From assembly GCF_048593235.1 (NCBI RefSeq), contig NC_133619.1, positions 651,660,558 through 651,724,557 of the forward strand: a stretch of DNA of 64,000 nt. The letters are read 5' to 3'. Each line of letters starts with the position of its first letter. Positions within the stretch are counted from its first letter, which is position 1. The position numbers and the translations under genes were made by a program. This document shows positions 1 to 64,000 of the stretch, one piece after another. Below the pieces are notes generated by a model that saw only the letters and a list, made by a program, of their open reading frames with translations, had not been told where the DNA came from and did not search any database. Origin of the DNA: Sminthopsis crassicaudata. Its lineage: Eukaryota.

Positions 1-1705
1 ACTTATGACACCACCTTTTTATGTCTAAGGCTCATGCCCATATAGAGTTACCTTAGCATATGGAATGAGGAGTTGATTTATACTTAGTTTACACCAAACT
101 ACTTATCAGTTTTCCCAGCACTTATTTTCAAATAGTGAGCCCTTTCCTCAAAATGTTTTAGGATCTTTGGGTTGATTGTGGAAAATATGACTGTGTTATT
201 GCATGTTATGTTCCTCTCTGTTCTAGTGATCAACTTCTCCATTTTTCAAGCAGAAGCTAATAAACTGAATGATCATTGCTTTGCAGTAGAATTTGTGACA
301 ATATACCTACTTAATAAATTACTTCCTTTGAGATTCCTTTTGTTCCTCTCTCTGAATTTCACTTCTAAAATTTTTAGTTCTATAAAAATAATTCATTGGC
401 AGTTTAGAAGAACGTTAACTAAATATATTTAGGTAGTAATGTAATTTTTATTATACTGGTTCTAGCTACCCATGCATTTTTAATTCGATTTATGGCATTT
501 CTGGATGTCTCCTAGTAATTACATTCCTAAATATTTTTATATATTCTGTAGTTATTTGCGGCAGCTATGTGGGACAATAGCTAGAACACCAGACCTGTAG
601 TCAGGAAAATTTGAGTTCAAATCCAGCTTCAGATGTTTATTATCTGCATGAATTATTGGAACAAATCTTTAACCTCTTTTGCCTCAGTCTCCTATCTGTA
701 AAATGGGAACCCACTGGAGAACAAAATGGCAAATCACTCTAGGATTTTGTTTATGCTTCATGAAGAGAAAAGACAAGTGAATGACAAGAAAAAAGTTATT
801 TGGAATGGAATTTCTCTTACTAGCTCTTTCTGTTGAATTTTGTTGATAATATATAAGAATGCTGATGATTGATGGGAAATTGTTTTTTATCCTGAAACTA
901 TTGTCCATTGTTGCAATTGATTTTTTAGTTGACCCTTTCAAGATTTCTTTGTAAATTATCCTAACATCTGCAAAAAGTGACATTTGTTTCTTCTTTGCTT
1001 CAGCTAAATACTGTTGGTGATGAGAGACTCTTTGCTTTACTCTTGATCATGCTGGAAAGATCTCTGATTTTCCTCTATTATATATAATGTTTGCTCTTGG
1101 GTTTATTACTCTGCATTTATTATTCTGCTTTCCAGAGTTTTTTTTTTTTTAAACAAGACCAGGTATTGGACTTTTTCAAAATCCTTCTTTGCAGCTATTG
1201 ATATGATTGTGTAGTTTTTATTATTTGTACTAATATGATTTGTTACTTTTCAGTCTTCCTTTTTGATTTACATGCATTATATTTCTACTAAATAATACGT
1301 TTATATAAGAACATATGTTTAAATAAAAATATGAACTAATATTATTTACGTATTATATAGCATTTTATAAAAAGATTGTGCTTATTTAAATTTAAATTTA
1401 TATAATATCAAAATGTTATTTTAGATAATATACAGTATTTATAGTATTTAATATATGTATAGTATTTAATGTATTTATTGAAGAATATTTATATCAACCT
1501 CCACTTTGAGTTTGTTACATAAAACCAACATGGTCGTAGTATAGAATCTTTCTAGCATTGTTAAAGATTATTTGCTAATATTTCATTTAAAATGTCTGGA
1601 TCAGTGTCCATTAGGAATATTGGTCTAAATTTCCTTACTTTATATTGTCACTCCCAGTTTAAGTGTCAAGAGCATATTTGCCTTCTAAAAGGAGACTGTA
1701 ACTAT
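1..1705 (-). mobile_element. Old degraded L1 (ORF2 region, antisense); host of the younger L1 and resumes at ~6941-6975
   Basis: Degenerate matches to the ORF2 antisense sequence of the intact L1 in this window. Joining the two flanks (aaaaggagactgtaactatttcttttcctattatt|gcaaactttctgtaagattgg) aligns to 4345-4470. Confidence 0.75.
575..725 (+). mobile_element. MIR/CORE-SINE fragment
   Basis: tRNA-derived head (gcagctatgtggg...agtcaggaaaatttgagttcaaatcc) and MIR core ttttgcctcagtctcctatctgtaaaatggg. Confidence 0.75.
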
Positions 1706-2091
1706 TTCTTTTCCTATTATTATTATTTTTAAATTTTTTATTTTATTTTATAATTATAACATTTTTTGACAGTACATATGCATGGGTAATTTTTTACAAC
1801 ATTATCCCTTGCACTTACTTCTATTCAGATTTTTTCCCTTCCTCCCCCAACCCCCTCCCCCAGATGGCAAGCAGTCTTATATATGTTAAATATATTACAG
1901 TATAATTTAGATACAATATATGTGTGTAGAACCGAATTTTTTGTTGCACAGGAAGAATTGGATTCAGAAGGTAAAAATAACAGTTTACATTCATTTCCCA
2001 GTGTTCCTTTTCTGGATGTAGCTGGTTCTGTCCATCCTTAATCAATTGGAATTGGATTAGCTCTTCTCTATATTGAAGAAATCCACTTCCA

Positions 2092-5000
2092 TCAGCATAC
2101 ATCCTCGTACAGTATCATTGTTGAAGTGTATAATGATCTTCTGGTTCTGCTCGTTTCACTCAGCATCAGTTGATGTAAGTCTCTCCAAGCCTCTCTGTAT
2201 TTCTCCTGTTGGTCATTTCTTATAGAACAATAATATTCCATAACATTCATATACCATAGTTTACCCAACCATTCTCCAATTGATGGACATCCATTCATCT
2301 TCCAGCTTCTAGCCACTATGAAAAGGGCTGCCACAAACATTTTGGCACATACAGGACCCTTTCCCTTCTTTAGTAGTTCCTTGGGGTATAAGCCCAGTAG
2401 TAGTATGGCTGGGTCAAAGGGTATGCACATTTTGATAACTTTTTGGGCATAATTCCAGATTGCTCTCCAGAATGGTTGGATTCTTTCACAACTCCACCAA
2501 CAATGCATCAGTGTCCCAGTTTTCCCACAGCCCCTCCAACATTCATCGTTATTTGTTCCTGTCATCTTAGCCAATCTGACAGGTGTGTAATGATACCTCA
2601 GAGTTGTCTTAATTTGCATTTCTCTGATCAATAGTGATTTGGAACACTCTTTCATATGAGTGGAAATAGTTTTAATTTCGTCATCTGAAAATTGTCTGTT
2701 CATATCCTTTGACCATTTATCAATTGGAGAATGGCTTGATTTCTTATAAATTAAAGTCAATTCTCTGTATATTTTGGAGATGAGGCCTTTATCAGAACCT
2801 TTAACTGTAAAAATGTTTTCCCAATTTGTTACTTCCCTTCTAATCTTGTTTGCATTAGTTTTGTTTGTGCAGAAACTTTTTAATTTGGTGTAATCAAAAT
2901 ATTCTATTTTGTGATCAATAATGGTCTCTAGTTCTCCCTTGGACACAAACTCCTTCCTCCTCCACAAGTCTGAGAGGTAAACCATCCCATGTTCCTCCAA
3001 TTTATTTATGATTTCGTTCTTTATGCCTAAATCTTGGACCCATTTTGATCTAATCTTAGTATGTGGCGTTAAATGTGGGTCCATGCCTAGTTTCTGCCAT
3101 ACTAATTTCCAGTTTTCCCAGCAGTTTTTGTCAAATAATGAATTCTTATCCCAAAATTTGGGATCTTTGGGTTTGTCAAAGATTAGATTGCTATTTTTAT
3201 TCACTATCTTGTCCTGTGAACCTAACCTATTCCACTGATCAACTGGTCTATTTCTTAGCCAATACCAAATGGTTTTGGTGACTGTTGCTTTATAATATAG
3301 CTTTAAATCAGGTACACTTAGACCACCTTCCTCTGACTTTTTTTTCATTAGTTCCCTTGCAATTCTCGACCTTTTATTCTTCCATATGAATTTTGTTGTT
3401 ATTTTTTCTAGGTCATTAAAATAGTTTCTTGGGAGTCTGATTGGTATAGCACTAAATAAATAGATTAGTTTGGGGAGTATTGTCATCTTTATTATATTCG
3501 CTCGGCCTATCCAAGAACATTGAATGTCTTTCCAATTATTTAAATCTGACTTTATTTTTGTGGCAAGTGTTTTGTAATTTTGCTCATATAATTCCTGACT
3601 CTCCTTTGGTAGATATATTCCCAAATATTTGATACTATCGACTGTTATTTTGAATGGAATTTCTCTTTGTATCTCTTGCTGTTGGATTGTGTTGGTAATG
3701 TATAAAAATCCTGAGGATTTATGTGGATTTATTTTGTATCCTGCAACTTTGCTAAAATTCTGAATTATTTCTAATAGCTTTTTAGCAGAGTCTGTGGGGT
3801 TCTCTAAGTATACCATCATGTCATCTGCGAAAAGTGACAATTTGATTTCTTCATTTCCTACTCTAATTCCTTGGATCTCTTTCTCGGCTCTTATTGCCAA
3901 GGCTAGAGTTTCTAGTACTATATTGAATAGTAATGGTGATAGTGGGCAACCTTGTTTCACTCCTGATCTTACAGGGAAAGGTTCTAGTTTATCACCATTA
4001 CATATGATGTTTACTGAAGGTTTTAAATATATGCTCCTTATTATTTTAAGGAATAGTCCATTTATTCCTATACTCTCAAGCGTTTTTAGTAGGAATGGAT
4101 GTTGGAATTTATCAAATGCCTTTTCTGCATCTATTGAGATGATCATATGGTTTTTATTAATTTGATTATTAATATGGTCAATTATACTAATAGTTTTCCT
4201 AATATTAAACCAGCCCTGCATTCCTGGTATAAATCCCACTTGGTCATAGTGTATTATCCTGGGGATGATTTTCTGAAGTCTATTTGCTAATATCTTATTT
4301 AAGATTTTAGCATCAATATTCATTAAGGAAATTGGTCTATAGTTTTCTTTCTCAGTTTTCGATCTACCTGGTTTAGGTATCAGTACCATGTCTGTGTCAT
4401 AGAAGGAATTTGGTAGGACTCCTTCAATCCCTATTTTTTCAAATAGTTTACATAGCATTGGAGTTAGTTGTTCTTTAAATGTTTGGTAGAATTCACCTGT
4501 AAATCCATCTGGTCCTGGGGACTTTTTCTTAGGAAGTTGGTTAATAGCTTGGTCTATTTCTTTTTCTGAGATGGGACTATTTAGACTACTTACTTCTTCC
4601 TCTGTTAATCTGGGCAAGCTATATTTTTGAAGGTATTCTTCCATTTCATTTAAGTTATCGAATTTATCGGCATAAAGTTGAGCAAAGTAGCTCCTAACTA
4701 TTGTTCTAATTTCCTCTTCATTAGTGGTGAGTTCACCCTTTTCATTTTCAAGACTATCAATTTGCTTTTTCTCTTTCCTTTTTTTAATCAGGTTTACTAA
4801 GGGTTTGTCTATTTTGTTGGTTTTTTCATAAAACCAACTCTTAGTTTTATTAATTAATTCAATAGTTTTTTTACTTTCAATTTTATTAATCTCACCTTTT
4901 ATTTTTTGAATTTCAAGTTTTGTGTTTGTCTGGGGGGTTTTAATTTGTTCCTTTTCTAGCAATTTTAGTTGTAAACCCAATTCGTTGGCCCTCTCTTTCT

Positions 5001-5925
5001 CTATTTTATGCAGGTAGGCCTGTAGAGATATAAAACTTCCCCTAATTACTGCTTTGGCTGTATCCCACACATTTTGGTATGATGTCTCATTATTGTCATT
5101 TTCTTGGGTGAAGTTATTAATTATGTCTATGATTTGCTGTTTTACCCAATCATTCTTTAGTATAAGATTATTTAGTTTCCAATTATTTTTTGGTCTATTT
5201 TCCCCTGGCTTTTTATTAAATGTTATTTTGATTGCATTATGGTCTGAAAAGGATGCATTTACTATTTCTGCCTTACTGCATTTGATTTTGAGGTTTTTAT
5301 GCCCTAGTATATGATCAATTTTTGTATAGGTTCCATGAACTGCTGAGAAGAAAGTATATTCCTTTCTGTCTCCATTTAGCTTTCGCCAAAGATCTATCAT
5401 ATCAAACTTTTCTAGTATTCTATTTACCTGTTTGACTTCTTTCTTATTTATTTTGTGGTTTGATTTATCTAATTCTGATAGTGCAAGGTTGAGATCTCCC
5501 GCTATTATAGTTTTGCTATCTATTTCCTCTTGCAGCTCTCTTAATTTCTCTTTTAAGAATTTAGATGCTGCACCACTTGGTGCATACATGTTTAATATTG
5601 ATACTGCTTCACTATTGATGCTTCCCTTTAGCAGGATATAATGCCCTTCCTTATCTCTTTTAATTAGATCAATTTTTGTTTTTGCTTGATCTGAGATGAG
5701 GATGGCTACCCCTGCTTTTTTGGCTTTGCCTGAAGCATAGTAGATTCTGCTCCACCCTTTTACTTTTAGTTTGAATGTCTCATCCTGTTTCAGGTGTGTT
5801 TCCTGTAAACAACATATAGTAGGATTCTGACTTTTAATCCAGTCTGCTAACTGTTTCCTCTTTATGAGGCAGTTTGCCCCATTCACATTTATGGTTAGAA
5901 GGACTAATTCTATATTGCTTGCCAT
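2092..5925 (-). CDS. L1 ORF2p (APE endonuclease, reverse transcriptase, CCHC domain), 1277 aa, uninterrupted
   Basis: EN motifs TINVNG, CCLQETH, GDLN, SDH; RT motifs QGCPLSP and LFADD; C-terminal [18 protein letters not shown]. Confidence 0.97.
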
Positions 5926-6380
5926 CCTATTAACCCCTGCTTATGCTTTTCCCCTTTCCTTCCCTTTTACCCTCCTATCCAGTATTCAACTGGTAAACAC
6001 CACTTGCTTTTGACAGCCCTCCCTTTTTAGGATCCCTCCCCCACCTTAAAGATCCTCCCCTTATTTTACCCCTTTTCCTCGAAATTACTGTATTCCCTTC
6101 CCCTTAGCTTACTCCTTCCCTTTCACTTTTCAATGAAGTGGAAGAAGTTTCACCATAAATCGAATATGTCTATTGATACACGCTATGTTCATCTCCCTCC
6201 TTTCTTTCTCTCAGATATAATAGGTTACCTTTGCCTCTTCATGAGATGTAGTACCACCACTTTATACTTTTTTATGATATAATCTCCTTTCTACCTCTAG
6301 TTTCTAAGACAAATTGTACATATGTTCTTTACATATTTTTTTGACAGAAGTATAGTTCTCAAGATTTCTTTTTACCTTTT

Positions 6381-6455
6381 TTAGAAGTCTCTTGAGTTCT
6401 GTATTTGAAGATCAAACCTCTTATGTAGGTCTGGTTTTTTCATCAAAAATAGATG
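6381..6455 (-). pseudogene. L1 ORF1 C-terminal remnant (last ~24 codons only)
   Basis: Translates HLFLMKKPDLHKRFDLQIQNSRDF*, homologous to the ORF1 end of the second L1 (TFLMKRAELNKK..IQIQNSREA* at ~17975-18050). It is joined directly to 5'UTR sequence. Confidence 0.9.
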
Positions 6456-6902
6456 AGTCTGAGCTCTGAGGCTCCGAGAACGCACCGAGTCAGTGCAGGT
6501 GGGGGTTGGGGGTGGCCGGGCTCTGAGAGACGCTGGCTTTCTGGGGTTTTAATCTTCACCTCCGGTGTTTACACCCTCTCTGCTGCTTCTGGCTTGCTGC
6601 CAAGACGGAGCATCCACACTGGGGCAAAAGCCCTTTCGCAGAAACGGCAGAGATCACACCCCTCCCCCTCCGGTCTGAGCTGTGTGAGCTGCCTGTCTTG
6701 CTCTGGCTGCCTGCCCTCAGTCTGCGCCCAGTCTGTTCGACCCTCCCCCGAACAAACACAGACCTTTTCTGGCGACTTTCAAGGATGTCTTCTCTTGGTG
6801 ATAATTTGTGGATTTCTTTCTGGGTCAAGCATTAAGTCAGAGGCTTGTCATGAAGTAAGTTCTGAGAGAAAACGAGGAGCTCAAGCAGCTGTCTGCCTCC
6901 AC

Positions 6903-6915
6903 GCCGCCATCTTGG
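6903..6915 (-). promoter_or_regulatory. YY1-type site at the L1 internal promoter start
   Basis: CCAAGATGGCGGC 10-22 nt from the element 5' end, matching the YY1 motif at mammalian L1 5' ends. Confidence 0.7.
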
Positions 6916-7084
6916 CCGGAAGTCTTCTTTTCCTATTATTGCAAACTTTCTGTAAGATTGGACTTAATCATCCACAAAGGGAAGGCCCTAGAATTAAGGG
7001 AGATTCTTACAAAAAGTCGGGTTTTGGCTGGGACTTGGCCAGGAGTTCCTGGACCTCCACTTACATGGGGAAGTGCAGGCTGTG

Positions 7085-7400
7085 AGAAGACTGGGGCTGG
7101 TTGCAAAGGGCCTTGAATGCCAAACCGAGGCTTCTGAGTGTGGAGGCCACCGAGAGCCCCTGGTTTTACAGGGAGGAACTCGACTTTGGAAGAGCACTTT
7201 GACAGCTGAGTGGAGGCGGACTGAGGCAGGCGGCAGGCCATGGGAGCCATGAAGAGCCGAGCAGGAGCTGGAATAGGTTAGAAGCCAGATTGTAGGGCAG
7301 AGACTGAGAGGAAAGGAAAACAAAGCACTTCTCACCGTGGTGGCTTCTCAAGGGGTTTAGCCACAAGAGCAAGGAGATGGGACAGCAATGGAGGAGGCCA
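7085..7400 (-). mobile_element. L2 fragment
   Basis: Typical L2 motif ggttgcaaagggccttgaatgccaaaccgagg and following degenerate L2-like sequence. Confidence 0.55.
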
Positions 7401-7794
7401 AGTGAGGGTCTTTGAGGAAAGGGGAGGCCGGGAGACCAGGGAAGCCCTTTCTTCAGGGCCCTATGTTAGCATATCGTGTTCTTGGGCATTTTCCTTGGAG
7501 TAAATATGGGACTGCCTTTTTGAGGGCCTTCCTCCCAGGCCTCTCTTCCTCAGAATATTCGGCATTTTCATTGGCTTGCGAACTTGAGTCTGTCTTCACT
7601 CTGGCACTTGAGGGTGTGGGCAGCCCCAAGCTTTCCCAGAGAGTGGAGGCCAAGTTGGGCCCCTCTTTTTCCCCAGACATTGCTTTGCTTTGTCTTAATG
7701 CTGGGGTTAAGGTCAAGGAGCCTGGATTCTGCTCTGGGCTCTTCTCTTCTGTGGCTAGGGCTCTGGGATTTGGTTTTATTTCTCTTTTTTCCAT

Positions 7795-8705
7795 TTAATA
7801 TTAATAATATCTTGGAATAATTTATTTCCAATAACATATTTCTCCCAATTACATGTAAAGATAGTTTTCAACATTCCTTTTTGTAAGATTCTGGATTCCA
7901 GAATTTTTTCTCCATCCCTTCCTTACCTCCCCCTCCCCAAGCAAGCAAGCCATCTGATATGGGTTAAACATGTACAATCATGTTCAATATATCCCCCATT
8001 TATCACGAAGAAGAAAAATCAGACCAAAAGGGGAAAAAATCCATGAGAAAGAAAAAGCAAATAAACAAAACACGGGAAGTAATATCCTCTGGTCTGCATT
8101 CAGACTCCAGAATTCCGTTTTGGGATGCCGGTGGTATTTTCCACCACAAGTCTTTTAGGAGTATCTTAGATCATTGTATGCTGATACAACTAAGTCCAAA
8201 AAAATGGCTCTTTGCACAATGATCTCTGGTTCTGCTCATTTCACTCAACATCACTTCAAGTATTTCCAGGCTTTTCTGAAATCAGCCTACTCACCATTCC
8301 ATTGTAATCATATACCACAATTTATCTATAGTTCTAAGTAAAAATGTCCTACGTTTCTATTGATTAGAGAAATGCTCTGAGGTACTACCTCATCCCTATC
8401 AGATTGGCTACAATGACAAAAAAGGAAAATGTTGCTGAAGATGTTGGAAAATTGAAACATTAATGTTTTGTTGGTGGAGTTGTGAACTGATCCAACCATC
8501 CTGGAGAGTAATTTGGAACTCTGCCCAAAGGACATAAAACTGTAAAATTATATCCCTTGATCTAGTAATACTACTACTACTAGTTCTGTATCCCCAAGAG
8601 ATCATACACGTGTTCGACAATATTTATAGCAAGTTCTTTTTGTGGGGGCAAAATATTGGAAATGAAGGGGACACCCATCAATTGGGGCATGGTATATGAA
8701 TGTAA
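7795..8705 (-). mobile_element. 5'-truncated L1 with 5' inversion (twin-priming-like)
   Basis: 7795-8330 is the L1 3' end in antisense. 8350-8705 is the directly upstream L1 segment in sense. Both segments break at the same gtggtatatgaatgtaatgg position. Confidence 0.6.
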
Positions 8706-9170
8706 TTTTTTAAATTTTTCCCAGTTACATTAAAAATGATTTTCAGCACTCATTTTTGTAAGACTTTGTGTGCCAAATTTTTCTCCCTCCCTTCCTAACC
8801 TCCTCTTTCCCGGAGGCAGTAAGCAATCTGAGATTACATATTTCCACATTAGACACGTTGTGAAAGAAAAATCAGAACCAAAAAGAAAAAAAAACAAAAC
8901 ACGAGAAGGAAAAAGCAAACAAACAAAAAGGTAAAAATACTCTGCTTTGCTGCACATTCCGTCTCCAGAGAACTCTCTCTGGATGCCGATGGCTTTTTCC
9001 ATCCCAGGGATCCATTGTCTTGAATTACTGAATTGCTGAGAAAAACCAAGCCTAACATAGATGATCATCACACGATCTTGTTGCCGTGTGCAGTGTCCTC
9101 CTGGGTCTGCTCGCTTCCCTCAGCCTCAGCTCACGTAAATCTTTCCGGGCTTTTCTGAAACCAGCCTCAG
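8706..9170 (-). mobile_element. L1 3'UTR fragment
   Basis: Antisense marsupial L1 3'UTR (ttttcagcactcatttttgtaag...ctcgcttccctcagcctcagctcacgtaaatctttcc). Confidence 0.75.
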
Positions 9171-9179
9171 TTCACATCT

Positions 9180-9330
9180 GGCCTCTGTAGTTGTGTGACC
9201 TACTGAAGTCACGTGATAGTTTGTCTCAGTTTCCTCATCTGTAAAACGAGCTGGAGAAGACAATTGCAGACTCCAGTATCTACCCCAACGATCTTAAAGA
9301 GTAGGGTGGACTGAAGCAATGGAACAATAA
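9180..9330 (+). mobile_element. MIR/MAR-type SINE fragment
   Basis: ctcagtttcctcatctgtaaaacgagctggagaagacaattgcagactccagtatc core. Confidence 0.65.
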
Positions 9331-9534
9331 TAAATGTATCCATGCACATAATATATATATATAGGAAGGAGGGGTTATATTAGATTAGTTAAAGCATTTA
9401 TCTACCACTTCCTGGAAAGACAAAGGAGAAGTCACTAGTAAATTGGAAAGAGAGCACTTTCTGCCACTAGTAGGACAAGAAAGCATTACTTAATGACAAA
9501 TCAGGAGAAAGGATACAGGACAGCTCCAGAGATG

Positions 9535-9660
9535 GGAGTGAAGGAGGAGGAAGGGGAGGAGGAGGAGAAGAAAAAGGGGACGGAGGAGGAGGAGAAAAGA
9601 AGGAAGAAAGGGAGGAGGGGAAGAACAAGAGGAGGAAGGAGGGGAGGAAAAGCAGGAGAA
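9535..9660. repeat. GA-rich purine tract
   Basis: (GGA/GAA)n low-complexity run. Confidence 0.85.
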
Positions 9661-9934
9661 GAACCCGGCCTGTGTGCAGCAGCATTAACTATTAAGGAGT
9701 AACCTCCTGAGGAGAGACCCGATGCTCAATGTGAGAGCAGGCTCTCAGCTAGAAGCCAAGCTCTTTGTCAGAAAAAGGGTCCCAGGAAGAGGACGGGGCT
9801 TCACTAGAGCCGTGAGCCAAGGAAGCTCTTGCCCATGGCGGAGGTGGGGAGGAGAGTGTTTAAAGCAGACGGTTGGGATGCTAGGAGGTAGCTGAGGAAG
9901 AACAGGTTGCCAGGCAGCAGTGAGAGCCTGGCTC

Positions 9935-10150
9935 AGGGGAAGGGGATAGGGGCTCAGGAGGAGCAGGTGAGAAGGGGAGGGGGGAGAGGAGCTCAGGAGG
10001 GACTTGGGAGGGGCAGGGAGGGGGGACAGGTGAGAAGGGGAGGGGGATAGGGGCTCAGGAGGGATTTGGGAGGGGCAGGGGGGGGACAGGTGAGAAGGGG
10101 AGGGGGGATAGGGGCTCAGGAGGGACTTGGAAGGGGCAGGGGGGGGACAG
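9935..10150. repeat. ~60-bp G-rich tandem repeat, ~3.5 copies
   Basis: Recurring gggatagggctcaggaggg...ggggacaggtgagaagggg. Confidence 0.8.
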
Positions 10151-11019
10151 GTGGGCATTTGCCCGGCCCCGCCTGGGGGCTGTCAGTCTGCCACCGTCCC
10201 CGTCTGGGCTGCTCTGAGGGTGACGATGTCATCGGGGCTTGACAGGAAGGCTTCGTCACTGAGTCCAGAACTCATGGGGTGGGCGATGGGCCCCGCACGC
10301 CCACAGTGTCTGAGCTCTGACTGCTGCATGAGGTCCTGGCAGCTTGGAGCAGGGTTCCGGCCCTCCTGGGCCCTGGAACGGCGCCCTCTGGGCTCTGATG
10401 ACCTGGTCTTGAGAGGCCCATGTGGGCCCAGTTATGCGCTGGGATCTGAGGGCCTGGTCCTGGCAGGAGTGTTCCGGGACCTCCAGGAGGGAGCCGGCCA
10501 CTCCTGGGATTCTGCCTCAGGCACCGACATCGTGCCCGCATACAGCAAGGGCTTAATGTGTGCTGGCTGACCTTGGATAGCTCAGATGAAATCTGCTGGT
10601 CACTAAGCACCCCAGTGGCTGCAGGAGCCCTGGGGGCCCAGCAGAAACACCTGCAGACGTTCCCTTGGGCTCACCGGTCCAAGCACTTCCAGCGCCTTCG
10701 GCCTCGAGCCTCCTAAAAGGGCGCCCTCCAAAATGAACACACCGTCCCTGAGGAGAATTGCCTGTTGGGACCCCGAGGCCCATAAGACCACCGGATCTTC
10801 CTCTAAGTGGTTTAGCCACACTCATTCCGCACCATTTTGAGAGGGAATGGAACTGCTCATTTCTGTCTAGTTTTCCCATGGTCTCCATTCTCCAGCCCAT
10901 CCTTCCTCCACCCCCCACCAGCTCCCCGTGCCTTATAACAAAAAAATGAGAGGTAAAAGCCCCTCAGCAGACCCAACAGACGAACGGGGTCTGGGGGTTA
11001 TGATCCCTCCCTTCGGAGA

Positions 11020-11600
11020 GGCAGAATGAGCACTCATTAAGCACCATTTACAGGCTTCATAAACAGCAGAATCTCATGTGATCTTGCCTTGCCAGGTGAG
11101 TGCTGTTGTCACCCCCATTTTACAGATGAAGAAACTGAGGCAGACCGTGGTCTCGCAGCTGGTCAGCCTGGACTCTGCGTCCACTAGATCTGTCATCCCT
11201 ACGGAGCCCTCCATTACGCAGCTCCCACCATTCACTGGGGCGTTCCCCAGTGGGAGGACATCACTTCTCCGCTCATTTGTTGGCAAATAAAGTGTGGCCG
11301 TGAATGTTGTGTGAGCTCCTTGGGGAGGGGGCAAGGAGCGTGTATGTGCCTAGGAATGAGCTCTCTAGGCTAAGTGGTGCAGAGGGCAGAGCGCTGGATT
11401 CGAATCAAGGCTTGGCCAGTAAACTTACTAGCCATGTGCAAGTCATGCAAACACAGTCTGCCTCAGTTTCCCCGCCTGCAAAATGGAGATGATTATAAAA
11501 CACCCACCTCCTAGGGTTGCTGGGAGGAAAAAAGGAACTGGTGTTTGCAAATTGCAAAGGATTATATAAATGCTAATTATCATTGTATAATTATTATTGT
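11020..11600. mobile_element. L2 tail and two MIR fragments in opposite orientations
   Basis: cactcattaagcacc (L2 tail); cccattttacagatgaagaaactgaggc (-); ctcagtttccccgcctgcaaaatggagatgatt (+). Confidence 0.65.
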
Positions 11601-11664
11601 GTGACAATTTAGACTGAAGGAGAAGCATCGGCGTGTGCCCTTAGATGGAGACCCAGCACTGCCC

Positions 11665-12240
11665 CCACCTGCCGGTCCTGCCCTCTGGCCTGATGATCCT
11701 GTCTCCGGCCTGCTGGTCCTCCACCTGCTGGTCTTGTCTCTGACCTGCTGGTCTTCCACCTGCTGGTCCTGTCTCTGACCTGCCGGTCCTCCACCTGCTG
11801 GTCCTGTCTCTGGCCTGCCGGTCCTCCACCTGCTGGTCCTGTCTCTGGCCTGCCGGTCCTCCACCTGCTGGTCCTGTCTCTGTCCTGCCGGTCCTCCACC
11901 TGCTGGTCCTCCACCTGCTGGTCCTGTCTCTGACCTGCCGGTCCTCCACCTGCTGGTCCTGTCTCTGCCCTGCCGGTCCTGTCTCTGGCCTGCCGGTCCT
12001 CCACCTGCTGGTCCTGTCTCTGACCTGCTGGTCCTGCCCTCTGACCTGCTGGTCCTCCACCTGCTGGTCCTGTCTCTGACCTGCTGGTCCTGTCTCTGGC
12101 CTGCCGGTCCTCCACCTGCTGGTCCTGTCTCTGACCTGCTGGTCCTGTCTCTGACCTGCCGGTCCTCCACCTGCCGGTCCTGCCCTCTGGCCTGATGATC
12201 CTGCCTCCGACCTTCCGGTCCTGTCTCTGACCTGACCCTG
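11665..12240. repeat. Minisatellite of 15-bp (ccacctgctggtcct) and 20-bp (gtctctgacctgccggtcct) subunits
   Basis: Visible tandem structure; an identical 37-bp block sits at 11665-11701 and 12167-12203. Confidence 0.9.
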
Positions 12241-12644
12241 ATGCCATCTCTGAAGTCTCTCCCATCAGCCAGCAGCAACTGTCTGCCTTTCACTGGGCCT
12301 TTTGTACACATTAAGCACTGGATGAAGGTTTTTTTCCCTATTCATTTTTATTCCCACCAGATTCAATAAAGCATTAATCACCAAAACCATTTCCTACTGC
12401 TTACCAAATCTAGAGCAGTGGGACAGAACAGACAAGGAGGAATCACAACAAGTAAATTCAATAATCCAGTGCCTGTTAAACTCAGGAAAAAAACTTCATT
12501 GGGGAAGCAAGTAGTGAGGGCTTTAGACTAGCAGCATCAACCTTAAGTAGAAATGGTTCACTGGGGGCCGTACTAGAATGCCCCGAGTAATGTCTCTATA
12601 TTATATTGTATTTTTATTTATTAAACATTTTCCAATTACATTTT

Positions 12645-12794
12645 TTTTTTTTTTTTTTGCTTAGGCAACACTTGGGGTTAAGTGACATGCCCAGGGTCAC
12701 ACAGCTAGGAAATGTTAAGTATCTGAGACCAAAATTCAGGTCCTCCTGACTTCAGGACTGGGGCTCTATCCGCTGAACCATCTAGCTGCCCCTC
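12645..12794 (-). mobile_element. Short young tRNA/CORE-derived SINE (WSINE1-like) with TSD
   Basis: Poly-T tail, ggggttaagtgacatgcccagggtcacacagctagg body, head ctagctgcccc; TSD ccaattacatttt at 12632-12644 and 12795-12807. The family name is an inference. Confidence 0.85.
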
Positions 12795-12869
12795 CCAATT
12801 ACATTTTAATCTGTTTTAGACTTTAGAGTTTTTCAAGATCCACATGTAACTTCTGTTTTTATTGTTCAA

Positions 12870-13310
12870 CCATTTTCAATCATGACTCTTGGCAGAGAGA
12901 TCAGGGCAGTTTGCCATTTCTTTCTCCAGGTCATTTTATGACGAGGAAACAGAGAGACAAGGTTAAGTGACTTGCCCAGGGCCACACAGCTGGGATGACT
13001 GGATTTGAATTCAGCTCTTCCTGACTCCGGATCTAGCATTCTATCCACTGCGCCACCTAGCTGCAGCATTATATATCCTAACCCATTCAGTCATTAAGCA
13101 TTTCTTCAGACCCCCATTGGGGATTTTCTTGGAAAAGACACTGGAGGGGTGGGCTAGTTCTTTCTGCAGCTCTTATTACACATGAGGAAACTGAGGCAAA
13201 CAGGACTAAGTGACTTGCCCAGGTATCACACAGCTGCGAAGTGTCTGAGGCTGGATTTGAACTCAGTAAGATGAGTCTTCTGGACTCCAGGCCCAATGCT
13301 CTACCCTACC
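12870..13310 (-). mobile_element. Two marsupial MIR/MAR-type SINEs in tandem
   Basis: ttggcagagagatcagggcagtttgccatttctttctcc...aagtgacttgcccagg pattern occurs twice. Confidence 0.7.
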
Positions 13311-14152
13311 ATATTTTATAATAAACTCAAAATGAATGGGCACAATCCAAATACTGGAAATAACACACTTTTTACAACTATCGATTATTAGGGAAGAATT
13401 TTTAACCAAAAAAGTGATAGCGAGTAAATGGATAATTTCAATTACATGAAATTAGAACGCTTTGCATGAACAAAATCAATGCAGCATAGCCGCCATGTTC
13501 AAAAGGAGAGGGATCCATGGGGAAAGGTCAACTAGTGAACAGATGCACACCCAGTCACAATCAGCACTTATTAAGCACCTAAGATCCGCCAAACACTGGG
13601 ACACATTTAACGTGTGTGCGTGTATGCGCGTGGAAGATCAGCACCTTTGCTGAGATGACAGCCTGAAGAATTCTAGAAAGCAGAAGGGGGGGGGCAGGAA
13701 CCATAGCACAGAAGTGGGGAAAGTCAACAGGAGAAGGAGAAGCAATATCGTCTTCAAAAGAATAACACACATACAGCAAGAACAAAGAGATGGAGCCCAA
13801 GAAATGGATCCAAAACTTCACAGAGGCAGGATGTCATACTGACAAGGGATGATGGTTCCCGGGATCCTACTAAAGTGTTCGCCCTCTCCATCTCCCTCTC
13901 CTTGTCTTTGTCTCCTTCTCTCTCTCTTCCCCTTCTTCCCTCTTTCTTCCCCTTCCTCCATTTCTCTTTCCCTCTTCTCTTTGTGGGTCTGTTTCTTTCC
14001 TTCTCTCTCTCTTTCCTTCCCTTCCTCTCACTATCTAGCCCTCCCTCCCTCTCTCCCCCCTTTCTCTGTGGGTCTCTGGTTTTTTTTGTTTGTTTGTTTG
14101 TTTCTCTCTCCATCTGCCCCCTTTCTCAATAAAACAGAGCAGATAATATTTT

Positions 14153-14889
14153 TTATTATTATAACTTTTTATTGACAGAACATATGACTGGGTAATTTTT
14201 TATAACATTATCCTTTGTACTCACTTCTGTTCTGAATTAACCCCTCCTTCCCTCCACCCCCTTGCCTAGATGGCAGGCAGTCTTATACATGTTAATTATA
14301 TTATAATATATCCTAGATACAATATATGTGTACAGAACCAAACAGTTCTCTTGTTGCACAGGAAGAATTGGATTTGGAAGGTAAAAATAACCTGGGAAGA
14401 AAAACAAAAGTGCAAACAGTTTACACTCATTTCCCAGTGTTCTTTCTCTGGGTGTGGCTGATTCTGTCCGTCATTGATCAATTGGAACTGAGTTAGATCT
14501 TCTCTTTGTTGAAGATTTCCACTTCCATCAGAATCCATCCTCATACAGTATCATTGTTGAAGTGTATAATGATCCCCTAGTTCTTCTCGTTTCACTCAGC
14601 ATCAGTTGATGTAAGTCTCTCCAAGCCTCTCGTATTCATCCTGCTGGTCATTTCTTACAGAGCAATGATATTCCATAATATACCACAATTTATTCAGCCA
14701 TTCTCCAACTGATGGGCATCCATTTAGTTTCCAGTTTCTGGCCACTACAAAAAGAGCTGCCACAAACATTTTGGCACATCCGGGTCCCTTTCCCTTCTTT
14801 AGTATTTCTTTGGGATATAAGCCCAGTAATAATACCACTGGATCAAAGGGGATGCACAGTTTGATAACTCTGGGGACATAATTCCAGAT
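14153..14889 (-). mobile_element. 5'-truncated L1 (ORF2 C-terminus and 3'UTR) with TSD
   Basis: ORF track shows [24 protein letters not shown]; TSD gagcag(a/c)taatatttt at 14137-14152 and 14890-14905. Confidence 0.9.
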
Positions 14890-15224
14890 GAGCAGCTAAT
14901 ATTTTAATGCTGTGTTTTAATAACAAGTGAAGCAATGAGAGCTATTTGCCTTGGCTACCATTCATACCAACATGGAAAAATCTGTGACTCGCCTGACTTC
15001 TAAGAACTTAGGAGAGAAAAGAAGAAAAGCACCTGTATTAAGCAGGAAGCTCTACGAGGTGATCGAAGTACAAAGTTCAGAGTCCCCAAGGTGCTTCAAT
15101 CCTCCTTCCAGGAAGCAGGATAAGGAAGGAAGAGAAGATGGGTAAGGAGCCCATGGATAAGATGCTGCAAAGTAAGAAATGAAGGAAGCCTCAAGAATAA
15201 AATTCAGTACCACCATCCCATACG

Positions 15225-15680
15225 AAATGATCTGCAGGCTGACTTCAGAAAAGCCTGGAGACTGACATGAACTGATGCTGAGTGAAGTGAGCAGAACCAG
15301 GAGATCATTGTACATGGCAACCATAACGATGATCAACTTGAATCTTTTCAACAATGGGTTGATTCTGGTCAATTCTAATACACTTGTGATGGAGAGATCC
15401 ACCTGCACCTCTCAGAGAGAGGCTATGGGGACTGAGCATGGATCACAATATTGTATTTTCACTCTTTCTACTGTTCTTTGCTTGCTTTTTTTCCTCACTT
15501 TTTTTTTTTTAATCTTTTTGATCTGATTCTTCTCGTACAGAAAGATAAATGTGGAAGATTTTGCACATGTTTAACCTATATTGGATTACTCGCCATCCAG
15601 GGGAAGGGAGAAAGGGGGAAGGAAGAGAAAAAAATTTGAAACACAAGATTTTGCAAGAGTGAATGTTGAAAACATAATTT
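15225..15680 (+). mobile_element. L1 3' end fragment
   Basis: gaactgatgctgagtgaagtgagcagaaccagg ([14 protein letters not shown]) followed by 3'UTR. Confidence 0.8.
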
Positions 15681-17035
15681 ATCTTCCCCATCCACCCTCT
15701 GAGTTTTCTAGAGGAGAGAGAGCAGTGCAACAGAAGGGCCTGGGGGTACTGTAAAGGCAGACGTCTGTGCTGCTTTGAAGTGACTGTCGGCCCCTCTCCT
15801 TTGCCCTCTTGCAAGAGTCAGGACACGTCCTGGAGAAAGAGATTGCCCACTGTCTCGGAAAGGCCAAGGGAGGGTTTCCCCATGGGATACCCAGCAGCCA
15901 GAGTCCCTGATCACTCTGAGCTAAATGTGCTTGTGGCCCTGCTAATGACAGGTTTAGGGAACCGAGCTCCCAGGGTAAGCAACAATTAGGAATGGGAAAC
16001 TGAACCTACAGTGGAGGTGGGAAGGGCAGCTGGGGCCACTGAGGCATTTATTGTGGCACTTGCTGGTTTTAACAGCGACCAAAAGTAAGGAACCAATACA
16101 TTGCAAGAGCGCAAACCCAGAATGGAAGGAACTGGAGAAGGAAGTGAGTGGAAGCAAATAAAGAAACTTGGGAGTTACCCCTGAAAAGTGATCCACTCAA
16201 ATGCCAAGGGCGGAGTCAAGAAGGCCGAAGCCAGGACTTTGCCTGAACTTCTCATGTCTCTCCGCCCCGCCCCCTTTCAGTCAATGCTGGGTCCAGCCTC
16301 TGAACAGACTTTGGAGTGAAGATATCTTGGAAGATCTTCAGGAAAGGTCTGTTTGAACTGGGCAGGAGGCAGATACAGGGGAGGCCGGAGGCCCAGGGCC
16401 AGGAATCTAGCTGAGACTGCTGGCTAAAGTCTAGCAGCACTGGCAGCTCTGTCCTGGTTCTGAGGGCAATAGATGGGCAGCCAGCTGTGAGACCACCAAC
16501 CTAACGACCAAAGGTAAACTGTGAGCCCCAAACTCCAGCATAAAAGGCAGCTCTAGGCCAGATCGGCCCAGCCCCACACCAGCCCAGCCCCACACCGGTC
16601 CAGGGGAAAGTCAGGGAGAGGCCCCTGTCCACCTCCAAAAAAAAAAAAAGCTTGGGACCATCTCATCGGGGCTCTAAGAGCAGAGCTCAATTGTGGCAAA
16701 AAGCAAAAGGAGCCCTGACTACAGAGAACCACCATGAGATGGAACACAAACCAGAAAGTGCGTGGACAGCAATAGCAAACGCTGCATCCAATGCCTAAAA
16801 GGGGCTACCAACGATGCAAGCTCCGAAGGTTCTCTTGGAAAAGCTCAAAAAAGATCTTAAAATACAGAAGGATTGGGAAAAGAAATGACAGTTATGAAGA
16901 AAAGTTATGAAAGTTTGGGGGGGCAACAGCTTAGAAAAAGAAGCATGGAAATTGGATGAGGAAAACAACCCCTTAAAAAATAGAATTGGTAAAATGGAAA
17001 AAAACAAACACAATTCCTTAAAAAATAGAATTGGA

Positions 17036-17175
17036 GGGAGCAGGTAGGTGATGCAGTAGATAGAGTATCAGACCTGAAGTCAGGAGGACCAGTCCAAATC
17101 TGATCTGACACTTAACACGTTCTAGTGACCCTGGGCAAGTCACTTAACCCCAATTGTCTCAGCAAAAAGAAAAAA
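17036..17175 (+). mobile_element. WSINE1-like SINE nested in L1 ORF1
   Basis: gggagcaggtaggtgatgcagtagatagag...aaccccaattgtctcagcaaaaa; imperfect TSD aaaaatagaa(t/a)tg. Confidence 0.8.
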
Positions 17176-17240
17176 TAGAAATGAGGAAAAAAATACTTTT
17201 AAAAAAGTAATAAACAACTTCTTAAAAAAGAGAATTGGTG

Positions 17241-17274
<34 letters not shown>

Positions 17275-19921
17275 AATCCACTGAACAGAACTCCTTGAAA
17301 AGTACAATTGCTCAAATGCAAAAGGAGGTAAAAAGGCTAATTGAAGAAAATAATTTACTAAAAATTTGAATTGGACAAATGGAAAAAAGTGACAAAATGA
17401 GACATCAAGAATCAGTCAAACAAAATCAAAGAAGTGGAAAAAATAGAAGAAAATGTAAAATACTTCATTGAAAAAATAAATAAAAAAATAAATAAATAAA
17501 CAACTGACCTAGAAAACAGATCAAAGAGAGACAATCTAAAAATTACTGAACTACCTGAAAACTATGATCAAAATAAGAGCCTGGACGAGATCTTTCAAGA
17601 AACCATCAAGGAGAACTGCCCTCACATCCTAGAACCAAAAGATAAAATAGCCATTAAGAGAATCCACTAAATGCCTCCTAAGAGACCCCAAAATGAAAAC
17701 TCAAGAAATATTGTAGCTAAATTCCAGAATTACCAGATCAAGGAGAAAATACTGCAAGCAGCCAGAAAGAAACAATTCAAATATCAAGGAACCATAATCA
17801 GAATTCACCAGGATCTAGCAGCTTCCACATTAAAGGATCGGAAGATCTGGAATATGATAATCCAAAAAGCAAAGGAGCTTGGACCACAACCAAGAATCAA
17901 TTGTCCAGCAAAATTAAGTATTCTCTTTTCTGGGGAAAAAAAATCAATAATTAATGAAATAGGAAATTTTCAAACATTTCTGATGAAAAGGGCAGAGCTG
18001 AACAAAAAAATATGAAATTCAAATACAAAACTCAAGAGAAGCATAAAAAGGTAAATGGGGAAGGGAAAAAAAAAAAAAAACTATGGTCTTTAAAGATTAA
18101 ATGTTTATATCCCTACATGGGAAAATGATACTTATAACTCTTGAGTTACCTTGGTCAGGGCAATTAGAAAAAGTAGACATAGAGGGTGTAGGTATAAATT
18201 GACTTTAATGTGGTGATATAACAAAGAAATTAGGAGTGGAAAAGGGGTTGTATTGGGAGAAAAGGAAAGGGAAGGTAAAATGGTAAATTATGTACACGAA
18301 GAAGCACAAAAACCTATTACAGTTGAGGGGGAAAAAAAGAGGGAGATGAGAATTGTTTGATCCTTAATCTCATCGTATTTAGCTCAAAAAGAGAATAACA
18401 TACATAATTTGATATAGAAAACCTACATAATTTGGCATAAAAATCTGTCTCCCCCAATAGAGAAGTAGGAGGGGAAAGGGGAAATGAAAGGGTGTGGGAA
18501 ATAGAAGAAAGAGCAGAAGGGAAAGGGTAAGGGATAAGAAATTGGGGGCCAATAAAAGAGCAGATTGAGGGAAGTGGGGTTCAGAAAGAAAACAGGTGAG
18601 GAGGGAAAGAGTGAAAGGAAAAAGAAAAGTTACATACAGAGTTAAAAATCTTAACTGTGAATGGGATGAACTCTCCCATAAAGCAGAAGCAGATAGCAGA
18701 GTGGATTAAAAGCCAGAATCCTGCAATGTGCTGTGTACAGAAACACACTTGAAGCAGAGAGATACATAAGAGGGAATAAAAGTAAGAGGCTAAAGCAGAA
18801 TGTATTATGCTTCAACTAAAGTTAAAAAAAAAAAAAAAAAGGCAAGGGTAGAGATCCAGATCTCACACCAAGTAAAAGAAAAACTAAATCTAATTAAAAG
18901 AGATAAGGGAGGAAACTGGAAATTACAGCAAAGGGTACTATAGATAATGAAGTAATATTAATACTAAACATATATGCACCAAGTGGTATAGCATCCAAAT
19001 TCTTGGAGGAGAAGCTAAGTGAATTGCAAGAAGAAATAGAAAATTATAGTAGTGGGAAGTCTCAACATCCCTCTCTCAGAACTAGATAAATCTAACCACA
19101 AAATAAATAAGAAAGGAGACAAATAAAATCAGAAAAGTTAGGTATGATATACCTTTGAAAAAACTTGAATGAAAATAGAAAGGAATATACCTTTTTCTCA
19201 GCAGTACCTGGAACCTACACAAAAAACTGACCATATCTAAGGGCATAAAAACTTTGCAATCATATGCAGAAAAGCAGAAACTGTGCATCCTTTTCAGATC
19301 ATGATGCAATAAAAATTATGTGTAACAAAGGGTTGTGGAAAAATAAGACCAAAATTAATTGGAAAATAATCTGATCCTACATACTGAGTGGGTCAAACAA
19401 CAAATCAAAGACACAATCAATAAGTTAATCCAAGAGAATGAAAATTATAAGACAATATGCCAAAACTTATGGGATGTAGTCAAACCAGTTATCAAACAGA
19501 GAAAGAGGAAACCAATGAATTGAGCGTGAAACTAAAAAAGTTAGAAAAATAACAAATTAAAAAGCTCCAAATAAATACAAAATTAGGAATTCTGAAAGTC
19601 TGAGATTAATCAAAATGGAAATAAAAAAACTATTAAACTAATAAATTTTTTAAAAGTAAGAGTTGGTTTTATGAAAAAATCAACAAAATAGAAAAATTTT
19701 GGTTAATTTGATTAGAAAAAGTAAAGAAGAAAATCAAATTACCAGTATTAAAACTGAAGGGTGAACTTATCACCAATGAAGAGAAAATTAAAGCAATAAT
19801 TAGGAGCTATTTTGTCCCATTGTATACCAACAAATCTGATCATCTAATTGAAATGTATGAATATTTATAAAAACATAAATTGTCCAGATTAACAAAAGAG
19901 GAAATGAAACAAGTAACCCCA

Positions 19922-20079
19922 CTTTATTTATTTACTTATTTGTGTTTTTGCTGAGACAATTGGGGCTAACTTGCCCAGAGTCACACAGCTAGGAAGTGTT
20001 AAGTGTCTGAGGCCATATTTGAACTCAGGTCCTCCTGACTTCAGGTTTGGTGCTATAACCACTGCGCCATCTAGCTGCC
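19922..20079 (-). mobile_element. WSINE1-like SINE nested in L1 ORF2
   Basis: tttgctgagacaattgggg...ccactgcgccatctagctgcc; imperfect TSD aagtaa(c/t)ccca(c/t)ttta. Confidence 0.8.
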
Positions 20080-20097
20080 AAAGTAATCCCATTTTAG

Positions 20098-20226
<129 letters not shown>

Positions 20227-21205
20227 TAAAAATAAGTGAAGGAGGACCAAATTCCTTTTATGACGCAGATATGGTGCTGATACCTAAACAAGGAGGGCCT
20301 AAAACAAGAAAGCAAATTATAGACCCATTTCCTTAATGAGTATTGATGCAAAAATCTTAAATAAAATATTAGCAAAGCAATTACAGCAATTTATCAGCAG
20401 GATAATAATGATCAAGTGGGATTTATACCAGGAATTCAGAGTTGGTTCAAAATCTAGAAAACTATTAGCATAATTGACCATATCAAATAAAACTAACAGA
20501 AATAATATGATTATTTCAATAGATGCAAAAAAAGCATTTGACAAAATAACACCCATTCCTAATAAAAACACTAAAGAGCATAGGAATAAATGGAGTTTTT
20601 CTTAAAATGATAAGTAGCATCTATCTAAAACCATCAGTGAGCAATAAGATCGGGGTGAAACAAGGTTGTTCACTATCACTACTATTATTCAATGTTTTAC
20701 TACAAATGTTAGCTTTAGCAATGAGAAGAAAAAGAAATCGAAGCAATTAGAGTAGGTAATGAGGAAATAAAACTATCTCTTTGCAGACAACATGATGGTA
20801 TATTTAGAGAATACTAGTGATTAAACTAAAAAAACAAGTAGATACAAGTTACAACTTTAGCAAAGTTATAGGATATAAAATAAAACACATAGATCATTGG
20901 CATTTTTCTATGCTACCAACAATGTCCAACAGCAAGAGAAAAAAAAGAGAAATCCCATTTAATTTATTAATATACTAATATTGTAGACAATATAAAATAT
21001 TTGGGAGTCTATCTGCCAAGACAAAGCCAGGAAAAATATGAACAGAATTACAAAACATTCTTCACACAAAGTTAGATTCAAACAACAGAAAGAATATCAA
21101 TTAGTCATGACTAGGATAAGTTATAATAAAAATGAAAATTCTACCTAAATTAAACTAATTATTCAAAAAAATTACTTTATAGAGCTCGGAAAAAAATAGT
21201 AACAC

Positions 21206-21890
21206 TAGGCTTATATCACAAAGAGATTTAATAGGGACCTGTATGTGCCAAAATGTTTGTGGCAGCTCTTTTTGTAGTGACTAGAAATTGGAAATTGAAT
21301 GGATGAACATCAATTGGAGAATACTTGGGTAAATTATGGTATATGAATGTTATGGAATATTATTGTTCTGTAAGAAATAACCAGCAGGATGATTTCAGAA
21401 AAGCCTGGAGAGACTTACATCAAGTGATGCTGAGTGAAATGAGCAGGACCAGGAGATCGTTATATACTTAAACAATATTATATGAGGATCAGTTCTGATG
21501 AAAGTGGCTATCTTCGGCAATGAGAGGATCCAAATCAGTTCCAATTGATCAGTGATGAATAGAACCAGCTACACTCAGCGAAAGAGCACTGGGAAATGAG
21601 TGTAGACTACAACATAGCATTTACACTCTTTCTGTTATTGTTTGCTCACATTTTTTTTCTTCCCAGATTATTTTCTTGTATAGCAAGATAACTGTATAAA
21701 TAGGTATGCATATATTGTATTTAACATACACTTTAACATGTTTAACATGTATGTGACTCCCTGCCATCTAGGGGAGGGGGTGGGGGAAGGAGGGGAAAAG
21801 TTGGAACTGAAGTTTTTGCAAGAGTCAGTATTGAAAAATTACCCGTGCATATGTTTTGTCAATAAAAAGCTATAATTTTAAAAAGGAAAA
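21206..21890 (+). mobile_element. Younger 5'-truncated L1 3' end nested in the older L1 ORF2
   Basis: L1 ORF2 C-terminus, 3'UTR and A-tail, flanked by atagtaaca on both sides; the host ORF2 resumes at ~21900. Confidence 0.8.
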
Positions 21891-23679
21891 GAAAATATAG
21901 TAACAAAATTAATCTGGAAAAACAAAAGGTCAAGAATATTAATGGAATTAACAACAAAAAATTGGTGGCCTAGCTGTACCAGACAAAACTATATTATCAT
22001 TTGAAATAAAGTGGTGGATCAGTGGACACAATAGTCAATGACCATAGTAATCTAGTGTGTGATAAACCCAAAGACTGCAGCTTCTGGGATAAGAACCCAC
22101 TATGTGACAAACTTTGCTTGGAAAATTGGAAAATATCATGGCAGAAACTAAGCAAAGACCAACATTTCACACTCTATACCAAGATAAGTATTCAGAAGGA
22201 TGATACTATAAGCAGATTAGTATAGCAAGGGATAGTCTATCTGTCAGATCTGTGGAGAAGGGAGGAATTTATGGCCAAAGAAGAACTAGAAAACAGTATG
22301 AAATGCAAAATGTTTAATTTGGATTATATTAAAGTCAAAAGTTTTTGCACAAAAAAGATTAGAAGGGAAGCAGAAAACTGGGGGAAAACTTTTATACACC
22401 CACTAAAAAAGGCCACATTTCTAAAATATATTGAGAACTGATTAAAAATTATAAGAATACATGTCACTCCCCAACTGATAAATGGTCAGAAGATATAAAC
22501 AGTCAATTTTCAGAAATTAAAGCTATTTACAATTATTTAAAAAGTGCTAAAGTGAAAAGAAAAATAAATGTTCTAAATCACTATTGATCAAAGAAATGCA
22601 AATTAAGACAATTTTGAGGTACCACTTCACACCTCTCAACATTGGCTAAGATGACAGGAAAAGATAATGGCAAATGTTGCAGGGGATGTGGGAAAATTGA
22701 GGCACTGATTCATTCTGAGGAGCAATCTGGAACTATGCTCAAAAGGGCCATCAAACTGCATACCCTTTAATCCAACAGTGTCACTACACTACAAAGAGCT
22801 CTTAAAGCAGGGAAATGGACGCATAGGGGCCACAATGTTTGTGGCAGTCCTTGTTGTAGTGGCAAGAAACTGGAAACGAGAGCATGCCCCTCAATTGGAG
22901 AACAGTTGAATAAATTTGTGATATGTGAATGTTATGGAATATTATTGTTCTGTAAGAAATGAACAGGCTGATTTCAGAAAAGCATGGAAAAACTTACATG
23001 AACTGATACTGAGTGAATCGAGCAGAACCAGGACATCATTGTACATGGCAATAGCAAGATTATATGATAATCAATTCTGATGGACTTTGCTCTTTTCAAC
23101 TTGGAGCAATTCAAGGCAATTGCAATAAATTTGGGATGGAAAATGCCATCCTCATCCAGGGAGAACTATGAAGGCTGAATATGGATTAAATAGGATTTTC
23201 ACTTTGTTTGCTTTTTCTTTCTCATAGTTTTTCCCCTTTTTTGGTCTGATTTTCCTTGCACAACATGACAAATGCAGAATATATTTAAAAGAACTGCACT
23301 TATTTAACCTATATCAGATTGCGTGCTGTCTTGGGGAAGAGGGAACTAAGGGAAGGAGGAAGAAAAATTCAGAACAGTCTTACAAAAATAAACACTGACA
23401 ACTGTCTTTACATGTATCTGGAAAATAAAATATTGGAAAAAAATTTTAATTCACCCATTCGCTTATCCCCTGACTTTGTGGGGTTTCTGGTCGTCTCGTA
23501 TTGCCACATTTATTTGGGTCCCTCAAGATGCCCCAAGGCTTTGAAATACTGAGTCTTCAAAAAAAGGCCACGGCATCTTTGGCAGTCGGGACACTTAGGG
23601 AAATCTTAGAAAGAATGCAGGAAGGCTCTCCAGATTAAACTCAGCATGTGCCTTGATCCAGTGTTGAACAGCTGGTCAC

Positions 23680-23895
23680 CCGTGAATAAATTGGTCATTC
23701 TTCACGACTCTGTTTAGAGTTTTCTTAGCAGAGTACTGGGGTAGTTTGCCATTTCCTTCAGCCCATTTTGCAGGTGAGGAAACTGAGGCAAACAGAATAA
23801 AGAGACTAGTTCGGAGTCATCTGTGGCTGGATTTGAACTTATGTCCTCTCAACTCCAGGCCTGGCAGCCTACCCACTGTACTGCCTAGCTGCCTT
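23680..23895 (-). mobile_element. MAR/MIR-type SINE
   Basis: ttagcagagtactggggtagtttgccatttcc...gaggaaactgaggcaaacag...cctagctgcc. Confidence 0.7.
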
Positions 23896-23910
23896 GATAC
23901 TTGATACAGG

Positions 23911-25959
23911 TGCTGACACCTGTGCCAGTTTGCTGGATGTGAACCAAGACTCCACTGATCCACCTCTCTATTTCTTAGGCAATACCAAATGATACCCCAC
24001 TAGTACCCCACTAGGTGGGGGCCCCAAGGCTAGCCTGACAATGGTGGTCATGGCCTTCAGGCGGTCCCCCCCCCCAAATGCAGACATGGACGAATGGTGC
24101 TCTTTGCCAGCGGGGGAGTGGGAGAAAGGACAGGTTTGAGGTGTCTGGCTTTGAATCAGGAGAGTTTGAGAGGCAATCCCCTCACTGGAGTGACTCGGAG
24201 GCCCCTGGGACCCTCAAGAGTTCATGAAGTATCAGGAGAGGAGAGAGCCTGGAGTGAGAGATGTCTGCACTGGGGGGGGGGATCCCAGCCACTCCTGCAG
24301 CTCTCCTTCAGAGGAAATCACAAAACATGGACCCTGGTCACACACTCATGGATCCCCGAGGCTTTGGGCCTAGGCAGCAGCCAGAGAGGGGCCTGCTCTG
24401 CTTGCTGATACACTGGAGCTTTTCTTGTTTTTCCATTTGTGAAGAGGGGGCAGAGAGAGGGAGGGAAGGAGGGAGAGACAGAGAAAGAAACAGAGAAAGA
24501 CAGAGAGAAGGAGAGGAGAGGGAAGGAGGGGAAGGGAAAGAGAAGGGGAGGGAGGAAGAAAGGGAGAAGAGGGAGGGAGAGGGAGAGAGAGGGAGACAGA
24601 GACTGACAAGACACAGAAACAGAGAAAGACAAAGAAAGTCAGAGATAGAGGGAGGGAGGGAAGGAAGGATCTCTCTTTGAAAAGAAATTTTCATTTAAAA
24701 ATTAGATAAAAGCAAAGTAGGAGAGAGCGTTTTCCTTTTTTCTACCTTTACCCCAGGCCTTCGGGCCACAGGACCAGCAGTTCTCAGTAGGGGGTGGGGG
24801 GGCTGTCTCCCGTTTCCTTCTTCAGAGCAGCTTTCCTCTCAGAAAGTCTTCCTGGAGCCTTCTTCCCGTCTTGTTTCAGTAGCCATCTGGGCTCCCATTT
24901 ATCTTCCCTCCTCAGGCAATAAGCCACACCCCCAAAGTTCAAAAGAGCAAACTCCAGGCCTCCTGGCAGAACCTGAGAGTACCTGCCATGTTGCCTACCC
25001 ATAATTCCTGTCGTCCTGCCCTTTGTCTCCTCTCCTCGGTCCAAATTGGGTCTTGAGGGCTCGGGCCTGACCCCAGTGGTCGCCAGCTAAGGGGCCCAGA
25101 ATGGCCAGGCAGGGATGGCGGGAGGAAGCCGGGCCCAGTGAGGGCAGCTGCAGCTGAACACGTGAGGAGGAAAATCTAGGGCCGAGGACTCAGCGGCCTC
25201 CACGGACCATCCTGCACAGGCTCCCAGGGCCCGTATCTGGAGGGTTTGTCAGGAGCAAGGCTCTCCATGCAACATGGGACTTCCTCCCCCTCCTTGGCCA
25301 CGTCTCCATGGGGGAGAGCCAGTTCCTGTGCCAGGCTACCCCTTTTTCACCCACCCTCTTCCTGGGAGAGCTGGGAGCCAAGGAGCAGCCCTATTCCAGG
25401 CATCCCGAGGGATCCAACGGCCAGACTGCATCCTATCTATCCAAGGGGCCCTCCGGGGCCCGAAGCAGGCCAGCCAGCAAGAACAGGCCCCTGAATCTTG
25501 GCTCCACAAGTCCTTCCAAGAGCAGAGACAAGATGGCCATCCTCCAAGGTTCCACAAAGCTGTTCCTTTCACCCGTGGGCCGCAAAGCAGCCCAGTTGTA
25601 GAAACAAGCTTTCTGGGGTCCAGGGACTGCTTCCCAGCCAAAAGCCTGTTTTCTTACCCCTAAGAAGTCTTTGGCTTCCAGGTGAGTCTTTGGACTCCTC
25701 TGGAAGGGCGAGAAAACCCACCCACAAATAAGCAAGGCAGCCCCTGGTCATCTCCTAGGCCCAGCCTGAGCCTCTCCCCACTGCTTGTGAGTCCACACTC
25801 GGAGGGGAGCTTGGCAGGCAGCAGTATCCACCAGACACAGGGTGAGGCGGCTGAGATCAGCACCAAGAACCATTCTTTAAAGACCTGGATAAGACCCCCT
25901 AGCGGGTATCATTCCTGTCTGCTGACACCTGTGCCAGTTTGCTGGATGTGAACCAAGAC
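23911..25959. other. ~2-kb unique insert bracketed by exact 40-bp direct repeats
   Basis: tgctgacacctgtgccagtttgctggatgtgaaccaagac at 23911-23950 and 25920-25959; inner ends AATGATACCC (23988-23997) and GGGTATCATT (25904-25913). Confidence 0.8.
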
Positions 25960-25964
25960 ATCCA

Positions 25965-28865
25965 GTCTGTGTTGACTGTTTTAACTGTATTTTTTGCTTT
26001 GTTTTGTGAGTAATTTGGAGCATTCTTTCATATGGCTTTTAAAGTTTTGTGGATATCTTTTGTTCTTACATTTAAAAAACTCAATCTGGACAAGAACAAA
26101 ATATTAAGGGAATTAAAGGGGGGGAAAGAAACAAAAAGGAAGCTGGCCTAGCCATACCAAACTCAGAATCGTGTTATAAAGCAGCAGTCAGCAAAACCAT
26201 TTCGTCTTAATCGAACAGAAATTATATGATTATCTCAATAGAAGCAGGAAAAGTATTTGAAAAAATCCAACATCCATCCCTTTTAAAAATGAGAGAACAC
26301 AGGAATAAATGGACTTTTCCTTAAACAATCAGCAGGAACCTATGTAACAGGGATAAACTAGAAACATTCTCAGTAAGATCAGGGATGAAACAAGGTTACC
26401 CTTCAGCATTGTATTAGAAATGCACGCTTTGGCAATGAGAGAAGGAAAATAAATTGAAGGAATTAGAGGAGTAATGAGGAAACAAAATTACTGCTCATTG
26501 GTCTCCTTAAGAGAATCAACTAAAACACTACTAGAAACAATGAACAACTTTAGCGAAGCTGCAGGATACAAAATAAATGCACATAAATCACAGGCATTTC
26601 TCTATGTTACCAGCAAAGTCCAGCTCAAGGGATAGGAAGACAAATCCTACCAAGACAAAGCCAGGAACTATGTGAGCATAATTACAAAACACTTTTCCTA
26701 GAAATAAAGTTAGATCTAAACAATTGAAAGAATATCAAATGCTCATATGTAGTCCAGGATAATATAAAACAAAAGACAATTCTAGCTAGTCTATTTATTC
26801 AGTGCCATACCAATTAGATTGCCATGAAATTATCTTATAGAGCTAGAAAAAAAAATCAAAATTCATCTAGAAGAACAAAAGGTCAAGAATTTCAAGGTAA
26901 TTAATGAAAAAGAAATGCAAGCGAAGATGGCCTAGCTGTACCAGACTTAAAATTTATAAAGCAATGGCCATCGAAACTATCTGATATCGTCTAAGAAATG
27001 AGTAGTAGATCATTGGAATAGCTTAGGTTCACAAGACACAGCAGTCAAAAACTATAGTAATCTAGTGTTTGATAAGCCAAAGAGACTAGCTTCTGGGGTA
27101 AGAACTCACTATTTCACAAAAATTGCTGGGAAAACTGGAAAACACTATGGCAAAAATTAGGCATTTACCAACACCTAACACACTACACAAAAATAAGGTC
27201 AAAATGGGTTTATGACTAAAACATAAAGGATGTTCTATGAGCAAATTAGAAGAATGAGGGATAATTTACATCTCAGATCTGTCGCCAAGGAAGGAATTTA
27301 TGGCCAAAGAAGAACTAGAGAAGATTATGAAATGCAAAATAGATAAATTTCGATTATTTTAATTAAAAAGTTTTTGTACAAAACAAATGCAGCCAAGATT
27401 AGTGATTTAGATTTAGATTTTTTTTTTTTTTTTTTTTTTCATGACTAGAAATGGCTTGAATTTCTTCATTTGAAAATTGTCTTTATATCCTTTGACCATT
27501 TATCAATTGGGGGTGGATCAGTAGCGTAAGTTAGGTACACAAGACACAATAGTAAACAACTATAAACTACAGTTTGGTAAACCCAAAGACTCTAGCCTCT
27601 GGGAGCAGAACCCACTCTTTTGACAAAAATTGCTAGGAAAACTGGAAAACAGTTTGGCAGAAACTAAAGCATTGACCAACAACTCACACTCTACATCAAG
27701 ATAAGATCAAAATGTGTTCACAATATAGTCGTGAAGGGTGATACTAAAAGCAAAATAGGAGAGCAAGAGATCTGATCTCTGGAGAAGGGAAGAATTTATA
27801 TTCAAAGAAGAACTAGGGAACATTATAAAATGCACAAGGGCAAATTTTGATGATGTTAAAATGAAAAGGTTTTACACAAACAAAATCAATGAAGTCAAGA
27901 TGAGAAGGAAAGCAGAAAACTGGAGGGAAATCTTTACAGGCAGTGTTTCTGATAAAGATCACGTATCTAAAATAAAGGGAGAACTGATTTAAATTTATAA
28001 TACATGTCATTTCTCAAATGATAAATGGTCCAAGGATAGGAACAATTTTCCGATGAAGAAATTAGAGCTGTTTACCATCACATAAAAAAAAAGCTCTACA
28101 CCATAATTGTTCAGAGAAATGCAAGTTAAGCTAACTCTTGAGGTACCACTTTACATCACACCTCTCAGGTGGGCTAAGATAACAGGAAAAGATGATAAAA
28201 TGTTGGAAGAAATGTGGGAAAATTGGGACATCAATGTATTGTTGGTGGAGTCATGAACTGATCCAACCATTTCAGAGCAATTTAGAGCAATGGCCAAGGG
28301 CTCTCCAACTGTGCATCCAGCAATGTCTCTCCCGGGTCTGCATCCCTAAAGGAGGGCAAGGGACCCACATGTGCAAAAATGGTGGTGGCAAGGAACTGGA
28401 CACTGAGTGGATGCTCCCCAGCTGGGAAAAGGCTTAAGGGGTTACAGTGTTTGAACAGCAATAGTGGGGTAGTATCGTCCATAAGAATGACAGACCAATT
28501 TCTGAATTACAGGAGCTGAAGCTGAGAGAAGCAAGCAGAACCACACTGTCTACAGCAAAAGCAAGACCACTCGTTGATCAACTGGGGCACTCACTCCTCC
28601 TCAGCACCATAGTGATCCCAGGCAGCTCCCACAGACTGGGGATGGAAAATGCCATCAACGTCCAGAGAACGAAGGAGACGGAATGGGAACCAAGCACAGG
28701 ACTCTCACTTTTCTTGTCTGTTTGCCTTTTCTGTCTCATGTTTCCCCCATTGCACAACGTGACAAATACGGAAACGATTCATAGGATGGAGCGAGGAAAA
28801 ATCTGGAACACAAAATCTACAAAATTCAGTGTTGAAAATCTTTACACGTAATTGGGAAAATGAAG
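25965..28865 (+). mobile_element. Degraded, rearranged L1 ORF2/3'UTR segments (more than one copy, with short inverted pieces)
   Basis: RT-region and C-terminal ORF2 remnants; the segment near 27005-27400 recurs from 27510; antisense pieces at ~25965-26070 and 27420-27510. Confidence 0.8.
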
Positions 28866-29964
28866 TACCATGGAGAAAAAAAAAATGATACAATGTCAAT
28901 GACACTATAACCACTACCCATCTGGGCAGTTTAGCGGGGGTCCAGACGTAGCTAGCTTTCCTTTGTCCTGGGAAACCTCCAAAAGCAGTCAGTGGAGTCC
29001 TCATATTAGGAGCTCCAATGGAGGGAAGTGGGGGGAAGGCGGGGGAGCTAGAGGGCTGCCAGGGGGCGAGATCACTCAAGCTGGGCCTAGGTGCCTATGG
29101 CTGACCATGGCTGCCCTACCCTAACAAGAGCCTAAGGCAGTGAGCCTCGGGGGCTTCCCCAGGACACTAGAGGCCCTCCAAAACCACCAGAGGATTCCCG
29201 GCTGCATCTTCTGCAACAGGTGACAAGTGGACGCCATGCTGGCCAAGGCTTCCAGCTTAGCTCACGATGGAGAAGGAAGGCCCTCCGGTGCCTGAGGTTC
29301 CTTCCAACAAGTAGGTGTCAGAGTCTGATCACTCAAGGTCCCATCCTCACTCTTGGGGATGCCCCACTTTGCCCCATCCCCCATGACACTCGGACTTTCC
29401 ATGTACCCATTCAAAGTCACCTCATCTCACTTAAGACTTGACTTCAGGGTCCCTAGGAGGGAGGCCAGCCTCCCCCCCCCCCAACTGCCCCAACTCCGGC
29501 CTCCAACACAAAGCCATGAAAGCTGCTCGTCTGGCCCTACCTTGATTTGGTTTTTCTCATGGTTCTCCTCCATTCAGACCAGAACCAAGCACAACATAAC
29601 CAGACACCCAGCCCAAAGGCGTCGGGATTCTTCCTGCCTCCCTGGCTCCGGACCCTTAACGAGTCCTCAGAATTCCCCGGCCAGATGGTCCCTTTCCCAG
29701 GTAAGCCATCTCCTTCACAGCCAGGAGCCATCTGTTAACCGATGACTGTTTAGTCACCCCCAAAAGCGCTGAGCGCACATGCTGCAGAATGACGACGCAT
29801 GGCCCTGGAGACCAGAGGCCAGGAGGCGGGCAACGCCGGTTCCTCATCATCCCTGCGGTTCCCTAGGTTTTGTTTATGTTCCTCGCTGCCTGAGGTGGCG
29901 TAGGGGAACAGAAGGAGAAATTTAGGCAATGTGGAAAACAAAACGTGTCAATAAAATTTTATTT

Positions 29965-30050
29965 AAAAAAATATTAAACAGCACAAGGCCACATACAGAT
30001 CCCGGGGGATCACACAGGAGGACCTTCCATGTTGACATCAAACTACTGGA
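29965..30050 (-). mobile_element. CR1/L3 RT fragment
   Basis: Minus-strand translation WKVLLCDPPGSVCGLVLFNIFLN resembles the CR1 motif SGVPQGSVLGPVLFNIFIN. Confidence 0.55.
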
Positions 30051-30826
30051 GACTGGTGCAGGGGCTGCCAGAAACCACTGCTGGCAAGCCGGAATTCCAC
30101 CACCGAGTCCGGCCTCCCCTCCTCGTCCCCAGGACACATCGCATGACAAGCCCTTCTGCTTTCCTAACACCCAGGCCACATCAATAGAATCCCCTTGACT
30201 TGCTAGTCTATCTAAAAAAAAAAAAAAAAACACCTAAAAAACCTAGAGAAGCCAACAACTACAGAAAGCTGGCGGGCCCACCCTGCTCTGACGGAGCCCA
30301 GCGGGCACCGGGCAGGCTGCTTCCTTTCCCAACTGCTCAGTGACAATCCCCTTAATCTAAACCAGAACCACCATCTTGGAGCCCTCCCCCTCCCCCTTCC
30401 CCAAACTCCTTTTCACATGAATCGTGCCCAAGAAGCTTAAGTTGCTACCATGGCGCGGGAGGGCACCATGCAGCGGGGACGGGCACCGGGAGAGTTCCAA
30501 GGCCAGGGCCTCGCCTAAACCCCCCCACTTTAGCAGCCCTGACACCAGCCCGGCAACTCAACCCAGACCCTCCGTGCAGACTCCCAGCTGAGGCCTCTGA
30601 GTCAAAGTCCAGGCTTGTGCCCAAGGGTCAGCGGGGGGAGACGGCTCCCCCAAATTACCACCCAAGCAACCTCCGCAGGAAATCCATTTTATTGAATAAT
30701 CAGAAGGGTCTGGACAGAGGACGCCTTGGCGGGGGGGACAGGGGCAGACACATTCACGTGATTGGGAGAAGGGGTGGTGGTCTTTTATCGGTGGGGGGAG
30801 GGGTGGCACTCGCCGCTCTCTCTCGC

Positions 30827-33800
30827 TCACTCTGGCGCCGGCTCCATCAGGTAGCCATTCTCAGGAGCCAGATAGCCTTCGCCAGCATCGGCCTCCATAT
30901 AGAGGTCCCGCCCGTCAGCCCCGAGCCCTTCGAGCCCGTTGTCCTGACTGCCACCGCCGCCACCTCCTCCACCCCCGCCACGGGGGGCCTCGTCCCGTCT
31001 TTCACCCCGTTCCCCTCGCTTGTGCTCACGATCTCTATCCCGGTCCCGCCGCCGCTCCCTCTCCCCCCGGTGGCTACGGCGTCGGTCCCTGTCCCGGTCC
31101 CGGCCCTTCTCCTCAGGGGCATCAGGTCCATCAGGGCCGGGCTCCCCGAGAGGGCCGTCGTCAGGGGGCGCATCCCCCGCCTCTGGAGGCTCAGGGCCCT
31201 CGCCACCCCGAGGCTCCTCTTTGCGCTCCCGCTCTCGGCGAGCCCGCTCTCTGCTGCGGCTACTGCGGCGCTTCCGCTCGCGGTCCTTGTCCTTACTTCT
31301 CTCCCGGGAGCGCCTCCTCTCCTCCTTCTCCCGGCTTCTGGAGCGCCGTCGCCGATCCCGGGACCTCGAACGCCGACGGTCCCGCTCCTTGTCTCGCTCT
31401 CGGCTCCGCTCACGGCGCTCCCGCTCGCGTTCCCTGTCCCGGTCCCTTGGAGGACACGGCCAAGAGAGAGAAAGCAGAAAGGATCCTAAGAACAGGCGCT
31501 CCTCCCCGGGGACCGCCACGGCGACCCCCTGCCAGCTCACCCGCGGGCACGCTGGGGTCCTCGGCTCACCTCTCATCGTAACGCGAAGTGTCGTCGCGGC
31601 CCGAGTGCCGGATGTTGACATCGGCCCCCCCTCGCCGGGTGCCCCCAAGGCCACCACCTGAGGAGAGACACGGGAGTCAGCGCGTGCCTGCGGGCAGGGA
31701 GGGGAGGGGAGGGGAGGACCCGGGCCCCTGGCACTCACCCAGCCTGCGGGGCCTCCAGCCCTTCACTGTGCGGCCCCTCTCCACGTCCACCAGCACCCGC
31801 CTGCCGTCGATCTTCTTGCCGTCTGCATGCTTGTAAGCCGCTGTAACAGAGGGGGCAGAGACGACCCCCAGGGTGGGGGGAGCCTCCCGTCAGAGCCTGG
31901 CCTGGGACCCCACCATCCCTTCTGTCCCCCCCAAGACGCGCAGGCACACGCCCCCGCCCCCGCACACACACACGCCCACCAGCGAGCCAGGCAACTCGGC
32001 AGCCGGCCACCTCCGCCCGCCCCACCCCCGCCCCCACACAGAGGGGCCTGCTCCTTCGGACTCCTGCTCCTGCCCGTGCCCAGGTGGGTCCGGACGTCCA
32101 CCGTCTCCCCCCTCTGCCCGACCCCACGATGGAGCAGCCCCCTCCGGGCCCCGCCAAGGAACGCCGCTGCAAAGGAAAGAGGTTAATCAAGTGCTGGTCT
32201 CTCCAGGAGAAGGGGCCGAGAGCACCCCCGGGCCAGCCCGGACATGCACCCTGCGGCAGGCAGCGAGGGCGGGTGCCCAGCCCGGCGCCGCCCCTCCTCT
32301 TCCCCCGGTCTCGGCACTAGGTCTGTCAGGAGGACAGAGACTGGAGCCGACAGAGAGAAGAGGAGGGGGGTCCGGAGCATGGGGAGGCAGCTGGGGCCCT
32401 CTGGGAACTGAGGGGCCCCAGTTTGGGCCCCTCACAGATGGGAGGGGGAGGGGGAGACGTGCGATGGCTGCGACTCCACCCAGCCTTACCTGGCGGCCCT
32501 CAAGCCTCTCAACAAGCCCCCTCCCCGGCACAAAGCCGGGCTTTGGGCTCCTGGACCTCACCGCTCCCCTCCAAGTGGGCATCTGCTGCCGCGAGGGGCA
32601 CGGGGCAAGGGCAGCTCTGGGGCGCCCTGTCCTGGTCCCTCCCTGACCAGCCACCCGCCTCCCCACTAGCTTCCCACCCCCCACCCCCCACCCCCAAAAA
32701 TAACAACAGAGGAAGAGAAAAGGTGCAATTTACCAATGCCGGCTTTGCGAGTGTCCGACCAAACCGAGCGGGATGGGGGGGGCTCGGTCCTCCTGAGGGG
32801 CCTGGCGAGGAGGAGGCTTCCCGGGGGGGGGACACAGGGCAGCTTACCTGGAGCCCCCATGCTTACCTGCACCCTTAGCGCGCGCATGGTCCCCCCTTGC
32901 CGCCCCCCACCCCCCGGGGCAGCTAGGCTACAGGGCGGAGTGGGGGGGCAGAAAAGCAGTCTCAGCTACGAGGATGCCAAGCAGGCCTCAGCACCCGGAG
33001 ACGGGGGAGGCGGGGATGCCCCGAGCCCGACTGGCTGGAGGGCGGAGCGCAAGGCCTGGAGACCGGGCTCCCCAAAATTGCCAAGCCCCATCTCTACCCC
33101 CAAAGTCACAACGAGACCAGGCACCCTGTCTCTTACACACCTAAGAGCACTCAGGTCCCCCCAAACCAGGGTGCGAGGAAGGGGGAGGGGGGAGAGATTC
33201 CGGGGCAAAGGAACCAGCCGGAGCATCGAGGCTCCCGGGGCTCGGGGAAACAAAGGGACTCTGGCCCCGGCCCCCAACTAGGGAGGCAGGAGCAGCTCAG
33301 GACACCCTCTCCTCCAAAGCCCCAAGGACCCAAGCCTAGCTCAGCGCACAAGAACCCGGAAAAGCCCAGACCAGGGGAGACAGCGAAAAGAAAGTGGGAT
33401 GTGTGTCTGCCGTTGGCTCAGAGCTCTCTCTCTCTGTCTCTCTCTCTCTCTGACTGCACAAGGGGACGGGACCTGAGCTGAGGTCCCAACAACAGACTTC
33501 TGGCCTCCCCCCCAATTCCGTGCAGGGGCAGAACACTAAGCACCCAAGGCCCTGGGCCCGGGATGGAGTGGACCCCGAAGAAGCCACTATTCCCATGCCC
33601 CTGCTCTTCCTGGGCGGGGAGGGGGCAGCAGCCTGCCTTGCTCCCAGACATCCATTCCCACCACCCCTGAAAAGAGCGTCTCTGGACCCTGCGGGGTAGG
33701 CGCGGGCCCAGCCCCGAGCAGGAGAGAGGCCTGGAAACGCTGCCCTGGCTCACCCTGCCTCCTGACCTCCAGAGAGGCCGGGCAGGAACCTGTAGAGGAC

Positions 33801-36280
33801 GAAAGAGGGAGGGGAAGGGTCAGAAGGCCCTTCCCCCAAGGCCCTTCCATGGGAAGTCTGCCTTTTCCCCGCCCCCCCCTCCTCCAGCCTCCTCTGCCCC
33901 TGCCCAGCAATCGGGCACCTGGAGGCCAGGGGGAGGGGGGAGTGGGGCCAGGAGTTCGGGGGGGGCTGGGGAATGGGGTCAGAGGAGGGGGCCAGGGAGG
34001 GGGCCTTTCTGCTCCTAAGCTGCCTGGCTAAGCTAGGCTCGTGTGCTGTGGCGAGTGATCTTACCCATGATACAAACCCTTATACCAACCATAAAATGAG
34101 ATGTTGTAAGGGGAGCGTTAGCATCAGCTGCAAGCCAGCTGCGTGGTGGCTGCAGTGACAATAATAAGAACATACAATTAATACGCCGGCCCCTCCACAC
34201 GCCACACCCCCCTCACCGCCACCCCCACCCGGCTCTCACTTTGCACAGGACAAATCTCCCTTTGGGGGCTTTTAAACCACGTCAGGCCGAAATCGAGGAG
34301 ACACAGACAAAAACCACAGACACGGCCACTGAGCATGGCCCCCGCCCACCCGAGGCATCCCTGCCGGGGGTCAGGGGAGGGGGTGGGAAGGAGAGAGAGG
34401 AAGGGAGGAGAGGGGGGCACGACCGAGTGCTCCCCACCAAGGCCAGGGGAAGACGAGGCAGAGAAGGCGAGGCGGGCCGGGGATCCGAGCCCGGCCCCCG
34501 AAGCCCCTTCGGCCTCCCGGCCGGGCCCCCTCCCCTCCCCTCCTCTCCGGCCTTCACCCAGCCCCGCCGCCGGGCTACCTCCGATCCCCCTGAGAGTCAA
34601 CGTGTGGCACTTACCTCTCCCGGCCCCCCGGGCGCACACACACACACGTTGAGGGGAGTTTTGGTTTTTTAAAAATATATATAAAAAAAGATATATAAGA
34701 GACAGAGGAAAAATAAGGAATGAGTGTTGATGTGAGGAAGTGAGGGGGGTACGAAGGGCAGGGACGGGAGGGAAGTGCCGAGGAGGGAGACACTCACAGT
34801 GCATGTCCCGTTCGTGCTCGTACTCGATGAAGGCGTAGCCCCGGGGCTTCCCTGACCGCTTGCTGTAGACCATGTGGATCTGAACACAGGCAGGGGCGAG
34901 CTCGTGAGCCCCCTCTGCTAGGGGCCGGGGCAGCCCCGCAAACGCCCCGGGCCCCGCTACAACAGACTCACCCTCTTGATGGGTCCGTACACCTCAAACT
35001 CTCTCCGCAGTTTTGATTCTGTCGTGTCGTAGTTCTGCAAAAGGCAGAAAGTTGCGGCCCTCCTCCGGGGCCTGCTCCTTGCCTTCCCCAGGCCCCCCGC
35101 CCTCCCGCCAGCAAGCCGAGGTCGCACTCACCACTCGGGCCACAAACAGAGTTTTGAAAGCGTCGCCCTGAGCGTTGGGGTCATTGTGAGGGTCCCCTGT
35201 GAAGAGAAGGCAGCGTCAGGCGCAGAGGGAGAAGCTCCGGGGGGCCGGAGGACCCCACCTGACGGGACAGGGGGTGGGGAGGGGGAAGGAGCCGAGTCCC
35301 CGCAGACATACACATTTTCAGCTCTGTCTCCACCTCTTGCTGTCGCCGCTCTATCTTCTCCCGCCTCTGTAGGAAGGCAAAGAGAGGCAGGCATGGAGGA
35401 GGGAAGCCCGCGGCTCCCCTCCATCGTCCGGCCTGAGCCTCCCCGGCCCGAGCCTCCCCGGCCCCTGAACCCAAACCTTTCCCTCTTTCCTCCACCCCAG
35501 GTGCGCCAGTCACGTACCTTTCTTTCCATCCGCTCCTCCCTCGTCTCTGCTCGGGTTGGAGGAGGGGCATCACGGGGGTCCTGAGAACGAGAGGAGGAGT
35601 CAGAGGGAGCAGGACTACAGGAGGCCGAAGCCCAAAAGGCTTCCAGAGGGAAGCCGCACTCACTGGTCTGGAGACCGAGCCCCCCTACACTAAGGCTCCT
35701 GGCAGCTGCGACCACCCAGCGCGCTGCCCTCCACCTCCAGTCCGAACGCTGGCTCTGCGAGCCTGGGCAAGTCACTCAAGCTGTCGAACGTACGGGTAGC
35801 AAGACCCCCTCCTCCCTGGGTGCCGAGCGAAGGAGGGGAACCCCTGCCTCAGGAGGGCCGCCCCGAGGGCGTCCTTCTCCAGGAGCGGCGAGCCTGTCCG
35901 GGGCCCTCCCCCCGCCCCATCTCATGCACCAGGAAGCCAAGGTTGTTCTCACTTTCCTCAGTGGCGGCTCCGTGAGCTCCGTTCCCTCCTGTCACTGTGC
36001 CGTGGGTAGCTCGGCCCCCCCGCTGCCTCTGGGGCGGCCCAAACGCCCGCCCTCGTGCCGGCCTCCCCCCGAGAATCGCAGAAGAGCCTCCCCTCGCTCA
36101 GCCGCGGGGGGGGGGGGGGGGGGGGGGGCTCACCTCAAACTCCCGGATGTAGGGGGCGATGCCGCAGTAGGGCTGATTGTGGTGCTTCTCATGGGGCAGC
36201 TTCTCCAGGGGGGGGAGGTAGGGAATCGGGTCTCGAGGAGCAAAGAGGGCCAAAAGGTTGGGAGGCAGGAACTGCGTCAT
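30827..36280 (-). CDS. SNRNP70: U1 snRNP 70 kDa protein, 427 aa, 9 coding exons plus a 5' non-coding exon (~37042-37255)
   Basis: Coding exons 36134-36280, 35518-35580, 35312-35366, 35132-35196, 34972-35034, 34798-34879, 31739-31840, 31570-31657, 30827-31445 (1284 nt, all GT-AG). [13 protein letters not shown] start, RRM with [14 protein letters not shown] tail; AATAAA at 30688-30693. Confidence 0.98.
32734..32927 (-). other. Second candidate PTC cassette in SNRNP70 intron 7 with three alternative 5' splice sites
   Basis: Acceptor ccgccctgTAG|CCTAG gives T+CC TAG (Ser-stop). Donors CAG|GTAAGC (exon end 32867), CAG|GTAAGC (32848), TTG|GTAAAT (32734). Confidence 0.6.
34065..34149 (-). other. 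SNRNP70 poison exon (exon 7a type), encoding STTQLACS*
   Basis: AT-rich island in a GC-rich intron; acceptor ttcttattattgtcactgCAG; in-frame TGA at 34124-34126; donor TGG|GTAAGA. The peptide matches the truncated human U1-70K isoform end as I recall it. Confidence 0.8.
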
Positions 36281-37254
36281 GATGCCGGGTCTGCGGGGGT
36301 CAGAGGTCCAGAGGAGGGAGACCGTTAGGGCCCTGCCTGCCAGGGCCCTCCCCCCCACGGTGCTGGGCTTTGGGGGGGGGTCGGGAGTGGGGGGCACTCT
36401 GGGGACCCCAGGGAGGTATCCCCCACACTCAGGGTGAAAGCGGGGTGGGAGCTGTGGGCAGCGCAGGGCTTTAACTCCTCACCAGGGTCCAGCTCCTGCT
36501 GGAAAAAGGGGGGGGGGGCAGCGGGAGTTACAGATAACAGAGGGTCCCGGCGAGTGCAAGCTCCGGGGAAAAGGGAGAAGTCTCCCTAGAGTGCAGGGAA
36601 CTGACGGGAGGGGGGGGGGTAGGGGCTGAAAGGCACTCGTGGGGAAGGGGGGGTCTTGGCAGAAACAGGAGTTGAGGGTATGGGGGGAGGCGCGCCAATG
36701 GGCGCAAAGCATTGTGGGTAAAGAAGGGAGGTCTCGGAGGTACCGGGAGTTAGGGGTAACGGGAAAGGGTCTCCGAAGGCCCGTAGGGCATTGTGGGTAA
36801 AGGGGAGGTGTTGTCCTGGGGGACGTGGGGAGGTGAGGATAGAGAGAGGGGTCCGGAGGACGCAGGGGCTTATGGGTAAAGAGGGGATACAAGCGGACGC
36901 AGAGATGTGATGAGTAGAGGGGGGAGGGGGTCCTCGGCAGGCGCAAGGACTTATGGGTGGGGGGGGGAGTACCGGCGGGCGCAGGGAGTTGTGGGTAGTC
37001 AGCGGGGTCCCGGCCGGGCCCGGCGGGCCTTCAGCACTTACCGGCCGCGCGGCGGCGGCGGCGGCCCCCTCGGCCGGGCGGAGTTCCCGGGGCGGGCGGC
37101 GGCAGCAGGAGCGGCAGCGGCGGCGGCTCGTCGTCGTCCTCCTGGAGCTCGGGGGCCTGGTGGCGCGCCGGGGCCAAGGCCGGGGGCGGCGGCGGGGCCG
37201 GCGTCGCTGGCGGCTCCGGGGCGCTCGCTCCGTCACTCAGTCACTCCGTCCGTC

Positions 37255-37760
37255 CGACTGGTCTCGGCTCACACAGGCGCCCGCGCGGCCAGGCGGCGAG
37301 GGACGCACCGACCGAGGGAGGCGGCTCTCGCGAGAGCTCGGTGCGAGCGCGGGCCGACGGGAGGTGGGGCCAAGGCGAGATCCTTGCGCCCGCCTACGAA
37401 CCACTGCGCACGCGCAGACCCGAGCAGCGGGGAGGGCGACCCGGGAAGAGCCTACTGCGCACGCGCCGATCGCCCTCCGCTCGCCCTCTTCCTTCCCGGT
37501 CCCCGCCAACGTCGTCAAGGCGCATGCGCCTGTCGCTTTCTCCTTCCCCCTCTTTCGTATTTGATCAACCGCCGCCTTCCGCGAGCTGGACTATTTACAT
37601 CTTACCTCCTATCGAAAGTGTCCTTCCGCCAAGAAAAGAGTTCGCCATGTGACATGCGCCTCCATTACGGTTCAACTTCGCTTTATAGAAAGGTCGTGGC
37701 GTCACGTGACCCAGAGGGCGGATCACGCGATCCATCCCCTAAGGATGAAAGAAACCGTGC
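37255..37760 (-). promoter_or_regulatory. SNRNP70 CpG-island promoter
   Basis: High CpG density; NRF1-like ggcgcatgcgcc at 37519-37530 plus two tgcgcacgcg copies; palindromic E-box gtcacgtgac at 37701-37710. Confidence 0.75.
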
Positions 37761-38889
37761 CGCCGGTGATACCAAAAGGGCGCCCTCCCCCGGAGCTGTG
37801 CGGAGATCTTACTCTTTTTCAGCCATGATAGCTCTGAGCCCCCAGTCTGAGCCATTCTAGGGGGCCGGACCCCGGGAAGCTCCAGGGAGCGGCTGGCCCA
37901 GCCGGAGAATGTGCGGAGTGTGTAGCCTGAGGGCACCGGGCTCCGGAGCCCAGAGTCCCCTGGGGGGGGGGGGGGCCGCCCGGGGGGGGGGGCCGCCCTC
38001 CGACAATCCGGGTGTCCTTCCTGCCCATCCCGGGGCTCCGAGACGCCTCTTCCCTCCTCCAGGTCCTGAGGGCGCAGAGACCAGAGCTGGGCCCCGGCGC
38101 CTTTAAAGGAACTCTCACGCTGCGAGGCGACCCGGACACTTCGGAGCCTCTTTTTTGTGTCTGTTTATTTACATCTGACAACGCCCCCCGCCCCCGGGCC
38201 CCCCAGAGGCTGTGCCCGGAGCGCCAGCACCCCCCCCCTTCCGTTTTGCGTCGGGTTGGGTTGGTATGTTCTAACGTTGGCAAAGCGCGACCACAGCAGT
38301 CCTGTGAGTAAGGGGGCTGTCCCGATTTTACAAACGAGGAAACTGAGGCACGGGGAAACTAAGTGGCGCCGGTCAGATCAGGGCTGCTTATGTGCGAGCT
38401 CAGTCGTTTTTCAGCCGTCTCCATTTCTTCCCTTGGGGTTTTCTTGGCAAAAAGCGAGGGCCCTGAGCCTCGGGGCTGACACTTGCTTCAGGCTAACGTT
38501 TGGGGCCAGATTTGCAGGCCCGGGCGGTCGGCCTCCTCTCTGTGCTAGGGAAAGGGAAATGGCAAATCCTCGGGAGTCACGGCCTCGGCGACCTAGAACG
38601 CTCCCTCTACCAGATAGCGAACAGGAGGGGAACCCGGAGGCAAGAGGAAGAGGAGAGCCCAGGGAGGTGCCTGAAGGGGGAAGGGGGAGTGTCTCCTTAG
38701 AACCTGTAGGAGGCGATGTTACTGGACGTGAATGGGTGATGTAAGTTATGGGACTGGAAACCGGGGGGAAGGGTCTCAACACTAACGGGATTTTGTATTT
38801 AACCCTAAAGGAGCAGCGAACATAATTCCTGGGGGAGGCAGGGCATACCCCCGACCTCTGCTTGTAGGGGCTGGAGCGGGGAGAGATTT

Positions 38890-39520
38890 GAAGCAGAAAG
38901 AGAAGCGTCTGGTTATAGATCGTGATCGGCCGCTGTTTTGGTGGGACATGGAGGGGCCGTCCATCCACGGGAACTGAAGAGCAAGGGGTACCTGCGATGG
39001 CGATGGAAAACTATGGGCTCTGATAAGCCACGAGCTCGAAGGAAAAAACACGGAAGGGCTTGCATGAACTGGTGCAAAGTGAAATGCAGAACCAGGAAAA
39101 CACTGTACACAGTAACAAGAATATTAGCCAGCGAGTTGTATAGTGTGTTATACGATGTGCTGATGGTGTATGATGTTGTAGAGTTGTGAATACTTAGCTG
39201 TTCTCAGCAAGCAATGATCCAAGACAATTCTGAATGACTTGATGACAAATGCTACCTGCTTCCAGAGAAAAAATCCTAAGAGCCTGGCTGCAGATCAAAG
39301 CATACTTTTTCTTTGATTTCTTTTTCTTTTTGTTTTGTTATTTTTCCACAGCATGACTAACTTAGAAATACGCTTTGCATGACTGCACGTGTAAAATCCA
39401 CATCAGATTGCTTGTGTTCTCGGTGGGGGGAGGGAGGGAAAGAATGGGAAACTGAAAATTTTCAAAAATGTTTAAAAATTTACATGTAATTGGGAGGGGG
39501 GGAAATAAAACATTGAATTT
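38890..39520 (+). mobile_element. Old L1 3' fragment with GC/CpG-shifted 5' part
   Basis: catgaactggtgcaaagtgaaatgcagaaccaggaaaacactgtacacagtaac plus a 3'UTR-like tail. Confidence 0.7.
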
Positions 39521-39539
39521 TTTTAGAGTCCGGTTATAA

Positions 39540-40150
39540 AATGTAAGGGCCTACACCACAGTGATGGCAGTGTTAAGTGGGAAGGAGGCATGTACATCCA
39601 AGAGGGAAGGTGATAGTAACAGAACAGGGCAACACATACATTATGGGGAGGGGGGACATCAAGATTATCAAATTGAGGATGACACTGGGATTGGAAGCCT
39701 GGGTGATGGGAAAAATGCTGATGCCTGGACAGTTATAGAGAAGTTTGGAAGAGACCAAGGTTGAAAGGATGGGAGATAATGAATTCCATTTTTTAAAAAA
39801 ATTTTTCTCTCCCTAGCTTTTAGCACAGTGTAGTCATGTTGAGTTTAAGGTGCCTCCAGGACTTCGAGTTTGAGATGCCCAATTGGCCGTTCCACTGGAG
39901 GTCCGCAGAACAGTTAAGACTGAGAATCAACCATATAAAGATGAGAATTGAATCTTTGGGATCTGATGAAGTTTCTAAGAGAAATAGTATAAAGCGGGAA
40001 GACAAGGGAGTCTGGAGAGAGCCCTGCATGAAGATCCAGCAAAAGAAACTTGAGAAGGAGCCATCAGGTAGGAGAACCAGGTGGGAGCAGAGTCAGGAAG
40101 CTGGTTGGCAGGATCTGAGATTACAGAGAAATCAAGGAAGATCAGGTTTG
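39540..40150 (-). mobile_element. L2 fragment interrupted by an L1
   Basis: L2 motifs (gatgacactgggattggaagcctgggtgatggg; catgttgagtttaaggtgcc); resumes at ~41210. Confidence 0.65.
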
Positions 40151-40167
40151 AAAAAAAGGCCCTTCTT

Positions 40168-41192
40168 GTCAAAGGATATGAACAGACAATTCTCAGATGA
40201 TGATATTGAAATTATATCCATTCATATGAAAGAGTGTTCCAAATCACTACTGATCAGAGAAATGCAAATTAAGACCACTCTGAGATATCATTACACCCCT
40301 GCAAGATTGGCTAAGATGACAGGAAAAGATAATGATGAATGTTGGAGGGGATGTGGGAAAACTGGGACAGTGATGCATTGTTGGTGGAGTTGTGAAAGAA
40401 TCCAGCCATTCTGGAGAGCAATCTGGAATTATGCCCAAAAAGTTATTAAACTGTGCATACCCTTTGATCCAGCCAGTGCTACTCCTGGGCTTATATCCCA
40501 GAGAAATATCAAGGAGGGGAAAGGGACCTGTATGTGCCAAAATGTTTGTGGCAGCTCTTTTTGTTGTAGCTAGAAACGAAAATGAATGGATGCCCATCAG
40601 TTGGAGAATGGTTGGGTAAATTATGATATGTGAATGTTATGGAATATTATTGCTCTGTAAGAAATGACCAGCAGGACGAGGCTGGAGAGACTTACATCAA
40701 GTGATGCTTAGTGAAATGAGCAGAACCAGAAGATCACTGTACACTTCAACAACAATACTGTATGACAATGTATTCTGATGGAAGTGGAAATCTTCAACAT
40801 AAAGAAGATCCAACTCACTTCCAGTTGATCAATGATGGACAGAGGTAGCTACACCCAGAGAAGAAACACTGGGAGGGGAATGTAAACTGTTAGCACTACT
40901 GTCTATCTGCCCAGGTTACTTATACCTTCGGAATCTAATACTTAATGTGCAACAAGAAAATGGTATTTACACACATATGTTGTATCTAGGTTATATTGTA
41001 GCACATGTAAAATATGTGGGATTACCTGTCATTAAGGGGAGGGAGTAGAGGGAGGGAGGGGATAATTTGGAAAAATGAATACAAGGGATAATGTTAAAAA
41101 AAATACTCATGCATATATAATGTCAAAAAATGTATAAAAATTTTAAAAAAAGAAAGAAAAATATATTGAAGAAAATTTAAAAAATAAAAATA
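40168..41192 (+). mobile_element. Young 5'-truncated L1 with 17-bp TSD
   Basis: [29 protein letters not shown], 3'UTR and A-tail; TSD aaaaaaaggcccttctt at 40151-40167 and 41193-41209. Confidence 0.93.
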
Positions 41193-41389
41193 AAAAAAAG
41201 GCCCTTCTTTTGGATGTGATGGGCAGCCAAACTGTCCAGCTGAGAAGGAGGAAAGCTTCTGCTTTGATTTTCTGTTCAGAGGCCCCGTAGGAGGACCTGT
41301 GACCTCTTGAGACTGCCCATTCTACTTCTGCATGGGATCGTTTTCTTCCTTGTTGCTGCCCTCAAGGACCAAACTAATTCCAGGAGTAA

Positions 41390-41640
41390 TTCAAATAGCG
41401 CACGCCAGCTGAATCTTCTCTAGGTTCAATATCCTGATTTCTTTGACCAGTGCTTATGTTGGACTCAAAATATATCAACTGAAATCCCTTCTCCCTCCTA
41501 CCCATATCCTTAAAGCATAGTACCCAGAACTGAACACTGTATTCCAGATGAGGTCTGACAAGGGTCAAGGAAAGTGGGATGGTCAGCTTCCTATTTCTGA
41601 AATCGGCAGTTCTCTTACAGAAGCCCGAGATCACTGAGAG
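41390..41640 (-). mobile_element. CR1/L3 fragment
   Basis: Translation LTLVRPHLEYSVQFW is the typical CR1 ORF2 C-terminal motif. Confidence 0.75.
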
Positions 41641-42769
41641 CTTTTATCACTGCCCTTTCACCCAACTGAGTCACATCACAGTGGCAATCCCCTCCTCCCT
41701 CCCCCCAAAAACTATTTTCCAGGACAACTACTGTTTAAACATGTCAGCTCCATGTTATATTTATGAAGAGAGGCACATAGAAAACCAGACAAGGATACAC
41801 AGAAGGACACAGAGAATGACACACTCGGCAAGCATTGGATCTATTGACTCAAAAAGACGAGCAGAAAGAGCTGGGGAGGGTTGCAGGGCCTGAGTCAGAG
41901 CCAAAAAGAAACAACCAGAAAAGGCGACTGAGGAACAACCAGTCAGTCCCAAAGAAGATCATACCGAAAGGATTACAAGGGATAATGTTGTTTAAAAAAA
42001 AATAAATTTACCTATGCATATGTACTATCAAAGAAAATATTGTAATTATAAAAATTAATAAAAAAAATACTTATTAAAAAAAAAGATCATACCACATAGA
42101 GGTCCAGATTGGAACACATTGAGGATCTCTGGGAGGACGTGAGACAGAGAGAGGACAGAAAGCTTGATCCAGAGGGACAGACACAAATACAGTCCCAGAA
42201 AAAAAAAAAAAAACTTAGACACAGATATACCCCCGAAAAGAACACAAGGATAGACACAGAGAAGGATAGACACAGAGAAGGCCACTCTAGAGAAAGATAC
42301 AGGGACAGTCCAGGCAGTAAGACACACAGGGAAGGAAGGAGGGAGGGAGGAAGAAAGGAAGGAGGGAAGGAGGGAGGGAGGAAGGGAAGAAAACCCAAAG
42401 AGAAACGTCTGTCAGTTGAGATTATGTACATCAACAACAGATGTAGGCTGCACCATGGTGTGACTTCTTCCCTCTCCTGTATAGCCACTGTATAGTGGGG
42501 AGAAGATGAAGAAGCAATCCCCAAGTGGAGCTGGTCAACCGACGAGCAATGAAAGGCTCAGGAGCCAAGAAATGCAGGAACAGACAGTTGTGAACTGGTC
42601 AACTCTAAAGTTGAGACTTTGAGGGAAGGAAAACTAGCGGAGAGCAAGAGTGATGGAGCTGGGAGAGAAGCTTGAAGGGCCTCCAGGTTTGTGTCGGAGG
42701 GTGGGGAGAGATGAGAGATGTGTCCAGCAGCAGTAGTGAATGAATGGCTCAGAATTCGGTGTCCTCACC

Positions 42770-43140
42770 ATATCAGTCAGGCCACTAGCATTTAAGCACC
42801 TTCTACGGGTCGGGACCGTGCTATGTGCTGGAGCGCCAAGAAAGACAGATCTGTGCTGTCCAGGTGCTGACAATCTAATAAATAGCAGCTTGTAAACTGA
42901 GTCCAAACAAGGATGAACTGGGAGTAGTCTCAGAGGGAAGGCGCTAAGAAGAGGGAGGTCAGGGAAAGGCCTTCTGGGGAAGCTGGGACTTAAGGGAGGT
43001 CAGGGAAGCCAGGAGTTAGAAGTAGAAGGGATCGTCGAGCTTCAGGCAGGGGGAACGGACATAGATAATACCAGAGTGGGAGACAGCCAGGATGACTGGA
43101 TTGTAGAGTCCCCTAGATCCAGAGGGCTGAAAGGAGCTGA
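42770..43140 (-). mobile_element. L2 3' fragment
   Basis: gcatttaagcaccttctacgggtcgggaccgtgctatgtgctgg L2 tail motif. Confidence 0.6.
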
Positions 43141-43159
43141 GGAATAGAATGGGGAGGAG

Positions 43160-43490
43160 GAGGGAGCAGAGAACTGGGCAGAGGAATGGCAGAGGGAGCA
43201 GAGAACGGGGCAGGGGAATGGCAGAGGGAGCAGAGAACGGGGTAGGGGAATGGCAGAGGGAGCAGAGAACGGGGCAGGGGAAGGGCAGAGGGAGCAGAGA
43301 ACGGGGCAGGGGAAGGGCAGAGGGAGCAGAGAACGGGGCAGGGGAAGGGCAGAGGGAGCAGAGAACCGGGCAGGGGAAGGGCAGAGGGAGCAGAGAACCG
43401 GGCAGGGGAATGGCAGAGGGAGCAGAGAACGGGGCAGGGGAAGGGCAGAGGGAGCAGAGAACCGGGCAGGGGAATGGCAGAGGGAGCTAG
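43160..43490. repeat. 32-bp G-rich minisatellite, ~10 copies
   Basis: Unit ggggcaggggaagggcagagggagcagagaac. Confidence 0.92.
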
Positions 43491-44103
43491 CCAGGGACTG
43501 AAGTCAGAGGGGTGAAGGGGGTAAGGACTGGGGGAGGGGGGGGAAGGGGAAGGGGATGCGAAGGACTAAGAAGCCTGAAAGCCGCGGAAGGCGTAGGTTT
43601 AACGAAGGAAGGGTGGCTGACGGAGGCGAGCGGGCAGGAGAACGGCCCTCAGATGGCGCGCAGCACTTCGGAGTGACGGACAGCCGGGAGAAAGTTCCCC
43701 TTCGCAGTGACAAAATGAGACCCGGAAAGCCAGTGACGGACATGGGGGGGCTTCAAAAATTGCGGAGGCAGAGCCCCCCAGGAGGGGGGGGATGGGGAGG
43801 CGGAAAGACCCCGGATGCCCGCGGTGGTCAGGGCCAGAGGGCGGGGAGCGGCGGCAAATCCGGGGGGAAGGAGCGGCCCGGCTGGGCTGAGAGCCGGAGA
43901 GACAGCTGGTGCTTGGGAGAGCCGGCCCGCAGGACAGCCGGCCCGGGGAGGGAGGGCGGCGCTCGGCCGCAGAGGTGCGCAGGTGGGCGCGGGAGCCCGG
44001 CAGGCCCCGGCGCCCAGGACGCCCCCCCCAGCAGAGGGCGCCCCGGGGCGCCCCCCGCCCCCGGCCAGCCGCCCCCACCCTCGGGCCGCGGGGCCGCCGT
44101 GTC

Positions 44104-44111
44104 TATTTATA
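44104..44111 (+). promoter_or_regulatory. TATA/MEF2-like element upstream of KCNA7
   Basis: cTATTTATAc is the only AT-rich motif in the CpG island, ~90 bp before the ATG. The function is inferred. Confidence 0.5.
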
Positions 44112-44199
44112 CCGGCGCGGGGAATCGGACACCGGGCTGGCCGGCGGCGGCGTCGGTGCCCGTCCTCTGCGCTCCCAGCCGGGCGCCGGCCCCGGGGCC

Positions 44200-46313
44200 A
44201 TGGAGGCCGACCCGTGCGGCTGCTGCGAGCGCCTGGTGCTCAACGTGGCGGGGCTGCGCTTCGAGACGCGCGCTCGGACCCTGGGGCGCTACCCCGACAC
44301 GCTGCTGGGCGACCCGGGCCGCCGGCGCGCCTTCTACGACCCGAGCCGCGGCGAGTTCTTCCTGGACCGCCACCGGCCCAGCTTCGACGCCATCCTGCAC
44401 TACTACCAGTCGGGCGGGCGGCTGCGGCGGCCGGCGCACGTCCCCCTGGACGTCTTCCTGGACGAGGTGGCCTTCTACGAGCTGGGCGCCGACGCGCTGG
44501 CCAAGCTCCGCGAGGACGAGGGCTTCGCGGCCGAGCCCGAGCGCCTGCTGCCCCGGCGGCCCTTCGCGCGCCAGCTCTGGCTGCTCTTCGAGTTCCCCGA
44601 GAGCTCGGCCGCGGCGCGCGTCGTGGCCGTGGTCTCCGTGCTCGTCATCCTCGTGTCCATCGTGGTGTTCTGCCTGGAGACCCTCCCCGACTTCCGAGAC
44701 GAGCGCGACGGCCAGCCCGGGGCCGGCGCGGTGAGCTGGGAGCGGGGAGCTCCGAGGGCGGGGGCGGGGACAGAGGAGGCAGGGGAGGGAGCGGACAACC
44801 GGCGAGAAATGGCCGAAGGGGTCAGAGGGGCTCGAGGGGGTGAGGGCCGAGAAAAGGCAGGGGCCAAGGGCAGAAAGGGGGGGCGGAGAGGACTGAGAGG
44901 GGGCGGGAGAGAGAATAGGAGGTGGGGGGCAGAATCAGAGGGGATCCAAGGGCAAGAGATCCGATCAGGCTGGAGACTGGGGGAAGGGGACAGAAGGGGA
45001 GGCAGAGGGGCCACAGTGGAGAAATCCGGGGGGGGGGGAGCAGGAGGGACTCGGAGAAAGTCAAAGGGGGCCAGGGCGGCTCAGTCGGAGACAGATCAGA
45101 CAGCTAGGCGGGGCCTTAAGGGGGTCAGGAGGCGGGGTAAGAGAGAGGAAATCTGCGGGGCTCTGCTCAGCCGGCGGCCAGAGAGGAGGCAGACACAGAG
45201 ATCCAGGCCCCATCCTCCGGCTCCCGTGGGGCTGGGGAACAGAATGAGCCTTGCTCCTGTGGGGAAGTCCTTGAAACCCCTTGGAGCTTTTCCCGGGGCA
45301 GACTCAGGTCATTTGGGCAGGATCCCTCCGACCCTGACAGACCAAGTCCTCCCGACTTCTGGCATCCTGTCCCCAAGCCTTCACTAACCCAGGGACCGTC
45401 CCCTTGGTGCGCAGGCTGGAGGCCTGACCTTGGACTAGTTCTGCAGGCCGCCCCAGAGCTCTAACTCACCCCCCCCTGGGGGGGAGGGGCACCTTCTCCA
45501 CTAACCCCCTCCCTCCTACAGCTCCCATCAGTTCGGTCCAATGGATCCCAGCCTGTGTCTCCTCCAGCACCGAGGGCCCCATTCGACGACCCTTTCTTCC
45601 TGGTGGAAACCCTCTGCATCTGCTGGTTCTCCTTCGAGTTCTTGGTGCGTCTGGGCGCCAGCCCGAGCAAGGCGGCCTTCTTCAAGAATGTCATGAACCT
45701 CATTGACTTTGTGGCCATCCTGCCCTACTTTGTGGCCCTGGGCACAGAGCTGGCCCGGCAGCGGGGCGTGGGTCAGCCCGCCATGTCCCTGGCCATCCTG
45801 CGGGTCATCCGCCTGGTCCGAGTGTTCCGCATCTTCAAGCTGTCCCGCCACTCCAAGGGCTTGCAGATCCTAGGCCAGACACTGCGGGCGTCCATGCGGG
45901 AGCTGGGCCTGCTCATTTTCTTCCTCTTCATCGGGGTCGTCCTGTTCTCCAGCGCGGTTTACTTTGCCGAGGTCGATGGGCCCCCCGAATCGGGCTTCAC
46001 CAGCATCCCCGCCTCCTTCTGGTGGGCTGTGGTGACCATGACAACCGTGGGGTACGGGGACATGGCGCCTACCACCATGGGTGGCAAGATCGTGGGCTCC
46101 CTCTGCGCCATCGCCGGCGTCCTCACTATCTCCCTGCCCGTGCCCGTCATCGTCTCCAACTTCAGCTATTTCTACCACCGGGAAACAGAGGGAGAAGACA
46201 CTGGGAGATACCGGCATGTGGCTACCCAGCCCTGCTGCCCTCCAGAGACCCCTGAGGGCAAGGCTAACGGGCTAGTGGGGGGCAGTGGGAAGCACTTGGT
46301 CACAGAAGTGTGA
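44200..46313 (+). CDS. KCNA7: Voltage-gated K+ channel Kv1.7, 440 aa, 2 coding exons
   Basis: Exons 44200-44730 and 45522-46313 (phase 0). T1 domain [15 protein letters not shown]4 [19 protein letters not shown], pore TVGYGD, PVP; single intron in the S1-S2 linker, characteristic of KCNA7. Candidate AATAAA at 47653-47658 and 49080-49085. Confidence 0.97.
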
Positions 46314-46869
46314 GGGGTCCGGTCCAGGGTGGGTGGGAAGGAAATGATGATACGGTAGTATTGGGGGGGGGGCATGGGAAGCCCGGCAGGAGCTTGGAGG
46401 TCGCTTTGGCACGAGGCAGCCGGCTGGCAGGACCTTCGTGGTGGCCTCTGGATTCTAGAAGTGCCACGGGAACTTGATGAGTTTCACTGAATTCTGTCAC
46501 CTGGATTGCTATTACTTGGGATTGAGTCCTGTTGGGACATGTGAGGATCTGTGGGGGCTATGCGAGTGAACTAGGTTGAGTTATATTGAATCCAGTGAAT
46601 GTTAAGGTGATAGGGATCTGTAGTTGGCAAAGCGTTTGGATCACCTGCGTGTCTGGGGGGCCTCGTGGTTACGGGAGTCTCTGTGGCGCTTCTGCTCGTG
46701 TGCCCTGTGTGTGAGACCTTGTGCCCCCCCCCCCCCTTGCATGAGTCTCTGAGGACGAGGAGCTTGTAGTTATATGGGATTTTGTTAGGCTCCGGTTGGC
46801 TTTGGTTGTCCTGTGTGAGTCTCTCAGGGGCCTGTAGTCATGTGGGGTTGGCTCGGATCATCATCCAAC

Positions 46870-47620
46870 TTCAGAACCTAAGGAGACCTGAAAGCATCTC
46901 ATCTAACTTGTATCTGAGCAGAAATTGCCTCTATACCACCCCATGCCCCCCAAAACACTCATCCAGCCTCTGCTTGAAGACTTTCAGAGGTGGGAAACTC
47001 ACTGCCTCACAAGGAAGCCCATTGCACTTTTGGATAGCTCTCAGGCAATCTTCCCACCACTCCCAGTTCTGCCTTTGGGGGCCAAACAATCCAAATCTAT
47101 TTATTTAAAAACTTTTCAAATCTTTCAAGACTACTTCATGCCTTCTCTTCTCCATGCAAAACAGTCCTGGTTCCTCTGACAGTCTTCTCTCGGTTCCGGC
47201 ATCTCCTCTTGATATTCTCCTATCTGGACTGACCGCAAGATTCCCGCTGTGGTGGGAGTAGTGCAGTGGTCAGCTAGCCTATCCCCCCCCACAATACCCT
47301 TGTCCTGGCCCTTAGTCTTATTGACCCACCCAAAATTTACTGAACATTGGGGCTGTCCTGGTACACTGCTGACTCATGTTTCATCGGCAGACACTCCGAG
47401 ACCCACAAAACTTTTTTTTTCCAAAAATGGCAGTGTGGCCAGATCTCCATCCTGTACCTTGCTGAGTTTTTTGAGCCAAATGTGGAATTTCAAGCTTATT
47501 CTTGCTAAGTTCCGCCTTATTAGATCTGACTTGGGATTCCCAAATACCTTTCTTGATTTTGATTCCCAATTGTCTAGTGAGTGAGCATCTTGCCTTATTT
47601 TGTGTCATCTGGGAATTTAA
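46870..47620 (-). mobile_element. CR1/L3-MIR3 fragment in the KCNA7 3' region
   Basis: catccagcctctgcttgaagactttcagaggtgggaaactcactgcctcac and downstream CR1 antisense motifs. Confidence 0.7.
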
Positions 47621-48442
47621 TAAGCCTCTATTTTATTATCCACTCATTGATCAAATAAAACAAAACATGTGGGTCCAAGAGAGAGATCCCTGAGGCACTC
47701 CTAGAGACCCACCTCCCAGGATGACATAGCCCCTTTACTCAGCACTCTTTTCACACAGCTGACCCTCAGTGTTCCAATCTCCCTAAGCACGGCCCAGTTC
47801 CTCCCCCTCATCCCCAACAAGGACACAGAAGACTTCCACTTGGCTTGGACTGAGTTGGGTTGGATCACTTTGGTTGGGTGGCTTCGTGGGATTTCTGGCG
47901 GGTCTCAGTGAGTTGTGTGGGCAGGAGCCCTTTGTACAAAGAGCCCTTTGGGCTGGCTGTCGGGAGACCTGGCTTCTAGGACCACCTTGGCCACACGTGG
48001 ATCTGTCCTTGGTGGAGCCTCAGAAGTGCTCCGGGCGCTTTCCATCCCCTTGAGCTCTCTGTTCTTGGGTGGGGTGGCATATTGTCTCATTGTTTGTGGT
48101 TGTGCAGCCCCTGAAAGAGATGGTTGTGCATTTCCTGTGCCTTTGCATATGGCTCTGCTGCATGTCTGGGACATCTGTACCCTCGGTCTGTGTGTGGATG
48201 ACTTTTCTGAATGGGGCTGAGCTCGTTGCAACTGGGTCTAGGTCTTTTGGCTTGTCTGGCCCCAAACTGTGCCGTCCCTTGTCTCCCTTAGTCTCTTCCT
48301 GTTCTAGCCCCCTTTGCCCCTTCCTCAGCCACTTCGAGCCCTTGCCCCTGAGAAAGTAGGGTCGGGAGAGATCTTTCCAGCCTTCCAGCCAAGTGGTTCA
48401 TCTGTTTGGCCATTGGAAACTCCCAAGTGATCCTGAGCATGT

Positions 48443-48608
48443 NNNNNNNNNNNNNNNNNNNNNNNNNNNNNNNNNNNNNNNNNNNNNNNNNNNNNNNNNN
48501 NNNNNNNNNNNNNNNNNNNNNNNNNNNNNNNNNNNNNNNNNNNNNNNNNNNNNNNNNNNNNNNNNNNNNNNNNNNNNNNNNNNNNNNNNNNNNNNNNNNN
48601 NNNNNNNN
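48443..48608. other. Assembly gap (166 N)
   Basis: Run of N. Confidence 1.
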
Positions 48609-49099
48609 GAAGGGGGGATCCAGGTGAAGCTGCTTTCCCAAGCTCCCTCCTCTAGCTTCTGGGGCAGAACTGCCAGACTAAGATTGGGGTGGGGGTCACA
48701 GGGAGGTATGGCCTCGGAGCGGTCTGGTGGGGGTGGGGCAGGGCTGGGATGCACCCACTTCTCCAAATTAACAGCCTTAGTCTCCCCTTGGGGCATCGGC
48801 CTTGGCTGAGAAGAGGAAGGGGGACCCAGACTGGGGGGGCAGAGAACCACAACCTGGGGACACCCAGCCTGCACTGGTCCTAAATTTAGGGCTGGGATGG
48901 CCCCCAGGCCAGGGTGTCCGATGTCTGACACCTAAAAATAGCCGAGGGGGGAAGGGCCGAGAGGAGTCTCTCCCCGCGTTTGGGTGTCTGCCCCCGGCTC
49001 TCACCTGTGTCCGGGACAGCCCTCCCCTCCCCCGCCTGCGCGCCCCCAGGCCCCAGCCTGGCTCCCCAAACTGGCCCCTAATAAACGCTGGTTGACTTG

Positions 49100-50300
49100 A
49101 CCCCGCGGCTCCGAGTGCTGTTTCTGGGCGGGCGGCTCCTAACCCTGCTCTCGCTCTCCCTCGGGCTTTCCCCCCGAGCTTGGGCCCGGGGCTGGGGCCC
49201 GGCCAGGGAAACGGGGCTCCAGTCTCCCCGCTTCTGTCTCCGTCTGGCCCTTATCTTCCCCGGGCGCCTGGCTTGTGTCTCCTCCGGGGCAGGCTGGGAG
49301 TGGGATGGGGGCGCGCTGGCCCGCTGAAATTTCTCTGGCACGGGACACAGGGGAGCCGGGCCGGGCCGCCGGGGTCCAAGGAGGGGGCTGGGGAGGCGGC
49401 GCCTTCCTGGGGGGGGGGGGCGGGGAGGCGCTTAGGCCAGATTCCCGGCCGCCTAGGTGGCCGGTGTGGGCGGACCTGCTGGCCACTCCCCGGTGGGCGG
49501 AGCCAGCCGAGCGCCCGCCCCCTGTCCCGGGAGCGGGCCGCGCCGCGCGGAGCCCGGCGCCAGGGAGCTGCGGCCGCCAGAGCCCCGAGCCCAGGCGGGT
49601 GTCCCAAGTAAGGCCCGGGCCGAATGTCGGGAAGGAGGGCGGGGGCTGGGATCCCGGAGTGCGGGCGGGTCGTGGGTCCGAGGGGGCGGGCCCTGCGGGA
49701 GCTGGGGGTGGGGCCCCGCGGGGAAACTGAGGCAGGAGGCGGCGGGGCCCAGCCCAGCGTCTGGGCAGCTGCGGGGAGTGCCCGGGAGGCCGGAAGGCTC
49801 GGAGCAGCCTCCGCTTTGTTTCTCCATCCCCCTTTTCCGTTAGCCGGCTCGGGCCTGCCCGGGTCCCAGAGGGGGCGTGGGCTGAGTGGGGACGCCTGGG
49901 TCCCGGGGAGAGCCCGCAGCCTCTCCCTCCCTTCCTCCCCGCCTCCCTGCCCGCCCCCGCCCGGGCGGCAGCTCCAGGTATGTGCAACTGAAGTCCTGGG
50001 CGGGTCCCGGCCTGTCCCAAGGCTCCGGGAACATTCCTGGGAGCCGCCTCCCGGACCCAGAGTCCGGCCCCCGCCCCGTGGGGTCCGGGCGTCCGACACC
50101 CCCCCCCCGCCCCCTGGGGCTCGGGCGTCCCTGCCCCCAAGCGACCTGGAGTTCCTTGCGCGCCCCCCTCAGGGCCCCTGGGGTCCGGCGGCTTCCCCCA
50201 GTCTGCGCCCCCCTGGGACCCAGGCTTCCCGGCCCCCAGCCCCCTCCGCTGTCTGGGAGATGGATGGGCCGTGCGGGACATAATCTTTTCCAGCCCTTGA
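49100..50300 (+). promoter_or_regulatory. CpG island, probable NTF4 promoter and 5' non-coding exon(s)
   Basis: Very high GC/CpG; consensus donors CAA|GTAAGG (49607/49608) and CAG|GTATGT (~49977); the coding-exon acceptor is at 50743. Confidence 0.55.
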
Positions 50301-50755
50301 GCCTCATCCATCAGCCGCCGCCCCTCCCCGACATCTGCTTCCCATCCCCGGCAGGTTCCAGTCACCTGGAAGGGGCCTGCGCACAAGACCCGGTCTGGGG
50401 GAGGGGATGCCTGGGTCCTTGGGGAGGACACGAGGGAGACGCGCTCTGAAACGTCCCTCCTTTTTTGTTCCCAAGCGGTCCCGGGATGGCCGGGAGGAGG
50501 GGGCCCCCGGAGACCCTGAGAAGGGACCCTCAGAGCCCTTGGGCCGCCAGCCCCGGGTCCAGGAGGAAGTGGCCCTGAGAAGTCTGGTGAGCCCCGGATC
50601 TTCCCCTCCCGCTCTCTCTCCCCCTTTCCCTGGGTGCTCCTCCCGGGGGATGAGAGGGGGCTTAGCCATCCGAGTCCAAGGGCTTCCCCTTGCAGAGGGG
50701 GGAGTCGGGGGGCTGCCTCTCTGACCAGTGCCCTCTCTTCCAGGTGGCCACAGAG

Positions 50756-51370
50756 ATGCTTCTCCCCTCCCTCGCGCCGCGCGGCTGGCTCTCCCTCTCT
50801 CTTCTCTGGGGGCTACTCCGCGTGGCCCCCCAGGAGCTACCACCGCTGCCCCCGTTCCCGAGCCCCGAGTGGGACCTGCTGTCCCCACGTGTGGCCCTGT
50901 CTCGGGGGGCCCCCTCCGGGCCCCCGCTCCTCTTTGTCCTGGAAGCCTCCCCGGCGGCGGCCCCCGCCAACCGGAGCCGGCGGGAGGCCGGCGTGGGCGC
51001 GGGGGCCGGCCGTCGGGGCGAGCTGGCCGTGTGTGACGCCGTCAGCGGCTGGGTGACCGACCGTCGCACGGCCGTGGACCTCCGAGGCCGCGAGGTGGAG
51101 GTCCTGGGGGAGGTGCCCGCAGCAGGGGGGGGGCCCCTGCGGCAGTACTTTTTTGAGACCCGATGCAAAGCGGCCGGGGGCCCTGAAGGCGGGGCCGGCT
51201 GCCGTGGGGTGGACCGGAGACACTGGGTGTCCGAATGTAAAGCCAAGCAATCTTATGTTCGGGCGCTGACCGCAGACGGGCAAGGGCGGGTGGGCTGGAG
51301 GTGGATCCGCATCGACACGGCCTGTGTGTGCACCCTGCTCAGCCGGGCCACGGCGGGGGGGCGGGCCTGA
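50756..51370 (+). CDS. NTF4: Prepro-neurotrophin-4, 204 aa, single coding exon
   Basis: Acceptor ttccag|gtggccacagagATG; signal peptide; [10 protein letters not shown] pro-region; NRSRR furin site; mature [13 protein letters not shown]...RIDTACVC with six Cys. Confidence 0.98.
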
Positions 51371-52645
51371 TCCCAAAGTGGCCCCCTGCGTGGCCAACCC
51401 CCCCCCCCCCCACAGGCTGCATCTCTTCCTTGCAAACGGAGCTCTCCTCCTGCCCATGGTCCTGCCAGGGCGCTCCAAGCTCACAGCCGAGAACTTGCTT
51501 TCCTTCCAAATGAGAGCTCACGGTCCCACTTGGCACACCGAACGCAGGGGAGCCTTGGAAGGGGAAGGGACTTATGCAAGGGCACCCTGCTCGATCTGGG
51601 AAGTGGCCACCCGGTGAAACTGAGGCATCCGGGCCGCAGCCACCATCTGTGGGCAAGTTCTGGGCACAGCACTCAGAGGAGACAGAGACCCAGAGATCAC
51701 CTCCCACACCAGGGAGGAAGCAGGACAGAGTGGGGCTGATGGTCAGCACTCCCGCCAGGAACCCTGATGTTTGGAGAGGGAGTGAGCCCCCTGCCCAGGG
51801 AAGTGTTCAAGCATCAGCAGAGCAGAGGGAATGTGAACTGGACAATCTTTAAACTCCCCTTCTTTGTGAGGGTCTGAGTGGAGGAGCAGCTCTGACCAGG
51901 CCAGTGGGAGCTGGGCAGATCCTAGACAGGGGATGGAACATCCCGAGGTTTATGGGGCGGAGGAATCAAAGAAGACTGGTGCTGAAAGCCCTCCTAGCTT
52001 CCTTCAGTTTAAGGGGCAGTGGCGGCTGCCTGCTTTGGGTCCACTAGGACCATGAGGCCTCCAGTGGGTCATATCCCCATAACCTGCAGAGCTGAGGAAG
52101 GGTGACAGAAGCTCAGACTCTGGCTCCCGGATTTCTCAGGGCTTCCTGCTTATCTGGCTCCCCAGAGTCCATCTCTGGAACTTTCCCCAAGATTTTGGGG
52201 GGTTGTCCCCAATATTCTCCAGACACGCCCATCTCTTTCTCTGTTTATGTATATGAATAGACACACGTTTCTACACTGTCTTTCTGGCCCTCAGTTCTCT
52301 GGGCCTCGGGGTGTCCGGCGGCTGGTGCTCGGCTCTCTCCGGGTCTGCCTTGCCAGCCCGCTGTCTCTGGGCCCGCCCCTCTCCTGCCCTTCCCCCTCGC
52401 CCCAAGACCTTTTCCACTCTCCCTTGGTGCTGGCCCAGGTGGGTTTTCCCTCCGTGGCTCCCTACTGCTCTGCCCTCCTCCGCCCATCCTTTAGCTGGAC
52501 TCTTTCTGAACTCCTCTCCCGCTTCACCCTCCCCCCACCCTCGGCCTCGGCCCGGCCCCATTGGCCGAGTCCAGGCTCGGGCAGGTTCTGTCTCCAGAGC
52601 GACGGCACAACAGTGGAGAGGGGGAGGCTCCCGGGAGGCTGGGCC

Positions 52646-54407
52646 ATGGCGGGCCTCGCTCGGGCTTCTTACAGCGGCCTCTGGGGCACCCCGGCGGAGC
52701 GTCCTGGAGGTCGGGGGCCAGCCGGGTCCGACAGCCCCCTCCCCTTTCCGCGGCCTAAAGCACAGGTGAGCGGCCGCCGGGGGATCCGGCCCTGGCTAAG
52801 GGGGAAAGGAGGACCCCTCCCCTAAGGGGCGGGGCTGGGGAGAAAGAGACCTGGAGGCCCGAGGGGCGGGGCTGGGGAGGGCGCGGGGGTCTTACACCCT
52901 GCCGAAATCCTTCCCCCTCCTCGTGGCCCAGCCCCCGGTCCCCGAGAGCCTTCCTCCAGAGGCCAAGTGTGAGTCCCTTCTCCTGGACCTGGACGAGGGC
53001 TTCAGTCGCTGGGAGACGTCCTCAGGTGCGGCGCACGGCCCCAAGCCTCACGGCGGGGTGTACGCGCAGCCCGGCCACCCGCTCTCATCCAGGGCCAGAA
53101 AGACGCTGGGGATCAAGGAGTTTGGGGAGAAGGTCAGGAGCGGGGGCGAGGGGGACGAGGCGGGCGGGGGAGGGGGCGAAAGGCCGCGGGGACTGCGGGT
53201 CGGGCGGGGGAGGGGGTGAAAGGCCGCAGGGACTCGGGGGTGGGCGGGGGAGGGGCGAAAGGCCGCGGGGACTGGGGGGCGGACGGGGGAGGGGGCGAGA
53301 GGCCGCGGGGACTGGGGGGCGAGGGGGACGAGGCGGGCAGGGGAGGGGGCGAAAGGCCGCGGGGACTGGGGGGCGAGGGGGACGAGGCGGGCAGGGGAGG
53401 GGGCGAAAGGCCGCGGGGACTGCGGGGCAGGCGGGGGAGGGGGTGAAAGGCCGCAGGGACTCGGGGGTGGGCGGGGGAGGGGCGAAAGGCCGCGGGGACT
53501 GGGGGGCGAGGGGGACGAGGCGGGCGGGGGAGGGCGAAAGGCCGCGGGGACTGGGGGGCGGATGGCCCCAGCCTTCCCCTCTGTGCTCAGCTTCAGCTCC
53601 GGCCCCGGCGGTACCCCCTGAGCATGGGGTGCCAGAAAAGCGAGATGCGGGAGAAGTACCCGGGCTGGCCCAACCTGGGCGCCGAGCCCACTCCCGGGCC
53701 AGAGTTCTGGGACCGAGCCCGCCAGGTGAGGCCGGCCGCGGGGGAGGGGGGCGGCCGGGTGAGGGCGCCGAGAGACCCTGGAGGTCACAGCGAGCGCTCC
53801 CTTCCCCCCAGGTCCTGAGCCTCTCCGGGAAGGACCCGGCCCTGGCCGAAAAGCCCTTCTTCCAGCCCTACCTGACCACCACGGCGCGGGACTTCCGCTA
53901 CTACCCGAGGTGAGCCCTGGCCGGGCCCTGGGGTGCCCCCTCCTCGCGCTCCCAGGAGGATTCGGGCGTCCCTTGTTCCTTGGAAGATCCGTGGGCCGCG
54001 CCTCCCCTCCCCCCACCCGGGGAAGGCTGGGCTCCTGCGGGACTCGGGGTCCTGGCCCCCCCTCCCCTTGGCCCGGAGTCCTGACCCGGCTCACCCCGTT
54101 ACTTGGCAGGAAGGAGCTGACCTGCCAGCCCCGGGGTTTCCGCAGCCAGCCCCCGCCGGGGGTGCTCCAGCCCAAGCGGCCCCTCCTCTCTGTGCCCTGC
54201 ACCACGGGCCAGCCCGTCCCGCGCGTCCCGCACCGCGGGGCCCTGTCGCTGACTCGAGAATCGTACAGGCCCTTCCCGCAGTCGCTGCCCCGGGCCCAGC
54301 GCTCCAGCCCTGCGGAGGCTCGGCGCCGCCCGTCCCTGCCCAGCCTGCAGGCCCTCTACCGGACCGAAAGCTCTCGCTACGGCAGCCTCAAGCCAGACTT
54401 CGTCTGA
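52646..54407 (+). CDS. SAXO3: Five-exon gene, 283 aa, SAXO-family (Mn-motif) microtubule inner protein; positional ortholog of SAXO3
   Basis: Exons 52646-52765, 52932-53132, 53591-53725, 53812-53909, 54110-54407 are all GT-AG and in frame (852 nt). Mn-like motifs SEMREKY, YLTTTARDF, SLTRESY, YRTESSRY. It lies directly upstream of LHB on the same strand, as I recall for human SAXO3. The symbol rests on position and motifs; the start codon is uncertain. Confidence 0.75.
53150..53560. repeat. G-rich compound minisatellite in SAXO3-like intron 2
   Basis: Recurring gggcgaaaggccgcggggact and gggggcgagggggacgaggcgggc blocks. Confidence 0.88.
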
Positions 54408-54894
54408 ACCTTCAGCCCGGTGCAGGGGTGAGCCGGCGGCGCCGTGGGGCAGGGGGCGGCGCCCCTCTGGCCACACCCCCGTAGCTGGCCACACCTCCTC
54501 GGGCCCGGGGCCCTGAAGAAACCCACCGCCAAGGTTAGGGCCGGGCCCTGGGGGCCACTAGGAGACGAGGCTTCTGGGAGCTGGCATCCCACCCGTGCAG
54601 GGCCATGCATCTTTCCGGGGGTCCCCAAGGTTGTCCTCCCCCCACGACGACCTTGGGCTGAGTTCTGTAGCTTGCTGGGCTCCTTCCCATCCCACCTGAG
54701 GCTTGGAGCCAAGGCCCAAGCAGGAGCCACACCCCAGGCCCCCCCCCCCCAGGGTCAGACACAGGTCTGCCACCTGCTGTCCCAGCTGTGAGGTGGTGGT
54801 GGCCTTGGACTAGCCCCACCCCCTTCTGCAGCCCAGGGACAGTGGGGGGAACCCTAAAGCCACCTAAGGCCCAGCCCACGTGCCAGCCTCCCAG

Positions 54895-55002
54895 TGACCT
54901 TGGCTGCGCCCACCTCCACCTGCCCAGGGGATTAGTGTCCAGGTTACCCAGGCGAGAGCTAGAGCCGCTGGCCTTGCCGCCCCCACTGCCCGGGCCTATA
55001 AG
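54895..55002 (+). promoter_or_regulatory. LHB proximal promoter: SF-1, Egr-1, Pitx1, SF-1, Egr-1, TATA
   Basis: TGACCTTG 54895-54902; CGCCCACCT 54907-54915; GGATTAG 54929-54935; TGGCCTTG 54969-54976; CGCCCCCAC 54978-54986; TATAAG 54997-55002. Same order as in the eutherian Lhb promoter. Confidence 0.9.
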
Positions 55003-55037
55003 GTGCCAGGGCTCCGGCTGCCGAGGGGCAGCGCAGA

Positions 55038-55697
55038 ATGGAGAGATACCAGGTCAGAGCTCAGGCCCCGGGGAGCCCAGGGGTGGTAGGCGGCCTCCAG
55101 ACCCAGGAAGCCCAAGAGGGAAGTGGGGTAAGGGGTAGGGTCCGGTCGTTGAAGGGGGCTTTGGGGGCTCCCCGCTCCAGAGGCTGAGCTGGACTCTGCA
55201 ACCCCCTCCCCAGGAGCTAACAGTGCTGGTGCTGCTGCTGCTGGAGGGAGTAGGAGCCGGCCCCCTTCGCCCCCTGTGCAGACCCACTAATGCCACGCTG
55301 GCCGCCGAGAGCGATGCCTGCCCCGTGTGCGTCACCTTCACCACCACCATCTGTGCCGGCTACTGCCCCAGCATGGTGAGGCTCGGGGGGAGGGCCGGAG
55401 GGCGGGGGGCCTGGCTGCGGGCAGCCCCCTCACCCAGCCTCCCCGCTGCTCTCCCAGGTGCGGGTCCTGCCGGCAGCTCTGCCCCCTGGCCCTCAGCTGG
55501 TCTGCACCTACAGAGAGCTGAGCTTCTCCTCCATCCGCCTGCCTGGCTGTCCCCCTGGCGTGGACCCCGTCTTCTCCTTCCCCGTGGCCCTGAGCTGCAG
55601 CTGTGGATCCTGCCGCCTGAGCCACTCCGACTGTGGGGGCCCGAGGGCTCGCCCCCACCTCTGCACCCGGCCCCATCTCAGCCTCCGCCTCCTCTAG
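55038..55697 (+). CDS. LHB: Luteinizing hormone beta subunit, 138 aa precursor, 3 exons
   Basis: Exons 55038-55052 (MERYQ), 55214-55375, 55458-55697; CAGYCPSM determinant, 12 Cys, N-A-T sequon; AATAAA at 55764-55769. Confidence 0.98.
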
Positions 55698-55977
55698 GGC
55701 CCAGGCCTGGGGCTGGAGGGTGGCACCTTCCGCTCCTTCCCTTCCCCCAAGCCCCCCAACCCCAATAAAGGTTTTTCATCTCACCCCTGGTGTCCTTGTC
55801 TGCCTGTGCTCCCTACTAGCTCTCTCCCTATCCCCAATACCGCCTCATCCCCCCAAAAAAGTAACCCGACAGAGAGGCAGAAGGCTTCTAGAACGATTTT
55901 ATAGAAAGTTCAAATGTCACAACTCAAGTAGAAAAGCAAAGGGGGCGGAAGGGAATTAGGGCGTCTGTCCAGGAAGC

Positions 55978-59903
<3,926 letters not shown>

Positions 59904-60484
59904 GTCGCGTTCCAACCGCCGTTCCTCACGGCCAGGCAGGAAGCGGAAACGGCCACCAGCCCCGCCCTCCCCCAGCGATCATGAAGCTACTCTAGGCTGC
60001 AGCGGTCCTCCGGCTCCTCTCGGTGGAACAGAGGGTGGGGGGATGCGGCCTGGAACTTCAGCAAGCCAGGATATGTCGACACTTCCCCTTTAAGAACCGC
60101 ACGTCCCCCACGCGCCCTTGCACTCCTCTCGGCTCCGGTGTGCCGCCTCAGCCCCCGGCCCGGAGACGGACGTGTCTTCTCGGCCAATCGGAGGACTCTC
60201 CCACACCGTTAGGTCCCGCCCCGCGAGCGCGGGGCCCGGAACTCTGACCAATCAGAGTGCCATGTACCTCCCGCCCCGCCCCCGCAGCCTTCATCTGGCC
60301 GGGAAGAGAGCTGAGATCGCGACGAGCCAATCAAGCGGCGCCGTCCGCGGCGCCCCAATGGCGGGCGAGGGGGCGGGGCAAGGCTCGAGGGGGCCTCAGG
60401 GTCCAGCTGCGGCCGCGGCCCGGGGCTCAGAGCCTCTGCCTCCGCCGCTGCCTCGGGCCCCGCGCCCCGCGCCGCCCCGCCGCC
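59904..60484. promoter_or_regulatory. Bidirectional RUVBL2/GYS1 CpG-island promoter
   Basis: Divergent ATGs 582 bp apart; ETS-like ggaagcggaaac at ~59939-59950; four CCAAT boxes (60184, 60248, 60327, 60355); GC boxes. Confidence 0.85.
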
Positions 60485-63400
60485 ATGCCGCTCAGCCGCA
60501 GCCTGTCCGTATCGTCGCTGCCCGGCCTCGAGGACTGGGAGGATGAGCTGGACCTGGACAACGCCGTGCTCTTCGAGGTGGCCTGGGAGGTGGCCAACAA
60601 GGGTGAGCGCCCCCGCCCGAGGGGATGACCTCCGGGAGCGAAGGAGGAGCGAGTGATGAGGGAGGAGGAAGGAGCACGGTGACCCCCGGGGGGGGGAGGG
60701 GCAGTGCCGGGGCCCAGGGTGACCCCCGCGGGGAGGGGCTGGAGGGGGTGCAGGTGAGGGACATGCCCGCGGAGGGGCACAGGGCAGGGGGCCCTTGACA
60801 GCAGTGAGGATGCTGGGATGAGGGGAGGGGGCTTCTGGGGTCTGCAGAACAGCGGGAGGAGGGAGCTGCTGGAGGCGGCGGCGGGTTCCCTGCGCCCGGG
60901 GAGCTCCTCGGCCCCCAGGGCTGGGGAGGGGGCTGCTGGGCACCTAGGGAGGGTGACGGGCGGGGGGGAGGGGGGTCCGAGGGGACTCTGCGGCCCGAGG
61001 CAGGAAGCAGAGGTTCTGGGGTCTGGGAGCTGATGCTTCTGAGAAGTGTTTCCGAGGCGGGGGAGGGGCGGGAGGAGACCCCAGAGTCCCCACTGCCGGG
61101 GTTCAGGGGAGGGGGAGGGGCGGAGGCGGACGGCCACAGGCACAGTCAGGGCTGGGGTCTCGAGGGGCGGGCGGAGGCTCCCTGGTCCCGGGGGGCTGAC
61201 CCCCAGCTCTCCGGCAGTGGGGGGCATCTACACCGTGCTTCAGACGAAGGCCAAGGTGACCGGAGACGAGTGGGGGGACAACTACTACCTGGTGGGGCCC
61301 TACACGGAGCAGGGCGTGCGCACCCAGGTGGAGCTGCTGGAGCCCCCCACCCCGGCCCTGCGCAGGACCCTGGAGTCCATGAACAGCAAGGGCTGCAAGG
61401 TAGGAGGGGGGGCCGCCGAGGGGTCCCGTCCCAGAGAACTTCAGGGCGCCGGGCCCATCCCTCGGACAGCTGGGGGCCACGTGATAGGCAGGGTCACAGC
61501 CTAAGAATAGCCCCCTCCTCCCTGCTGCGGAAAGGGCAGCAAACAGCTGGGGGGGGGAGGGGCTGCTGGCCTGGGCAGGGCAAGTGCCAGGTTGGGGGCG
61601 CCGCCAGTGGGAGGGAGGGAGGGCCTGCCCCGGGGGGCTGGGGGCCCCGGCCCTGGCCGCACGCCCGCCCTCCCCGCAGGTGTACTTCGGCCGCTGGCTG
61701 ATCGAGGGCAGCCCCCCTGTGGTGCTGCTGGACGTGGGGGCGGCCGCCTGGGCCCTGGAGCGCTGGAAGGGGGAGCTCTGGGACACCTGCAGCATCGGGG
61801 TCCCCTGGTACGACCGCGAAGCCAACGACGCCGTCCTCTTCGGCTTTCTCACCACTTGGTTCCTGGGCGAGGTAGGGACCCGCGGGGCCTCCCCTCCCCC
61901 ACCCCCTCCTGGCTCAGCCCCTCCCCCGGACCCCCTCCTGGCTCTCCCGGCCCCTCCCCCAGGCCCCCTCCTGGGTCTCCCAGCCCCTCCCCCGGACCCC
62001 CTCCTGGCTCTCCCAGCCCCTCCCCCAGACCCCCTCCTGGCTCTCCCGGCCCCTCCCCCAGACCCCTTCCTGGCTCTCCCGGCCCCTCCCCCGGACCCCC
62101 TCCTGGCTCTCCCAGCCCCTCCCCCAGACCCCCTCCTGGCTCTCCCAGCCCCTCCCCCGGACCCCCCCCTGGCTCTCCCAGCCCCTCCCCCAGACCCCCT
62201 CCTGGCTCAGCCCCTCCCCCGGACCCCCTCCTGGCTCTCCCGGCCCCTCCCCCGGATCCCCTCCTGGCTCTCCCAGCCCCTCCCCCGGACCCCCTCCTGG
62301 CTCTCCCGGCCCCTCCCCCAGACCCCCTCCTGGCTCAGCCCCTCCCCCGGACCCCCTCCTGGCTCAGCCCCTCCCCCGGACCCCCTCCTGGCTCTCCCAG
62401 CACCCCCCCCAGACCCCCTCCTGGCTCTCCCAGCCCCTCCCCCAGACCCCTTCCTGGCTCTCCCGGCCCCTCCCCCGGACCCCCCCCTGGCTCTCCCAGC
62501 CCCTCCCCCAGACCCCCTCCTGGCTCAGCCCCTCCCCCGGACCCCCTCCTGGCTCTCCCGGCCCCTCCCCCGGATCCCCTCCTGGCTCTCCCAGCCCCTC
62601 CCCCGGACCCCCTCCTGGCTCTCCCGGCCCCTCCCCCAGACCCCCTCCTGGCTCAGCCCCTCCCCCGGACCCCCTCCTGGCTCAGCCCCTCCCCCGGACC
62701 CCCTCCTGGCTCTCCCGGCCCCTCCCCCAGGCCCCTTCCTGGGTCTCCCAGCCCCTCTCCCGGACCCCCTCCTGGCTCTCCCAGCCCCTCCCCCGGATCC
62801 CCTCCTGGCTCTCCCAGCCCCTCCCCCGGACCCCCTCCTGGCTTTCCCGGCCCCTCCCCCAGGCCCCCTCCTGGGTCTCCCAGCCCCTCCCCCGGACCCC
62901 CTCCTGGCTCTCCCGGCCCCTCCCCCGGACCCCCTCCTGGCTCAGCCCCTCCCCCGGACCCCCTCCTGGCTCTCCCAGCCCCTCCCCCAGACCCCCTCCT
63001 GGCTCTCCCAGCCCCTCCCCCAGACCCCCTCCTGGCTCTCCCAGCCCCTCCCCCGGACCCCCTCCTGGCTCTCCCAGCCCCTCCCCCAGACCCCCCCCTG
63101 GCTCTCCCAGCCCCTCCCCCGGACCCCCCCCTGGCTCTCCCAGCCCCTCCCCCAGACCCCCTCCTGGCTCTCCCAGCCCCTCCCCCGGACCCCCCCCTGG
63201 CTCTCCCAGCCCCTCCCCCGGACCCCCCCCTGGCTCTCCCAGCCCCTCCCCCAGACCCCCTCCTGGTTCTCCCAGCCCCTCCCCCAGACCCCCTCCTGGC
63301 CCTCCCAGACCCCCTCCTGGCTCTCCCAGCCCCTCCCCCAGACCCCCTCCTGGCTCTCCCAGCCCCTCCCCCAGGCCCCCTCCTAGCCCCCCCCCCCCCA

Positions 63401-63856
63401 GTCGTTCCCGGTGGGGGGCGGGCCAGCAGCAGCCTCCGTGTCTCCGCAGTTCTGGGCCCAGAGCGAGGAGAAGCCCTTCATCGTGGGCCACTTCCACGAG
63501 TGGCTGGCCGGGGTGGGCCTGTGCCTGTGCAGGGCCCGCAAGCTGCCCGTGGCCACCATCTTCACCACGCACGCCACGCTGCTGGGCCGCTACCTGTGCG
63601 CCGGGGCCGTGGACTTCTACAACAACCTGGAGAACGTGAGGCGCCCCCAGGGGAGCCCGGGGCCGGGAGGGTCCGCCGCCGGGTCCCCCCTGACTCGCCC
63701 CCTCCCCCCAGTTCAACGTGGACAAGGAGGCGGGGGAGCGGCAGATCTACCACCGCTACTGCATGGAGAGGGCGGCCGCGCACTGCGCCCACGTCTTCAC
63801 CACCGTGTCCCAGATCACGGCCATCGAGGCTCAGCACCTGCTGAAGAGGAAGCCAG
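60485..63856 (+). CDS. GYS1: Muscle glycogen synthase, exons 1-5 (partial; gene continues past the window)
   Basis: Exons 60485-60602, 61218-61399, 61680-61871, 63450-63635, 63712-63856; [11 protein letters not shown] phospho-site N-terminus, [26 protein letters not shown]. Confidence 0.98.
61900..63385. repeat. 33-bp C-rich minisatellite (~45 copies, with 28-bp variants) filling GYS1 intron 3
   Basis: Unit cccctcccccggaccccctcctggctctcccag; it produces the spurious 600- and 750-aa Pro-rich ORFs. Confidence 0.95.
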
Positions 63857-64000
63857 GTGAGGGGGTCCCGGAGCCCGCCCGGACGTGGCCTGGGGGCCGG
63901 CTCGCTCTGCTGCTCCTCCTGCGCGCCCCAGAATCCCCCGCGGCGCTCCCGTGGGACGGGGGGGGGGGGGGGGGGCAGGGTCCCGGGGACTCAGCCACGG

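Follow-up and report, generated by a model that had tools for sequence, protein, structure and literature searches.

Long testicular transcripts of the LH-beta gene are known from the rat. According to PMC11034993, which cites Zhang et al. 1995, the rat testis LHb mRNA measures 2.7 kb, carries a 5' extension of 1.9 kb and belongs to step 2-10 spermatids, and a Northern blot gives a discrete LHb-positive testis band of 2.7 kb. An earlier note on this DNA had mentioned such transcripts, and this source confirms that they exist. The nearest general class is that of conjoined genes, in which the penultimate exon of gene 1 is typically spliced to exon 2 of gene 2, as a minor isoform beside the normal 3' end. 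SAXO3, which we identify here next to LHB, is a microtubule inner protein of the doublets of cilia and of sperm (for sperm, PMC13066092), located inside the axonemal doublet microtubules by cryo-EM in mouse, bovine and sea urchin, a role that fits expression in spermatids. Our literature search found no paper linking SAXO3 with LHB.

Gene order and gene identity

The window, a stretch of 64,000 nucleotides from Sminthopsis crassicaudata, contained NTF4, a SAXO3 orthologue with five exons and LHB, with RUVBL2 on the opposite strand. SAXO3 and LHB are on the same strand, the SAXO3 stop and the LHB ATG being 630 nt apart. The coding exons and the neighbouring features, as predicted, are as follows.

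52646-52765, + strand: SAXO3-like exon 1, ATG at 52646, 40 codons, donor GT; 67% identity to residues 1-45 of the Antechinus SAXO3-like protein P0053
52932-53132, + strand: SAXO3-like exon 2, 67 codons, AG/GT borders; identity 84% to Antechinus, 71% to wombat, 51% to Bubalus SAXO3
53591-53725, + strand: SAXO3-like exon 3, 45 codons; 87% identity to Antechinus residues 113-157
53812-53909, + strand: SAXO3-like exon 4, 98 nt, ending in phase 2; 84% identity to Antechinus residues 159-189
54110-54407, + strand: SAXO3-like exon 5, coding part, stop TGA at 54405-54407; identity 78% to Antechinus, 76% to Tasmanian devil XP_031819290
55038-55052, + strand: LHB exon 1, coding part (MERYQ), ATG at 55038, donor GT at 55053
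55053-55213, + strand: LHB intron 1, 161 nt; expected to stay in read-through RNA, by analogy with mouse and wombat
55214-55375, + strand: LHB exon 2; Pfam Cys_knot, E = 8.7e-10
55376-55457, + strand: LHB intron 2, 82 nt; its mouse counterpart is spliced out in the RNA contigs
55458-55697, + strand: LHB exon 3, coding part, stop TAG at 55695-55697; Pfam Cys_knot, E = 9.2e-17
55764-55769, + strand: LHB AATAAA, the first canonical poly(A) signal past the SAXO3 stop and also past the NTF4 stop
55898-55980, - strand: 3' end of RUVBL2, which faces LHB tail to tail; stop codon at 55978-55980 (TCA on the + strand), TATAAA-type hexamer at 55898-55903

The SAXO3 and LHB proteins were compared exon by exon. 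The blastp matches of the upstream gene were collinear with Antechinus P0053 (67-87% identity), wombat, Dromiciops, the protein of a mouse RNA contig and platypus, and also with Bubalus SAXO3 (E = 1e-6 to 1e-19), while phmmer with exon 5 led to a bilby 'SAXO3-like' protein. We found also that exon 5 carries the C-terminal motif YRTESSRYGSLKP, common to eutherian SAXO3. Pfam assigned no family to the SAXO3 exons, the sole match, PIRC1_2, being sub-threshold. The mouse gene may be the one with the alias 1700008O03Rik. SAXO3 was also flanked by NTF4 and LHB in the same orientation in devil, wombat, bilby, Antechinus, Dromiciops, platypus and the lizard Lacerta, so that the order NTF4-SAXO3-LHB is amniote-wide. 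Judged by sequence and position, the gene upstream of LHB is the SAXO3 orthologue, as the earlier note had proposed. LHB itself showed 12 cysteines, three exons with GT-AG introns and a promoter motif set with a TATA box, and on these features it is a glycoprotein hormone beta subunit. RUVBL2 was tail-to-tail with LHB at every mammalian locus fetched, and an Rfam search of 51000-57000 gave no match.

The spacer and its 3' end signals

The region between the two coding sequences contains the elements listed below.

54408-55037, + strand: SAXO3-LHB spacer, 630 nt; predicted proximal part of the SAXO3 3'UTR, including the LHB promoter
54428-54433, + strand: candidate 5' splice site GTGAGC, with the GT at 54428-54429 in GGG/GTGAGC; probably unused or unimportant
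54516-54521, + strand: AAGAAA, candidate weak end signal of SAXO3 itself
54895-55003, + strand: LHB proximal promoter, with candidate SF1, Egr and Pitx sites
54895-54902, 54906-54914 and 54929-54935, + strand: first three promoter sites, TGACCTTG, GCGCCCACC and GGATTAG
54969-54976, 54978-54986 and 54997-55003, + strand: last three promoter sites, TGGCCTTG, CGCCCCCAC and TATAAGG

The elements from which the earlier note had argued, namely the SAXO3 stop, GGG/GTGAGC, AAGAAA, the TATA box, the LHB acceptors at 55214 and 55458 and AATAAA, were all recovered at their positions. The spacer is 85% identical to that of the devil. Its promoter block hardly varies between the dasyuromorph sequences and is 68% identical to that of mouse and 71% to that of platypus; the names SF1, Egr and Pitx are predictions that we take from general knowledge of LHB promoters.

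Neither AATAAA nor ATTAAA occurs on the + strand from 49085 to 55764 of the window, an interval wider than that from the SAXO3 stop to the LHB TATA for which the earlier note had reported the absence of a canonical signal. By chance 0.01-0.02 canonical hexamers are expected per 630 nt at 70% G+C; a spacer lacking them is therefore not statistically surprising and matters only since the gene needs a 3' end. The upstream gene NTF4 is likewise devoid of a canonical signal before 55764, so the absence of AATAAA is not specific to SAXO3 and, taken alone in a G+C-rich region, is weak evidence. We compared the poly(A) signals of six mammals (the window, devil, Antechinus, Dromiciops, platypus and mouse), and in 6/6 the LHB AATAAA was the first canonical signal past the SAXO3 stop. 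The DNA arrangement expected of a conjoined pair, adjacent same-strand genes with a spacer free of AATAAA and ATTAAA, is thus present in the window and likewise in the five other mammals. Lacerta SAXO3 has its own AATAAA 158 nt past the stop, with LHB 6.5 kb away, and the shared end signal therefore looks mammal-wide only. The coupling called 'ancient' in the earlier note consequently holds for amniote gene order, but for the shared signal it seems to reach no further than mammals.

SAXO3 might instead end mainly at a weak site just past AAGAAA, the read-through to LHB being a minor by-product without consequence. AAGAAA is the sole listed variant hexamer within 54408-55037 and is conserved in devil and Antechinus inside GAAGAAACCCACC, NTF4 too must end without a canonical signal, and non-canonical poly(A) signals are frequent in spermatid mRNAs. 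The hexamer is, however, missing at the homologous Dromiciops position and absent from the mouse and platypus spacers; its flanks are conserved no better than the rest of the spacer, and the sequence 3' of it is G-rich rather than GU-rich. We consider this early end unlikely, also in view of the RNA described below. A G+C-rich box at 54447-54465 of the window, paired with 1204-1222 of the mouse contig L003, was tried as a CTCF-like site and rejected (E = 0.07, poor fit to the CTCF motif).

Murid transcripts and records filed under LHB

Three murid RNA contigs from three runs, L003 (DRR816459), L004 (SRR33152786) and L007 (SRR24829795), were identical except for one SNP each. They consist, in order, of the spliced Saxo3 CDS (58-1029 in L003), the unspliced spacer including the Lhb promoter, the three Lhb exons, with intron 1 still in place between the first two and intron 2 spliced out, and finally AATAAA. 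The mouse spacer is 587 nt long and homologous to the 630-nt spacer of the window. L003 starts with an adapter and a G run, as expected of a template-switch 5' end, and L004 ends 13 nt past the Lhb AATAAA. Lhb exon 2 begins about 1.87 kb into L003, in agreement with the 1.9 kb extension published for the rat testis LHb mRNA. All three mouse contigs extending beyond the Saxo3 stop reach the Lhb signal, although, as de Bruijn contigs, they report continuity of coverage and neither a path spanned by single molecules nor the read-through share of SAXO3 mRNA. The early SAXO3 end considered above keeps some room from the fact that the contigs give no isoform shares, and has against it their continuation to the Lhb signal and the discrete 2.7 kb band of the rat Northern blot. 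A search of the protein collection with Antechinus SAXO3 returned no RNA-derived marsupial SAXO3. The Logan contig L002 was genomic eutherian sequence and uninformative; the proteins P0103 and P0104 seem to be ORFs in last exons of eutherian genomic DNA.

The forward primer of the rat-derived 'testis LH-beta' assay of PMC5651699 maps, with 2 mismatches, to the Saxo3 CDS (464-483 of L003). The reverse primer had no match in L003 within 3 mismatches, which leaves only a rough placement for the 800-bp product and for the splice boundaries of the rat. In the rat and mouse papers the long transcripts are read as LHB isoforms, unrelated to SAXO3, from a separate testis-specific upstream LHB promoter that is still sought. 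This classical view we find very improbable: upstream of Lhb, the murid transcripts carry a complete, correctly spliced Saxo3 ORF starting from a probable cap site, and the cDNA-derived rat primer falls in that ORF, so that the 'testis promoter' would simply be the SAXO3 promoter. The long testis transcripts of murids are accordingly read here as mRNAs of the upstream gene with Lhb exons as 3'UTR. The central proposal of the earlier note, that testis Lhb RNA is mRNA of the upstream gene borrowing LHB exons, is therefore supported for murids; the splice from 54428 that it had attached to the proposal is not.

In that spliced form the donor at 54427/54428 would be joined to the LHB acceptor at 55214 or 55458, dropping the promoter and exon 1 from the SAXO3 3'UTR. 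GG/GTGAGC is a plausible donor, its intron side being identical to the true donors of SAXO3 exons 1 and 4; in addition, the platypus LHB model has its first coding exon within the spacer, and the numbering in PMC5651699 suggests that rat testis cDNAs are spliced at sites within the spacer or close to it. Against this, the donor falls in an insertion specific to the window species, which devil, Antechinus and Dromiciops do not have, and the two GTRAG observed in the spacer (0.68 expected, 15% of shuffles reaching 2) make it no more than chance. Neither the spacer nor Lhb intron 1 is spliced out in the three mouse contigs, contrary to the junctions 54427-to-55214 and 54427-to-55458 predicted by the earlier note. 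We regard such splicing as improbable. The read-through model has no need of the donor at 54428.

Several records carry SAXO3 sequence under the name of LHB. The yak 'LHB' qPCR primers, for which the reference was XM_019980229.1, fall in the SAXO3 CDS and encode SAXO3 residues, bearing out the warning of the earlier note that extrapituitary LHB calls would be confounded. SAXO3 homologues are labelled lutropin beta in Sigmodon ('lutropin subunit beta isoform X1', NCBI) and, in UniRef, in pig, Colobus and aye-aye, and one 493-aa model is SAXO3 fused to a Cys_knot domain. Outside eutherians, NCBI LHB coding models extend upstream past the pituitary start site: the model begins 162 nt upstream of the canonical ATG in devil, beyond the TATA box, and 365 nt upstream in platypus; such 5'-extended models could be products of the annotation software. 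The CDS range of the wombat LHB model fits just one 84-nt intron, consistent with retention of intron 1.

The proposed read-through model and known systems

We propose that SAXO3 and LHB in the window are probably a conjoined pair in male germ cells, with SAXO3 read through to the LHB AATAAA. By analogy with the murid RNA, in Sminthopsis crassicaudata transcription would start at the SAXO3 promoter, presumably in spermatids, and continue unspliced through the 630-nt spacer, which is also the pituitary LHB promoter, and onward across LHB exon 1 and probably intron 1. Between the acceptor of SAXO3 exon 5 and the first LHB donor lie 943 nt, which would be too long for good definition of an internal exon, and this may be why intron 1 would be retained. 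The short LHB intron 2 would be removed, leaving an exon junction about 970 nt past the SAXO3 stop, and cleavage would follow after the LHB AATAAA at 55764. LHB sequence would in this way become about 1.3 kb of SAXO3 3'UTR, and LHB probes or reads in testis would give the signal of SAXO3 mRNA.

The model would explain a puzzle open since 1995, the long spermatid 'LH-beta' mRNAs being SAXO3 mRNAs. Testis LHB signal, be it an RNA-seq count, a qPCR value or the staining of an in situ probe, can come from the SAXO3 3'UTR or the SAXO3 CDS, the yak study being a concrete case, with consequences for claims of local LH production and for the annotation of SAXO3 proteins as lutropin. A downstream promoter would lie inside the 3'UTR of the upstream gene, an arrangement apparently predating the monotreme-therian split, and the pair would be a natural setting for testing transcriptional interference and mRNA decay set off by an intron in the 3'UTR.

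A stronger version is possible but doubtful, namely that in all mammals SAXO3 has lost its terminator and the LHB poly(A) site is its obligate 3' end, so that the LHB promoter and exons are doubly constrained. If true, removal of LHB intron 2 would by its very structure expose the SAXO3 mRNA to nonsense-mediated decay or to surveillance of 3'UTRs in spermatids, and what has been written over 30 years on 'testicular LH-beta' mRNA would for the most part concern SAXO3. In a wider version, the KCNA7-NTF4-SAXO3-LHB array, with a single canonical signal after 49085, might form one read-through unit in some tissues.

Conjoined genes, or transcription-induced chimeras, are a known class, and the probable pair described here would reinterpret the old testis LH-beta observation as SAXO3 mRNA. 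The locus resembles that class in its adjacent pair on one strand and in the mouse RNA running from the upstream promoter to the downstream poly(A) signal. It differs from typical members in that the full upstream ORF and its stop are kept, the spacer is unspliced, and there is apparently no canonical 3' end of SAXO3's own in any mammal checked. Database models filing SAXO3 CDS under LHB imply, as automatic annotations, exon sharing in several eutherian orders, whereas in marsupials and platypus SAXO3 and LHB are filed apart. A close likeness is that to the testis-type LH-beta of rat and mouse (Zhang et al. 1995 as cited in PMC11034993; Kim and Lee 2017, PMC5651699), in which some 1.9 kb of additional 5' sequence precedes the LHB exons: the murid contigs have the same layout, and a published primer lies in their upstream part. 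These papers describe LHB isoforms, an unknown testis promoter and an LH-like protein, whereas here the 5' part is a full SAXO3 coding mRNA. Testis-type LH-beta transcripts are described in rat and mouse, and the marsupial window has a DNA layout that would yield a 5' extension of a size similar to that of the rat-type transcript.

The gene upstream of LHB

The stretch holding the finding is gene-dense, with 68-70% G+C, and four genes were found there by reading and translation: NTF4, a five-exon gene with GT-AG introns throughout, LHB, and RUVBL2, which is convergent with LHB.

about 50757-51371, plus strand, NTF4 coding sequence
52646-52765, plus strand, SAXO3 exon 1
52932-53132, plus strand, SAXO3 exon 2
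53591-53725, plus strand, SAXO3 exon 3
53812-53909, plus strand, SAXO3 exon 4
54110-54407, plus strand, SAXO3 exon 5, coding part (stop TGA 54405-54407)
55038-55052, plus strand, LHB coding exon 1
55214-55375, plus strand, LHB exon 2 (Pfam cystine knot)
55458-55697, plus strand, LHB exon 3 (Pfam cystine knot; stop TAG 55695-55697)
55764-55769, plus strand, LHB AATAAA
55978-55980, minus strand, RUVBL2 stop

The five-exon gene matched no Pfam family, and its spliced product was searched exon by exon. The exon 5 query gave four phmmer matches in the full library: Tasmanian devil XP_031819290 (76% identity), a wombat protein, a bilby "stabilizer of axonemal microtubules 3-like" protein and one fragment from Logan (assemblies of sequencing runs). 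With the wombat protein as query, a word search retrieved 103 relatives, including platypus, echidna and squamate proteins, and the eutherian ones were mostly named SAXO3. By blastp, the exons were collinear with the 287-aa Antechinus protein at 67-87% identity, and the similarity extended to Bubalus SAXO3 and the mouse protein. Judged by these similarities, the gene is the SAXO3 orthologue. The microtubule inner proteins of mouse and bovine sperm doublets, and of cilia, include SAXO3 (PMC13066092; PMC11834534). The order NTF4, SAXO3, LHB with convergent RUVBL2 was found in devil, wombat, bilby, Antechinus, Dromiciops and platypus, and the first three genes stand in the same order in a lizard.

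The dasyuromorph-type SAXO3 (283 aa in the window, 287 in Antechinus) has 30-40 residues fewer than those of wombat, Dromiciops and eutherians; compared with the SAXO3 proteins P0002 and P0006, its exons 3-4 lack most of the ELADHH...GPSQALIP...GVLDR segment. Intron 2 consists mostly of a G-rich minisatellite (53159-53562) with a unit of about 40 nt, GGCGGGCGGGGGAGGGGGCGAAAGGCCGCGGGGACTGGGG, and higher-order periods of 148-187 nt.

Poly(A) signals and splice sites between SAXO3 and LHB

The GT of GGG/GTGAGC (54428-54429), AAGAAA (54516-54521), TATAAGG (54997-55003), the AATAAA at 55764 and the first bases after the LHB acceptors (55214 and 55458) all lie where the earlier note had placed them. 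Its claim that no canonical signal separates the SAXO3 stop from the LHB TATA was borne out by a plus-strand hexamer scan, with no AATAAA or ATTAAA between 49085 and 55764. With 70% G+C, chance alone would produce next to no canonical hexamers in 630 nt, and NTF4 (stop near 51371) likewise has none before that of LHB, so the absence is meaningful only functionally. Between the NTF4 stop and the SAXO3 start (51372-52645) only TTTAAA (51848) and AATAGA (52256) occur; past an AATAAA at 49080, NTF4, SAXO3 and LHB have one canonical plus-strand signal in common.

Within the spacer from the SAXO3 stop to the LHB ATG (54408-55037), AAGAAA alone of 16 variant hexamers is present. SAXO3 might mostly end early and non-canonically at this site, which is kept in devil and Antechinus but is restricted to these two species and the window among the loci compared; we regard this reading as rather unlikely.

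Spacer between the SAXO3 stop and the canonical LHB ATG, and canonical poly(A) signals before the LHB AATAAA
Sequence; spacer; canonical signal
This window; 630 nt; none
Tasmanian devil; 630 nt; none
Antechinus; 652 nt; none
Dromiciops; 850 nt; none
Platypus; about 600 nt; none
Mouse contig; 587 nt; none
Lacerta agilis; 6.5 kb; AATAAA 158 nt past the SAXO3 stop

The ancient coupling of the two genes proposed earlier therefore stands as regards gene order, which is amniote-wide, but the tight coupling looks mammal-wide only, since the six mammals lack a signal and the lizard SAXO3 has its own. The LHB promoter block (54895-55003) is nearly invariant across dasyuromorph sequences and still recognisable in mouse and platypus.

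The particular splice proposed from donor 54428 (54427-to-55214 or 54427-to-55458) is not supported. The spacer contains two GTRAG motifs where 0.68 are expected, a count reached by about 15% of shuffles, so the donor is not above chance; moreover, it lies within a species insertion missing in devil, Antechinus and Dromiciops, and mouse RNA contigs cross the spacer unspliced. This spliced form is accordingly improbable.

Several non-eutherian NCBI LHB coding models extend 5' of the pituitary start site. In devil, the model begins at an in-frame ATG that precedes the canonical one by 162 nt, beyond the TATA box, and the platypus model begins 365 nt upstream of the canonical ATG; the wombat model (179 residues, 624-nt CDS range) leaves space for one 84-nt intron only, which fits retention of intron 1. 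They are a hint of transcription across the promoter in the three species, but could also reflect software choices. Devil LHB exon 2 (devil locus L001, 8400-8545) carries several frame-breaking indels relative to the window and Antechinus, and a GG instead of GT at its donor; either assembly error or a damaged LHB would account for these anomalies, which may lie behind the 171-aa NCBI model with its upstream start.

Murid RNA contigs and testicular Lhb transcripts

In the protein collection, the SAXO3 proteins predicted from Logan assemblies of RNA runs included an exact mouse-like 323-aa SAXO3 on two contigs, L003 (3619 nt, DRR816459) and L004 (2331 nt, SRR33152786); the intron-1-retaining Lhb ORF of L003 was also present on L007 (3964 nt, SRR24829795). 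The three contigs are mutually 99.96-99.97% identical without gaps. They carry the Saxo3 CDS fully spliced (L003 58-1029), then the 587-nt spacer unspliced, with Lhb promoter motifs and a TATA box inside it and neither AATAAA nor ATTAAA, followed by Lhb exon 1, retained intron 1, exon 2 and exon 3, with intron 2 spliced out. The Lhb AATAAA lies at L003 2347-2352, and L004 ends 13 nt past it. L003 and L007 continue into the Ruvbl2 3' end in antisense orientation, as would be expected of unstranded assembly of convergent, abutting transcripts. Adapter sequence and a run of G at the start of L003 point to a captured 5' end.

Since the contigs lack the Saxo3 introns and Lhb intron 2, they cannot derive from genomic DNA. 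In the window, about 100 nt (55785-55900) separate the LHB cleavage site from the convergent RUVBL2 3' end, and RUVBL2 has a TATAAA-type hexamer on the minus strand at 55898-55903.

The rat testis transcripts with long 5' sequence mentioned in the earlier note are documented in the part of PMC11034993 summarising Zhang et al. 1995: step 2-10 spermatids contain a 2.7-kb LHb mRNA that is extended by 1.9 kb at its 5' end. In L003, Lhb exon 2 begins about 1.87 kb from the contig start. The forward primer of Kim and Lee (PMC5651699), derived from rat testis LHb cDNA, falls in the Saxo3 CDS (L003 464-483, 2 mismatches); their reverse primer had no match in L003 at up to 3 mismatches. That primer and the RNA contigs support, in murids, the proposal that testis Lhb transcripts are mRNAs of the upstream axonemal gene borrowing Lhb exons. 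An independent testis LHB promoter, for which Kim and Lee still search as a "testis-specific promoter" (PMC5651699), appears very improbable to us. The rat clones may be alternatively spliced forms, because by the numbering of PMC5651699 the rat cDNAs lack a segment from inside the Saxo3 CDS to about 0.1 kb beyond the stop, and L005, a contig of another murid, terminates exactly at an acceptor-like CTCCAG 92 nt past the SAXO3 stop.

An ATG at the end of retained intron 1 opens a 139-aa ORF in L003 (1868-2287, MSQGLLLW...), in which the LHB signal peptide and mature chain are both preserved. Although it follows the entire Saxo3 ORF, this ORF might account for the LH-like immunoreactivity reported in spermatids; no corresponding ATG is present near the end of LHB intron 1 in the window.

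Proposed read-through and SAXO3 models named lutropin

Taken together, the analysis makes read-through of SAXO3 to the LHB poly(A) site in Sminthopsis crassicaudata the reading we favour, with some reserve. SAXO3 transcription in spermatids would not terminate within the spacer, and the polymerase would run through the silent LHB promoter. LHB intron 1 would be retained because the 943 nt between the SAXO3 exon 5 acceptor and the LHB exon 1 donor are, by general exon-definition rules, probably too long for an internal exon; the 82-nt intron 2 would be spliced out, and cleavage would follow past the LHB AATAAA. The predicted SAXO3 mRNA would measure about 2.2 kb, including a 3'UTR of 1.3 kb of spacer and LHB sequence; its exon junction about 970 nt past the SAXO3 stop would mark it for nonsense-mediated decay (50-55-nt rule). 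The earlier interpretation is partly supported, its read-through being likely and its specific splice unlikely.

SAXO3 proteins acquire lutropin names when transcript models of different genes have exons in common. SAXO3 homologues so named include Sigmodon "lutropin subunit beta isoform X1" (NCBI, 328 aa) and the UniRef entries of pig, Colobus and aye-aye, and one 493-aa model fuses SAXO3 to a cystine-knot part. A yak "LHB" assay used primers from XM_019980229.1 with a reported 131-bp product, and found expression highest in testis and moderate in lung (PMC7022877). Those primers translate to QCSETK and PSQALI, bovid SAXO3 residues 134-176, and the 43 codons plus 2 extra bases make 131 bp; the confounding of extrapituitary LHB calls foreseen earlier has therefore already occurred, and the testis and lung pattern suits an axonemal gene. 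In koala, the 654-aa NCBI model P0005, named KCNA7, joins three segments: an N-terminal portion of KCNA7, a piece of the NTF4 coding exon that breaks off after ...DLRGRE (a GT occurs at this place in the window, near 51095), and SAXO3 starting with exon 2. Either three genes of this array are joined by read-through, or the chain is an artefact of modelling.

Our literature search found no paper connecting SAXO3 with LHB. The identification of the 5' part of testis Lhb transcripts as SAXO3 is new, as is the mammal-wide missing SAXO3 terminator, now extended to a marsupial. Already known are read-through pairs as a kind, the rodent transcripts (since 1995) and, implicitly in databases, the merged models.
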